DNA of 64,000 bases. It comes from Octopus bimaculoides (lineage: Eukaryota). The stretch's first letter is position 1. Each line of letters starts with the position of its first letter. Location: NCBI RefSeq assembly GCF_001194135.2, contig NC_068996.1, forward strand, positions 47,035,405 to 47,099,404, read 5' to 3'. Shown here in pieces: positions 1 through 64,000 of this stretch. Position numbers and translations under genes: made by a program. The notes beneath the pieces were generated by a model that did no database searches, was not told the origin of the DNA, and was given only the letters and a program-made list of their open reading frames with translations.

Positions 1-34
<34 letters not shown>

Positions 35-69
35 CATGTATGTTTGTGTTTGTGTGTGTGTTTGTTTGT

Positions 70-272
70 TTGTGTCTGTGTTTGTCCCCCACCACCGTTT
101 GGCAACTGGTGTTAATGTGTTTACATCCCAATAGCTTACCAAAAGAGACCGATACAACTGGTACCAGGCTCATTTAAGTACTGGGGTTGATTCATTTCAC
201 TAAAAGTTCTTCAATGTGGTGCCCCAGCATGGCCACAGCCTAATAACTGAAACAAGTAAAAGATAAAAGAAA
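70..272 (+). mobile_element. SINE family A, 3' half
   Basis: tgtttgtcccc...aagagaccgata...ggtgccccagcatggccacag...actgaaacaagtaaaaga tail, shared with many copies in the window. Confidence 0.8.
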
Positions 273-282
273 ATCTATCTAT

Positions 283-290
283 TTATCTAA

Positions 291-324
<34 letters not shown>

Positions 325-338
325 ATATATTTATCTAT

Positions 339-390
<52 letters not shown>

Positions 391-1350
391 CTACACATTC
401 ACACACATATAAACACACATGCACACACCACACACATATATATATATACATGCATGTATGTATTTGTGTATTTAAATACACATATCTTTGTAATAAAATT
501 GCATATGTATATATGATGTGTATATTTCTAAGAATAAAACTGAATAGAACTTGTATAATAAAGTGTGTGGGTGGGAGCAGTATTTATGCATTGAAGTTGT
601 GCTAATATGAAGTGTATCTATTCCATTCCAACATAGTAAAATTGAAGCATTACTGTCCATCAGAGAAGTAATTAAATATAGTTATGAGTCTCTTGTTTGT
701 TTGTTTTTTTTTTGTTGCTGTTATTTTATTTTTTTAATATTTATGAGATGAAAATGATATGTTCATAAAATATGTTATGAAGTAGCTGTTCAGAGATGTC
801 TTGTAATAAAGTTCCTCTTTTGAGTTGTCTATTTAAAGCATGAAATGTATGCTTGTATGTATGTATGTGTGTATGTATGTATGTATGTATGTATGTGTGT
901 ATGTATGTATGCATGCATGTATGTATGCATGTATGTATTTATGTATGTATGTATGAATGTATGTTTGTATGTATGGATGAGTGTATGTATATATCTATGG
1001 ATGGGTGTATACATGTATGTATGTATGTATGTATGTATGTATGTATGAATGTATGTGCATGTGTGTGTGTATGTATGTATGTATGTATGCATGCATGTAT
1101 GTATGTGATCATGTATGTATCTATGTAGATATATATGCATTTGTGTATACATATGTGTGTGTGTGAGTGTGTGTATGTGTGTTATATATATATATATGTA
1201 TCTATGTATATATGTATATATATGCATGTGTGTATACATATGTGTATGTGTGAGTGTGTGTGTGTGTAATATATGTATATATACATATAAAAATATATAT
1301 ATATATGTATGCATGTATCTATGTATATATGTACATGTGTGTGTGTGTGT

Positions 1351-1397
<47 letters not shown>

Positions 1398-1410
1398 TGT
1401 GCTCTACACT
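283..1410. repeat. Microsatellite block: (ATCT)n 283-392, (ATGT)n and (GT/AT)n 845-1410
   Basis: Directly visible simple repeats. Confidence 0.95.
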
Positions 1411-1913
1411 ATTAAGCTATAAAGACATCATTGTTGCGTGATATTAGTCGATTATATTTTTTTGTTTCGTTAATTTATGGCAATGTAATAATCTCAGAAT
1501 ATATCTAAATTTCTCACTAAAAAAAAAAGACAACACGCACACACATAAGAAGCAATCTACTCCCACCCCCTCATTTGCCCACCACTATCCTTCGCCCCCT
1601 TTTCTCATTCGACCCCCTTCTCTCATTCATCCCCCTCTCATTGCCCTCCACCAAAACAAAAAAACAGCCAAAGACTAAAAAGAGAATAAAACATGCTGCA
1701 ACTATGCTGCTTGGCTTAACCCTAACCCTAACCCACCACCACCACATATATAAAAAAAAAAGCAAGACACGTTGATACATGGGTGAGTGTTTGAATGCAG
1801 GCAAGGATTCTTACTGAACAGATCTATGGTGAAAGCAATTCTGGTCCCTGCTTGATTGAATTTTTGTTTATTTTTGAAGCATAGGTGAAAATAGGACTAT
1901 GTCATTCATCTTG

Positions 1914-2145
1914 TATCTTTTACTTGTTTCAGTTGTTAGATTACGGCCATGCTGGGGCAACACCTTGAAGAATTTTTTTTTAGTCAAATGAATCAACTCC
2001 AGTACTATTTTTGTTAAGCCTGGTACTTATTCTATCAATATCTTTTTGCCAAACTGCTAAGTTATGGAGATGTAAACACACCTTCACCAGTTGTCAAGAG
2101 GTGGTGGGGGAACAGACACAAACAGAAAGATGCACACACACATGT

Positions 2146-2191
<46 letters not shown>

Positions 2192-2360
2192 TCATACAAC
2201 AGGCTTCTTTCAGTTTCCGTCTACCAAATCCACTCACAAGGCTTTGGTTGGTCCGAGGCTATAGTAGAAGACACTTGCCCAAGATACCATGCAGTGGGAC
2301 TGAACCCAGAGCCATGTAGTTGGGAAGCAAGCTTCTTACAGCACACCTACGTCTGTGCCT
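1914..2360 (-). mobile_element. SINE family A, full length with internal (CA)n
   Basis: Reverse complement gives a tRNA-like head (tgtaagaagcttgcttcccaac...ggttcagtcccactg), central cttgggcaagtgtcttctactatagcc, a microsatellite and the common tail. Confidence 0.85.
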
Positions 2361-2613
2361 ATTGTTAACATTTTTGTTTTTAATTTGGTAGATGTGTATT
2401 GTGTGGAAGATACAGCTGCTATTTCTAGGAATTGATGTGACCATCTAAAAGGGCACTCATTTAATTGAGAAGTTGTCCTCATACTTATAAATTTATTATA
2501 TATTCTTGATACAGTTATATCTCAACTTAGGCCAACAATTGGTTCCAAGACATGCAATTTAACCCGAAAAAAAGAACGACTCAAGATACATTCAACCCTT
2601 TAGCATTTAAACT

Positions 2614-2920
2614 GGAGGCGCAATGGCCCAGTGATTAGGGCAGCGGACTCACGGTTGGAGGATCGCAGTGTCGATTCCCAGACCGGGCATTGTGTGTGTT
2701 TATTGAGCGAAAACACTTAAAAGCTCCACGAGGCTCCGGCAGGGAGTGGTGGCGACCCCTGTTATACTCTTTCGCCCCAACTTTCTTTCACTCTTTCTTC
2801 CTGTTTCTTGAGTAACTCTGTGATGGACTGGCATCCTGTCCAGCTGGGGAGAACACATACACCATAGAAACCGGGAAACCGGGCCCATGAGCCTGGCTAG
2901 GCTTGAAAAAGGGCGCATAT
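2614..2920 (+). mobile_element. tRNA-derived SINE family B inserted in a CCCTTTAGCATT-type MITE (MITE start 2596, remainder ~2930-3110)
   Basis: Head ggaggcgcaatggcccagtgattagggcagcggactc...tcgattccc (A/B boxes); homologous copies at 46645-46866 and 53748-54135. Confidence 0.8.
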
Positions 2921-3599
2921 ATAAATAAATTCCACCAAAATACTTTATCTGTTTTGTGGTCAGACCAACTACATTTGATGTCTCACACCTACCCTACAAT
3001 GCTATGCTAAAAGTAAACGATCTTATTATCAAATCTTGAAGTTTTAAGATTATGTGTGATTAATTTCAAAACATTTGACAGAATAATCTGAACGATAATT
3101 GGTAAAATAATTCATTAGGTTATAGGTGTTGGCTTGGCTGTATTGTAAGAATAGGCATGGGTGTGGCCGTGTGGTAAGAAGCTTGCTTCGCAACCACATG
3201 GTTCTGAGTTCAGTCCTTCTGCATAGCACCTTGGGCTGTTGTGTCTTCCTTGGGTGTGTGGGTTTCAGTGGAATGGTAATTAAGTTTTTCTGTCTTGGTT
3301 GGTATTGAGAGGTGTTTTAGAGAAATTTTTATTGATTAAATTTGGGGTTATGTTATTGTTTAGAATTTATTTGTGTACTTAGAACTTGGACCAACCAAAA
3401 TTTCTAGAGGAGATTTGGTAGATGGAAACTGAAAGAAGCCTGTCTGTGGACTTTGCTTCTGCTATTTCTCCTTGCACTCACCCCACCCTTACCATCTCCT
3501 GTTTCCTCTCACCTACCACCCCTTCACCCTACCCCTCCAATGCACCATTCTCTGAGCTTTCCAGTGACTCCAGTCTGACCCTCCACCTCATACATCTTC

Positions 3600-4880
3600 C
3601 CTATCCTGTCCGTTCCCTCCTTCAAACGACCCCATAACCTGTGTGACCTCCTGGTCCAGTTTCTTCCCTACTCCCACCTGCCAGCCTGGTTCCTTTCCCT
3701 GCTCCTGCCCACACTGCTTCTACCTCTCCAACACCCCCACCATCCTCACAGGCATCCATCACTGACTCCTTTACCTAGACCTCTAGTAATGTTATTTACT
3801 GCATCTTCAGGTCTCTCTTTTCTTCCCGCTTGTTCTGACTGGTTCGTGGAATACCTCCAAGACATCAAACTCGGCAATGACATCCAGGTCTCGCACTACT
3901 TCCACTCTACTGGTCATTCACTGCAACATCTGTCTGTGTTCAGAATGTCTTCGTTCCTTTGCTCCATATTGGCTCAACTCACCTACTCACTTCATCTGAC
4001 ACCAACCCCACATGAATTCTCACACACTTCTTACATTCAACTGTCCCCTCCACCTACACACCTTCATACCACCTACCTTGGTACCCTCATCATACACAAA
4101 CCACTAAACAAACAACCATACATACTGTTCAACTCATTACTCATTTCACACACCATTACACACACACATACCAACAAACACTTTCCCACTCCACACACAT
4201 TGGCACCAACAACTTCTCAGCACCCACACCACACACAATCTTTAATAGTGTCACCTCACATATCACTATACGTGCAGCCCCACACACTGTTTAACTCAGT
4301 ACACACACCACACACCATCATGCACACTCCCACATCCACACAAGCACATAATACCTGAACACAAACAATATATACATACATGCATAAACATATGCAACAT
4401 GCATAAACACATAACTTTTGCCCACAAGCATACACTATATATATGCACACTAATTGGTCATACACACACACAGACACACACATGCATGTACACTCACCAT
4501 TTGAAAAAGCACATATCAACTGCTACACACAACACACACATTACACATGTACACACACACACACACACGCGCACATGTCAGACTCACTCGCCCCCATTCA
4601 CACATACATACTCATACACACAATTCTCACATACACACACACACACACATGCTCATGCACGTTAGTTTGTTGAGATCACCATTATTATCTTCCTTTCATT
4701 CAACCTCTTTTTTATTATTATCTCCCTTTCATTCAACCTCTTTTTCTCCCAGTCATATGCCATGATGGACCGCTGAACTCTGCACTGTTTTTTTCTCTCT
4801 CTGTATTTTTCATTCTCTCTCCATTTTTTCTTTCTTATTCCTTTCTTTGGAAGAGCGTAGGCTCAAAACATAAATTTGAA
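3600..4880 (+). mobile_element. Degenerate Penelope-like (Neptune-type) 3' remnant: GIY-YIG endonuclease plus terminal repeat region
   Basis: Translations NLCDLLV (3636), TDSFT*TSSNVIYCIF (3761) and DWFVEYLQDIKLGNDIQVSHYFHSTGHSLQHLSV resemble PLE GIY-YIG motifs. The 4755-4875 segment is shared with 13925-14110 and 43945-44090. Confidence 0.65.
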
Positions 4881-6074
4881 CTATATATTATACGCTCACC
4901 TGGTTACCCTAGATTAATCCTGCTCGACTGAACTTCTTACTTCCTTGGACTTGCATCTTAACTACTTCCCGAACTTTCAGCACCTCACTTCATCCACATA
5001 CTACCTGGATTGCACAAGAAACTGGTAGGGAAAATGATAAGTCCTAGGGTTAACTCATTTGACTAAAAATTCTTCAAGGTGGTGCCCCAGCATGGTCGCA
5101 GTCTAACAACTGAAACAAGTAAAAGATAAAAGGAAAATTATGACATTTGTTTTAATAAATGATTTTTGCAAGTATTTCATTTGATTTTCCTCTTCAGTAT
5201 TGGGTTTTAGGTAGGGATTTTTTAATTTCTATACTTTTAAAATAATGTTCAATGAGACTTAGATAAAATCAGATAAATTGACTCAAGTTTAGGTAGGTTT
5301 ATTACTTAAAAATGTGCTCCAGTATGGCCACAGACTTAGGTCTGAAACATATAAAAGAATAAAAAAAAAGACAATGACATAAAGTCAAAAAAGACAAAAC
5401 TCAAAATGACATCCGTTGAGGTATACTTGTGATTCTTTCATTAATTTTAATCTCAGTTGTATATAGCCCACAACATCATTTGCCAACAGTCTGTGTTTTC
5501 TCTATTGCCAGAGCCTATGGGGTAGAAGACCACTTGTCTGATAATAATAGAAAATAGATAAAGCTACAGTGAATTAACATCTCAGTGGCACCACCAACCT
5601 GTCTTTGCTTCCGTGAGAGCTTCTAGATGGTTTCTCAGTCTACTTGATATAGCAGTTTGATCTTTCTTCTTGGCCTTGAGTTGTCCAGGTTTGTGTGGGA
5701 GTGACATTTGGAAGTTGGAAAGTATGGAAACCTGTTGGAAAGCTTGTTTGGGGAACTGTTACTGTTCTTGGGTGGCGGTGGTGGTGGTGGTCTTAATTTT
5801 CTGCCTTGTTTAACGACACCAGGTGGCTCGTGCAGTATCTTTAATGCAGTTTACTAGCTTGCAAGCATTTAGCTAGATCTCTAATCATTTCCTCCCAAAA
5901 ATTGTGGAGGCCTTGAAGGCATCTTCTGAAAGAAAGAAATCAAACCCTACTGCTTTAAATAAAGATATAATGGACAATGTGGACTCTTGTGGACTGTCCG
6001 GTTGTAATATTTGACTAGGTGCAGGTGCAGTGGGTGTATTTGATATACGGAAACTGAAATAAGACCGTTACATA

Positions 6075-7324
6075 CAGGGGTTGGACAAAATAATGGAAAT
6101 GCCTTAAAATTTCAAGCAATTTTATTTTAATATGGGGTAGGACCGCTTTTGGCAGTAATTACAGCTTGAATTCTATGAGGTATGAACTCGTACAAAGTTT
6201 GAATTGTTTCCAAAGGAATTTTTGTCCATTCTTCAGCTAAAACAGTCTCCAGTTCTTGTAATGATAATGGTGGAGGATATCGACTCCTTACTTGGTTTTC
6301 TAAAATGTACCATAAATGTTCAATAATATTGAGATCTGGGGACTGTGGTGGCCAGATAAGATGTTCAACTTCATGAGAATGTTCTTCATGCCATTCAGTA
6401 ACAACTTTAGCTGTGTGAATTGGTGCATTATCATCCTGAAAGATTGCATTTTCTTCCGGAAACATTTCCACGACCATAGAATAAATTTGATCAGATAAAA
6501 TGCTTTAATTGTCTTGACTATTAATTCTGCCATGAAGGGAAACCATTGGAAACCCCACTCCCCAGATCATCACAGATCCTCCTCCATCTTTAACAGTTGG
6601 AAGCAAGCAGTCTGGATCAAATGCTTCTTTTGGCTGTCTCCACATGTATACTTGGCCGGGGTAAGAAAAAAGGTAAAGAATGACTTTTCTGAGAAAATAA
6701 TGATCTTCCACTGCTCTAGGGGTCAATTCTGTAGGTTTTTACTCCACTTGAAATACTTTGCAACGTTTGTTTTCGGAAGTGGTGGTTTTCTTATTGCAGC
6801 CCTCCTGTGAAATCCGGCTTTGTGCAGCTCCCAGCGAACAGTTTTTGTGGAAGCTTGGTTCTCGAGGTGGTCATTAAGCTCTGCAGTAATTTTGGGAGCT
6901 GTACTTTTGTGATCCTTTCTAAAAATTCATGTAAGAGTCCAACGATCCCTATCTGAAAGTTTTTGTTTTCTTCCAGAGTTTTGTTTTGACAAGGAGGTTT
7001 TTCTCTCTTTCACAAAGGCTGTCATTACTTTCAAGACAGTACTTTATTATACATTAAACATTTTGGCTGTTTTCATTACGCTATTGTCTGCCATACGAGC
7101 ACCAACAGTTTGACCTATTTGAATGTCTGACAGATCTGTCATTTTAATGAATTTTAATTATCTTTTTCTGATTAAATCTGAAAAGAAACAGCAATTTGAG
7201 CAAAACATATTTAGCAACACTAATAATAAATCAAAAAACATAAAAATAAACAAGCTTTTGATGGTTTTATAGATATCTCAAAATTATAATGCTATGATGT
7301 TAGGTGTTTCTATTATTTTGTCCA
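6075..7324 (-). mobile_element. Tc1-type DNA transposon with DD36E spacing (Incomer-like), transposase pseudogene 6127-7142
   Basis: TA then left TIR caggggttggacaaaataatggaaatgcct; right TIR aggtgtttctattattttgtcca runs into a gap. ORF starts MTDLSDIQIGQTVGARMA with stops and frameshifts; FQDDNAPIH...WPPQSPDLNIIE has 36 residues between D and E. Confidence 0.9.
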
Positions 7325-8039
7325 NNNNNNNNNNNNNNNNNNNNNNNNNNNNNNNNNNNNNNNNNNNNNNNNNNNNNNNNNNNNNNNNNNNNNNNNNNNN
7401 NNNNNNNNNNNNNNNNNNNNNNNNNNNNNNNNNNNNNNNNNNNNNNNNNNNNNNNNNNNNNNNNNNNNNNNNNNNNNNNNNNNNNNNNNNNNNNNNNNNN
7501 NNNNNNNNNNNNNNNNNNNNNNNNNNNNNNNNNNNNNNNNNNNNNNNNNNNNNNNNNNNNNNNNNNNNNNNNNNNNNNNNNNNNNNNNNNNNNNNNNNNN
7601 NNNNATACATACATACATACATACATACATATTTATATGTAATATATTTATGTCTTTGTGTCTGTGTTTGCCCCCCCCCCATCACTTGACAACTGATGTT
7701 GGTATGTTTATGTTCCTGTAACTTAGCAGTTTGGCAATAGAGACTGATAAAATAAATACTAGGCTAGGCCTACAAAGAATAAGTCCTGTGGTTGATTTCT
7801 TTGACTAAAAAAGGAAAACCTTTAAGGCAGTGCTCCAGCATGGCTCAGTCAAAAATGATTGGAACAAATAAAAGAATAAAAGAATAGTATTTCAATTTAT
7901 TGACCTTGGAATGGTGAACAAGAAAGTTAGCCTTGGCAGGATTTGAAACCCAGGACATAAAATGCCCTACCATATACAGCAAGGCATTTTCTTTGATATT
8001 TTTACTGATTCTACCACCTTGTAATATTTACAATAATGG

Positions 8040-8272
8040 TAAGTGGTGAGTTGGCAGAAATCTTAGAACATTGGACAAAATGCTTATCAACATTTCATCC
8101 AGTTTCACATTCTGAGTTCAAATTCTGCCGAGGTCAACTTTGCTTTTCATCCTTTAGTGGGTGGGGGTCATTGAAATAAAAAAAACAGTTGAACACCGAG
8201 ATCGGTGTAATTGATTTACCCCCTGCCCTGAAATTGCTGGCCCTGTGCCAAAATTTGAAACCGATATTTGCA
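8040..8272 (+). mobile_element. SINE family E
   Basis: gtgagttggcagaa...ttctgagttcaaattctgccgaggtcaactttgcttttcatcc; related copies at 7890-8010 (-), 56560-56780 (+) and 60985-61120 (-). Confidence 0.65.
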
Positions 8273-8893
8273 ATAATGGTGTTTATAAAGTGAGTGTATG
8301 TTGTAATAAGAGAAGATACTTAAAAAAAAAATTTTTTTTAAACAATGGTAGAGGAGAAACAAAAAAAAATGGGGAAAAAAGTCATAACTCTCTCTCTCTC
8401 TCTTTCTTACTATCTCTCTTTGTCTTACTATCTCTCTCTCTCACTCTCTTTCTCTATGTCACTCTTTGTCAGTCTCCTCTGTCACCCCTTTCTATCTGTC
8501 TGTCTCTCTCCCTGTCACTCCCTGTGTGTGTGTGTCTCTCTCTGTTTCAGTCTTTCTCCCTTTTTGTCTGTCTGTCTGTCTTTGTCTGTCTTTGTCTGTC
8601 TCTCTCTTTCTCTCTCTCTCTTTCTCAATCAATCACCCTCGACAAGGTTTAGAAAATGTAATACTATAACCTTCATGTTGGACAAAAGGCTTTGCTATCT
8701 TCGGCTACATTCCTCTGAAATTTAGAGTCTAAAATTTCATTTCCTGAGCTCAAATCTCACACAAGCTCACTTTCTCATTGTGAGATTTAAAAATAGTAAT
8801 TTTCTAATTTATATATCAGTGACTAGTTGTCACTTTGAAAACTATACATTTTGAATGGGAATTTGGCAGTGCCACCTCTAGCCGAACAATTAT

Positions 8894-8938
8894 TCTGTGC
8901 TGATGAAGGGAAATAACCCAGAAATCGCGATACACAGA
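8894..8938 (+). ncRNA. Minimal type I hammerhead ribozyme motif
   Basis: UCUGUG CUGAUGA A-GGG AAAUAA CCC-A GAA AUCGCGAU A^ CACAGA: perfect 6-bp stem I, intact core, palindromic stem III. Confidence 0.75.
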
Positions 8939-9294
8939 TATTGTTTTGAGCTGAGTGGGGGTGCTAGATTCCCTTGTTCGAAAATATAAGGACACAGATC
9001 ATGTCGTATAGCCAGCTGGAAACGATGTCTCCTGGGGCTAAATTACAACAACATTCATCCTAAACCAGGACTGCCATGTTATGATGGCAAACAATCTTTA
9101 CTCCAAGTTCACTTTCATTTTACAGAAGCATGAGTTTGAGTGTGTATGTGAGAGAGGAGGTGGATTGTCAATAAAACAAAAGTACTAATCCAACTATAAC
9201 CCTAACCATCTCGTAAAATTCTTGGCTGTATACCAATGTTATAAATCATTTGTTATATTTTATTTACAATTATGGTATTTTAATTTTCTTGCAG

Positions 9295-9465
9295 CCTGAA
9301 ATCATAAGCAGCTTGATAGTGGTCGATGTTGCTCCATCTGTGAGTCCATCAGTTGATGTGTTTCCATTCTACGCTACGGCAATGAAAAACGTCTCGATAG
9401 ACCCGGCTATGAATATTGTCCAAGCTCGTAAAAGTGTCAGCGATCAGTTACAACCTGTCCTAAAA
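9295..9465 (+). CDS. ABHD11: Internal exon of ABHD11-like alpha/beta-hydrolase (PEIISSLIVVDVAPSVSPSVDVFPFYATAMKNVSIDPAMNIVQARKSVSDQLQPVLK)
   Basis: Polypyrimidine acceptor ttttcttgcag|CCT and donor AAA|gtaagt; 171 bp, phase 0/0. The 57 aa align by eye, without gaps, to the recalled human ABHD11 segment PELVERLIAVDISP...ARKLADEQLSSVIQ. Confidence 0.93.
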
Positions 9466-9994
9466 GTAAGTATAGATCATGATAATGTTGTTGCTGTTAT
9501 TGTTTCTCTTCTCAGGTACATCGTTTTCTCTCTTGAGTTTCCCTGTTATTCATGTTCTTTTATTCTGAGAGCTTCTTTCCTTGAACTGCTTCTTTTCAAT
9601 CGCATCACCATTGTTTTGTTTTCTTCTGGGCTATGATATTTAGTCCTTTAAGATTTCTGTCAATTGACATCTTTTTAATTTGTCAGCCCCTTCCTTTGCC
9701 TTCTTTGTAGTCTTTTACACTATAGTAGGCTCAAGTCTTGTTTGGAACAAAATTGTGTGTATGTGTGTTTATATATATATGAATGTGTGTGTGTGTGTTA
9801 AAATAAGATAACAAGGATAAGGCATTTTATTTTATTTCACCTATATACACTCTCACACAACCTGCCTTAGAATCCTCACTCATGTTATTATTGAATCGGG
9901 AGTTTTACACCGGTCTTTTCATAGCACTCACATAGCCTTGCCTGTCTTGTGGGTCTTCTGGATACCAAAACATCTTATATATATACATATATAT

Positions 9995-10480
9995 ATATAA
10001 TACAAAATGGGACAAGAACGCAAAACATCCAGACAGTTAGGTGATACAAAAAAGGAATGACAAAACACCCAGATAGACGATACAAAGAAAACAAGGATAG
10101 GTCATTCAGACTTTTCTTTCCTCAGTCGAGTTCCAGATTATCTTTACAATTTTGGCTAACCACACTTAAGATTGCTCCAATCTGGGCAGCCCCAAGGAAA
10201 AACTAAGCTAAAAGCATTAGATTCCTTGGAAGAAAGCAGTGAATGTATACGAAAACAAGGACGGAAAAATAAACAGAGAATGTTATACAAATACAAATAA
10301 CAGGACATTAACAACAGATGTCTTTCGACTAAAGATGAATTAAATTAAGCTGACATGTGTGGAAATAAAGCCTTATGGTAGGGATACAAGATTTGACAGG
10401 CACAAGGAAGAATATAGATGTTGCACGGCTGATGGCCGAACCAAGAGAGAAAGATCAGGTTTCGCTGAACATCGGTCACG
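9995..10480 (-). mobile_element. Degenerate PLE-like terminal fragment
   Basis: Purine-rich terminal sequence resembling 28680-28860, a decayed CUGAGGA...GAA motif at ~10100-10130 (-), and a VQHL motif similar to the 3900 region. Confidence 0.35.
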
Positions 10481-11459
10481 TGGGGACAGAAGAGAGAGAG
10501 GTAGAGGCAGAGGGACAGAAGAATTAAGGAAGGGTGAGAAAAACTGACAGGGACACAGTGAAGTGAAAAGTGAAGGGAAAGTGAGCAAGAAGAGAAGGCA
10601 GGGAAATGTAAGAGATGGGGAATGACAGAACGAAGAGTGGAATGAACGAAAAAGGGTGAAGGGGCTGATAGACAGAAATAGAGTCATACAAGATTTAGAA
10701 AAATGCATACTTACATATAAGAGACCAAAGTGCACATATGCTGCTATATANNNNNNNNNNNNNNNNNNNNNNNNNNNNNNNNNNNNNNNNNNNNNNNNNN
10801 NNNNNNNNNNNNNNNNNNNNNNNNNNNNNNNNNNNNNNNNNNNNNNNNNNNNNNNNNNNNNNNNNNNNNNNNNNNNNNNNNNNNNNNNNNNNNNNNNNNN
10901 NNNNNNNNNNNNNNNNNNNNNNNNNNNNNNNNNNNNNNNNNNNNNNNNNNNNNNNNNNNNNNNNNNNNNNNNNNNNNNNNNNNNNNNNNNNNNNNNNNNN
11001 NNNNNNNNNNNNNNNNNNNNNNNNNNNNNNNNNNNNNNNNNNNNNNNNNNNNNNNNNNNNNNNNNNNNNNNNNNNNNNNNNNNNNNNNNNNNNNNNNNNN
11101 NNNNNNNNNNNNNNNNNNNNNNNNNNNNNNNNNNNNNNNNNNNNNNNNNNNNNNNNNNNNNNNNNNNNNNNNNNNNNNNNNNNNNNNNNNNNNNNNNNNN
11201 NNNNNNNNNNNNNNNNNNNNNNNNNNNNNNNNNNNNNNNNNNNNNNNNNNNNNNNNNNNNNNNNNNNNNNNNNNNNNNNNNNNNNNNNNNNNNNNNNNNN
11301 NNNNNNNNNNNNNNNNNNNNNNNNNNNNNNNNNNNNNNNNNNNNNNNNNNNNNNNNNNNNNNNNNNNNNNNNNNNNNNNNNNNNNNNNNNNNNNNNNNNN
11401 NNNNNNNNNNNNNNNNNNNNNNNNNNNNNNNNNNNNNNNNNNNNNNNNNNNNNNNNNNN

Positions 11460-11813
11460 TGGAAAGATCACATCACAGAAGATCGAAGAGCTTGGTTGGG
11501 AAAAAATTCCTCATCTACCTTATTCTCCCGACCTTGCCCCTTCAGACTACCACTTGTTTCGTAGCTTACAGAATCATTTGGGGGACATAACTTTCGCAAG
11601 CCAGGAGGAGGTCGAAACTGACAATTCAGAGTTCTTCGCTTTGAAACCAAAAGAGTTTTACATTGATGGGATTAAAAAGCTTGTAAATAGATGGAAGGAA
11701 GTCATAGATAATCAGGGAAAGTACATTGATGATTAAATTTCAATTAAATATATCATTTGATCACTTGTTTTCTTTATTCAAAATTCGGACAGAACTTATG
11801 GAATGACCTGATA
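11460..11813 (+). mobile_element. Mariner transposon 3' end (5' part lost or in gap)
   Basis: ELGWEKIPHLPYSPDLAPSDYHLFRSLQNHL...GIKKLVNRWKEVIDNQGKYIDD* followed by TIR ...gaacttatggaatgacctgata+TA. Confidence 0.9.
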
Positions 11814-12311
11814 TATTTAGGTCTTTTGAACTTTTACTGTATTTGAAACTAACTGTTGTTCAATACTATCTCTTAGTTTAATCTTTATACCTGCAACTGT
11901 ATGTTCTTTATTGAATTCATTTTTATTATATTTTATTTTTTTATATGAATTTTTAGGCACTTTTAAATTGTTTTATTTTCATATGTAATTACTTTACTTC
12001 CTCACCTATCCTTTTCTGTCTTTTATTAACATTAAGGATGGTCAATTCCAGCACCTTAATTGATGTAAAAAATTAATATTTATATTTAGTGTTAATGACT
12101 ATACCAAGCTAGCTTTATCTAGCATTGGTCTTCCATATATTGTATATTTAAATGATAAATTATGTATGTATGCATAGAATTGAAGTATTGGTGTGACCAT
12201 GATTTTCTAGTGATCTGATGAGCAAGCTTCCTTTATCTGCACCAATTTGTAAATAAATAGTTGTATAATGCATAATAGGCATATTAGTGCAAACATAGAG
12301 CATAATTTATT

Positions 12312-12469
12312 GTAGGCACAGGATTGGCTGTGTGGTAAGCTTCCAACCACATGGTTCTGGGTTCAGTCCCACTGTGAGGCATCTTGAATAGGTGTCTTCT
12401 ACTATAGCTTCAGGCTGACCAAAGCCTTGTGAGTGGATTTCGTAGACGGAAAACTGAAAGAAGCCCATC

Positions 12470-12509
<40 letters not shown>

Positions 12510-13100
12510 NNNNNNNNNNNNNNNNNNNNNNNNNNNNNNNNNNNNNNNNNNNNNNNNNNNNNNNNNNNNNNNNNNNNNNNNNNNNNNNNNNNNNNNNNNN
12601 NNNNNNNNNNNNNNNNNNNNNNNNNNNNNNNNNNNNNNNNNNNNNNNNNNNNNNNNNNNNNNNNNNNNNNNNNNNNNNNNNNNNNNNNNNNNNNNNNNNN
12701 NNNNNNNNNNNNNNNNNNNNNNNNNNNNNNNNNNNNNNNNNNNNNNNNNNNNNNNNNNNNNNNNNNNNNNNNNNNNNNNNNNNNNNNNNNNNNNNNNNNN
12801 NNNNNNNNNNNNNNNNNNNNNNNNNNNNNNNNNNNNNNNNATATATATATATATATATATAAATGTATATGTATGTATGTATATACATATGTATGTATTT
12901 GTGTGCCTGTATCTGTCCACCACCATAACTTGACAACCAATGTTTGTATGTTTACATTCCCCGTAACTTAGCAACTCAGCAAAAGAGACCGATAGAATAA
13001 GTACCAGGCTTACAAAGAATAAGTCCTGGGGTTGATTTCTTCAACTAAAGGCAGTGCTCCAGCATGGCCACAGTCAAATAACTGAAACAAATAAAAGAAT
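12312..13100 (+). mobile_element. SINE family A, full length; internal (TA)n contains a gap
   Basis: Head ggctgtgtggtaagcttccaaccacatggttctgggttcagtccc; tail ...aaactgaaacaaataaaagaat. Confidence 0.85.
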
Positions 13101-13826
13101 GAAATTATTACATGATGTAGGTTGTGAAACAGCTGTAATTCTAAGGATGACACATGGTTAAATAAATATATTCACCTCTCATAACACCTGATTTTATATG
13201 GTTTACACACACACACACACATGCTACATACATACACAGTATACGTCAAAAAATGGCTGCAGATAAAGCTGAGTAGTTAAGAAGTTTGTTTTGTAATCAT
13301 GATATCCCTTCTTTGATCTCACTATGTGATATCTTAGGCAAGTTAATTGCTGGTAGGATTGTGCTTAATATGTAAAATTTGTATATCCAATTGTGTAACA
13401 TTGCTAAACTCAGTGGCTATTTAAGCAATATGTTCATGGATGATTAATGGATTGGATGTGTTACTGAAGAGGGAGCAATATCTCCTGAAATATGTATGTA
13501 CACCCGTTACCCATTTTGCTATATTCAATCACATTGTTTACATAGATGTAATCATATATAAAACATCGTAACTTTCAGTACTGGCTCTAATTTCTATAGA
13601 GAATCTGTAGAGATAACTTATCTGGTGCATTTATCATAGTCTCAATCTGGTCAAGCCTTGTGAAAGATTTGAGGAGCCAAGAGACTGTACGAGATCCCAT
13701 TGAATAGATTGTACATATAATTCAAAAGGTCTGGAGGTCCAATCTTACCACAAACACACACACACACACACACACACACGCACTCATCTATACATATCTA
13801 TATCTATACACATATATATATATACA

Positions 13827-13921
<95 letters not shown>

Positions 13922-13924
13922 CTA

Positions 13925-14110
13925 TAGGGAGAATTCACAAAAAAACAACACACAAAGACAGTTGGTGTTGAAAACAAGCAGATGTATTAGTATAATGCTC
14001 AGGAATTGAGAAAGTCTTTAATGTTTCGAGCCTACGCTCTTCCACAGAAAGGAACACAGAATGAAACAAGGTGAGAAAACATGTGTGTAGTGGTCAGCGA
14101 TCTATCATGG
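13925..14110 (-). mobile_element. PLE terminal-repeat-like element carrying a CUGUGGA hammerhead-like motif
   Basis: Homologous to 43945-44090 (+) and 4755-4875 (+). Confidence 0.6.
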
Positions 14111-14544
14111 CGAATGATATATATCTATATCTATATGTATCTATATGTTGACTCCCATGAATTTATTTTGTGGAAGTGTGTGGCTTGATAGTTGGCATGT
14201 TGGACCCATAATCATAAGATTGTGGTTTCAATTCCTGGACCAGGCAATGCATTATGTTCTTAAGCAAAATGCTTTCATTTCACTTTGTTCCGGTCCACTC
14301 ACCTTGCAAAAATGCGTAATCCTGTGATGTTTTAGTGTCTTATCCAGGTGGATAATTTATACGCCATGGAAACCATCCCTTATGAGTGGCCATAACTTTT
14401 TTATTTATGAATTCATGTGTAACTGGATAGATCTATTTATGGGCCCTGATGCTCAGACCATCAAAGAATTGGCTTAGAAAAAGTGGTTTAAAAATAATAA
14501 TCCTGAACTAGAATTTGTTCCTATCACAACATTCCATATGGCTG

Positions 14545-14886
14545 TCAGTCACCTTCTAGCACTTGTGCAGGTGGCATGTTAGAAAATCATTTGAGCGAGG
14601 TCATTGCCAGTGCCGCTGGACTGGCTCCCGTGAAGGTGGCACGTAAAAAACACCTTTTGAGCGAGGCCGTTGCCATTACCGTGTGACTGACCCTCATGCC
14701 GGTGGCACGTAAAAGTACCTACTACACTCTCAGAGTGGTTGGCATTAGGAAGGGCATCCAGCTGTAGAAACTCTGCCAGATCAGATTGGAGCCTGATGTA
14801 GCCATCTGGTTCACCAGTCCTCAGTCAAATCGTCCAACCCATGCTAGCATGGAAAGCAGACGTTAAATGATGATGATGATGATGAT
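14545..14886 (+). mobile_element. RTE-LINE 3'UTR / RTE-tail SINE (family D) ending in (GAT)n
   Basis: ...gtggttggcattaggaagggcatccagctgtagaaac...catgctagcatggaaagcagacgttaaatgatgatg. The same sequence lies downstream of the RTE ORF at 35107-36020, across a gap. Confidence 0.8.
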
Positions 14887-15842
14887 GAAATCAAATCGCT
14901 GAAATCTTTAGCACACATGCTTGAATTGTGCCTTCTATTTACTCCCACATGATCTGTTATCTCCAGCTACATCATGGCTGGTGCACCAAGGAAAAAAAAT
15001 TGGTTTGAATACCAATTGAAAACCTCTTTGTGGTGGAATGACATCAACTCTTCAAGAGTGGAAGCTATCGTTACCGATATCCTTACCTGCTTTCACTTTG
15101 GCAGTGTCAACTGTTGAAGGAGGATTGAAGATATGGTAAAGAAACACACAATACACTCAACACTACCAGGAGAAGCTAGAAAAATGGTATCCAAGTAGAA
15201 TAATAATTGGTATTTTCAACTAAACATTCATGTGTCATGTCTGTGATTGAAGCTGCAGGATTCGGAACGCAAAACCTCAAAAGCATTCACAATTGAAGAT
15301 GATGGTCAACATATAATTCGTTGGACGACCACAAGCATACAATAAAAAAATATGTACATATATGTGTGTGTGTTTCAGGATTTATGTGTATGCATGTCTG
15401 TAAATGTGTGTATGCGTTTGTTTATATAACTTACAATATAATTTGAAAACTGTGTCTCAGAATCAATAAACATGATAAGGGATAAAAAAAATTGTGAATC
15501 AGCTTAGCTTAGGGATATATTTTTTTCTTTTTTTTTTCTTTTTTTTTCTTTTTTTTTTTTTTGCCTTTTTTCTTTTCTTAATCTACTTAAATATGATTGG
15601 CTGATTCTAAACTTTGAATTATTGATTGCTTAACGAAGCTGTACAACACAGCATGGTAACTGCAGTAATTTACATTCATGGAACATTACATGTTAAGTGT
15701 GGGATGTTTAATTACTGTGCTTCTCTCTTCAAGCATGTTTCAGTTTGCTTTTGGAAAATTATATAGATATATTTTTTTCATAGATGTTATTGTAAAACAT
15801 AATATACAACAAGAGTATTTCTGTCTCCCACTCACTTCCTTC

Positions 15843-15881
<39 letters not shown>

Positions 15882-16009
15882 GTATATACACATACAAACA
15901 CATGCACAAATACATACATTGTAAGTATATGCGTGTGTGTGTGTGTGTATACTTATAAGAATATATGTGTATGGAAAATATGATGGGCGTCAGAAGTTTG
16001 ATATTTATA

Positions 16010-16143
16010 ACATCATCGTCGTCGTCGTTGTCGTCATCACAATCATCATCATCAATCATCATCATCATCACAATGACCATCTTCATCATCATTATCATCA
16101 TCATCATTGCCATCATCATCACCATCACCATCACCGTCATCGT

Positions 16144-16175
<32 letters not shown>

Positions 16176-16225
16176 CAATCACCATCATCGACTTCATCAT
16201 CAACATCGTCCTTACAATCATCAGT

Positions 16226-16265
<40 letters not shown>

Positions 16266-16275
16266 GTACAATGAC

Positions 16276-16319
<44 letters not shown>

Positions 16320-16465
16320 ACATCATCATCACAATCACCATCATCGACTTCATCATCAACATCGTCCTTACAATCATCAGTATCATCATCATTATCATCA
16401 CAATCAGCACCACCACCACTGCTGCCGCCACCACGACGACCACCATGACCACCACCACATCATCA
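16010..16465. repeat. (CAT)n/(CAC)n trinucleotide tract with internal 156-bp higher-order duplication
   Basis: acaatcaccatcatcgactt...ccttacaatcatcagtatc begins at both 16175 and 16331. Confidence 0.9.
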
Positions 16466-18489
16466 ATCGTCAGTGACGACCACCTTTTGCATGCTTACGT
16501 GTGTAGGTTGGAATTTATTGAAACAGGTTTTCCTTGGCTGGATGCTGTTGGTATCACCAGTTCCTAACTGTTTCCAAGCAAAGTAACGTTTCCCCATGGC
16601 CAGACATGGTTCTTGCAGCAGAATATTNNNNNNNNNNNNNNNNNNNNNNNNNNNNNNNNNNNNNNNNNNNNNNNNNNNNNNNNNNNNNNNNNNNNNNNNN
16701 NNNNNNNNNNNNNNNNNNNNNNNNNNNNNNNNNNNNNNNNNNNNNNNNNNNNNNNNNNNNNNNNNNNNNNNNNNNNNNNNNNNNNNNNNNNNNNNNNNNN
16801 NNNNNNNNNNNNNNNNNNNNNNNNNNNNNNNNNNNNNNNNNNNNNNNNNNNNNNNNNNNNNNNNNNNNNNNNNNNNNNNNNNNNNNNNNNNNNNNNNNNN
16901 NNNNNNNNNNNNNNNNNNNNNNNNNNNNNNNNNNNNNNNNNNNNNNNNNNNNNNNNNNNNNNNNNNNNNNNNNNNNNNNNNNNNNNNNNNNNNNNNNNNN
17001 NNNNNNNNNNNNNNNNNNNNNNNNNNNNNNNNNNNNNNNNNNNNNNNNNNNNNNNNNNNNNNNNNNNNNNNNNNNNNNNNNNNNNNNNNNNNNNNNNNNN
17101 NNNNNNNNNNNNNNNNNNNNNNNNNNNNNNNNNNNNNNNNNNNNNNNNNNNNNNNATGATGATGATAATGAGGAGGAAGAGGAGGAGGAAGGTGGTGGTG
17201 GTGGTGGTGGTTGGTGCTTGGTTCTCCCAAGTGGGACTGAACCTGGAACCATGTGGTTCGAAAGCAAGCTTCCTAACCACACGATCATGTCTACCCCTTG
17301 CGTTACACATTCAACACACACACACACGTGTGTGTTGAATGACCGCAACAAACACAACTACTACCACCACTACCACCACCACCACCACCACTACCACCAC
17401 CACCACCACCACCACCACTAAAATGGTCCATCTCAGCAATATGGCCCAAATGACCCACTGCAATATGGTTCTTGACCACATTCTTTACTAGATTCTTGCT
17501 GGCATCTACTCAGATACTTTTTGCGTCTGCCAGTTGTGAATATGTGAGCAAGTTTAAGAAGCTTTTAAACCATTCCTTCTTATCCTGCTAATCCGACAAT
17601 CCCAGTATGCACCTAAAGTTCCATTCCGGTAAAATGTCATTCGGTGGTATTATCATTATTTTCTTTCTTCGTTAGTGGTCATTGTCAACAGAAGCAGCAG
17701 CAGCAGCAGCACCAACCTCCACCACCACCACCACCACCGCCACTGCCACCNNNNNNNNNNNNNNNNNNNNNNNNNNNNNNNNNNNNNNNNNNNNNNNNNN
17801 NNNNNNNNNNNNNNNNNNNNNNNNNNNNNNNNNNNNNNNNNNNNNNNNNNNNNNNNNNNNNNNNNNNNNNNNNNNNNNNNNNNNNNNNNNNNNNNNNNNN
17901 NNNNNNNNNNNNNNNNNNNNNNNNNNNNNNNNNNNNNNNNNNNNNNNNNNNNNNNNNNNNNNNNNNNNNNNNNNNNNNNNNNNNNNNNNNNNNNNNNNNN
18001 NNNNNNNNNNNNNNNNNNNNNNNNNNNNNNNNNNNNNNNNNNNNNNNNNNNNNNNNNNNNNNNNNNNNNNNNNNNNNNNNNNNNNNNNNNNNNNNNNNNN
18101 NNNNNNNNNNNNNNNNNNNNNNNNNNNNNNNNNNNNNNNNNNNNNNNNNNNNNNNNNNNNNNNNNNNNNNNNNNNNNNNNNNNNNNNNNNNNNNNNNNNN
18201 NNNNNNNNNNNNNNNNNNNNNNNNNNNNNNNNNNNNNNNNNNNNNNNNNNNNNNNNNNNNNNNNNNNNNNNNNNNNNNNNNNNNNNNNNNNNNNNNNNNN
18301 NNNNNNNNNNNNNNNNNNNNNNNNNNNNNNNNNNNNNNNNNNNNNNNNNNNNNNNNNNNNNNNNNNNNNNNNNNNNNNNNNNNNNNNNNNNNNNNNNNNN
18401 NNNNNNNNNNNNNNNNNNNNNNNNNNNNNNNNNNNNNNNNNNNNNNNNNNNNNNNNNNNNNNNNNNNNNNNNNNNNNNNNNNNNNNNNN

Positions 18490-18527
<38 letters not shown>

Positions 18528-18901
18528 GATTAGTTTTCATATTATTTTTATTTTCAAATACTTCACTCAGTGAAGAAGGAATTTGTTTCAAATTGTATTT
18601 CTTTTTCCTTATTTTCATTGTTTCATTCCTTCACTGGAAAATGTAAAAAAAAAAAAAAAAAAAATCAATTATTAAAATTAAAAAAAATGACTTATTAATA
18701 CTATATTTGATTCCAACGATTGTAAGTGTTAGTGCCAAAACAAATTGGATTGCTATTTTTATAGAATACCAATTAATCACCGTCACTCAATATGAAGACA
18801 TACGATTCATAGACACTCAGGTCACAGACATTCAATTCACAGAACTCAGAAGATAGATGTTTAATTAACAGATAATTGCCAAACAAATAAAATCTAATTA
18901 A

Positions 18902-19753
18902 CCCTTTGGTTACCATTTTAATGTTGAACTATACTCTCTTTATTTCAATTAATTTTGGAAACAATAAAGAATTTACTATACTAAAATATCTTGGCCATTG
19001 ACTATGCTGGTAAATGGGGAATATATTAGTACTGAATTTTATTGGGAAAGTTTAAGCAGAATTGGTCTTTGACAGGTTGGTATCAAAAGCATCAACCCTC
19101 CAATATTCCGATTATTTTACCAAATGTAATGCTTATTTCTTCATATTGTTTTGAATAAATCATGGATTATCTTGTATCTTTGAGACTCTGATGCGATTGC
19201 TTAGTTTCAGAAAGACATTGCCTGGTAGGCCAGAACCGGCCAGATTTGACCAGTTTGAATATAAAACAGAATATTTTGAATTTGGCCAGTTTAAATGATA
19301 AAAGATCAACACTCCAATATTCAGATTATTTTACCAAATCTAATGCTTATTTCTTCACATTGTTTTGAATAAATCATGCATTATTCTTATAGCTTTGAGA
19401 TTTTGATGATGTGATTGTTTAGTTTTAGATTGATTAGTTTAGTCTGGTGGGCCAGAACTGACCAGATTTGACCAGTTTGAACATAAAACAGAACATTTAG
19501 GATATGGCCAGTTTAAATGCTAAAGGGCCAACCCTATTAATATTTAGATTACTTTGTCAAATGTAATCCTTATTTGTTCACATCGTTTTCAATTAATCAT
19601 GCATTATCTTAGAGCTTTGAGATTTTGATGATTCAACTATTAATTTTTAGAATGATATTGTAGGATTGGTGTGAGAGGCCTGATCTGACCAGTTTGAACA
19701 TAAAACATCTGAAATATTTTGGGCCTGTTATGACTGGGTTAAATGCTAAAAGG
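18902..19753. mobile_element. Head-to-tail array of four TTAA-type (piggyBac-like) MITEs
   Basis: Junctions TTAA(18898), TCAA(19092), TCAA(19306), CCAA(19528), TTAA(19754); termini CCCT...AAAGGG-like; three ~210-222 bp units are homologous. Confidence 0.65.
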
Positions 19754-21653
19754 TTAAATGCAGTTTCAGTGTGGAAAAGATAAATAAATGAATGAACAAC
19801 ATTATTGATACAAAAGTATTTAAACTGCTACTTTGTTGTTTACAACAACAACAACAACAAGATTTCCATTTGATCCAATCAACAGAATAGCCTGCTCATG
19901 AAATTAACATGAAAGTGGTTGAGCCCTCTACAGACACATGTAACCTTAATGTAATTTCTCAGAAGATGAGCAAAATCACAGTCATGGCAGATACCGGTGT
20001 CAATCCCACTGAATTAAGCCGGGTACCAGGTGGCCATTTTAATCTGATACTGCTTCTCTTGCATACGATAAAATGATTATAGGTGGTTCTACCTGGTAGT
20101 TCTGCTGGGCTGGACATGTTGCAAGGTTCACAGACAACAGGTGGACTTGTGCAGTTGCTGAGTGGTATCCAAGACATCAGAAAAAGACCCCACTTGGAAG
20201 GCTTCCATGATGATGGGAAGATGATCGAGTTAAGAAATTTGGGTTTAGATGGAAAAGAACGACACAATCAAGACAGAATTGGAAGTGCATTGTGGCAAGC
20301 GGTGTATATCAGAATCTGATGGTCTGGTCAATGCTGTGATACTGTGATATGCCAGAGAAAACTGGTTGATTGACCCTTTGAGTCTATGGACCTGTTTTAG
20401 CATTTGTTTCATTTTATTTATTTTTTTGCTTACTATGAAACATTTTTCATCAGTATCATCATCATTATCGTCATTGTTTAACATCCAACTTGGTAACTCC
20501 TATTAGTAAATGAAACATGTGTAATGGTGAATAACTAATAGCAAAAAATTTCCACTTTCCTGTTTTATTATATGTGTATAGGCTTCTTTCAGTTTCTATC
20601 TACCAAGTTCATTCACAAGTTAACCCAAGGCTGTTGTAGAAGACACTTGCTGAAGGAGCCATGCACTGGGACTGAAACTAGAACCATGTGGTTGGAAAGC
20701 AAACTTCTTACCATATGACTATGCCTGCACCTTGTATTATATATGTTTTTAATTTATACTTTTGATTATTTAAAGCAATTTCAAGGGTACATCTTATCAT
20801 AATCCTTGTTAATAATTTCTGATAGTGATTAACATTAAAGTAAGAAGGTGGGTTCTATGTAGTCAATCAATATGTTAGAAATAGCAGTCAAATCTCCATA
20901 AAGTGATATGCTAAAATTCTAAAACAGAAAGAACACATTGTATAATGTACTCCTTGATACACTTGTGTAGGAAATTGACTGCTTGATCCAGTATGACCTA
21001 GGGTTAAATAACACAATGCTACATGTGCACCACTATATGCACCATTACCAAACACCAACAACATTACCCAAAACACCCTCAGCATGAGAACTCAAGATGG
21101 TAGCCTCTATTTATTTACTTGACTACTTGACCTTCTAGAAATAGCAATCAAATCTCTCTTAAATCATATCTACCATCTTTGAGAAGGGCACATTGAAAAT
21201 GGGTAACCTTCACTAAGAAAAGTGATATGATGCTTTGGTCATGTGTTTGCTTAATCAAGGTTGACCCAGAAGGGCTAAACAACATCAGTGACAAAAACCT
21301 ATTTCTTCTTTTAGCTGCTTGGTGTTTTTCTCTTTTCATCATTCTTCTTTCTTTAGTCTTTAATCTTTCTTCATTCATCAAACCAATCAAATAATCTCAT
21401 CTGTCATAAGTAAATCCCGCAAATTGCTGCAAGGCGAAAAAATTCAGAGATCTCTGAAATATTTGCACAACGGTTAAAGTGTCAGACAAAATACTTTGTG
21501 GCATATTTAGTAATGGCTCTTTAGGCTTTTGAATTCAGTTTCCACTAAGGTGGGTGTGAGATGCTTTGGTTCAACCATTTTGGTGCCACTTGTTTGGCAT
21601 TTTAATGTTTCTTGCTCTCTCTCTCTCTTTTTCTATCTCTCTATCTATATATG

Positions 21654-21711
<58 letters not shown>

Positions 21712-22921
21712 NNNNNNNNNNNNNNNNNNNNNNNNNNNNNNNNNNNNNNNNNNNNNNNNNNNNNNNNNNNNNNNNNNNNNNNNNNNNNNNNNNNNNNNNN
21801 NNNNNNNNNNNNNNNNNNNNNNNNNNNNNNNNNNNNNNNNNNNNNNNNNNNNNNNNNNNNNNNNNNNNNNNNNNNNNNNNNNNNNNNNNNNNNNNNNNNN
21901 NNNNNNNNNNNNNNNNNNNNNNNNNNNNNNNNNNNNNNNNNNNNNNNNNNNNNNNNNNNNNNNNNNNNNNNNNNNNNNNNNNNNNNNNNNNNNNNNNNNN
22001 NNNNNNNNNNNNNNNNNNNNNNNNNNNNNNNNNNNNNNNNNNNNNNNNNNNNNNNNNNNNNNNNNNNNNNNNNNNNNNNNNNNNNNNNNNNNNNNNNNNN
22101 NNNNNNNNNNNNNNNNNNNNNNNNNNNNNNNNNNNNNNNNNNNNNNNNNNNNNNNNNNNNNNNNNNNNNNNNNNNNNNNNNNNNNNNNNNNNNNNNNNNN
22201 NNNNNNNNNNNNNNNNNNNNNNNNNNNNNNNNNNNNNNNNNNNNNNNNNNNNNNNNNNNNNNNNNNNNNNNNNNNNNNNNNNNNNNNNNNNNNNNNNNNN
22301 NNNNNNNNNNNNNNNNNNNNNNNNNNNNNNNNNNNNNNNNNNNNNNNNNNNNNNNNNNNNNNNNNNNNNNNNNNNNNNNNNNNNNNNNNNNNNNNNNNNN
22401 NNNNNNNNNNNNNNNNNNNNNNNNNNNNNNNNNNNNNNNNNNNNNNTACATATATACATCCATACATACACATGTACATTATGATGGGCTTCTTTTAGTT
22501 TCTGTCAACAAAATCCACTCACAAGTGTTTTGGGCTGCCCCAGGCTACAGTAGAAGACACTTGCCCAAGGTGTCATGTAGTGGGACTAAACCCAGAATCA
22601 CGTGGTTGGGAAGGAAGCTTCTTACCACACAGTCACGCCTGCACCTATGCCTGTGAGTTTATAATCGCAAGGAAGACAACCAAATTAAGAATACCACAGT
22701 GGAGGAGGTGGGTTAGACGAGGCATTTTGACGCCTTCCACCTGAAAATGCTTTCCTTTAGATTAAGGCAAGAAATAAAATAAACTAAACCAATATATATA
22801 TATAAATAAATCAATAGATAAATAGAATGAAATAAGACCAAATTGTTTCTTTTCCTCTATTGGAACTAAATTAACAGATGCTATTGATAGGAATCTGGCA
22901 GTCTTTCATGCAATAGTAATA

Positions 22922-23078
<157 letters not shown>

Positions 23079-23489
23079 TGCAGGAATAACAACGGTGGTT
23101 TCTAATTTAAGTTCAAAGCTGTAAATTTTGGCAAGCTGGCACTTGTTTGATTGGATTGATCCAAGTATTTGACTCATACTTAATTTTATTGACTCTCGCT
23201 TTATTTTATTGTTCCATCTATTATTTAACATGTGCAGCATGTTAAATGATAGATGGAACACACTATCCAAACCTCTTACCAGCGACTGTTGCCCAGAGTT
23301 GCTTTACCTGATTCACCCAATTAAATAATATCAATGCTACCTACATAACATTCCAAATTGTTAATCATTAGACTATCAGATTACTTCCTACTGCTGGCTT
23401 TCTTAGATATCCGATCTGGTACTAGGTGTAGTTTATTATATAACTCCCTCTTCCTTTGAACTCCTTAAAGTTAAGTAGTACACTATTAT

Positions 23490-24090
23490 TACTAACAAAA
23501 AACTGTGTATACTCCATCCCATGCAGCTGTGGTAGGTTATACAAAGGCGAAACATGCCGCCCCCTCAAAATAAGGGTAGAAGAACATCGCAAAGCTGTGA
23601 CACGAGGAGATATTGATAAATCAGGTATAGCTGATCATGTATGGAAAAATGGAGACCACCTCCCCCTGTGGGATGATGTTAAAATAATAAACAGAGAACA
23701 CCACTGGGAAATACGAAAACTAAAAGAAGCAGCACATATGCTAGGACACAACAACCTCCTAAGCAGGCCGAGTGCAGATAAGAATAGCACATGGGAACCG
23801 GTGTTAAGGAAGGATAGGAAAATATTAGATTTATTAGCCCTAAAATTCACTCTATAATTGCCCATGGACATATGGCGTAGTGGTTAAGAACGCAGGCTGA
23901 ATAATAGTAATAATAATATTAATAATAATAATAACTATAACTTCAAAAAATACCTTAGGAATGAGAACCCAGGTTCAAAATTTCCCCATGACACCTGATG
24001 AAGGTTGGAGGGTATATCAGCCGAAACGTTATGAGGATAAACAAAATGAGGACAAATATCCATTAAATGAAAATAATGTAGATAATGTAT
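23490..24090 (+). mobile_element. Penelope-like element 3' end: GIY-YIG endonuclease C-terminus plus terminal repeat
   Basis: KNCVYSIPCSCGRLYKGETCRPLKIRVEEHRK...SGIADHVW...EHHWEIRKLKEA is a PLE GIY-YIG with C-x-C and H...H; followed by A/B-box-like motifs and a hammerhead core. Confidence 0.85.
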
Positions 24091-24421
24091 TACTACTAGG
24101 TATTTCCTTTCCAGGCAAACATGCCCTCATATTACAAGTGGTCTCCATTAGCCCCATATAACATTTCATATCTAAAACAACATCCTACATCTTTCCCCTT
24201 TACCAGGTAAATCAATCATGCATAACACTACAATTCCTTAACATTTGGAACTTATCATTTGATTGCCTTCGTACTCTCCCCCAACATTCAACCTATATCC
24301 ACAGAATACCCCTAAATTCTGTGAATCTCTGCCCTCCTCCCTTTGTTCTTTACCCTTAGTTAGTGAATCCTAATCCCCAACTCTATACCCAATTGACTTT
24401 ATTTATGCTCTTACTCTCTGT

Positions 24422-24838
24422 TTTACTCTTTTACTTGTTTCAGTCATTTGACTGTGGCCATGCTGGAGCACCGCCTTTTAGTCAAGCAAATCGACCCCAG
24501 GACTTATTCTTTGTAAGCCTAGTACTTATTCTATCGGTCTCTTTTGCCGAACCGCTAAGTTACGGGGACGTAAACACACCACCATCGGTTGTCAAGCAAT
24601 GTTGGGGTGACAAACACAGACACACAAACACATAGACACATACATATATATATATATATATACATATATACGATGGGCTTCTTTCAGTTTCTGTCTACCA
24701 AATCCACTCACAAGGCTTTGGTCGGTGCGAGGCTGTAGTAGAAGACACTTGCCCAAGGTGCCACGCAGTGGGACTGAACCTGGAACCATGTGGTTGGTAA
24801 GCAAGCTACTTACCACACAGCCACTCCTGCACCTATGC
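24422..24838 (-). mobile_element. SINE family A, full length and little diverged
   Basis: Complete head, central part and tail with retained CpGs. Confidence 0.9.
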
Positions 24839-26414
24839 ATTTATATTTCTTCACTTTTTACTTTTCACTTTCTTTATTCATTGTCCTTTATTCATTGTCC
24901 TCTCCTAGCTACCCATTTCTCTATGCCTAGGATAATAAAATATCACCTACACTTCACCTCTAACCTATCAAAGAACCAGTCTAGCTGACTCTTATCTCAC
25001 CTGTATTGCTGACCCTAAATATCATATTACACCCTTTCACAAACTATATTCTTAACCTAACCCAACCCTTTAATGCCTATAACGACCAACTTTGCTGGTC
25101 TAACTTCCATATTTAGTCTCAACAGACTTCAGCCATGTCCCTGTTGTATTCTTGGGATATTTTTTTCTTTGTAAAATTACTTTTCTTTGTAATGGAATAA
25201 TGTTCTCATTCTTCTATTAAAAAGTGTGTAAGAAACAGCTGTAATGAGCTAACATTTATCCATTGTATGTTATTATTCATTTGATTATTATATGTCAAGG
25301 GGATTTACGAGTTGTTGGACACCCTAGAGTATACCAACAAACATACAATTCAATGGAATGAGTGCCTTGGACCAGCCCCTAGGTGCTAAATACTCATAGG
25401 GTTGGTTTTCTCTGTGTACACAATTGGAATATCCTATTTGATACTCACCAACCATAGGCCAGAACTACAGGTTTATCCAACCCTACCCAGTGCATATCTT
25501 TTCAAGTAACTGATTCTATCTAAATCCTTATTTTACTATAATATACATATATATATGTGTGTGTATGTATATGTATGTATATATGTATATATAAATAACA
25601 AATGAAAGACAGAAGATGGAATATATGAGAATATATTATTAATCACAACAATTGTTTCGACACATCTAGCATCGACTCCTCTTGTGGGACACGCAAAAAC
25701 TGGTTCAGGAGTATCCGGTGGTGCAGACTTATTTTGTCGGGTGATAAATAAAAAAAAACATCTCGTTAAAATGACTGTTCCATAATGCAACTTTCCGTTT
25801 TGTAGAGAGAAAAACAGCCAGATGGAGGAAAATTCTTTAGAAAAATAAGATCCAAAAATAAAATTGCCGAAGACAAAAAGAGAAACGAACACTTAATCCA
25901 GCGAGAAAAGTATTGAAAATAACTGTTAACAGATATGTATGTATAAATGCCCTCGGGCAAACTGCATGACACGAGTACACACGCTCATACAAGGATTAGC
26001 AAAAATGTGAGCATACGTACACACAAGGTTTGGTGCATTCATAATCACAAAGCGAGTTAGATATTTAGTAGGTGTTTAGAAAACCAGAGAGGTTTAAAGT
26101 AAATTTAAGTCATTCATACCTTAAAGTAAAATAAAATAAAATTACACTAAGTTAACGGTTACTCCAAATTCATTCTCCCTGCATTGTGCAAAAGTACATT
26201 TATATGTAGACATCTCGATAGTCTTTCAGAAATTCTATTAAGTATCTTTTCGTTAGTCCATATATATATATATATGCACATATATATACACACATATATA
26301 TACACATATATATTTGCATATATATATATATATATATNNNNNNNNNNNNNNNNNNNNNNNNNNNNNNNNNNNNNNNNNNNNNNNNNNNNNNNNNNNNNNN
26401 NNNNTATATATAGA

Positions 26415-26716
26415 CATTCAAGCGAGATCATTGCCAGTGCTGATGGATTGGCTCCTGTGCAGGTGGCACGTAAAACACACCATTTCGAGCGTGGCCGTCG
26501 CCAGTACCGCCTGACTGGCCCTCGTGCCGGTGGCACATAAAAGCACCCACTACACTCTCGGAGTGGTTGGCATTAGGAAGGGCATCCAGCTGTAGAAACT
26601 CTGCCAAATCAGATTGGAGCCTGATGTCGCCTCCTGGCCCACCAGTCCTCAGTCAAATCGTCCAACCCATGCTAGCATGGAAAGCGGACGTTAAATGATG
26701 ATGATGATGATGATGA
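26415..26716 (+). mobile_element. RTE 3'UTR / family D
   Basis: Homologous to 14545-14886; ends in (GAT)n. Confidence 0.8.
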
Positions 26717-26729
26717 TATATACATATGT

Positions 26730-27068
26730 ATCAGGTGTGGCTGCATGATAAGACGCTTGCTTCCCAATCACATAGCTTCAAGTTCATTCCCACTGTGTGA
26801 CACCTTGGGCGAAGTGTTGTCTAACCAAAGCCTTGTGTGTGGCTTTGGTAGATGGAAACTGAAAGAAACCCATTGTGTGTATGTACCTCATCACTGTTTG
26901 GCAACTGGTGTTGGTGTGTTTACATCCCTGTAACTTAGTGGTTTGGCAAAAGAGACTGATAGAATAAGTACTTGGCTTAAGAAATAAGTCCTGGAATTGA
27001 TTTGTTCGACTAAAACCCTTCCAGGCAGTGCTCCAGTATGGCCACAGTCAAATGACTCAAACAAGTAG
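26730..27068 (+). mobile_element. SINE family A
   Basis: Head, central and tail motifs as in other copies. Confidence 0.8.
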
Positions 27069-28072
27069 AATATGTGTAGTGGCTTTTGCACTGTTACCAT
27101 TTGCTGAATTCCACTGTTGAGACATAAGGCAAGTTCAGGTGATGGTAGAAGATTGTATGTAGAAGTGACTTAGATGCCATACATGCAGCACACCTGGTAG
27201 ATCAATTAGTAACTACTGGTACGGAAAGACGATTAGAGACAAATTAGATTGCTTTAAATTTTCCTTTTCTTCTAGTATTAATTGGCCTGTGTTGTAATGT
27301 AATTTAATGAAAGACCGTGATTAAACTCTGGACACAAATTGTTATTATGCATGGTCCCCTTCTCTTTAGGTATTCTCTGACATTCAAAGGCTCAACACTT
27401 AACATTAATCATTCACTCATTATCACCCCCCATCACCTTGTATTTGCAGAGCTGCCGCTTTTTATTTGGGATTGCTTTCATGTCTTTATATTCTATTAGT
27501 TATTCATTACTCAATAATACTTTTATCTTTAAATCTTAATATCAATCTCATTAAATCATTGCACACTATTGGCAAAGTTCTTTCTCTCTGTGGAACACAA
27601 TTTCTGCTCGTGTGATCTCATTAATTATTACCATTTGGCCCTCTGGATTTACCATTATTGTCATGGTACTGACCCATTATTGACATTAACTTGAAATCTT
27701 CATTTGTCCTCAACATATGTTTACGTTTTGTGTGTCTAGTCAAGATACAATGCACAATCATAAACTTATGACTTCCTTGAGTTAGTCATTAAACAACTTC
27801 TACAAGAGCTGCGGGCAAAGCTGTGCAGTTATGAAGTTTACTTCGCAACCACATGGTTTCAGGTTCAATCTCGCTGCATGGCACTTTGGGTGAGTGTCTT
27901 GCATTATAACCTCAGATCAACCATTGGCATATCAGTGAATTCAATAGACAAAAACTATCTAAGACTACACTGTGTCTTATAACAGAAACAGCTGTAAGGT
28001 AATGAAGTTCATTGGATAATTTCTTGTTTCCTTATCATTTTATATGATCTCTTTTGTGTGTGTGTGTGTGTC

Positions 28073-28105
<33 letters not shown>

Positions 28106-28117
28106 GTGTGTGCATGT

Positions 28118-28162
<45 letters not shown>

Positions 28163-28557
28163 CTCTTTTCTCTTTTACTTGTTTCAGTCATTTGACTGTG
28201 GTCATGCTGGAGCACCGCCTTTAGTCAAGCAGATCGACCCCGGGACTTATTCTTTGTAAGCCTAGTACTTATTCTATCGGTCCCTTTTGCTGAACTGCTA
28301 GGTGACGGGGACATAAGCACCCAGCATCAGTTGTTAAGCAATGCTAGGGGGACAAACACAGACACACAAACACACACAAATATATATACATATATACGAC
28401 GGGCTTCTTTCAGTTTCCGTCTACCAAATCCAGTCACAAGGCTTTGGTCGGCTCGAGGCTATAGTAGGAGACACTTGCCCAAGATGCCACACAGTGGGAA
28501 TGAACCCACAATCATGTGGTTGGTAAGCAAGCTACTTACCACACAGCCACTCCTGCG

Positions 28558-28560
<3 letters not shown>
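28163..28560 (-). mobile_element. SINE family A, full length
   Basis: Very similar to 24422-24838. Confidence 0.9.
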
Positions 28561-28604
<44 letters not shown>

Positions 28605-28914
28605 ATACAAATAATATGTGAGTATATGCGTATATACGTACATGTATGTACATACCTACATCTACATGTATATATAGATGCATAACTGGGTACAGGACGT
28701 CACAAAAAAATAAATGTGGACAAAATGAAAAACAAGAATATAAACAAAGCATGGAAAACAAACTTTTTTCGGACAACGGTAGGAACACACAGGAAAACAG
28801 ACAGGCTACATAGAGAACATTTCCTTCATCAGCAGCCCCTATTCTAAACTAAGCGTTTCGAAGTGNNNNNNNNNNCCTTCATCAGCAGCCCCTATTCTAA
28901 ACTAAGCGTTTCGA

Positions 28915-28976
<62 letters not shown>

Positions 28977-29354
28977 TACACACATATGCATGTATGTGCT
29001 GTGTGTGGTATGGTGTGGTGTGGTTTGGTGTGGTACATTTGAAATGTCCAACTAAAACCTTAACATGTGATTTAAATGCACTGCTAACACAGTAGAACAT
29101 GGTATTGACCTATAAAAACGTTTCATATATACTTTGTAGCATAGGGAAGAATATTTACTTCTCCATTAATCTGGTAAAACTTCCCATCTTCTTCAACCGG
29201 AATGGCTTTAGCCAGTTATTTCTCTGTAATGAATACATATGGTTGCATAACGAAATACCATGTGCCTACAAGTCATTAGTATCGGAGATGTAGTCCTGGG
29301 ACTTGTCAGGTTAAAAAAATCCAACCTCCATGCCAGCATGGAACATGGACATTA

Positions 29355-29376
29355 AATGATAATGGTAATGATGATT

Positions 29377-29418
<42 letters not shown>

Positions 29419-29442
29419 GTGATGATGATGGTTGATGATGAC

Positions 29443-29492
<50 letters not shown>

Positions 29493-29670
29493 GTGATGAT
29501 AGTTGATGATTGATGATGATGATGACAATGAGAATGATGGTGATGGTGATGATAATGATGATGACAATGATGATGATGGTTGATGATGATTGATAATGAT
29601 GACGACGATGATGAAAGTGACAATGATGACAATGATGATGATAACAACAATGATGATGATGATAATGATT
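29355..29670. repeat. (GAT)n tract
   Basis: Directly visible. Confidence 0.95.
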
Positions 29671-29960
29671 ACAACTCTACAGTTAAGGTAGGATTGTTTT
29701 TACAAGAAATTTACATTTAGTAACTGAAATGACCCTTGCATATTCATTAAATCTGCAACCCACCCCACAGGTGTTACTCACGAGTGAGTATGAGTGTGAG
29801 AATGAACTTGAATATGATTTGGTAATATGTACCATGTTTCTACTAATTATTTTGGGTACGTATGTAGTTATGAACTGACACAGGTACCCAACCAACCCTG
29901 TCACTCTTGACTCAGTAGAGCGTCTAGGTTGTGATAGCTAAATAGATAGATAGATAGATG

Positions 29961-29991
<31 letters not shown>

Positions 29992-29994
29992 GGA

Positions 29995-30043
<49 letters not shown>

Positions 30044-30566
30044 NNNNNNNNNNNNNNNNNNNNNNNNNNNNNNNNNNNNNNNNNNNNNNNNNNNNNNNNN
30101 NNNNNNNNNNNNNNNNNNNNNNNNNNNNNNNNNNNNNNNNNNNNNNNNNNNNNNNNNNNNNNNNNNNNNNNNNNNNNNNNNNNNNNNNNNNNNNNNNNNN
30201 NNNNNNNNNNNNNNNNNNNNNNNNNNNNNNNNNNNNNNNNNNNNNNNNNNNNNNNNNNNNNNNNNNNNNNNNNNNNNNNNNNNNNNNNNNNNNNNNNNNN
30301 NNNNNNNNNNNNNNNNNNNNNNNNNNNNNNNNNNNNNNNNNNNNNNNNNNNNNNNNNNNNNNNNNNNNNNNNNNNNNNNNNNNNNNNNNNNNNNNNNNNN
30401 NNNNNNNNNNNNNNNNNNNNNNNNNNNNNNNNNNNNNNNNNNNNNNNNNNNNNNNNNNNNNNNNNNNNNNNNNNNNNNNNNNNNNNNNNNNNNNNNNNNN
30501 NNNNNNNNNNNNNNNNNNNNNNNNNNNNNNNNNNNNNNNNNNNNNNNNNNNNNNNNNNNNNNNNNN

Positions 30567-30778
30567 ATCATCATCATCATCTTCATCGTTTAATGTCCGC
30601 TTTCCATGCTAGCATGGGTTGGACGATTTGACTGAGGACTGGTGAACCAGATGGCTGCACCAGGCTCCAATCTGATCTGGCAGAGTTTCTACAGCTGGAT
30701 GCCCTTCCTAACGCCAACCACTCCAAGAGTGTAGTGGGTGCTTTTACGTGCCACCAGGACGAAGGCCAGCCAGGCGGT
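30567..30778 (-). mobile_element. RTE 3'UTR / family D
   Basis: Reverse complement of the 14700-14886 tail. Confidence 0.8.
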
Positions 30779-30935
30779 ATATATATAAATCTATATTCAG
30801 GGCAAGCAAGTAAGTATACAGGCCAAGCCACATGCTGAAAGAAGATGCCAAATATCTCTGAACTACCTTAAAATGTCACAATAGACACGCACCAAACTTA
30901 AGCAAATAAACAAAAAAGATCCATGAAAAGATTCA

Positions 30936-30995
30936 ATTACATATCAATTGATTTCAGGATTAAAGGGAAACTCCTTTTTCCATCATCAGTGTAAT
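30936..30995 (-). ncRNA. Type I hammerhead ribozyme motif within a ~499-bp tandem unit
   Basis: AUUACA CUGAUGA U-GGA..AAAGG AGUUUC CCUUU..UCC-U GAA AUCAAUUGAU A^ UGUAAU: perfect 6-bp stem I and a 10-nt palindromic stem III. Confidence 0.75.
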
Positions 30996-31564
30996 ACAAC
31001 CCAATGTACATAAAAATGAACAATGATACATACCCCATAAACACAACGGCTTCACGGCACAAAGACGACTGTCCATACTTATATACAAATTACAATTCAA
31101 AAATCCAGTTTGTTTATTTTCGACCATTTGTGAATAACCAAATAATTCAGCAGTGAATAATTTTGGTTTAAGTGAAATTATATATATTTTTGATATATTT
31201 TAGAATTTAGGATAAAATCTATATATGATTTTATCAGGTAGTTAACATGTAATAAACTGGTTAAGGTAAAAATTAATAAATTTATAAATCTATATTCAGG
31301 CAAGCGAGTAAGTATGCAGGCCAAGCCACATGGTGAAAGAAGATGCCAAATATCTCTAAACTACCTTAAAATATCACAATAAACTTGTGCCAAACTCAGT
31401 CATATAAATGAAGAAGATTCTTGGAAAGGTTCAATTACATATCGTTGATTTCAGGATTAGAGGAATATGTATGGCACCTTGGGCAAGTGTCTTCTACTAT
31501 AGCCTTGGGCTGACCAAAGCCTTGTGAGTGGATTTGGTAGGTGGAAATGGAAGGAAGACCATTC

Positions 31565-31620
<56 letters not shown>

Positions 31621-31744
31621 TGTACAGAGGGACGATGCAGAAATAAGACAATGACATATGTAGGCGAAACAGCAAGGAGCATAGGGGAGCGGGCAAACGA
31701 ACATTGGAGGGAACTTAAGGAAGGGAAGAACTCATCAGTTCTGT
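31621..31744 (+). mobile_element. PLE GIY-YIG endonuclease fragment running into a gap
   Basis: CTEGRCRNKTMTYVGETARSIGERANEHWRELKEGKNSSVL (YVGET..R..EH motif). Confidence 0.75.
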
Positions 31745-33664
31745 NNNNNNNNNNNNNNNNNNNNNNNNNNNNNNNNNNNNNNNNNNNNNNNNNNNNNNNN
31801 NNNNNNNNNNNNNNNNNNNNNNNNNNNNNNNNNNNNNNNNNNNNNNNNNNNNNNNNNNNNNNNNNNNNNNNNNNNNNNNNNNNNNNNNNNNNNNNNNNNN
31901 NNNNNNNNNNNNNNNNNNNNNNNNNNNNNNNNNNNNNNNNNNNNNNNNNNNNNNNNNNNNNNNNNNNNNNNNNNNNNNNNNNNNNNNNNNNNNNNNNNNN
32001 NNNNNNNNNNNNNNNNNNNNNNNNNNNNNNNNNNNNNNNNNNNNNNNNNNNNNNNNNNNNNNNNNNNNNNNNNNNNNNNNNNNNNNNNNNNNNNNNNNNN
32101 NNNNNNNNNNNNNNNNNNNNNNNNNNNNNNNNNNNNNNNNNNNNNNNNNNNNNNNNNNNNNNNNNNNNNNNNNNNNNNNNNNNNNNNNNNNNNNNNNNNN
32201 NNNNNNNNNNNNNNNNNNNNNNNNNNNNNNNNNNNNNNNNNNNNNNNNNNNNNNNNNNNNNNNNNNNNNNNNNNNNNNNNNNNNNNNNNNNNNNNNNNNN
32301 NNNNNNNNNNNNNNNNNNNNNNNNNNNNNNNNNNNNNNNNNNNNNNNNNNNNNNNNNNNNNNNNNNNNNNNNNNNNNNNNNNNNNNNNNNNNNNNNNNNN
32401 NNNNNNNNNNNNNNNNNNNNNNNNNNNNNNNNNNNNNNNNNNNNNNNNNNNNNNNNNNNNNNNNNNNNNNNNNNNNNNNNNNNNNNNNNNNNNNNNNNNN
32501 NNNNNNNNNNNNNNNNNNNNNNNNNNNNNNNNNNNNNNNNNNNNNNNNNNNNNNNNNNNNNNNNNNNNNNNNNNNNNNNNNNNNNNNNNNNNNNNNNNNN
32601 NNNNNNNNNNNNNNNNNNNNNNNNNNNNNNNNNNNNNNNNNNNNNNNNNNNNNNNNNNNNNNNNNNNNNNNNNNNNNNNNNNNNNNNNNNNNNNNNNNNN
32701 NNNNNNNNNNNNNNNNNNNNNNNNNNNNNNNNNNTAATAATAATATATATTCTCCGATTTGAAGTGACAATTTTTAAATACTTACAAAGCCTTTCTGGCT
32801 TGTTTACAAATATTATATATGTGTGTGTGTGTGCACATGCATGTGTGTGTGTATATGTGTGTGTATAAAGTTCATAAAAGAAAATGTAGAAGAAAAAATA
32901 TAATAGATGCTTGGTTCATTTTGTTTGTATCACAATGGAAAAGTAATGCAAATTAAAAGAGATACCTATAAGAATAAGTATAAAAGGAACCAGATCAACA
33001 AAACAACCAAAAAATATCCGATAAAATCCTACACATGTTTCAATCCGACAATATGTTTGAATCATCGATATTCTGACTGTTATAGATGTAATAAACGATA
33101 TATTGTCGTATATGTTCGGGAAAAAAGTAAGTGTATTTTCCGGTCTTGAATTATGAAATAACTTATTTTGAAATTTTCAAATGTAAACAACAATTTATTA
33201 AGATGTAGAGTTCATGTGATTAGAAATTGATCATTTAAAATTTACCTATTATTGAATGTGGAAATGTTGCTATAACATCAAATTCATTTGAAAAATATAT
33301 CTATACTTATCTTTATAATATATTTATAAAAGTTTATGGAAGGAAGATGGTAGAGAAACAAATGTAACTTAACATGATGGGTGTAATATACACAGAATTA
33401 GATTGAGAAATGTTTATAAAGATGGAATGAAAAGTTTGTTTATATTACACTACGATAATGTTTTTTAGAATTACTACATTGAAATATTATAACATTGGTG
33501 TTATTTGCTAACGATCACATTGGTGCTATTTACGTGCCACTGTCACAAAAGCCACACAGCTGCTCTGGCAACAATCATGCTCGGACGGTGCTCTTAGTGC
33601 TCCACTGGTACAGGTGTCATCACGATTTTGCTTTTGCATGCCCCAACAGGACTTCGCAAGCCTG

Positions 33665-33735
<71 letters not shown>

Positions 33736-33946
33736 AGCAATGTTAAATCTCTGAACGAGGTATTAACAGTAACTGCACGATAAAGTGAAGTATATTTGCC
33801 ACTTAAATGTGGCTGACCTCGAGGGGTGGATGTTACTGTTGCTTTTAGCCCCAGGAGGACATCTCCTCCAGCTGGCTATCGACACACTTCTGTGTCCTGT
33901 CTGTATTTGCCAAGGGAAGTTATCCTTCCCATCTTGATCTACGATA

Positions 33947-33991
33947 CGTACGTACTCGAGTTTCAGGGTTATTTCCCTTCTTCAGCGTATG
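33947..33991 (-). ncRNA. Minimal type I hammerhead ribozyme motif
   Basis: CAUACG CUGAAGA AGGG AAAUAA CCCU GAA ACUCGAGU A^ CGUACG: 4-bp stem II, palindromic stem III, stem I 5 of 6 bp. Confidence 0.75.
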
Positions 33992-34234
33992 ACAATCGCC
34001 GACCTTCGATGCAAAAGGCATCCCTGAAAAAGGGAAATAACTCTGAAATTCAATTTATTAAAAATTAAAATTAAATTAAGTTTCACAGTATAATATATAA
34101 ATATATAGTTTTAGAGAAAAGAACCAAAGTTCATGAACTAATCCATGAAAATCCAGTCACATATAGAAAAATTAATAATTAAAAGCACAATAAATAAGTT
34201 TAATATAATACAAAGTAAATATCATAAGATAATG

Positions 34235-34285
<51 letters not shown>

Positions 34286-34484
34286 TTAGGGTTAAAAATC
34301 CAAATTTACAGGTAAAAACTCAATTAAATTCAATTTATTAGAAATTGAAATTGAATTAAGTTTCACAGTATAAAATATGAATATATAGTTTCAGAGAAAA
34401 GAACCAAAGTGCATGAACTCATCGATGAAAATCCACTGTCACATATAGAAAAATTAATAATTAAAAGCACAATAAATAAGTATA

Positions 34485-34519
<35 letters not shown>

Positions 34520-34534
34520 CGACTATGATGATAT

Positions 34535-34636
34535 TTTCTTCTTCTTCTTCTTCTTCTTCTTCTTCTTCTTCTTCTTCTTCTTCTTCTTCTTCTTCTTCTT
34601 CTTCTTCTTCTTCTTCTTCTTCTTCTTCTTCTTCTA
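34535..34636. repeat. (CTT)n microsatellite, next to (TAA)n tracts at 34235-34287 and 34483-34517
   Basis: Directly visible. Confidence 0.95.
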
Positions 34637-34713
34637 ACTATTTGAATGTTTGTTTTATTTGTATTGTATTGTTAGTTTGAAGTATAGGTTCATTTTTATC
34701 TATAAACAATTTA

Positions 34714-35105
34714 TCATTTATCTTGTTGACTGTCTGGTGGTTGGTTGTCATTATTTTCAAATTTAATTTTATGTGTGTATCCTGCTTTAGCTAATGCTGA
34801 GTTATTATAGTCCTTATTAATATTAAAGATTTCTTTGTTAGATGAGAAGTAAGTAATGCTGTGTTGAATATTTTTAACTAAACATTTAGTTATCATTTTG
34901 GGATGATTACTATCATGATTAATATATGTTGAATTTGAATTAGGTTTGTAATATGGTGCATGGTTGCCTGTGAGTAGGTTAAAGTTGGCATCTAAAAACT
35001 TCATGGAACTATGCTCGTTTTCTACAGAAATTTTCAGGCCAAACATATTAAAGAATCTATGAAATTTTTTCTTGTAATTTCCTAATTTTCTGTTACTTGT
35101 AGATT
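34714..35105 (-). mobile_element. PLE reverse-transcriptase thumb remnant
   Basis: KFLDANFNLLTGNHAPYYKPNSNSTYINHDSNHPKMI...SSNKEIF...ALAKAGY matches the FLD...KP...YI...SNHP...GY pattern of PLE RT C-termini. Confidence 0.75.
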
Positions 35106-35106
35106 T

Positions 35107-36020
35107 CATCATCATCATCATCATCATCATCGTTTAACGTCAGCTTTCCATGCTAGCATGGGTTGGACGATTTGACTGAGGACTGGTGAAACCGGATGGC
35201 AACACCAGGCTCCAATCTAAATTTGGCAGAGTTTCTACAGCTGGATGCCCTTCCTAATGCCAACCACTCAGAGAGTGTAGTAGGTGCTTTTACGTGTCAC
35301 CTGCACGAAGGCCAGTCAGGCGATACTGGCAACGGCCACGCTCGAAATGGTGTCTTTTATGTGCCACCCACACAAGCCAGTCCAGGGGCACTGGCAACGA
35401 TCTCGCTCGAAAATCCTACGAAGGCCAGTCAGGCGGTACTGGCAACNNNNNNNNNNNNNNNNNNNNNNNNNNNNNNNNNNNNNNNNNNNNNNNNNNNNNN
35501 NNNNNNNNNNNNNNNNNNNNNNNNNNNNNNNNNNNNNNNNNNNNNNNNNNNNNNNNNNNNNNNNNNNNNNNNNNNNNNNNNNNNNNNNNNNNNNNNNNNN
35601 NNNNNNNNNNNNNNNNNNNNNNNNNNNNNNNNNNNNNNNNNNNNNNNNNNNNNNNNNNNNNNNNNNNNNNNNNNNNNNNNNNNNNNNNNNNNNNGCCTAC
35701 CTCTTCCACAGGTTCCCTCAACTGTTAGGGTGTGGCACTTTTTCACGCAGCTATCCTCATCCATTCTCACCACATGTCCATACCAGCGCAATCGTCTCTC
35801 TTGCACACCACAACTGATGCTTCTAATGTTCAGCTTTTCTCTCAAGATACTTACACTCTGACGGGTATTCACATTGACATTACACATCCAACGGAGCATA
35901 CTGGCTTCATTCCTTGCGAGCTTACGCATGTCCTCAGCAGTTACAGCCCATGTTTCACTGCCATGTAGCATGACTGTTCGTACACATTTCACTGCCATGT
36001 AGCATGGCTGTTCGTACACA
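35107..36020 (-). mobile_element. 5'-truncated RTE-clade LINE (RT C-terminus plus 3'UTR, spanning a gap)
   Basis: VRTVMLHGSETWAVTAEDMRKLARNEASMLRWMC...RRLRWYGHVVRMDEDSCVKK...GRGR; family D tail ending in (GAT)n at 35107. Confidence 0.88.
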
Positions 36021-36696
36021 ATTTAATTATAAATAATGCATCGTCTCTATATAATCCTCTGGCTATTTCTGGAAATTCATTATTGAACTTGTACAGAATA
36101 TAAATTCCTACAATATCAGTGACCTGAGTTCAATCAGTCGATCCCTTGGGTATATCAAAGTAACTGGGTGTGTCCTTTCTAGTCCAGTATTTCTTGTCAA
36201 ATTTGATTAACGATTTTCTAGCTGTAAGAATGATATTAATTTCTTTGTGAGACAAGTTGGTATGACCTATAGCAAATATTAAGGCACTATTTAATACTAC
36301 GAGATTTATAGAAGAATAATAATCATTAATATCTACCTGTATAAATCTATGTTTATCCTCATTATCTATTCTGTTACACCAATTTATAACTTATTGAGTA
36401 CTAAACCAGAGCTCTAATAGAGGTTATATTGAGTACTAAGTGATAGTTCTAATAGTTCATAAGTTGGACTATATATTTATCCAAAATTAATTTACTTAAT
36501 TCACCTATGTCTGATTTTGCTGGGCAAATAAGTCTAACTTTAGGATCAGTAAAAAGAAATTTGATTTATGGTCTTTAAAGGATATTCTAGGGCTAAGAGG
36601 GACAGGTCATCAAATTATATTCTGTCATTATTTTTTTACACTTAAGATTAATGTTTCTAAGTACTTATATCTTTGTAGTAATTTCCTTGTGCATAA

Positions 36697-36761
<65 letters not shown>

Positions 36762-37195
36762 TACATATACATATACATACATGCATACATATATATATAT
36801 ACATATATAATATATATATATATATATATATNNNNNNNNNNNNNNNNNNNNNNNNNNNNNNNNNNNNNNNNNNNNNNNNNNNNNNNNNNNNNNNNNNNNN
36901 NNNNNNNNNNNNNNNNNNNNNNNNNNNNNNNNNNNNNNNNNNNNNNNNNNNNNNNNNNNNNNNNNNNNNNNNNNNNNNNNNNNNNNNNNNNNNNNNNNNN
37001 NNNNNNNNNNNNNNNNNNNNNNNNNNNNNNNNNNNNNNNNNNNNNNNNNNNNNNNNNNNNNNNNNNNNNNNNNNNNNNNNNNNNNNNNNNNNNNNNNNNN
37101 NNNNNNNNNNNNNNNNNNNNNNNNNNNNNNNNNNNNNNNNNNNNNNNNNNNNNNNNNNNNNNNNNNNNNNNNNNNNNNNNNNNNNNNNNNNNNNN

Positions 37196-37246
<51 letters not shown>

Positions 37247-38130
37247 CTTCTCTCACACGCTTACTACCTGATCTATTCCTTTAATCTGAATGCATCAATC
37301 AAAACACTGCCTGGATTTACCTGAGATTATACTTAAGGGATTATACCTTCATGGAACTCCATACAAGATGAACTGTGAACTTTATTCTTCTCTCTACTCT
37401 TTTATTCTTCTATATTCTATGAATTCTCTGTCTGGAACTTTCCTACATACACACCTTGTCTCTGATGACAGTGTATGGGGATGTTGACCCATCACCTGCG
37501 ATATCCCAGTAACAGCTGTAAGACATTAATTACTTCTACTTCTCCATTTTTGATACACCTTACTCTAATTAGAGATCTTAAATGACCTGAGATACTTTGT
37601 TCTGTCTTGGTTTTGTTTTCTTTTTTCCCTTAACACACACACACACGTATATTTGTATGTCTGTGTTATTGTATCTGTGTTTGTCTCCTTACCATTGCTT
37701 GGTGTGTTTATGTCCCCGTTTCTTAGTGGTTTGACAAAAGAGGTTGATAGCATATGTACTAGACCTAAAAAGAATAAGTCCTGGGATCGATTTCTTTGAC
37801 TAAAACTTTGTAAGGCGGTGCTCCAGCATGGCCACAGTCAAATGATTGAAACAAGTAAATGAATAAAAGAATATATATATATATTATGTATTTCACTAAT
37901 AAGAATTATAATCACATAAGTATTCATTGAATTACATGAAATGAAGTGGAATATGCATTGGTACATTAGTGCAAACAATGTGATTTGCAAAGCGCAGTGA
38001 AATTTGACCTGCAAACAAATATCCAGTGTGTAAATATGTAAGACTGGATGTAAGCATAATCTAAGTACAATCTAGGCATAATCATTAATAACCTACTTTT
38101 ACTTGTAATGAATTTTCAAAGTGTATAATG

Positions 38131-38170
<40 letters not shown>

Positions 38171-39021
38171 TGAGCAAGTCAAGTCATGTTAGTAGAATGC
38201 TAGGCAACCGTCTGAGAGGTTAATGGTTTGTATGTATGTACACTAGTCTGAACATGCCGCTGAGTGACTCTTTGAAAATAATATGGACATGGGACTGATC
38301 CTGCTGCATGGCACCATGGTGGATTGTCGGAATGGTGNNNNNNNNNNNNNNNNNNNNNNNNNNNNNNNNNNNNNNNNNNNNNNNNNNNNNNNNNNNNNNN
38401 NNNNNNNNNNNNNNNNNNNNNNNNNNNNNNNNNNNNNTTTTGGTAATTTGTCCTGTACTTACCACTCATGTGTCTATGTATTTTTCATGTATTTCACATA
38501 TATATATGTATACAGACATAAATCTTAAATAAATGGATGCTTAAACACACACAAATAGACAAAGACTGATAGATAGATTGGTAAACACACTGTTGACGAC
38601 AAAACCACAAACAAAATCAGATACCATGGAAGAAATGTACTGTAATAAAACACAGTAAATGAAGACGGAACACACTCACAGCACCCACCCACCCTTCCCA
38701 CACACAGACTGTCATTATCAGCCATTATCAGCTGCTGCCACCTCTAATTTAAATCAATTACAATTTATAGAACGATAAATAATAACGAATGGAACATATG
38801 AAATATATTACAGATATCTCATATTACACCCACACATATGCATACACACACACACACACACACACACTCATACACACACACTCATACATACATAATACAC
38901 ACTCATACAAGCACGTACATGCACACAGACACACATACATACATACACGCTCATACACACACACGTACACATACACACTCATACACACATGTGCACACTC
39001 ATATACACTCACACCACATGT

Positions 39022-39063
<42 letters not shown>

Positions 39064-39291
39064 GGATGCTCACTATTGCTCTACAATGTGTGGAGCACCT
39101 CCATATACTGGCAGGCTTCATAGGGTATGTCTGCTTCCTAACCACTTGGTTCTGAGTTCAGTCCCACTGTGTGGCACCTTGGGCAAGCGTTTTCTACTAT
39201 AGCCCTAGAGCAACCAAGAACTTGTGAATGCATTTAGTAAATGGAAACTGAAAGAAACCTGTCGCGCGCACACACACACACACACACACAT

Positions 39292-39342
<51 letters not shown>

Positions 39343-40249
39343 NNNNNNNNNNNNNNNNNNNNNNNNNNNNNNNNNNNNNNNNNNNNNNNNNNNNNNNNNN
39401 NNNNNNNNNNNNNNNNNNNNNNNNNNNNNNNNNNNNNNNNNNNNNNNNNNNNNNNNNNNNNNNNNNNNNNNNNNNNNNNNNNNNNNNNNNNNNNNNNNNN
39501 NNNNNNNNNNNNNNNNNNNNNNNNNNNNNNNNNNNNNNNNNNNNNNNNNNNNNNNNNNNNNNNNNNNNNNNNNNNNNNNNNNNNNNNNNNNNNNNNNNNN
39601 NNNNNNNNNNNNNNNNNNNNNNNNNNNNNNNNNNNNNNNNNNNNNNNNNNNNNNNNNNNNNNNNNNNNNNNNNNNNNNNNNNNNNNNNNNNNNNNNNNNN
39701 NNNNNNNNNNNNNNNNNNNNNNNNNNNNNNNNNNNNNNNNNNNNNNNNNNNNNNNNNNNNNNNNNNNNNNNNNNNNNNNNNNNNNNNNNNNNNNNNNNNN
39801 NNNNNNNNNNNNNNNNNNNNNNNNNNNNNNNNNNNNNNNNNNNNNNNNNNNNNNNNNNNNNNNNNNNNNNNNNNNNNNNNNNNNNNNNNNNNNNNNNNNN
39901 NNNNNNNNNNNNNNNNNNNNNNNNNNNNNNNNNNNNNNNNNNNNNNNNNNNNNNNNNNNNNNNNNNNNNNNNNNNNNNNNNNNNNNNNNNNNNNNNNNNN
40001 NNNNNNNNNNNNNNNNNNNNNNNNNNNNNNNNNNNNNNNNNNNNNNNNNNNNNNNNNNNNNNNNNNNNNNNNNNNNNNNNNNNNNNNNNNNNNNNNNNNN
40101 NNNNNNNNNNNNNNNNNNNNNNNNNNNNNNNNNNNNNNATAATATATATACATATATGCATATATACACACATACATGTACATGCCTACATATATATGTA
40201 TATATACATGCATGTATGGGTACAGGACGTCAGTTGTCACTGAACACTA

Positions 40250-41716
40250 CTAAGGGTGTAAACCCACCAACATTGCTAGAGATAAGAGCTAAAATGCTCT
40301 AATGCTGTAGGAGAAGCACATAAATGTGCACGTATGAGGTCTGATCAACAAGTATGTGGAAAGTTGCCATAGTAATGAAGCTAAAACATGCAGAGTGAAG
40401 CTGCTTCGTACAGATTGACTTTGAACTTTGCTGTGCATGCACACTAAGTTTTAACATTCTAGCTCACTTCCGCTGTTTACAGCAGTGCTTGGAAGGGAGG
40501 TGTGTAGTGTGTGATTGTTGCATTTACTATGACAAAGTTGAGCAGAGAATCTGCATCAAATGTTGCCAAAAGCTTGGCGATGCCTGCTCAGAGGCCTACA
40601 CAAAGTTTTGAAAAAGTATTCATCATTCTCAACACAACCAAGGAGATTTTGTGCAACTGAAACCTGTCTCTTTGGTCAGCTGAAAGCAGTTTTGGCACAA
40701 ACCTGGCAGACATGCATCTCATACCCAAATCTTCAGTGATAAAACTCACAGATGGTGATTTGATGATTTCCTCTCACAGCTGCACGCATATCTACAATGC
40801 TTTTCTCAGTTCTGCTGGTTGCGGGTCTCCCAGAATGTTTGTCAATATCGACATTTTTTTGGCCATCTTAGAAATGTCTGAACCACATGTACACTCGTGT
40901 GTGGTTCATACACTCCTCTTCATGCACTATCTGCAACTTTGCATCAACCTCTGAGCAGGTATTGCGATGACAACTTTCTCTGTCATGGTCAATGCGACAA
41001 TCACATGCTACACACCTTTCTTCCAAGCCCTGCTGTAAACAGCAGAAGTGAGCTAGAATGTCAAGACTTAGTGCACATACACAGCAGAGTTAATTTTTGC
41101 CAAGCAGCTTCACTCTGCATGCTTTAGCTTTATTACTATGGCAACAGTCTGGCTATTGTTGATCAGACCTCGTATACTCTCATAGGTGTTGTAATCACAC
41201 AAAACACTGACTCAAGAATTTCTTTGACAGAACGTCCAGTTTCAGCTATTTCCGTAGCCTTCATCAGTAAGGATCACTCATTTTGCTGATTCCAGGCCAA
41301 TCCTCCTGTCACCAAATATGCATTTACCATAAAAATTTATGAGTGGTTTAGTGGATCACTGATGTGTATAGAAAAATTAATATAAACAGCCATGCACAAT
41401 GTGATACCATAAAGGAAAGGTATAAACATCACACTGTGCACGGCTGTGTATATTAAATTTTTGTATACACATTAGTGATCCACTAAATCATCCATAAATT
41501 TTTATGGTAAATGCGTATTTGGTGACAGGAGTATATATACTGATAGTGGATTAAGCCTGGAAATAACTGAACAAGCGGTCCTGCTGATGAAGGCTAGAGA
41601 AATAGCTAAAACTGAACATTCTGTGAGCATATGTGTGTATATTTATGTGGTTTTCCTATAGCATTAAAGCATTTTAGCTCTTATTTCTAGCAATGTAGGT
41701 GTCTTGGCACACTTAA
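40250..41716. repeat. Large imperfect palindrome (PLE-terminal-repeat-like), left arm interrupted by the mariner foldback
   Basis: acattgctagagataagagctaaaatgctc (40270) versus gcattttagctcttatttctagcaatgt (41670); inner arms centred at ~41413. Confidence 0.8.
40335..41172. mobile_element. Mariner-derived foldback element made of two 5' arms
   Basis: TA-flanked; both ends read (C/T)GAGGTCTGATCAA; ~270-bp inverted arms; the left arm encodes KVEQRICIKCCQKLG (+) and the right arm encodes ...SGRP...MSARFVPKLLS (-). Confidence 0.85.
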
Positions 41717-41781
41717 TTATGTTGAGTGACATATTTTTCCTTTATGGTATCACATTGTGCGTAGCTGTTTATATTAATTTT

Positions 41782-41822
<41 letters not shown>

Positions 41823-42457
41823 TTAATAATGAGGGTAGAAATTGATATTAATCAATTAAAACCAGTGGTCTAGCATATTTAAAAAACTCCGAAGATTAAA
41901 ATTATATTACATACAAAATTAAGAGGAATGACCACCAAAAGTGGACTCCTATATGCTAGAAATAGATGCCAAATCACTTCGTGGTTAGGTGATTTGGCAT
42001 CTATTTCTAGCATATAGGNNNNNNNNNNNNNNNNNNNNNNNNNNNNNNNNNNNNNNNNNNNNNNNNNNNNNNNNNNNNNNNNNNNNNNNNNNNNNNNNNN
42101 NNNNNNNNNNNNNNNNNNNNNNNNNNNNNNNNNNNNNNNNNNNNNNNNNNNNNNNNNNNNNNNNNNNNNNNNNNNNNNNNNNNNNNNNNNNNNNNNNNNN
42201 NNNNNNNNNNNNNNNNNNNNNNNNNNNNNNNNNNNNNNNNNNNNNNNNNNNNNNNNNNNNNNNNNNNNNNNNNNNNNNNNNNNNNNNNNNNNNNNNNNNN
42301 NNNNNNNNNNNNNNNNNNNNNNNNNNNNNNNNNNNNNNNNNNNNNNNNNNNNNNNNNNNNNNNNNNNNNNNNNNNNNNNNNNNNNNNNNNNNNNNNNNNN
42401 NNNNNNNNNNNNNNNNNNNNNNNNNNNNNNNNNNNNNNNNNNNNNNNNNNNNNNNNN

Positions 42458-42495
<38 letters not shown>

Positions 42496-43732
42496 TAATA
42501 ATACTAAAATTCTAGGGATGTTTGTTTGTACCAAAATATCTCAGAAGTAGTATATTTTATCTTAATTCTTTTTATTTTCATACTTACCTTCAGCAGTGCA
42601 GTACAAATTTTTGTGGCATTTGGACCTCTATTTGTTAATGAAAATGAGTAAACAATTTTTGTTTGTTATTTCTTGAAAAAACACATGGCTTTCATGATGT
42701 CAACACACATAGACACATACAGAATACACACACGTGTAATGAATATCGTGGTGTGTCAATCAACACAAACACACATCAGTTATCTGTGACATATACACAC
42801 AGTCTTCATGCTCTCTAAGAAAAAACAACGTCGACTTTTTGATGTACACAATTTTTTAATCATTTAGAAATATTTTTAACTGAATGTGATTTCAAATATG
42901 TAAGTTGGTTGTACAGTAAGTGTTTATATTTTAGCTTTCTTTAAACAGACAATATTTTAATGGTTTTTAAAATTATTTTTGAGTCATTAATTTCCGTAAA
43001 ATTTATTTATTTATTTACTTTTGTTTTAAAGCGAAAGAGAGGAGAAAGTGAAAGATATATGTAGGTGTATATGAAATGTGTGTGTGTGTGTGAAAGAGAG
43101 AGAAAAAGTGAGAGAGGGAGAAAGGGAGAGTGAGTGAAGGGGTGTGTAGTCATGTATACGTACATACATCAATACATATGCATAAATCTTTTTTGTATGT
43201 ATGTGTGCATGTGTGTGTGTGAAAGAGAGAGAGGGAAAGAGAGTGAGTGAGTGAATGTATGTGTTCTCATGTATGTATAAGTGGCACTCTCTCTCTCTGT
43301 CTTACACACACACACTCATGTCCATTTTTTACAGAATTTAACAAACAAAACCAGCTGATCTGGTTGACAGTTCTGAGAGGCAAAGTGAAAGATCACCCTA
43401 AGGGAAAACCATTACAAAAATTTTTTCAAGGGCATTCAACATATCTTGGCTCCAAAAATTTGGCTGCTATTTCTAGCACGCCTTTCCACTACATGACAGC
43501 TATTTGCGATAAAGGACCCAAAATACCTATTACATGGTAGCAGGGCATGCAAGAAATAGCAGCCAAATCTTTCCTTTTTCTTGGGAAAGGAGCCATTTAT
43601 GCGTGATTTTGATGTGACATTCATTAAAAGCATGCAAAATAACCTGGAAAATAAAAAAAAAAACCCATGAAACAAAACTCCTTTGCTGGGAAACTCAGAC
43701 TTTCCAGATGACTCAATGGGTCACGGGTTGTC

Positions 43733-43769
<37 letters not shown>

Positions 43770-44087
43770 TCAAATTAAAAATTTAAAAGAGAGTTTTGAC
43801 GCTGATATCCATTATTATTGAAATTTATTCCTATGTTAACATTTCTGTATAAGGCTATATTTTACTGTCAAATTCAAGTCAAATATATAATTTACCTTAC
43901 ACATGTGTGTATATATACAAGTAGTGTTGTTTATATTTTATTTTCTCTCTTTGTTTCTTTCTGTGTTCCTTTCTGTGGAAGAGCATAGGCTCAAAACGTT
44001 AAAGACTTTTTCACTTCTCAAGCATTAAACTAATACATCTGTTTGTTGTCTAGACCACCTGTCTTCGTCTTTTGTTGTGAATTCTCC

Positions 44088-44143
<56 letters not shown>

Positions 44144-45399
44144 CTATCTGTTGGGACCTTTTTGTTGCATGTGTATGTGTCTGTATGTTGTGATGCATAT
44201 GTTTGACTCTCCTTAGCTCAGTAGTTACAACTGTTACTGACATACAGGTGGTGTCCTTCGTTTCCAGTCTTTCTGTATAAACATGTTGGGCATTGGCAAA
44301 ATATCATCTTACTTGGAAACAAGTGAGGTGTTGGTGATGGGAAAATCTGCATCATTGAATTCCATCTGATGCATGGAAGCTTGCAAACCTTCATATTAAA
44401 ATGATGATGATGAGGGAGAAGAAGATATAAGTATATCTATTTATTATTAGTGATGCAAACAGTATTAGTCTCAAAATAGCATTCTGCATATATCTTACCT
44501 CACTCAGATATGTTGTTGAAAGCCACAAAACTGTAGTATTCCTCTTAAGGAAAAATGAGTGATAAAATGCACAGAAGTAAATCAGTAGCAGACGGTGATA
44601 GATTTGCTAAATCATGATTTCAAAATCATTTTTGAGAATCATCAGCAGTAAGAATCGACTTATCAGCTGCATTCTTAGGCGAATTTCTTGATTTACCAAT
44701 TCCACTGCTTCTGCTGAACAATTTTGATCTACTGCTGATATACTTACTCTTTTACTTGCTTCAGTCATTTGACTGCAGCCATGCTGGAGCACTACCTTTA
44801 GTCGAGCAAATCGACTCCAGGACTTATTCTTTGTAAGCCTAGTACTTAATCTATTGGCCTCTTTTGCCGAACTGGTAAGTTACGGGGACGTAAATGCACC
44901 ACCACCAGTTGTCAAGTGATGTTGCGGGGGACAAGCACAGACACACAAACACATACACATACATACATACACACATACATATATATATATATATGTAAAT
45001 GTATAAAAATAAAAAGATAAAGAGAGCAATGGTAAGGTTGGAGAAGTATTTTATGGATAGAGTCTTACAGCTGTTTCTGGGAAGATCCAGTACTTCCCTT
45101 CNNNNNNNNNNNNNNNNNNNNNNNNNNNNNNNNNNNNNNNNNNNNNNNNNNNNNNNNNNNNNNNNNNNNNNNNNNNNNNNNNNNNNNNNNNNNNNNNNNN
45201 NNNNNNNNNNNNNNNNNNNNNNNNNNNNNNNNNNNNNNNNNNNNNNNNNNNNNNNNNNNNNNNNNNNNNNNNNNNNNNNNNNNNNNNNNNNNNNNNNNNN
45301 NNNNNNNNNNNNNNNNNNNNNNNNNNNNNNNNNNNTTAATGGTCAGTTGATCTTACAGGATAGAGGGGATGAGCATATAGAGAGAAGGAGGAATGGGGG

Positions 45400-45770
45400 G
45401 ATGAGGTTAAAAGGTCTAGTGAGTAGGAAGGTATGTGTGTGTGTAGTATATAGGTGGTGGGGGTATGAGTGATAAACCAAGGACAGAGATAAAGGGAGAG
45501 ATGGGTGAGAAAGGTAGTTAGTAGTATCATATTCTAGAATGTAGCCAAACCTATTTATAGACGGTGGAAAGGGATTTATTCAAAAGATGATAAAAGATTA
45601 ATGTTTTTGCCAGGTTGAATAGGTTGCCTGTTGGGGGTCGTGTGATTATGTTGCGTGATCGTTTGTGCAATTTTGCTTGTGATAGAACTTAAATGTGTGG
45701 AAAGAGCGGTGATTGCAGTTGCTAAACGCTTCGTTATATCGATTAAGTAGAGTGGGAGAATTGTGTACAA
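45400..45770 (-). mobile_element. Possible PLE C-terminal remnant
   Basis: PTLLNRYNEAFSNCNHRSF resembles the LN.R.E..S.C.H end of PLE endonuclease domains. Confidence 0.4.
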
Positions 45771-45814
45771 GTGGATTTGGTAGATGGAAACTGAAAGTAG
45801 CTTGTCGTATATAT

Positions 45815-45850
<36 letters not shown>

Positions 45851-46230
45851 ATATGTCTGTGTGTCTGTGTTTGTCCCCGCCACATCACTTGATAACCGAT
45901 GTTGGTGTGTTTACATCCTGTAACCTAGTGGTTTGGCAAATGAGACCAATAGAATAAGTACTAGGCTTACAAAGAATAAGTCCTGGGGTCAATTTGCTCA
46001 ACTGAAGGCAGTGCTCCAGCATGGCCACAGTTAAACGACTGAAACAAGCAAAAGAGTAAAAGAGCATATATACGACGGGCTTCTTTCAGTTTCCGTCTAC
46101 CAAATCCACTCACAAGGCTTTGCTCGGCCCGAGGCTATAGTAGAAGACACTTGCCCAAGGTGCCACACAGTGGGAATGAACCCGAACCATGTGGTTGGTA
46201 AGCAAGCTACTTACCACACAGCCACTCCCA
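45768..46230. mobile_element. Two SINE A copies tail-to-tail (+ 45768-46064; - 46068-46230)
   Basis: The + tail is followed directly by a reverse-oriented head and central part. Confidence 0.85.
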
Positions 46231-46602
46231 TGCCCAGGCTTCTTTTCGGCGCTTTATATCTACATGAGATACTTTCTCGAAACAAATGCCACAGTTTTCT
46301 GGCTTGCAGCAGTATACGCATGTGAAGTGAGACATACAGAATGATATATGTATTTATAACAGATAGAAGGGTTATGATGAAAATAAGATGCAGTTTATAT
46401 TATCTTTTCCCTATGTACATTTCCCCATTGGATGTTCCAAGTGAAATTGGATGCTGAATTATGACAGATCACCAGAAGAACACTTTATTGCATTATGTTA
46501 CCCAGATCAAATAATGCTTGAAGCTGGCGCTTTAAATTCACTAATAGCACTCATACATCTAACTGTACTGACAAGACATATTAATATACATACATACATA
46601 CA

Positions 46603-46638
<36 letters not shown>

Positions 46639-46644
46639 TATGGA

Positions 46645-46866
46645 TGTGCAATGGCCCAGTGGTTAGGGCACTGGACTCGCAGTCGGAGGATCGCGGTTTC
46701 GATTCCCAGACCAGGTGTTGTGTGTGTTTATTGAGCGAAAACACCTAGAGCTCTATGAGGGTCCAGCGGGGGGTGGGGGGTGGGGGTGGCGACCACTGTT
46801 GTACTCTTTAGCCCCAGCTTTCTCTCACTCTTTCTTCCTGTTTCTTGAGTTACACTGCGATGGACT
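46645..46866 (+). mobile_element. SINE family B, cut by a gap
   Basis: Homologous to 2614-2920, including the start of the gagt..ctgcgatggact tail. Confidence 0.85.
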
Positions 46867-47499
46867 NNNNNNNNNNNNNNNNNNNNNNNNNNNNNNNNNN
46901 NNNNNNNNNNNNNNNNNNNNNNNNNNNNNNNNNNNNNNNNNNNNNNNNNNNNNNNNNNNNNNNNNNNNNNNNNNNNNNNNNNNNNNNNNNNNNNNNNNNN
47001 NNNNNNNNNNNNNNNNNNNNNNNNNNNNNNNNNNNNNNNNNNNNNNNNNNNNNNNNNNNNNNNNNNNNNNNNNNNNNNNNNNNNNNNNNNNNNNNNNNNN
47101 NNNNNNNNNNNNNNNNNNNNNNNNNNNNNNNNNNNNNNNNNNNNNNNNNNNNNNNNNNNNNNNNNNNNNNNNNNNNNNNNNNNNNNNNNNNNNNNNNNNN
47201 NNNNNNNNNNNNNNNNNNNNNNNNNNNNNNNNNNNNNNNNNNNNNNNNNNNNNNNNNNNNNNNNNNNNNNNNNNNNNNNNNNNNNNNNNNNNNNNNNNNN
47301 NNNNNNNNNNNNNNNNNNNNNNNNNNNNNNNNNNNNNNNNNNNNNNNNNNNNNNNNNNNNNNNNNNNNNNNNNNNNNNNNNNNNNNNNNNNNNNNNNNNN
47401 NNNNNNNNNNNNNNNNNNNNNNNNNNNNNNNNNNNNNNNNNNNNNNNNNNNNNNNNNNNNNNNNNNNNNNNNNNNNNNNNNNNNNNNNNNNNNNNNNNC

Positions 47500-48125
47500 C
47501 ATCACGATTTCGCTTTCGTTTGCCCCAACAGGTCTTCGCAAGCCGAGTTTCATGTCCAATGAAGGAAACGTTGGGATGGGTGCCAGTCATTGAATTTAGT
47601 TCGATTTCGATTTCACTTGCCTCAACAGGTCTTCCCAAACGGAGTTTAGTGTCCAATGAAGGAAAGGTACGCATAAGTGGGCTGGCTATACCCCTGGTAG
47701 AGGCCTTGGATTTAGGTCTCACTTGGCTTGCTGGGTCTTCTCACCCACAGCATATTTACAAAGGTCTTGGTCAGAAGTCATTGCCTCGGTGAGGCCCAAT
47801 GTTCGAAGGTCGTGCTTCACCACCTCATCCCAGGTCTTCCTGGGACTACCTCTTCCACAGGTTCCCTCCACTGCTAAGGTGTAGCACTTTTTCACACAGC
47901 TGTCCTCATCCATTGTTGCCACATGACCATACCAGTGCAAGATACTTACACTCTGTCGAGTATGCACACTGACATTACACATCCATCGGAGCATACTGGC
48001 TTCATTCCTTGTGAGCCTACGCATGTCCTCAGCAGTCACAGCCCATGTTTCACTGCCATGTAGCATGGCTGTTCGTACACATGCATCATACAGTCTGCCT
48101 TTTACTCTGAGAGGCCCCTTGTCAC
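47500..48125 (-). mobile_element. 5'-truncated RTE LINE with internal deletion and tandem ~90-bp 3'UTR repeats
   Basis: LRVKGRLYDACVRTAMLHGSETW...GRGSPRKTWDEVVKHDLRTLGL...QAK*; ...aacaggtcttc...gtccaatgaaggaaa occurs twice at 47500-47670. Confidence 0.88.
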
Positions 48126-49100
48126 AAGCTTAGCTGCGTGGAGGTGTTTGTCTCTCTTTTGTAAACATAAGGACACAGGAAATGTGTCAAGAAGCGGTGC
48201 AGCTTCCTAGGCCTAACGAACAGTAGTATTATTCCCTTCAGGGGCCTGTCACATTAAGTTGACAGCATACAACTACTTCAAATTTTATTGTGTCTAGAGA
48301 GAGTCATTATGCCAATATTAATATCACATACACTGGATCAATTCCACTCCTTTATTATTAGTCAATTGGTTAAATATCCATTGTTTGTTAAATATCCAAC
48401 TAATAATCAATCATGGGATTGAACCAGTGCATGTGTGAATAATATTGGCATATTGACTCTCTCTGGACAACAAAATTTGATAGAAATGTTCCATCATTAT
48501 TCCTTGTGCTGATATGTGGGTTGGAGAACCTGATTGTTAATCAGAAGGCATGGAAGTCCATGCACTTCCAAAGTGAACATAGGAGACTACATGAAGAGAG
48601 GAGGTAACGTCCACTCCTATGAAAAACAATGTGCTGGAAGTGGAGGAGAATGAGTGTCCTGGATTGATGCTGTCATCCCGTTTGATGGACCATCATAAGC
48701 AAGTAAACAAGGATTCCAAAGCAGATGACATTGCATACAGCTGTAGCAATGACATCACGTTGCAGTTGTGGGTAGTGTCATGATGACATTCTTGGACAGT
48801 TGCTGATTATATGTGTTATGTCCTCCACTGAAGAGTTGCATGATTGTTACTTGTGGTTGCATTTGGGGATTTTAAAGTTTTCATGATATATTTTGTAGCT
48901 ATCTCCTGCTCTTGAATTTCAAAAGCACAGCCTTTGAAATATGATGTAACGGTCATGAGTCCAAGAGAGGCTATACTTTATGGTGTTTTGGAACTACATT
49001 GTTACAAAGTCAATTTTTAACTGCACAGTTCTGCTTGTGCCTATCACACATGATTTTCAAGTCTAAGTCTTCAGAATGTTTATTGTGGATCTGGCACATA

Positions 49101-49994
49101 TGCAAGGTAGTATCAAAAAGTCCCCCGGACTAGTTCTGTAGCATGCCAACAGATGGCAGCACACAGTTGCATGTGCAGTGATAGCTAGCAGTGACTTTCA
49201 TGAAGCAGTGTGCCGAGTGATGTCACTACATTTACTTTGCAAGTTGTGAAATTTGTGTTTTTGTGATCATGTGTATGGTGTAGTCTGCAATTTAGTCATG
49301 GACAGGAAATTGGAACAAAGAGCCAGCATGAAATTTTGCGTTAAACTCAACAAGTTTGCTATAGAGACATTGAGCATGCTTTGGCAAGCTTATGGTGATG
49401 AGGCAACGGGTCATACACAACATTTTGAGTGGCATAGGTCCCTCAAAAGTGAAAGGACATACCTGAAAGACAATGAGTAATCTGTAAAACCTGCCTTGGA
49501 TGTCGCCCCCAGAATTGTGGTATTGTGTCATGAGAAATTGTCTCCCAGGGCCAGACCATCAGTCAAGAGTTCTACTGTGACATTTTGAAGCATTTGAGGG
49601 AGGACATTTGGTGGAAGCAACCAGATCTGAGGAGCATGTAGAATTGGATGCTTCATGATGACAATGCACCCAGTCACCAAACTCTCCTCAATCGTGAGTT
49701 TCTCACTAAAAACAATGTGCTATCACTTCCACAGCTGCTCTATTCACCAGATTTAGCACCTACAGACTTCCATCTCTTCCTCAAGATGAAAATGCAGCTA
49801 AAATGTTGCTGATTTAATACCATTGTTGAGATCCAGATCGGAAAAGCCTTCCAGGCTGGATTCCCAAAGTGGAAGGAATACTGGGGCTGGTGCAAGGTGA
49901 CTATTTCGAAGGAGAGGATGTTAAAACTTAGGTAAAGAAGTTATTCTTTTTATTAAATATAACTAATCTAGGAACTTTTTGATATCACCTTGTA
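49101..49994 (+). mobile_element. Internally deleted mariner (D34D) with both TIRs
   Basis: TIRs tgcaaggtagtatcaaaaagtcccccggactagtt / aactaatctaggaactttttgatatcaccttgta, TA-flanked; MDRKLEQRASMKFCVKL N-terminus and HDDNAPSH...YSPDLAPTD (34-residue spacing). Confidence 0.9.
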
Positions 49995-50365
49995 TATTTT
50001 GGAGATGTATTGGTCTATATTTTCACTGGTACAATATAAAACTAAAATATATAGCCTCATTGAACTTGGAAATTTTTCATGGTTTTTCATGGTTTTCATT
50101 TGTTTTGCCATAAAAGAAGAGCTGTTTCCAACTTAGACATAAACATATGCATAAGTGCATACATATATACATACTCACATACATACATACATACATACAT
50201 ACGTACATACAAAGATATGCATACATGTTCATACAACACAAGATATACACATATTTGTGTAATACGAAGGATATGTGTATATGTGAAAGAGAGAGAGAGA
50301 GAGAGATAGTGTGTGTGTATGTGCGTGTGTGTGGGTGTGGGTGTGTGTGTGTGTATGTGTGTGTA

Positions 50366-50437
<72 letters not shown>

Positions 50438-50959
50438 TGTGTGTTTCTTGCTTTTACTGATATATGGAAATGAAACTTTTTATTCACATTATTTTTCAAA
50501 TAGTGTTTCTGGAAAAATTTTATATGCTTTGGCAAAAAAAAAAAAAAAAAAATACATACATGAAAGAAAAAAAATTCCAGCAAAAATGTCTTTTTTTAAA
50601 AAAATTCTTAAAAGAAATATTATGTTTAATAACATATTCTTTGTAAAAATAAAGATAAAATACCATTCTGAAATCGAATAAAATAAAATAAAATAAGCAA
50701 AAAATAAATTAATAATAATAATGATGATAAAAAAATGGCAACAATCAACATTTTGGTTAGGAATATAAAATTTAATGCTTCTTCAGAAAATTCATTTCTT
50801 TCTTCATTTTTTCGTTATTTTGCTTCATGATATCTTATAAAAAACAAAAAATTGATTTTTGTATGGATATTAAAATTTTTGCTGTACCATTTTTTTTTCT
50901 GTTATTAAATGTATCCAACATGCTGTGGATTCTATATTTTATTATTTCATTCATTGTAG

Positions 50960-51141
50960 GACACAACATTACGTCAGTTCATTCTTACAAATCTGGTCGA
51001 GAAAGAAGGAACGGTACAGTGGCGCCTAAATCTTGATGCCATTATTACAGATTTCAAAGAGATCATGGCTTTTCCAGAGTGTGGCAATAGTTATCAGGGA
51101 CCAACTCTGTTTTTAGGCGGACAAAACTCTAATTACATTGG
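50960..51141 (+). CDS. ABHD11: Next exon of ABHD11-like hydrolase (DTTLRQFILTNLVEKEGTVQWRLNLDAIITDFKEIMAFPECGNSYQGPTLFLGGQNSNYI+GG)
   Basis: Acceptor ttcattgtag|GAC and donor GG|gtatgt; 182 bp, phase 0/2, in frame with 9295-9465. Matches the recalled human DMAVRQHLLTNLVEVDGRFVWRVNLDAL...YLGPTLFLLGGNSQFV. Confidence 0.95.
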
Positions 51142-51259
51142 GTATGTTATCATTGATTTTTTTTTTTTTTTTTTTTTGGGATGCATTATAGTTTTAAATT
51201 ATTGATTTGCGGCTGACAAGTTCATTCTGACATTTCGTTATCGAAATCCCCTTTCCCAT

Positions 51260-51695
51260 CCTCCACCACCTCCCCAACACCACCACCTCCCCAACACCAC
51301 CACCACAATGTCTACCATGACCTCTACCACCAACAATGACACTGCTACTGCCGCCATCACCGTCTTCACCACCACCATCATGTCCACTACCACCACCATC
51401 ACCACCATTGTCATCACCATCATCATAATCATCATTATCACCGTCATTTTGTTGTTGTCATCATTGCTGTGGTCATCATTGCTGTTGTGGTTGCCCTCCT
51501 CCTCCTCCTCGTTGTCATCACCACCATCACCACCACTACCTCTGCTGCCATCACCACCATTACAATTGACAGCATAACCACCACCACCACCACCTCCACC
51601 ACCATCACCACCACAGCCATCACCATCACCATCACCACCACCATCATCATAACCATCACCGTCATCACAACCATCACCACTACTACTACTACTTA

Positions 51696-51728
<33 letters not shown>

Positions 51729-51922
51729 TACTGCTGCTACTGCTACTGCTGCTGCTACTACTTCTACCACTACCCCACCCCACTACTCTCAACACCATCT
51801 TAACTACCACCATCATCACCACCACCACCACCATCACCAACATAACCACTATTACAACCTCTACTACTACTGTTGCTGCTTTTACTACTACTACTACCAA
51901 CACCAACACCACCAGCATCACA

Positions 51923-51966
<44 letters not shown>

Positions 51967-52098
51967 CAGCACCACTACTACCACCACCAGCACCACAACT
52001 ACCACCACCACCACGAACAACAACAGCAGCAGCACTACCACAACCACTACTACCAACAGCACTACCACCACCTCCACCACCATGATAACTACCACCGT
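51260..52098. repeat. Long mixed (CAC/CAT/TAC)n trinucleotide tract
   Basis: Directly visible; begins ~120 bp after the exon donor. Confidence 0.9.
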
Positions 52099-52599
52099 AA
52101 TTGGTGTTCCTTTTGCTCCTACTGTTGTTTGCTGCAGGTGGTCTCATTCCACAGAACTCCATCCTCTCAAGAGATATTTCTTTTTTTTTCCTAGGATTAT
52201 TTCATACAAAAAAAAAAAAAACTAACAAACAAAACAAAAGAAAAAAACAGAGCAAAAAGGGTATAATTTTTGTTTTTATTCATTTCATCAACAAAGGATT
52301 TCAGAATATTTAAACATCCACTCCATTATCTCCTTGTGTAGAAAAGAAAGCTCGTCTAAACATTTGTTTTAACTGCGTGTAATATTCTTGCATGGCAGCC
52401 ATTCTTGTTATTTATTCATGATCCAAAATGGTTACAAATGTGTTTGCAGGAAGGGTTACTAACTGTAATTGAGGTGGCAGCAAATAAAACCCTTCCAAAG
52501 TTTTGAAAGCATGAAGTCTGATTGAAAGCAAGAAAAAGAAAAAGGAAATAAATGATGATATGCCAATTTGTGAAGTGTTCCTTTTTTTTTTGTCATAAG

Positions 52600-53050
52600 T
52601 GCAGCGGGCATGGCTGTGTGGTGAAGAAACTTGCTTCCCAACCATGAAATCTTGGGTTCAGTTCCTCTTGGGTGCAGTGCCTCAGGCATGTGTCTTTTCC
52701 TATGACCCCAGGCTGACCAAAGCCACGAGAGTGTATCTGGCAGACAGAAACTGAAAGAGGCCTGTCATATATAAAGGACTCCCTTCGGTCATGACTGACC
52801 ATGGGATTGCACCTAGAAAGTTACCCTCCGAGGCACAAGTCTGGGTAAGGTTGTTTATGGAAGACCAGCAGTCTCCCATGCATACCAGCCTCCCCTCTCC
52901 ATGATACTGATGTTATCCAAGGGAAAGGCAAAGGGGGCCGATACAGCTTGGCACCAGTGACGTCGCAACTCATTTCTACAGATGAGTAAACTGGAACATG
53001 TAATAAAGTGTCTTGCTCAAGAACACAACACACAGCCCTGTCTGGGAATC
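52600..53050. mobile_element. SINE A head (+, 52600-52770) abutting SINE family C (-, 52775-53050)
   Basis: Family C reverse head gtgtgttgtgttcttgagcaagacac; related copies at 14165-14330 (+), 60720-60970 (-) and 63490-63730 (-). Confidence 0.7.
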
Positions 53051-53747
53051 AAACTCATTCCCTATTTATAGTAAATATATATTTGTGTGTGTGTGTGTGT
53101 GTGCAAGTGTGCATGCGTGTGTGTTTGTGTTTGTCTCCCATTCTTGTTTCACAACCAGTGTTGGTTTGATACACAGCCTGTAGTGTTACAGTTTGGAAAA
53201 AGTGACCAATTGTGAAAGTACCAGGCTTACTAAGTCTTTCAGGGCTGTGCCCCAGCATGGCCACTGTTCAAAGAAAAAAAAAAAAAGGCAATGTGTAAAC
53301 CAAACAGTTACAATAAACACAAGCGCTTAACACAACTGACATGGAGGTTGGTTCTGTATATCAAGCTCATCATTATCTTTACTCCAAATGTATTCTTCAT
53401 CTTTATATTCCTCTAATCTTTCCATGTATGGAAAACTGCTGTCATATTCAGATTGGTGCTCCTGCTGGTCTTCTTTCTCTTGTTAACCAAATTAAAAAAT
53501 GAATTTCTAATATTATTAACCCTTTTGAGACTGCCCTTAACTCTGTGATCTGAACTTTCTGTTTTAAAATGATCTAAATTAAAACCTTCAATCAAAATTC
53601 TATAATGATGAAGTTATTTTATCGAATTCTTCATTATTTTCAAAATTAATTGAAACAAAGCCAGTGTATTTCAACAGAAATATGGTAAGAAAAGGGTTGA
53701 TTATTTTTTTGCAACCGTGAATCTCGAAGCAGATGATAGAGAGCTAT

Positions 53748-54135
53748 TTGTTGTTGGCACTCCGTCGCTTACGACGTCGAGGGTTCCAATTGATCCGATC
53801 AACTGAACAGCCTGCTCATGAAATTAACGTGCAAGTGGCTGAGCACTCCACTGACACGTGTACCCTTAACATAGTTCTCGGGGATATTCAGCATGACACA
53901 GTGTGACAAGGCTGACCCTTTGAATTACAGGCACAACAGAAACAGGAAGTAAGAGTGAGAGAGAAAGTTGTGGTGGAAGAGTACAGCAGGGTTCGCCACC
54001 ATCCCCTGCCGGAGCTTCGTGGAGCTTTAGGTGTTTTCACTCAATAAACACTCACAACGCCCTGTCTGAGAATTGAAACCACGATCCTATGACCGCGAGT
54101 CTGCTGCACTAACCACTGGGCCATTGCGCCTCCAC
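53748..54135 (-). mobile_element. SINE family B with alternative tail and 10-bp TSD
   Basis: agagagctat at 53738-53747 and 54136-54145; head identical in type to 2614; tail ends ...gacggagtgccaacaacaa. Confidence 0.88.
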
Positions 54136-56829
54136 AGAGAGCTATAAATAATAGAATATAAATATTGGGCTGAAAACCCCTTTTGGATAGAAAAGTCAAA
54201 GGCTGCTTGAGTAGGATTTGAACTCACATCTCTTGTCAACATCTATTATTTAAAACTGTGTATGTGTGCTTCAAGATACACTATTCCCCCACTCCCACCT
54301 CCAAAAGAATTATTTCTTGTTTTCTTGGAAGTTTATAAAATTCTTGTGATGTTAACATTAATCCTCTTGTCAGTTAAACTCCAACATTTCTCTTATATTT
54401 GGGACATTCTTTCTTTATCTTCATTCTATAAACACTTCCATGGTTCTTGATTTGCCAAACTTTCTCTTCTAGTACTTTCTCTCAATCTTTCTGTTAATTC
54501 TTGTCTTTTCATTGTTCTTGTCCACTCTTTGGTGGTGCATATTCTTGAGCATCTGTTATATGGAACAATCTCTCTTGCTTTCCAGATTAAATATAATCTT
54601 AATTCTTTTAAATTTTGCATTGATCGATCAGTTTATGATTTTTAAGGTGGCTTTTCATTGGATTATTTTTTTTTTAATATTCTTTATTTCTTTTTCTTTT
54701 ATAACACTCAACACACTAAGTGGTTGCTTAATGCCTGTTTTATTGCTGGTTGTTTGCAAATGAGAATTGCAAATCTGTGACAGGAGTAAAATTAGAATAT
54801 GAATAGCACAAACATAAATGAAGTGGTGGAAAAAACAAGCTTAAATTACAATAAAAAAAAAACAGCATCAGCAATAACAACAAGAGCAGCATTTCATCTT
54901 TTGCTAGTATGGTGGGGTCAGTGGATGAGGGGACAGTCTTGAAATGAGCTTGTTTCATGGAAGACATATGCCACAAAAAATTATTGTTTCTCTGCCTAAG
55001 GATTTTACCCAAGAAAAATCATGGAAGAAATGTAATTCTATTTTTCAAAATATGGAGCAAGTTTTCATATGTCCTCAAAAGATGAGTTGGAGAAAGCCCT
55101 TGTTTTTATATGGAAATATGTGTCTATCATTTAAGTAAAGTCTGTGCATGTGGCATGAAGACAGGTAGAGTTCATATGCTACATGTTTTTCCTCAGAATG
55201 ATGCCACAGTTTATGATAAAAAAAAACAACCCCAATGGTCAGGGTATGATGCATTGGTATAAACACTGATTTGTGGTCACTTTAGCCATGTGACCCCCAC
55301 TATAGGGTAGGTTGTGAGTGTGGTGAGGATCTGCAACAACATGTAGATGAATGGGGTCTGCATGGACTTTCAGATCTTTATAAAAGCTGAAGACTATAAA
55401 GATACCCTGGATTCATGTTCCATTGATGGGTGTAAAGAAGAAGCTGATGAGAATGGTAGGTTGGAGCAGAAAACCTAGTTGCTACATGTGCACACATGTT
55501 GTAGTAAAGACTTCTTGAGAGTTTTCTATGCAGAAGAAGGAAAAAAAAAGTAAAAGAGCAGACAGCAGAAGTTTTGACAACAGTAGGCCCCTGAGGTTGT
55601 TGCTGGTGTTATTTGCTACCCACTTTCTTTCTTTTTGTTTGGTTTTGTTTTTCTTTTTCTCACAAGATAATCCTAATGGATCCACCACCACCACCACCAC
55701 CACTACCTTCAACAGACCATCTTTTGCTCACATGGTGAGCTAGAGGAAGATCTTGATATAAACCAATTCCTTGGAAGCAGCGTATCGCAAAAAGAAAACG
55801 TCACTTTTAGTTTTTATTCTGTTCCTCTTATATTTAGTTTTTGTATTTGGTTTGCAAGATTTTTTATGTGATTTCTTGTGTTGAAGCATATTCTGTTGTG
55901 TCTGGGGAGAGTCATCTTCTTATTGTGCCTTGAAATTTAACACACTCACCGGTAAAATTTCCACTTATTTCTTATTTTTATTTTCCTAAAATTTTCGTTG
56001 CGTCTTGCAACCTTTTCAATAGTCAAGTGTGTTAAATTTTAAGGCACAATAAGAAAATGACTCTCCCCAGACACAACAGAACTCTTATATTTATTTATTC
56101 ATATTCTTTGCTGTCTGTAGTCACACTGACTAGCTGACAATGGTTCTGAACTATTAACTACACACCATCCCACATTGTTGTCATCTCTTCTTATACCATC
56201 CTTGCAAATAATCAAACCATTTTCTGTATTTCTCCTCGTTAGGTGAAACTTATGAATATCCCCTGTTAGTCTGAGTGCTTCATGGTATCATCTTCAATTT
56301 CTGTATCTTTCTGTCTTTCTCCCGGAGATCACCTTCATTTCCTTTGAATATCCCTATTCTATAATTCATTCCAGACATTGTTCATATGTTTATCGCTAAT
56401 CTCATGTTTCTTTGATTTTTAGCACAAATCTACTCTTCTCTTTGATTTTGTTGAATTCCTGTTGTATTCTTGTATCAATTTAACTCACTGTCTTTTATTA
56501 CCACCCACAAATGCTATACAATGTACTGGCACCATCTTTCCTCTTTTTATTATGAATATACCAAGGCAGTGAGCTGGCAGAATTTCTGGTGCATCAGACA
56601 AGATGTTTAGTTGTATTTCTTCTGGTTCTTTACACTCTGAGTTCAAATTATGCTGAGCTCTGCTTCACCTTTCATCCTTCTGGGGTTGATAAAATAAAGT
56701 GCCTGTCAAGTACTTTGGTTGATGTATTCAATTTGTCTCTTCCTCTTAAAATTGCTGGCTTCATGACAAAATTAGAAAGAATTGTGAGAATATCACAGTT
56801 TTAGTCCTGAATTCCAAGTCTTTGACTTC

Positions 56830-57200
56830 ACCAAGGAAACAAACAGTCATAACTAAAGAATTCATCTGGTTGCCATCGTTCTGACTAGTTTGAGATCATT
56901 CATAAAAAAAGAAAAAGATGCTCCATTCATATTCAATTCTTGTCTTTTACAAGGTTGACATCATTGATACAAAATATAAAACAAGAAGGTGATGCACTGC
57001 CATCTTGGAAAATCCTTGTTCTTCTTTGAATTTTGCCAAGTACTTCTTCTCATGTTGTCAATTCAGTCTTTTGTAAATGCATAACAACGAACTCTATCAT
57101 GTTATTAGCTAAACCAAATAGTTTCATGTGTTTCCCTATCTAAGGACAAAGTACCATATTGTATGTATTTTATAATCTAAATTTGTATCTAAATTGATAT
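56830..57200 (-). mobile_element. Highly degenerate non-LTR RT fragment
   Basis: Reverse-strand LDYKK and GFFQDGSASPSCF resemble the DY.KAYD and GI.QGDSLSP RT motifs; many stops. Confidence 0.35.
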
Positions 57201-57654
57201 TAATTGTTGGTAAGGATACCATATTTTGTTATGCGACCATAATGTACTACCAGGTATATTAAAGGATTCTAAATCAATAGTGTGCCTCACCAGTGTTAGC
57301 AGTGCTATTAAATCATATAAAATGTAGTAACACATGAGTGCTGGCTCTAATTTCTATAGAAAATCTGTAGAGATACACTTTAAAACTAAATTGTATGTCT
57401 TCTGTACCAAGCGTTCAGTGTTGATTGCTTGCTCATTGCTCTACACCTGACCATTTATCTCTCTCTCTCTCTTTGTTTTTATGACGGCCTTTCCATTCAT
57501 CAGCGATTCATTCTAGTTAGTATTTACTGTGGAAGTGAATGCGGAAGTAAAAGATATCAACCACATTTCTTTTGCTGGATCCTTTAAGAATAAAATACTT
57601 TCCCCATTCAGCATCCATGCAATTAGCATTTCTTTATCATTCAAGAACATATGT

Positions 57655-58605
57655 CTGTTATCTTTTACTTGTTTCAGTCATTGGACTGTGGCCATGCTGG
57701 GGCACCACCTTGAAGGGTTTTAGTTGAACAAATCAATCCCAGTATATCTTTTATCTTTTACTTGTTTCACTCATTGGACTGTGGCCATACTGGTGCACCA
57801 CCTTGAAGGGTTTTAGCTGAACAAATCAATCCCAGTATATCTTTTATCTTTTACTTGTTTCANNNNNNNNNNNNNNNNNNNNNNNNNNNNNNNNNNNNNN
57901 NNNNNNNNNNNNNNNNNNNNNNNNNNNNNNNNNNNNNNNNNNNNNNNNNNNNNNNNNNNNNNNNNNNNNNNNNNNNNNNNNNNNNNNNNNNNNNNNNNNN
58001 NNNNNNNNNNNNNNNGAAGGGTTTTAGTTGAACAAATCAATCCCAGTATATCTTTTATCTTTTACTTGTTTCACTCATTGGACTGTGGCCATACTGGTGC
58101 ACCACCTTGAAGGGTTTTAGCTGAACAAATCAATCCCAGTATATCTTTTATCTTTTACTTGTTTCAGTCATTGCACTGTGGCCATGCTGGGGCACCACAT
58201 TGAAGGGTTTTAGTTGAACAAATAAATCCCACTATATCTTTTATCTTTTACTTGTTTCAGTCATTGCACTGTGGCCATGCTGGGGCACCACCTTGAAGGG
58301 CTTTAGTTGAACAAATCAATCCCAGTATATCTTTTATCTTTTACTTGTTTCACTCATTGGACTGTGGCCATGCTGGGGCACCACTTTGAAGGGTTTTAGT
58401 TGAACAAATCAATCCCAGTATATCTTTTATCTTTTACTTGTTTCAGTCATTGGTCTGTGGCCATGCTGGGGCACCACCTTGAAGGGTAGTTAGACAAATC
58501 CACACCGGTACTTATTTTTTCTAAAGTATGGCACTTACTTTATCAGTTCTTTTGCTGAACTGCCAAGTTATGGGAGCATAAACAAGCCAACAATGGCTGG
58601 AAAGT
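57655..58605 (-). repeat. 93-bp tandem array of the SINE A 3' tail, attached to a SINE A body (58490-58605)
   Basis: Unit starts at 57661, 57754, 57847, [gap], 58058, 58151, 58244, 58337, 58430. Confidence 0.92.
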
Positions 58606-58839
58606 GGTAGTGAAGGTCAAACACAAACATAAAGATAAATACTCACCTCCACCCCATATTGAATGATTCCGGTCTGGAGACTTATATTCAGGTCTTCAAG
58701 TTTCTGTATAAACAATACGATAATTGTTGAACTTCTTCAGCTTATCAAAAGCCCAATGCCTGTGGAAACATCAATCACAATCATAAAAACCATGCACTGC
58801 TAGTAAGAGAAACTCCTCTCTGATCATTAGAATGTTTGA

Positions 58840-59052
58840 CCCTTCGGCCCTTTGGCAATTCGTATCACCCTGTGAAATGCAATGCTTATTCACATTGGTT
58901 TGAATTAATCCTGCATTATTTTGTCGTCTAGAGATTTCAGTGATGTGACAGTATATTTTTTAGGCTAACCTTGTTGGGTAGGTGTTAGAGGCTGTATCTG
59001 GTCAGTTGGAACATAAAGCATACAGACTATTTTGGCTGGATATGCTAAAGGA
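58840..59052. mobile_element. TTAA-type MITE of the 19096-19753 family
   Basis: ttga|cccttc...aatgcttatt...aacataaa...tatgctaaagga|ttaa. Confidence 0.6.
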
Positions 59053-61194
59053 TTAAGGAAAACAGTTCTTTATGGCTTGATTGCCAGAAATTAGCAAAAA
59101 TCAATTATGTGTTGGTTGAAATAAATCATATATATAAATATAAAGTAATAAAATGAAAATAAAATATACATATAAATATATAAATACTACAATGATAAAT
59201 AAATAGATAAATAAATATATAAACAATAAAAAATGGTCCACACAGCTTCTTAAAAATTTTTTTAAAAAATGGTATATTAAGTTTTAAAATAGTATTACAA
59301 AATCTGGAACTTAAGAATTAAATATTAAGAGATATGAAATTTCCAAGAAACCCTAAAGGTTGGAGGATTAAAAAGTTTTAAATATTAAAAGTTAACATTG
59401 AAATTAACAGCTGGAAATAAAAAATTTAAAATCAAAAGTAATTGAGTATTGAAAAAATCCAAAATTCCAAAGTGAAAAGTAAATAAAATAAATTTTATTT
59501 TTTCCTGGTCCATGATTTATTAATCATTCGAACCATTTAAACTTACCTGTTTCTGAACTTCCCTGTAAGATTTGTTGAAGTGTTCTTCATATTATTTATG
59601 TTCTGCTTCCCATCCCAGTTCACTATACTTCCACATTAATTTCAATTATCATTTGTATTCTTTTCTCCAAACACCTCTAGCATTTTTCTTTTCTACCATA
59701 GATTATTCTTAAAATGATAAATAAAATAATGAAAAAACATTTGTTGCTTCTTATATTGTTCAATGCCATCTCATTTGATAAAATTTATACTTGCAGCTCT
59801 CTGAATGTTTGTTTTTGGCTCTTTGTTAGTGATAATATAACGACTCCATTAATCTTCTTTGTAATCTCATTTAGCCAACTTCTTTCAACATTTTAAATGA
59901 ATTGTGCCCATCAAAGCCATTGTTTTTCTTAATTTTAGCTGTCTGTGTCACTTCATCATTAACACTTCATCATTGTTACTTAATTCATTGTCACTCTTCA
60001 TAAGTACTTATCTTTTCCTCTGCTGTTTTTCATCTCCTCTACAGTTCCATTCTTTGTTTGTTTATCATCACTGTATTATTTTATTTCATCTTCACCATTC
60101 TTCTGTTCCTTATGCAAAGCCACTTTTTCCCCCTCATTATTTATTCAAGTCCTAATTCATTCAAATATCCATTTTTTCCATAATTTCCTTAGCTTGGTCA
60201 CAAACACCTTGTTCCAGTGCATCAAATATTCCTTTCTTTCCACTCTGAATATAATCTCTGCCTGCATCCCTCCCCATCTCTCTCTCTCTTTCCCCTTTCT
60301 CTGTAATTTCATCTTGATTTACTGGGTTACTTCGATAAGATTTTATAGCAACTAGATTCATCTCTTTATTCTGTTCAGGAGACAATCCTATGTCTAAGGC
60401 ATTCAGAACTCAAATGAGGACTTGATCCGAGAGCTTGATTCATGGTTGGATGAATTTCTTAGCATGCCATTACTAGCTTATATCTTCTGAATTATGTGTC
60501 TGTCAATGTAGCACCTATTGAATCCTCTCAGTAACACCAAAGAATGTCAAATACCTGTCTATGCTGGGCAATTGTGTATTAGTTGAGAGGAAGCTCTATC
60601 TGTTGGCACAGAGGTGAAATTTGAGCTCGGAAACACAAAGAGCCAAATTGCATAACATCTTACCTGAAACGTTAGTAATTCTGTCAGTCATCCACCCACT
60701 TTGACCTAAAGGTGAGATGAAGTTACCTTCTTGAGTCAATCTGATTCATAAGGGCCAGTTTCCTGGTTCCCATGGTGTATATATTCCCCACCTGGACAGG
60801 ATGCTGGTCTGGCACAGAGTTACCGATTTTTCCCAGTTGAGTGGACTAGTACGATGTGAAATGGAGTGTTTTACTCAAAAACACAACATGTCATTGCCCG
60901 GTCTAGGAATTGAAACCACAATCTTATGATCATGAATCCAACACCCCTAACCACTAAGCCACATGCTTCCACTCACTCTGACCTAGTACTTTACCAATTC
61001 CAAAAGGATGAAAGGCAAAGTTGACCTTGGCAAGAATTTTGTCCAAGAGCACAAAGTATTAGAATAAATTTATGGTAGTCTATCAGAAACTTTAACATCA
61101 CTACCAATTCCCATCAACTGCACCAATTTCACCATTCTTGGAAGATCTGAAAAATATTATGAACATTGTCACTTCTTTGGATAAATACTATATT

Positions 61195-61622
61195 TTATCT
61201 TTTACATGTTCCAATCATTAAACTTGCAGCCATGCTGGAGCACCATCTTAAAGGATTTGGTTGAACAAATCAGCCACAGTACTTTTTTTTTTTTAAAGCA
61301 TGGTATTTATTTCATTGCTCTCATTTTGCCAATTTGCTAAGTCACGGGAATGTAAACAAGCCAAAACCAGTTATCAGGTAGCAGTGGGCAACAAAGGCAA
61401 TCACACACACACACACACACACACATGTGCGCATGCACATACACACATATATACAATGGGCTTCTTTCAGTTTCCATTTACCGAATCTACTCACAAGGCT
61501 TTGGTTTTGACCTGAAGCTATAGTAGTAGAAAACACTTGCCCAAGGTGCTGCATGATGGGATTGAACTTGAAACCATGTGTTTCAGAAGCAAACTTCTTA
61601 CCATGCAGCAGTGTCTGTGCCT
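61195..61622 (-). mobile_element. SINE family A, full length, diverged
   Basis: Tail, (CA)n, central part and head all present. Confidence 0.8.
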
Positions 61623-61814
61623 ATAGCAAAACATTTACAATAGTTTCTTAATTACGTGGCTGCCGTATCTAATTATTAGTTGTTGTTTCAAATCAATTAT
61701 TGAAAACAATATACAATATCTTGTACAGTAATTGCTAATCTTGGCCCATATTTTGTTGTCAATGTCATCATTACTATTGTTACAGTAATTCCCAAAAGCA
61801 AATCAGTATCAGCT

Positions 61815-61963
61815 TCATCATCATCATCGCCATCATCATCATCATCACCACCATCACCACCATCATCATTGTCATCATCATCATCATCATCATCACCATC
61901 TCCATCACCATCATCATCATCATCATCATTGTCGTCATCGTCATCATCAGTATCACCATCATC

Positions 61964-61995
<32 letters not shown>

Positions 61996-62070
61996 TGTCG
62001 TCGTCATCATCATCAGTATCACCATCATCATCATCATCATCATTGTCGTCGTCATCATCATCAGTATCAC

Positions 62071-62135
<65 letters not shown>

Positions 62136-62161
62136 TCACCATCATCATCACCATCATCATC
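61815..62161. repeat. (CAT)n tract with recurring cattgtcgtc...cagtatcacc sub-units
   Basis: Directly visible. Confidence 0.9.
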
Positions 62162-62437
62162 NNNNNNNNNNNNNNNNNNNNNNNNNNNNNNNNNNNNNNN
62201 NNNNNNNNNNNNNNNNNNNNNNNNNNNNNNNNNNNNNNNNNNNNNNNNNNNNNNNNNNNNNNNNNNNNNNNNNNNNNNNNNNNNNNNNNNNNNNNNNNNN
62301 NNNNNNNNNNNNNNNNNNNNNNNNNNNNNNNNNNNNNNNNNNNNNNNNNNNNNNNNNNNNNNNNNNNNNNNNNNNNNNNNNNNNNNNNNNNNNNNNNNNN
62401 NNNNNNNNNNNNNNNNNNNNNNNNNNNNNNNNNNNNN

Positions 62438-62494
<57 letters not shown>

Positions 62495-62732
62495 TACAAT
62501 TCTCATCAATTTTTGTTTGTAATTTCAAATTTCTTTGTTTCCTTGGAAACTATAGATATTTATTCTATGTATTTTCATATTTCATTTGTTTTAAATATTT
62601 TCAAAATTTACATTGTATTATATTATATTACACTGTGTATTACATTTTTTCATATTGCATTCATTTTATCCCAGTCTTTCATGTATTGAGCAATTAAAGT
62701 TAATCATGGTTGGATGTCTTGTGGATGTCTCA

Positions 62733-63310
62733 TCATCATCATCATCATCATCATCGTTTAACGTCCATTTTCCATGCTGGCATGGGTTGGATGGTTTGAC
62801 TGGGGACTGGCAAGCCAGGAGGCTGCCCCAGGCACCAGTCTTATCTGGCAATGTTTCTACAGCTGGATGCCCTTCCTAATGCCAGCCACTCTGAGAGTGT
62901 AGTGGTTGCTTTTTACGTGCCACCAGCATGGGAACCAGTCAGGGGGCACTGGCATTGACCTCATTTTGGTGGTCCTTTTTACATGCTACCAGCATGGGGA
63001 GCCGGTCAGGTGGCACTGGCATCACCTACGGTTGAATGGTGCTTATTACATTCCACCAGCATGGGTGCCAGTCAGGTGGCACTGGCATCAGCCAAAACTA
63101 CAGTTTCCATTTTGATTTCAATCTTGATTTGTTTTTGATGGTGATTTTTGTTTTACTTGACTCTCTAGGTCTTCTCAAGCATAGCGTATCGCCCAATGAT
63201 TCAAAAGTACTTTTAAAATGGACTGGTTATGTGACACTGGTATAGCCTATGGTTGTGATCTCACTTTACTTGCCAGGTCTTCTCAATCACAGCATATCGC
63301 CAAAGGTCTC
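62733..63310 (-). mobile_element. RTE 3'UTR / family D variant
   Basis: (CAT)n then tttaacgtccattttccatgctggcatgggttgga...; tandem ggcactggca sub-repeats; ggtcttctcaa repeats like those at 47500-47670. Confidence 0.7.
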
Positions 63311-63779
63311 AGTATATCTTTATAGGTTCAGTTGTAACTGTGTCGCCTTGAGGTTTGCTTCCTAACCACCTGGTTCCAGTGTTCAGTCCCACTGTGTGAC
63401 ACCTTGGGCAAGTGACTTCTACTATAGCCCCAGACAGGTCAAAGCCTTGTCAGTGGATTTGGTAGAAGGAAACTGATAAAAGCCCATGATCATGTGATCA
63501 CATGACTGACCATTACTGGTTATAATGTGCTTTGCATCGTTTTAGCTTTCGAATGACGCCACCCCAATGGCTAGGCATGCAGGCCAACATTCCTCCCCTT
63601 TTCGGAAAAAGGGACTGAAGCAACATGAAAGGAAGTGTTTTGCTCAAGAACACAATGCATCACCCAGTCTGGGAATCAAACACATGATCTAGTAATCTAT
63701 GACTGCCTAACCACTTGGCCATGCACCTTCACTGGATGCCCATCATCTGGGTATGTGTATGTGTGTGCATGTGTGTGTG

Positions 63780-63814
<35 letters not shown>

Positions 63815-63820
<6 letters not shown>

Positions 63821-64000
63821 ACTTGGGGATGGTCATATTGCCAGTTTAGCCAATAAAAACACACGCAATGTATATTTGGTGTTAATTTGCTTCAGCTTTA
63901 TATTACATTAATCTTAAAGCTGAAGCAAATTAACACCAAATATACAGTGCGTGTGTTTTTATTGGCTAAACTGGCAATATGACCATCCCCAAGTACAACA
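63815..64000. repeat. Near-perfect inverted repeat (86-bp arms, 14-nt loop, 1 mismatch)
   Basis: 63815-63900 is the reverse complement of 63915-64000 except 63868/63947; may extend past the window end. Confidence 0.95.

What the first reader, a model, noticed from the sequence alone, without database searches (positions are those of the whole stretch)
8894..8938. Structurally complete hammerhead in sense orientation ~360 nt upstream of an ABHD11 splice acceptor
It has a perfect stem I (UCUGUG/CACAGA), intact CUGAUGA and GAA, an AUA cleavage triplet (after 8932), palindromic AUCGCGAU with CpGs retained, and an A.A mismatch at the base of stem II. If this region is intronic, the motif is transcribed in every pre-mRNA. 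A single minimal copy probably needs dimerisation to cleave, so it may be inert; if active it could cut the intron just before the branch-point region and affect splicing kinetics.
Basis: partly seen in the sequence, partly recalled or inferred. Interest (0 to 1): 0.75.

Follow-up and report, generated by a model that had tools for sequence, protein, structure and literature searches.

The report
Transposon-borne hammerhead ribozyme in an intron
The hammerhead ribozyme motif is real, but it belongs to a roughly 240-base mobile-element repeat (the Penelope-like / retrozyme kind) scattered through this octopus-like genome, and this lone intronic copy is most likely an inactive passenger, not a splicing regulator.

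Summary
The motif at 8894-8938(+) is exactly as described: helix I UCUGUG/CACAGA, CUGAUGA, GAA, palindrome AUCGCGAU, A17 and an A.A at the base of helix II. My descriptor expects 0.003 such hits per shuffled window.

It is not a one-off. It heads a ~240-nt dispersed repeat. Related copies lie at 33787-34020(-), 48132-48285(+, ribozyme part missing), 30936-30995(-) and 45066-45101(-). Two more copies lie in an Octopus bimaculoides chromosome (L001).

Across five ribozyme copies, 95.6% of pair positions stay paired and 12 of 14 pairs show compensatory changes. The helix III palindrome changes sequence but stays palindromic.

The architecture is the known dimer-dependent type I hammerhead of Penelope-like elements and animal retrozymes. 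Copy B lies just 3' of a decayed Hydra-clade Penelope-like RT, and the copies sit in (TA)n in inverted arrangements.

The ABHD11-like intron and sense context holds: the exon is 9295-9465 and the cleavage site is 362 nt upstream. This copy has no partner palindrome in 64 kb, is predicted to misfold as a monomer, and has A.A where relatives pair. It is probably inert.

This is a new member of a known kind. Orthologous conservation could not be tested.

The parts
8861..9104 (+). Copy A: the whole ~240-nt hammerhead-bearing repeat unit. It starts about 29-33 nt upstream of helix I, contains the ribozyme, and carries a ~170-nt conserved tail.
   Evidence: Self-BLAST 8899-9042 against 33986-33844, E 9e-12. 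nhmmer profile hits. Alignments A1, A2 and A5 with copies B, C, F and G.
8884..8946 (+). Extended hammerhead. It comprises an outer stem (8884/8886-8890 with 8940-8944/8946), an internal loop (5' UAU 8891-8893 opposite U8939) and the 45-nt core motif.
   Evidence: RNAalifold consensus and single-sequence folds. Pair counts: 19 pairs, 94.7% paired, 7 compensatory. The same 3x1 loop (UAU/UGU opposite U) is seen in B, F and G.
8894..8899 (+). Helix I, 5' strand UCUGUG. It pairs with 8933-8938 CACAGA.
   Evidence: All 6 helix I pairs show compensatory changes among the 5 copies.
8900..8906 (+). Catalytic core C3-U4-G5-A6-U7-G8-A9.
   Evidence: Invariant in A, E and F. B has the allowed N7 variant CUGAAGA.
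8907..8920 (+). Helix II: A.A (8907/8920), then GGG/CCC, with loop AAAUAA.
   Evidence: Relatives have A-U (B) or U-A (F, G) at the first pair.
8921..8923 (+). Core G12-A13-A14.
8924..8931 (+). Helix III palindrome AUCGCGAU (A15.1 to U16.1). As a monomer it gives only 2 bp plus a CGCG loop. As a dimer it gives an 8-bp intermolecular helix.
   Evidence: Self-duplex -10.1 kcal/mol. Homodimer -29.5 against 2 x -10.3 kcal/mol. The palindrome is unique in the window. Other copies have ACUCGAGU, AUCAAUUGAU, ACAGCUGU, ACAUGU or the wobble-containing AUAUGU.
8932..8933 (+). A17 followed by C1.1: the predicted cleavage site (between 8932 and 8933).
   Evidence: Position follows from hammerhead numbering applied. 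Cleavage was not tested.
8933..8938 (+). Helix I, 3' strand CACAGA.
9295..9465 (+). ABHD11-like exon (57 codons, PEIISSLIVVDVAPS...LQPVLK). The acceptor AG is at 9293-9294 and the donor GTAAGT at 9466-9471.
50960..51141 (+). Next ABHD11-like exon (DTTLRQFILTNLVEKEG...). The intron between the two exons is about 41.5 kb.
33787..34020 (-). Copy B of the repeat unit. Its hammerhead is at 33991-33947: CAUACG CUGAAGA AGGG AAAUAA CCCU GAA ACUCGAGU A CGUACG. (TA)n follows its 3' end.
34022..34055 (+). Inverted, degenerate fragment of the hammerhead (CUGAAAA A GGG AAAUAA CUC U GAAAU) abutting the 5' end of copy B. It forms a hairpin with copy B.
   Evidence: Sub-threshold miRNA-like Rfam hits caused by this hairpin.
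48132..48285 (+). Copy C: the tail of the repeat unit only, with the hammerhead part missing. It is 87-90% identical to the O. bimaculoides copies F and G.
   Evidence: nhmmer E 5.8e-7. Alignments A2 and A5 and the identity table.
30936..30995 (-). Hammerhead E: a related complete motif with a long helix II and a 10-nt palindrome (AUUACA CUGAUGA U[GGA...UCC]U GAA AUCAAUUGAU A UGUAAU).
   Evidence: Covariance model R1, 29.6 bits, E about 3e-6. Sequence.
45066..45101 (-). Hammerhead D: the 3' two-thirds of a related motif (..GA A GGG..CCC A GAA ACAGCUGU A). The 5' part is lost in assembly gap 45102-45335.
34717..35106 (-). Remnant of a Penelope-like-element RT (thumb region, Hydra-clade type), about 726 nt upstream of hammerhead B on the same strand.
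   Evidence: 1983 homologues, best E 1.5e-28. Motifs in the long homologues match the clade description. tblastn. The best hits are named as Octopus bimaculoides and O. sinensis proteins.
36004..36600 (-). Upstream part of the same RT remnant (about residues 180-368 of the homologues). It is separated from the thumb part by a ~900-nt insertion that holds a LINE-like RT fragment and an assembly gap.

Best explanation
The motif is the ribozyme of a solo copy (about 8861-9104) of a ~240-nt hammerhead-bearing retroelement repeat. The copy landed in sense orientation in an intron of an ABHD11-like gene.

The family's ribozyme is a type I hammerhead. It has a 6-bp helix I closed by an internal loop and an outer stem, a 4-bp helix II, and a very short helix III made of a palindrome. 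This is the architecture of Penelope-like-element (PLE) and animal non-LTR retrozyme hammerheads.

In the transposon's life cycle, two units on one transcript would pair their palindromes into an extended helix III (a double hammerhead). Each would then cut after H17 and release unit-length RNA for reverse transcription by a PLE RT/GIY-YIG enzyme, with insertion at microsatellites such as (TA)n.

Shown here:
- the fold and its covariation;
- the palindromic helix III in every copy;
- the dispersed, inverted and partly tandem arrangement of copies in (TA)n;
- the adjacency of one copy to a Hydra-clade PLE RT remnant.

Inferred from the literature: cleavage, dimer dependence, any circularisation, and mobilisation by PLEs.

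At this locus the copy is most likely an inert or extremely slow passenger. It is alone, has no partner palindrome nearby, its lowest-energy fold sequesters the core, and it has A.A where its relatives have a Watson-Crick pair.
For: (1) Homologous copies exist. Copy A aligns with 33986-33844(-) at E 9e-12. A profile finds copy C at 48132-48280, E 5.8e-7. It also finds two units in O. bimaculoides L001 at E 2e-14 and 7e-12.

(2) Covariation supports the fold. For A against B, 14 pairs are 92.9% paired with 6 compensatory changes, against 0 in slid controls. With the outer stem there are 19 pairs, 7 compensatory. For five copies, 95.6% of cells are paired, 12 of 14 pairs are compensatory, and 0 of 500 shuffles reach the observed score.

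(3) Helix III is AUCGCGAU, ACUCGAGU, AUCAAUUGAU, ACAGCUGU, ACAUGU or AUAUGU in different copies. The sequence changes, but it is self-complementary in every copy; AUAUGU needs a U.G wobble.

(4) The predicted homodimer is -29.5 kcal/mol against -20.6 for two monomers. The monomer hammerhead fold is -4.9 against an MFE of -10.3 that pairs core UGAU with AUCG.

(5) Published PLE and metazoan hammerheads share these traits: helix I of 6 bp, helix II of 4 bp, helix III of 1-2 bp capped by a palindromic loop, action as dimers, no detectable cleavage by single motifs, mostly solo dispersed copies, and pairs on opposite strands 100-700 bp apart (PMC4209133).

(6) PLE hammerheads lie near the 3' end in pseudo-LTRs, often with an inverted truncated copy beside them. 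Hydra-clade PLEs insert in (TA)n and carry hammerheads (PMC8557442).

(7) Copy B begins about 60 nt after the expected end of a decayed Hydra-type ORF on the same strand and is followed by (TA)n. The L001 copies are head-to-head, with a partial tandem copy, and (TA)n on both sides.

(8) ATCGCGAT occurs only once in the window.
Against: - No Rfam hammerhead model matches, even at E<=10.
- The 10.1-11.1 pair is not the conserved G-C (A.A, A-U or U-A).
- No head-to-tail tandem of complete units was seen, so the dimer substrate was not observed.
- The endonuclease part of the adjacent PLE ORF is not detectable, and an inverted fragment separates copy B from it. The link to the Hydra clade therefore rests on position only.
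- B, F and G (and probably A) start at the same point, 29 nt upstream of helix I. This fits a discrete short element better than random 5' truncation.
- Only five ribozyme copies were available, and the five-copy alignment was fitted to a model built from two of them.
- Cleavage was not tested, and some dimer-type hammerheads cleave slowly as monomers (axolotl, PMC7229834).
Confidence: 0.8

Rival explanations
1. Exapted intronic ribozyme. The sense copy is kept by selection and cuts the nascent ABHD11-like pre-mRNA about 360 nt before the acceptor, as a slow monomer or a trans dimer. This would tune splicing or transcript fate, as proposed for the amniote intronic hammerheads in RECK, CTCL and DTNB.
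For: - It is in sense orientation in an intron.
- The core, helix I and outer stem are fully intact, although the unit's tail is only about 60-63% identical to other copies in the five-way alignment, or 73% to copy B in the pairwise BLAST.
- It is the only complete sense-strand hammerhead in the window.
- There is precedent for domesticated retroelement hammerheads in introns (PMC6155905).
Against: - It has A.A at 10.1-11.1 where relatives pair.
- Helix III cannot form stably in a monomer, and the MFE sequesters the core.
- There is no cis partner.
- Single PLE-type motifs showed no detectable cleavage in vitro (PMC4209133).
- Divergence between copies reflects different source subfamilies, so an intact motif need not mean selection after insertion.
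- No cross-species data are available.
Confidence: 0.04
2. Discrete non-autonomous element. The ~240-nt unit is a retrozyme-like short element in its own right, mobilised in trans by PLEs and possibly through circular RNA. It would not be the 5'-truncated 3' end or pseudo-LTR of an autonomous PLE. This is a variant of the main explanation, not an opposite.
For: - B, F and G begin at the same point, 29 nt upstream of helix I, and A probably does too.
- The unit length of about 240 nt lies within the 170-400 nt range of animal retrozymes (PMC7229834).
- A 2026 preprint derives animal retrozymes from PLE pseudo-LTRs.
- No coding sequence adjoins A, C, F or G.
Against: - No head-to-tail tandem of complete units was found in about 73 kb of non-gap DNA from the window and L001.
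- Copy B sits where a PLE 3' end is expected.
- The sample is too small.
Confidence: 0.35
3. Chance match: a core-like sequence with fortuitous flanking complementarity in AT-rich intronic DNA.
For: - A Gb-sized genome would contain on the order of 100 chance hits at 0.003 per 64 kb.
- Rfam models do not recognise the motif.
Against: - Homologous copies keep all helices through 12 compensatory pair changes, and the palindrome is retained with different sequences.
- Related complete motifs E and F have perfect 6-bp helices I of unrelated sequence.
Confidence: 0.01

Closest known systems
Hammerheads of Penelope-like elements (Cervera & de la Pena 2014, PMC4209133), including the Hydra clade (Craig et al. 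2021, PMC8557442)
   Same: - Type I topology, with a palindromic and very short helix III that implies a dimeric (double-hammerhead) mode.
- An extra or odd nucleotide right after A9.
- High sequence variability with covariation between copies.
- Mostly solo dispersed copies, plus pairs on opposite strands a few hundred bp apart.
- Location 3' of an RT ORF (copy B).
- Insertion at (TA)n with inverted or partial-tandem copies.
   Different: - Helix I is 6 bp with an internal loop and a closing stem, and helix II is only 4 bp. The published minimal PLE motifs have helix II of 6-8 bp and helix I of 4-5 bp. On this point the family looks like the 'canonical' metazoan type I form.
- The nucleotide after A9 pairs with a partner before G12 (A-U or U-A), so 10.1-11.1 is not G-C.
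- No intact RT-EN ORF is attached to any sampled copy.
Animal non-LTR retrozymes and satellite hammerheads (newt satellite 2, axolotl, Schistosoma Sm-alpha, mussel, coral; PMC7229834)
   Same: - Short (170-400 nt), AT-rich, non-coding units, each with one type I hammerhead.
- Helix I of 6 bp and helix II of 4 bp.
- In amphibians, a helix III too short for monomer activity, so that dimers cleave.
   Different: - Retrozymes are defined by head-to-tail tandem arrays and abundant circular RNAs. Only solo, inverted and partial copies were seen here, and no RNA data were available.
- The conserved loop nucleotides of the canonical tertiary contact could not be checked.
Amniote intronic hammerheads (Rfam HH9 and HH10; RECK, CTCL, DTNB introns; reviewed in PMC6155905)
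   Same: A type I hammerhead of retroelement ancestry lying in sense orientation inside an intron of a protein-coding gene.
   Different: - Those motifs are single-copy and ultraconserved across orthologous introns, and they have a stable fold.
- This one is a member of a multi-copy repeat, has a dimer-type helix III and an A.A mismatch, and does not match the HH9 or HH10 models.
- Its orthologous conservation is unknown.
Viroid and satellite double hammerheads (ASBVd)
   Same: An unstable helix III that is stabilised only when two copies pair, which restricts cleavage to multimeric RNA.
   Different: Those act in replicating RNA pathogens of plants and mostly have type III topology. This one is DNA-encoded in an animal genome.

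Membership tests
Hammerhead ribozyme (type I) | Core C3-U4-G5-A6-N7-G8-A9 between helices I and II | tested here: met
   CUGAUGA at 8900-8906. The same box, or the allowed N7 variant, is in copies B, E and F.
Hammerhead ribozyme (type I) | G12-A13-A14, then A15.1...U16.1 and a non-G residue at 17 before helix I | tested here: met
   GAA at 8921-8923, A8924...U8931 and A8932. H17 is A, A, A, C and U in the five copies.
Hammerhead ribozyme (type I) | Three helices around the core, supported by covariation | tested here: met
   95.6% of cells paired, 12 of 14 pairs compensatory, 0 of 500 shuffles as high, and slid controls show 0-2. Caveat: the five-copy alignment was fitted to a model built from two of the copies.
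Hammerhead ribozyme (type I) | Conserved G10.1-C11.1 pair closing helix II | tested here: not met
   A.A in copy A, A-U in B, U-A in F and G, U.U in E. G-C is the second pair. If the first nucleotide is read as the PLE-type extra base after A9, an unusual extra base remains before G12.
Hammerhead ribozyme (type I) | Match to an Rfam hammerhead covariance model (RF00163, RF00008, RF02275, RF02276, RF02277) | tested here: not met
   No hammerhead hit at gathering score over the whole window, nor at E<=10 on 701 nt, 341 nt or 65 nt.
Hammerhead ribozyme (type I) | Site-specific self-cleavage giving 2',3'-cyclic phosphate and 5'-OH ends | not testable with these tools
   Needs in vitro transcription or end mapping.
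PLE-associated / dimeric metazoan hammerhead | Helix III reduced to 1-2 bp with palindromic sequence, allowing an extended intermolecular helix III | tested here: met
   Self-complementary helix III sequences of 6-10 nt in all six copies that include helix III; AUAUGU in F needs a U.G wobble. Self-duplex -10.1 and -10.7 kcal/mol; homodimer favoured by about 9-11 kcal/mol.
PLE-associated / dimeric metazoan hammerhead | Multi-copy families within a genome, with sequence heterogeneity and compensatory changes | tested here: met
   Copies A, B, C, D and E in the window and F and G in L001.
PLE-associated / dimeric metazoan hammerhead | Location in the pseudo-LTR / 3' region of an element encoding RT plus GIY-YIG endonuclease | tested here: inconclusive
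   Copy B lies 726 nt downstream of a Hydra-type RT thumb remnant on the same strand, about 60 nt after the expected ORF end. However, the EN domain is not detectable and an inverted fragment intervenes. A, C, F and G have no adjacent ORF.
PLE-associated / dimeric metazoan hammerhead | Insertion in microsatellites with inverted or partial-tandem copies | tested here: met
   (TA)n follows copy B. F and G plus a partial copy lie between (TA)n tracts, with 240-nt arms 95% complementary. For copy A itself only a CT-rich microsatellite about 270 nt upstream is seen.
Animal non-LTR retrozyme | Head-to-tail tandem arrays of 170-400-nt units, each with a hammerhead | tested here: not met
   No complete tandem was found in the window or L001. 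There is only one partial tandem, 3942-4055 followed by G in L001.
Animal non-LTR retrozyme | Expression as unit-length linear and circular RNAs | not testable with these tools
   No RNA data were available.
Domesticated intronic hammerhead (HH9/HH10 type) | Conservation at the orthologous intron across species | not tested
No orthologous locus could be fetched.
Domesticated intronic hammerhead (HH9/HH10 type) | Stable monomeric active fold | tested here: not met
   The hammerhead fold is -4.9 kcal/mol against an MFE of -10.3 that pairs core residues with the helix III strand.

The most novel reading that the evidence does not exclude
The sense intronic copy retains enough activity, as a slow monomer helped by the helix I internal loop or as a trans dimer at the transcription site, to cut nascent ABHD11-like pre-mRNA 362 nt before the acceptor, and has been kept for that. 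This would be an invertebrate counterpart of the amniote intronic hammerheads. A milder reading, not excluded either, is that this ~240-nt unit is an undescribed, abundant octopus retrozyme family expressed as small circular RNAs.
Probability: 0.04. Interest if true: 0.7.

Novelty: new member of a known kind. Interest (0 to 1): 0.3.

Why it matters
The result turns a single suspicious motif into a ribozyme family supported by covariation in a cephalopod-type genome. It gives the unit boundaries and several variants.

The family mixes traits of two published classes. It has the 6-bp helix I and 4-bp helix II of the 'canonical' metazoan type I hammerhead, and the PLE-style context and dimer-type helix III. 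It replaces the conserved G10.1-C11.1 pair with A-U or U-A. This makes it a useful test case for what that pair contributes.

I found no paper in the held library that describes hammerheads or retrozymes in octopus. A genome-wide census and a look for circular RNAs in octopus tissues would therefore be new, though expected in kind.

For ABHD11 itself the most likely consequence is none. Many such units lie in both orientations in its introns.

Tried and rejected
- Rfam scans at gathering score and at E<=10 found no hammerhead hit. The sub-threshold miRNA-like hits at 33954-34055 come from the hairpin formed by copy B and its inverted fragment.
- The protein search with the 57-aa exon peptide found no candidate, so orthologous ABHD11 loci could not be fetched. 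The PDB search with the same peptide found nothing, and Pfam found nothing for the exon.
- The word-indexed protein search with the RT-thumb fragment found nothing. The exhaustive HMMER search then found 1983 relatives.
- Pfam did not recognise the short PLE-like ORFs even at E<=10. Among ten long homologues it gave only a sub-threshold RVT_1 hit in one, plus unrelated transporter domains (MFS_1, Sugar_tr) in another. Clade assignment therefore rests on motifs read in the sequences against the published description.
- Exact-pattern scans for CTGANGAAGGGAAATAACCCNGAAA in the metagenome, viral and prokaryotic collections gave 0 hits.
- ARAGORN found no tRNA-like part, so this is not a tRNA-derived SINE.
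- Other CTGATGA...GAAA sites were examined and rejected as complete hammerheads: 23995(+), 28885(-), 41267(-)/41584(+), 44645(-) and 55444(+). The sites at 23995, 28885 and 41267/41584 share the CTGATGA-A-GG start and may be decayed PLE hammerheads.
- O. sinensis locus L002 held no significant copy.
- A search for the upstream nucleophile-motif exon and the C-terminal exon of ABHD11 in the window found nothing. Intronic status is inferred from the internal position of the 9295-9465 exon in the protein.
- A MAFFT alignment of A, B, F and G was gapless and misplaced the 2-nt shorter helix III. The model-guided alignment was used instead.
Full report
**1. Observation**

The 45 bases at 8894-8938(+) read UCUGUG CUGAUGA A-GGG-AAAUAA-CCC-A GAA AUCGCGAU A CACAGA.
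- a perfect 6-bp helix I;
- both conserved core boxes;
- A15.1/U16.1 flanking an 8-nt palindrome;
- A17 at 8932;
- an A.A opposition at the base of helix II.

A hammerhead descriptor of my own found only this site and one other in the whole window. The descriptor requires CUGANGA, 0-1 nt, a helix II of at least 3 bp, 0-1 nt, GAAA, up to 10 nt, U, H, and a helix I adjacent to the core. In 2000 dinucleotide-preserving shuffles it hit 0.003 times per window with helix I of at least 6 bp, and 0.0185 times with at least 4 bp. That is unlikely for one window. It would still allow roughly a hundred chance hits in a Gb-sized genome, so the motif alone proves little. No Rfam hammerhead model reports it, at gathering score or at E<=10 even when only 65 nt are searched.

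**2. It is part of a repeat**

A self-BLAST of the flanks matched 8899-9042 to 33986-33844 on the minus strand (73% identity, E 9e-12). The alignment shows a second hammerhead, copy B, at 33991-33947(-): CAUACG CUGAAGA AGGG AAAUAA CCCU GAA ACUCGAGU A CGUACG. It is followed by the same ~170-nt tail, with conserved blocks such as GGACACAGA and ATAGCCAGCTGGA...CCTGGGGCTAAA.

A profile of the two copies found a third, more diverged tail-only copy at 48132-48280(+) (E 5.8e-7). A covariance model built from A and B and run without filters found three more pieces:
- **Hammerhead E**, 30995-30936(-). It is complete and related: AUUACA CUGAUGA U[GGA...UCC]U GAA AUCAAUUGAU A UGUAAU.
- **Hammerhead D**, 45101-45066(-). 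It is cut by an assembly gap and has the palindrome ACAGCUGU.
- **An inverted fragment**, 34024-34055(+). It is degenerate and abuts copy B.

**3. Covariation**

Between A and B the core and helix II are almost identical. Helices I and III differ at most positions yet remain paired. Of 14 pairs, 92.9% of cells are paired and 6 pairs changed on both sides, against none when the 3' partners are slid by 1-3 columns.

In A, B, and the copies F and G described in section 5, helix I is followed by a 3x1 internal loop (5' UAU or UGU opposite a single U). A closing stem of different sequence follows: ACAAU/AUUGU in A and CGAU/AUCG in B, with a 3-bp UGC/GCA stem read by eye in F and G. RNAalifold predicts this for A and B. 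The count is 19 pairs, 94.7% paired and 7 compensatory.

With five ribozyme copies aligned to the model (A, B, E, F, G), 95.6% of cells pair and 12 of 14 pairs show compensatory changes. None of 500 shuffles reaches the observed score, and slid controls give 0-2 compensatory pairs. The caveat is that this alignment was fitted to a model built from two of the copies.

Helix III is AUCGCGAU, ACUCGAGU, AUCAAUUGAU, ACAGCUGU, ACAUGU or AUAUGU in different copies. The sequence changes, but helix III is self-complementary in every copy; AUAUGU needs a U.G wobble. This is a genuine, selected RNA structure at the level of the repeat family.

**4. Which kind of hammerhead**

The literature describes exactly this design. 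Most metazoan type I hammerheads have helix I of 6 bp, helix II of 4 bp, and a helix III of 1-2 bp capped by a small palindromic loop. This prevents efficient monomer cleavage but lets two copies form an active dimer. PLE hammerheads show the following traits (PMC4209133):
- families full of covariation;
- an extra nucleotide after A9;
- palindromic 15.2-16.2 positions;
- mostly solo dispersed copies;
- pairs on opposite strands 100-700 bp apart;
- no detectable cleavage by single motifs in vitro.

PLE hammerheads lie near the 3' end in pseudo-LTRs, often next to an inverted 5'-truncated copy. The Hydra clade of PLEs carries hammerheads and inserts in (TA)n (PMC8557442).

Folding agrees with dimer dependence. 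The hammerhead fold of monomer A is -4.9 kcal/mol, while the MFE (-10.3) pairs core UGAU with AUCG of helix III. The homodimer, with an 8-bp intermolecular helix III, is -29.5 against -20.6 for two monomers.

**5. Link to Penelope-like elements**

An ORF remnant at 35106-34717(-) lies 726 nt upstream of hammerhead B on the same strand. It has 1983 homologues in an exhaustive HMMER search (best E 1.5e-28). Long homologues carry these motifs:
- an RWR/RWK-like motif, DKT and YRDDG;
- a CxCx5C linker;
- a C-terminal GIY-YIG-like domain without CCHH.

These are the diagnostic traits published for the Hydra clade. tblastn places residues of about 180-368 at 36600-36004 and about 352-499 at 35106-34717, split by a ~900-nt insertion. 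The ORF would end near 34050, and hammerhead B starts at 33991. The endonuclease part is not recognisable, so this link is positional.

The best homologues are annotated proteins of Octopus bimaculoides and O. sinensis. The O. bimaculoides locus (L001) contains two complete units of the same family:
- F, 4066-4305(+), and G, 3845-3606(-), with profile E 7e-12 and 2e-14;
- the two are 95% alike and lie head to head;
- a partial third copy lies between them, and (TA)n flanks both sides.

Copy C of the window is 87-90% identical to F and G. B, F and G all start 29 nt upstream of helix I, and A probably does too. This fits a discrete short element (a retrozyme-like derivative of a PLE pseudo-LTR, compare the 2026 preprint) at least as well as random 5' truncation. 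I leave that open.

**6. Gene context**

The exon is 9295-9465, with acceptor ...ttcttgcag|CCT and donor GTAAGT at 9466. It translates to PEIISSLIVVDVAPS...LQPVLK. This exon and a second one at 50960-51141 align colinearly with residues 149-211 (E 3e-6) and 212-271 (52% identity, E 2e-15) of human ABHD11. I recalled the human sequence from memory, so the name is a lead and the alignment is computed.

Because the exon encodes an internal part of the protein and has an AG acceptor, the hammerhead lies in the preceding intron on the sense strand. Its cleavage site is 362 nt upstream of the acceptor. The upstream exon is not in the window. Copies B, D and E lie antisense in the following 41.5-kb intron.

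**7. What this copy does**

The most likely answer is nothing.
- It is solitary.
- Its palindrome ATCGCGAT occurs only once in 64 kb, so no double hammerhead can form in cis within the window.
- Its monomer fold is disfavoured.
- Position 10.1-11.1 is A.A where B, F and G have a Watson-Crick pair.

A slow monomer reaction or a trans dimer cannot be excluded, because some dimer-type hammerheads cleave weakly alone (PMC7229834). The exaptation reading, which parallels the amniote intronic hammerheads (PMC6155905), gets about 4%.

**8. Novelty and limits**

Hammerheads in PLEs and animal retrozymes are well known. I found no report of them in octopus in the held library. This family combines canonical helix lengths with a non-G-C 10.1-11.1 pair. 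I therefore rate it a new member of a known kind, of modest interest.

Not done:
- Orthologous intron comparison.
- Any cleavage or RNA evidence.
- A genome-wide census.

Noticed in passing
window 30936-30995 (-): A second kind of complete hammerhead (E). It has a perfect 6-bp helix I (AUUACA/UGUAAU), a long imperfect helix II, a U.U at its base and a 10-nt palindrome AUCAAUUGAU. Its flanks do not match the A/B repeat tail.
   Followed up: partly
window 45066-45101 (-); L001 16725-16770 (+) and 16350-16395 (-): Another subfamily with helix III palindrome ACAGCUGU. The window copy is cut by assembly gap 45102-45335. The L001 pair is degenerate, on opposite strands and about 375 nt apart.
   Followed up: partly
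window 23456-23857 (+) and 23995-24035 (+): An ORF with a GIY-YIG-like motif (VYSIPCSCGRLYKGETCRPLKIRVEEH) that looks like a canonical PLE endonuclease. A hammerhead-like core follows 138 nt later (CUGAUGA A GGUUG...CAGCC GAA ACGU) with almost no helix I. Pfam did not recognise the ORF.
   Followed up: partly
window 31651-31744 (+): A short ORF start, MTYVGETARSIGERANEH, that is also GIY-YIG-like. It runs into assembly gap 31745-32734.
   Followed up: no
window 41209-41340 and 41460-41631: Arms of an inverted repeat, each carrying a hammerhead-like core (CTGATGAAGGCTA..GAAATAGCTGAAAC on the minus arm; the plus arm has GAA mutated to AAA). Neither has a helix I. They may be decayed PLE motifs on opposite strands.
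   Followed up: partly
window 28840-28920 (-): The same ~45-nt sequence (CACTTCGAAACGCTTAGTTTAGAATAGGGGCTGCTGATGAAGG) appears on both sides of a 10-N gap. It looks like an assembly duplication and contains a CTGATGAAGG box.
   Followed up: no
window 33954-34055: Sub-threshold Rfam miRNA-precursor hits on both strands (MIR399 34.2 bits against a gathering score of 57; mir-2041; MIR1508). They are caused by the hairpin between hammerhead B and its inverted fragment, so they are not evidence of a miRNA.
   Followed up: yes
window 6127-6477 (-) and about 11460-11736 (+): Tc1/mariner-type transposase remnants. The first has a DDE_3 Pfam hit, E 1.8e-13. The second is recognised only by eye.
   Followed up: partly
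window 35429-36019 (-) and 47719-48066 (-): Two similar LINE-like RT C-terminal fragments (MLHGSETWAVTAEDMR...RRLRWYGHV). The first interrupts the Hydra-type PLE remnant and the second abuts repeat copy C.
   Followed up: no
window 8385-8625 (+): A CT-rich microsatellite-like tract about 270 nt upstream of copy A. It is similar to 29944-30043 on the minus strand.
   Followed up: no
window, 19 runs of N (8154 bases in all): There are many assembly gaps (for example 7325-7604, 10751-11459 and 45102-45335). Repeats next to gaps, including hammerhead D, are truncated by the assembly and not by biology.
   Followed up: yes
window 8997-9033 and 33894-33857 (-): Within the conserved tail, UAGCCAGCUGG...CCUGGGGCUA can form a hairpin. 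In copy B the inner part is a perfect GGAGGA/UCCUCC stem. It may be a second structured element of the unit, but it was not tested for covariation.
   Followed up: no
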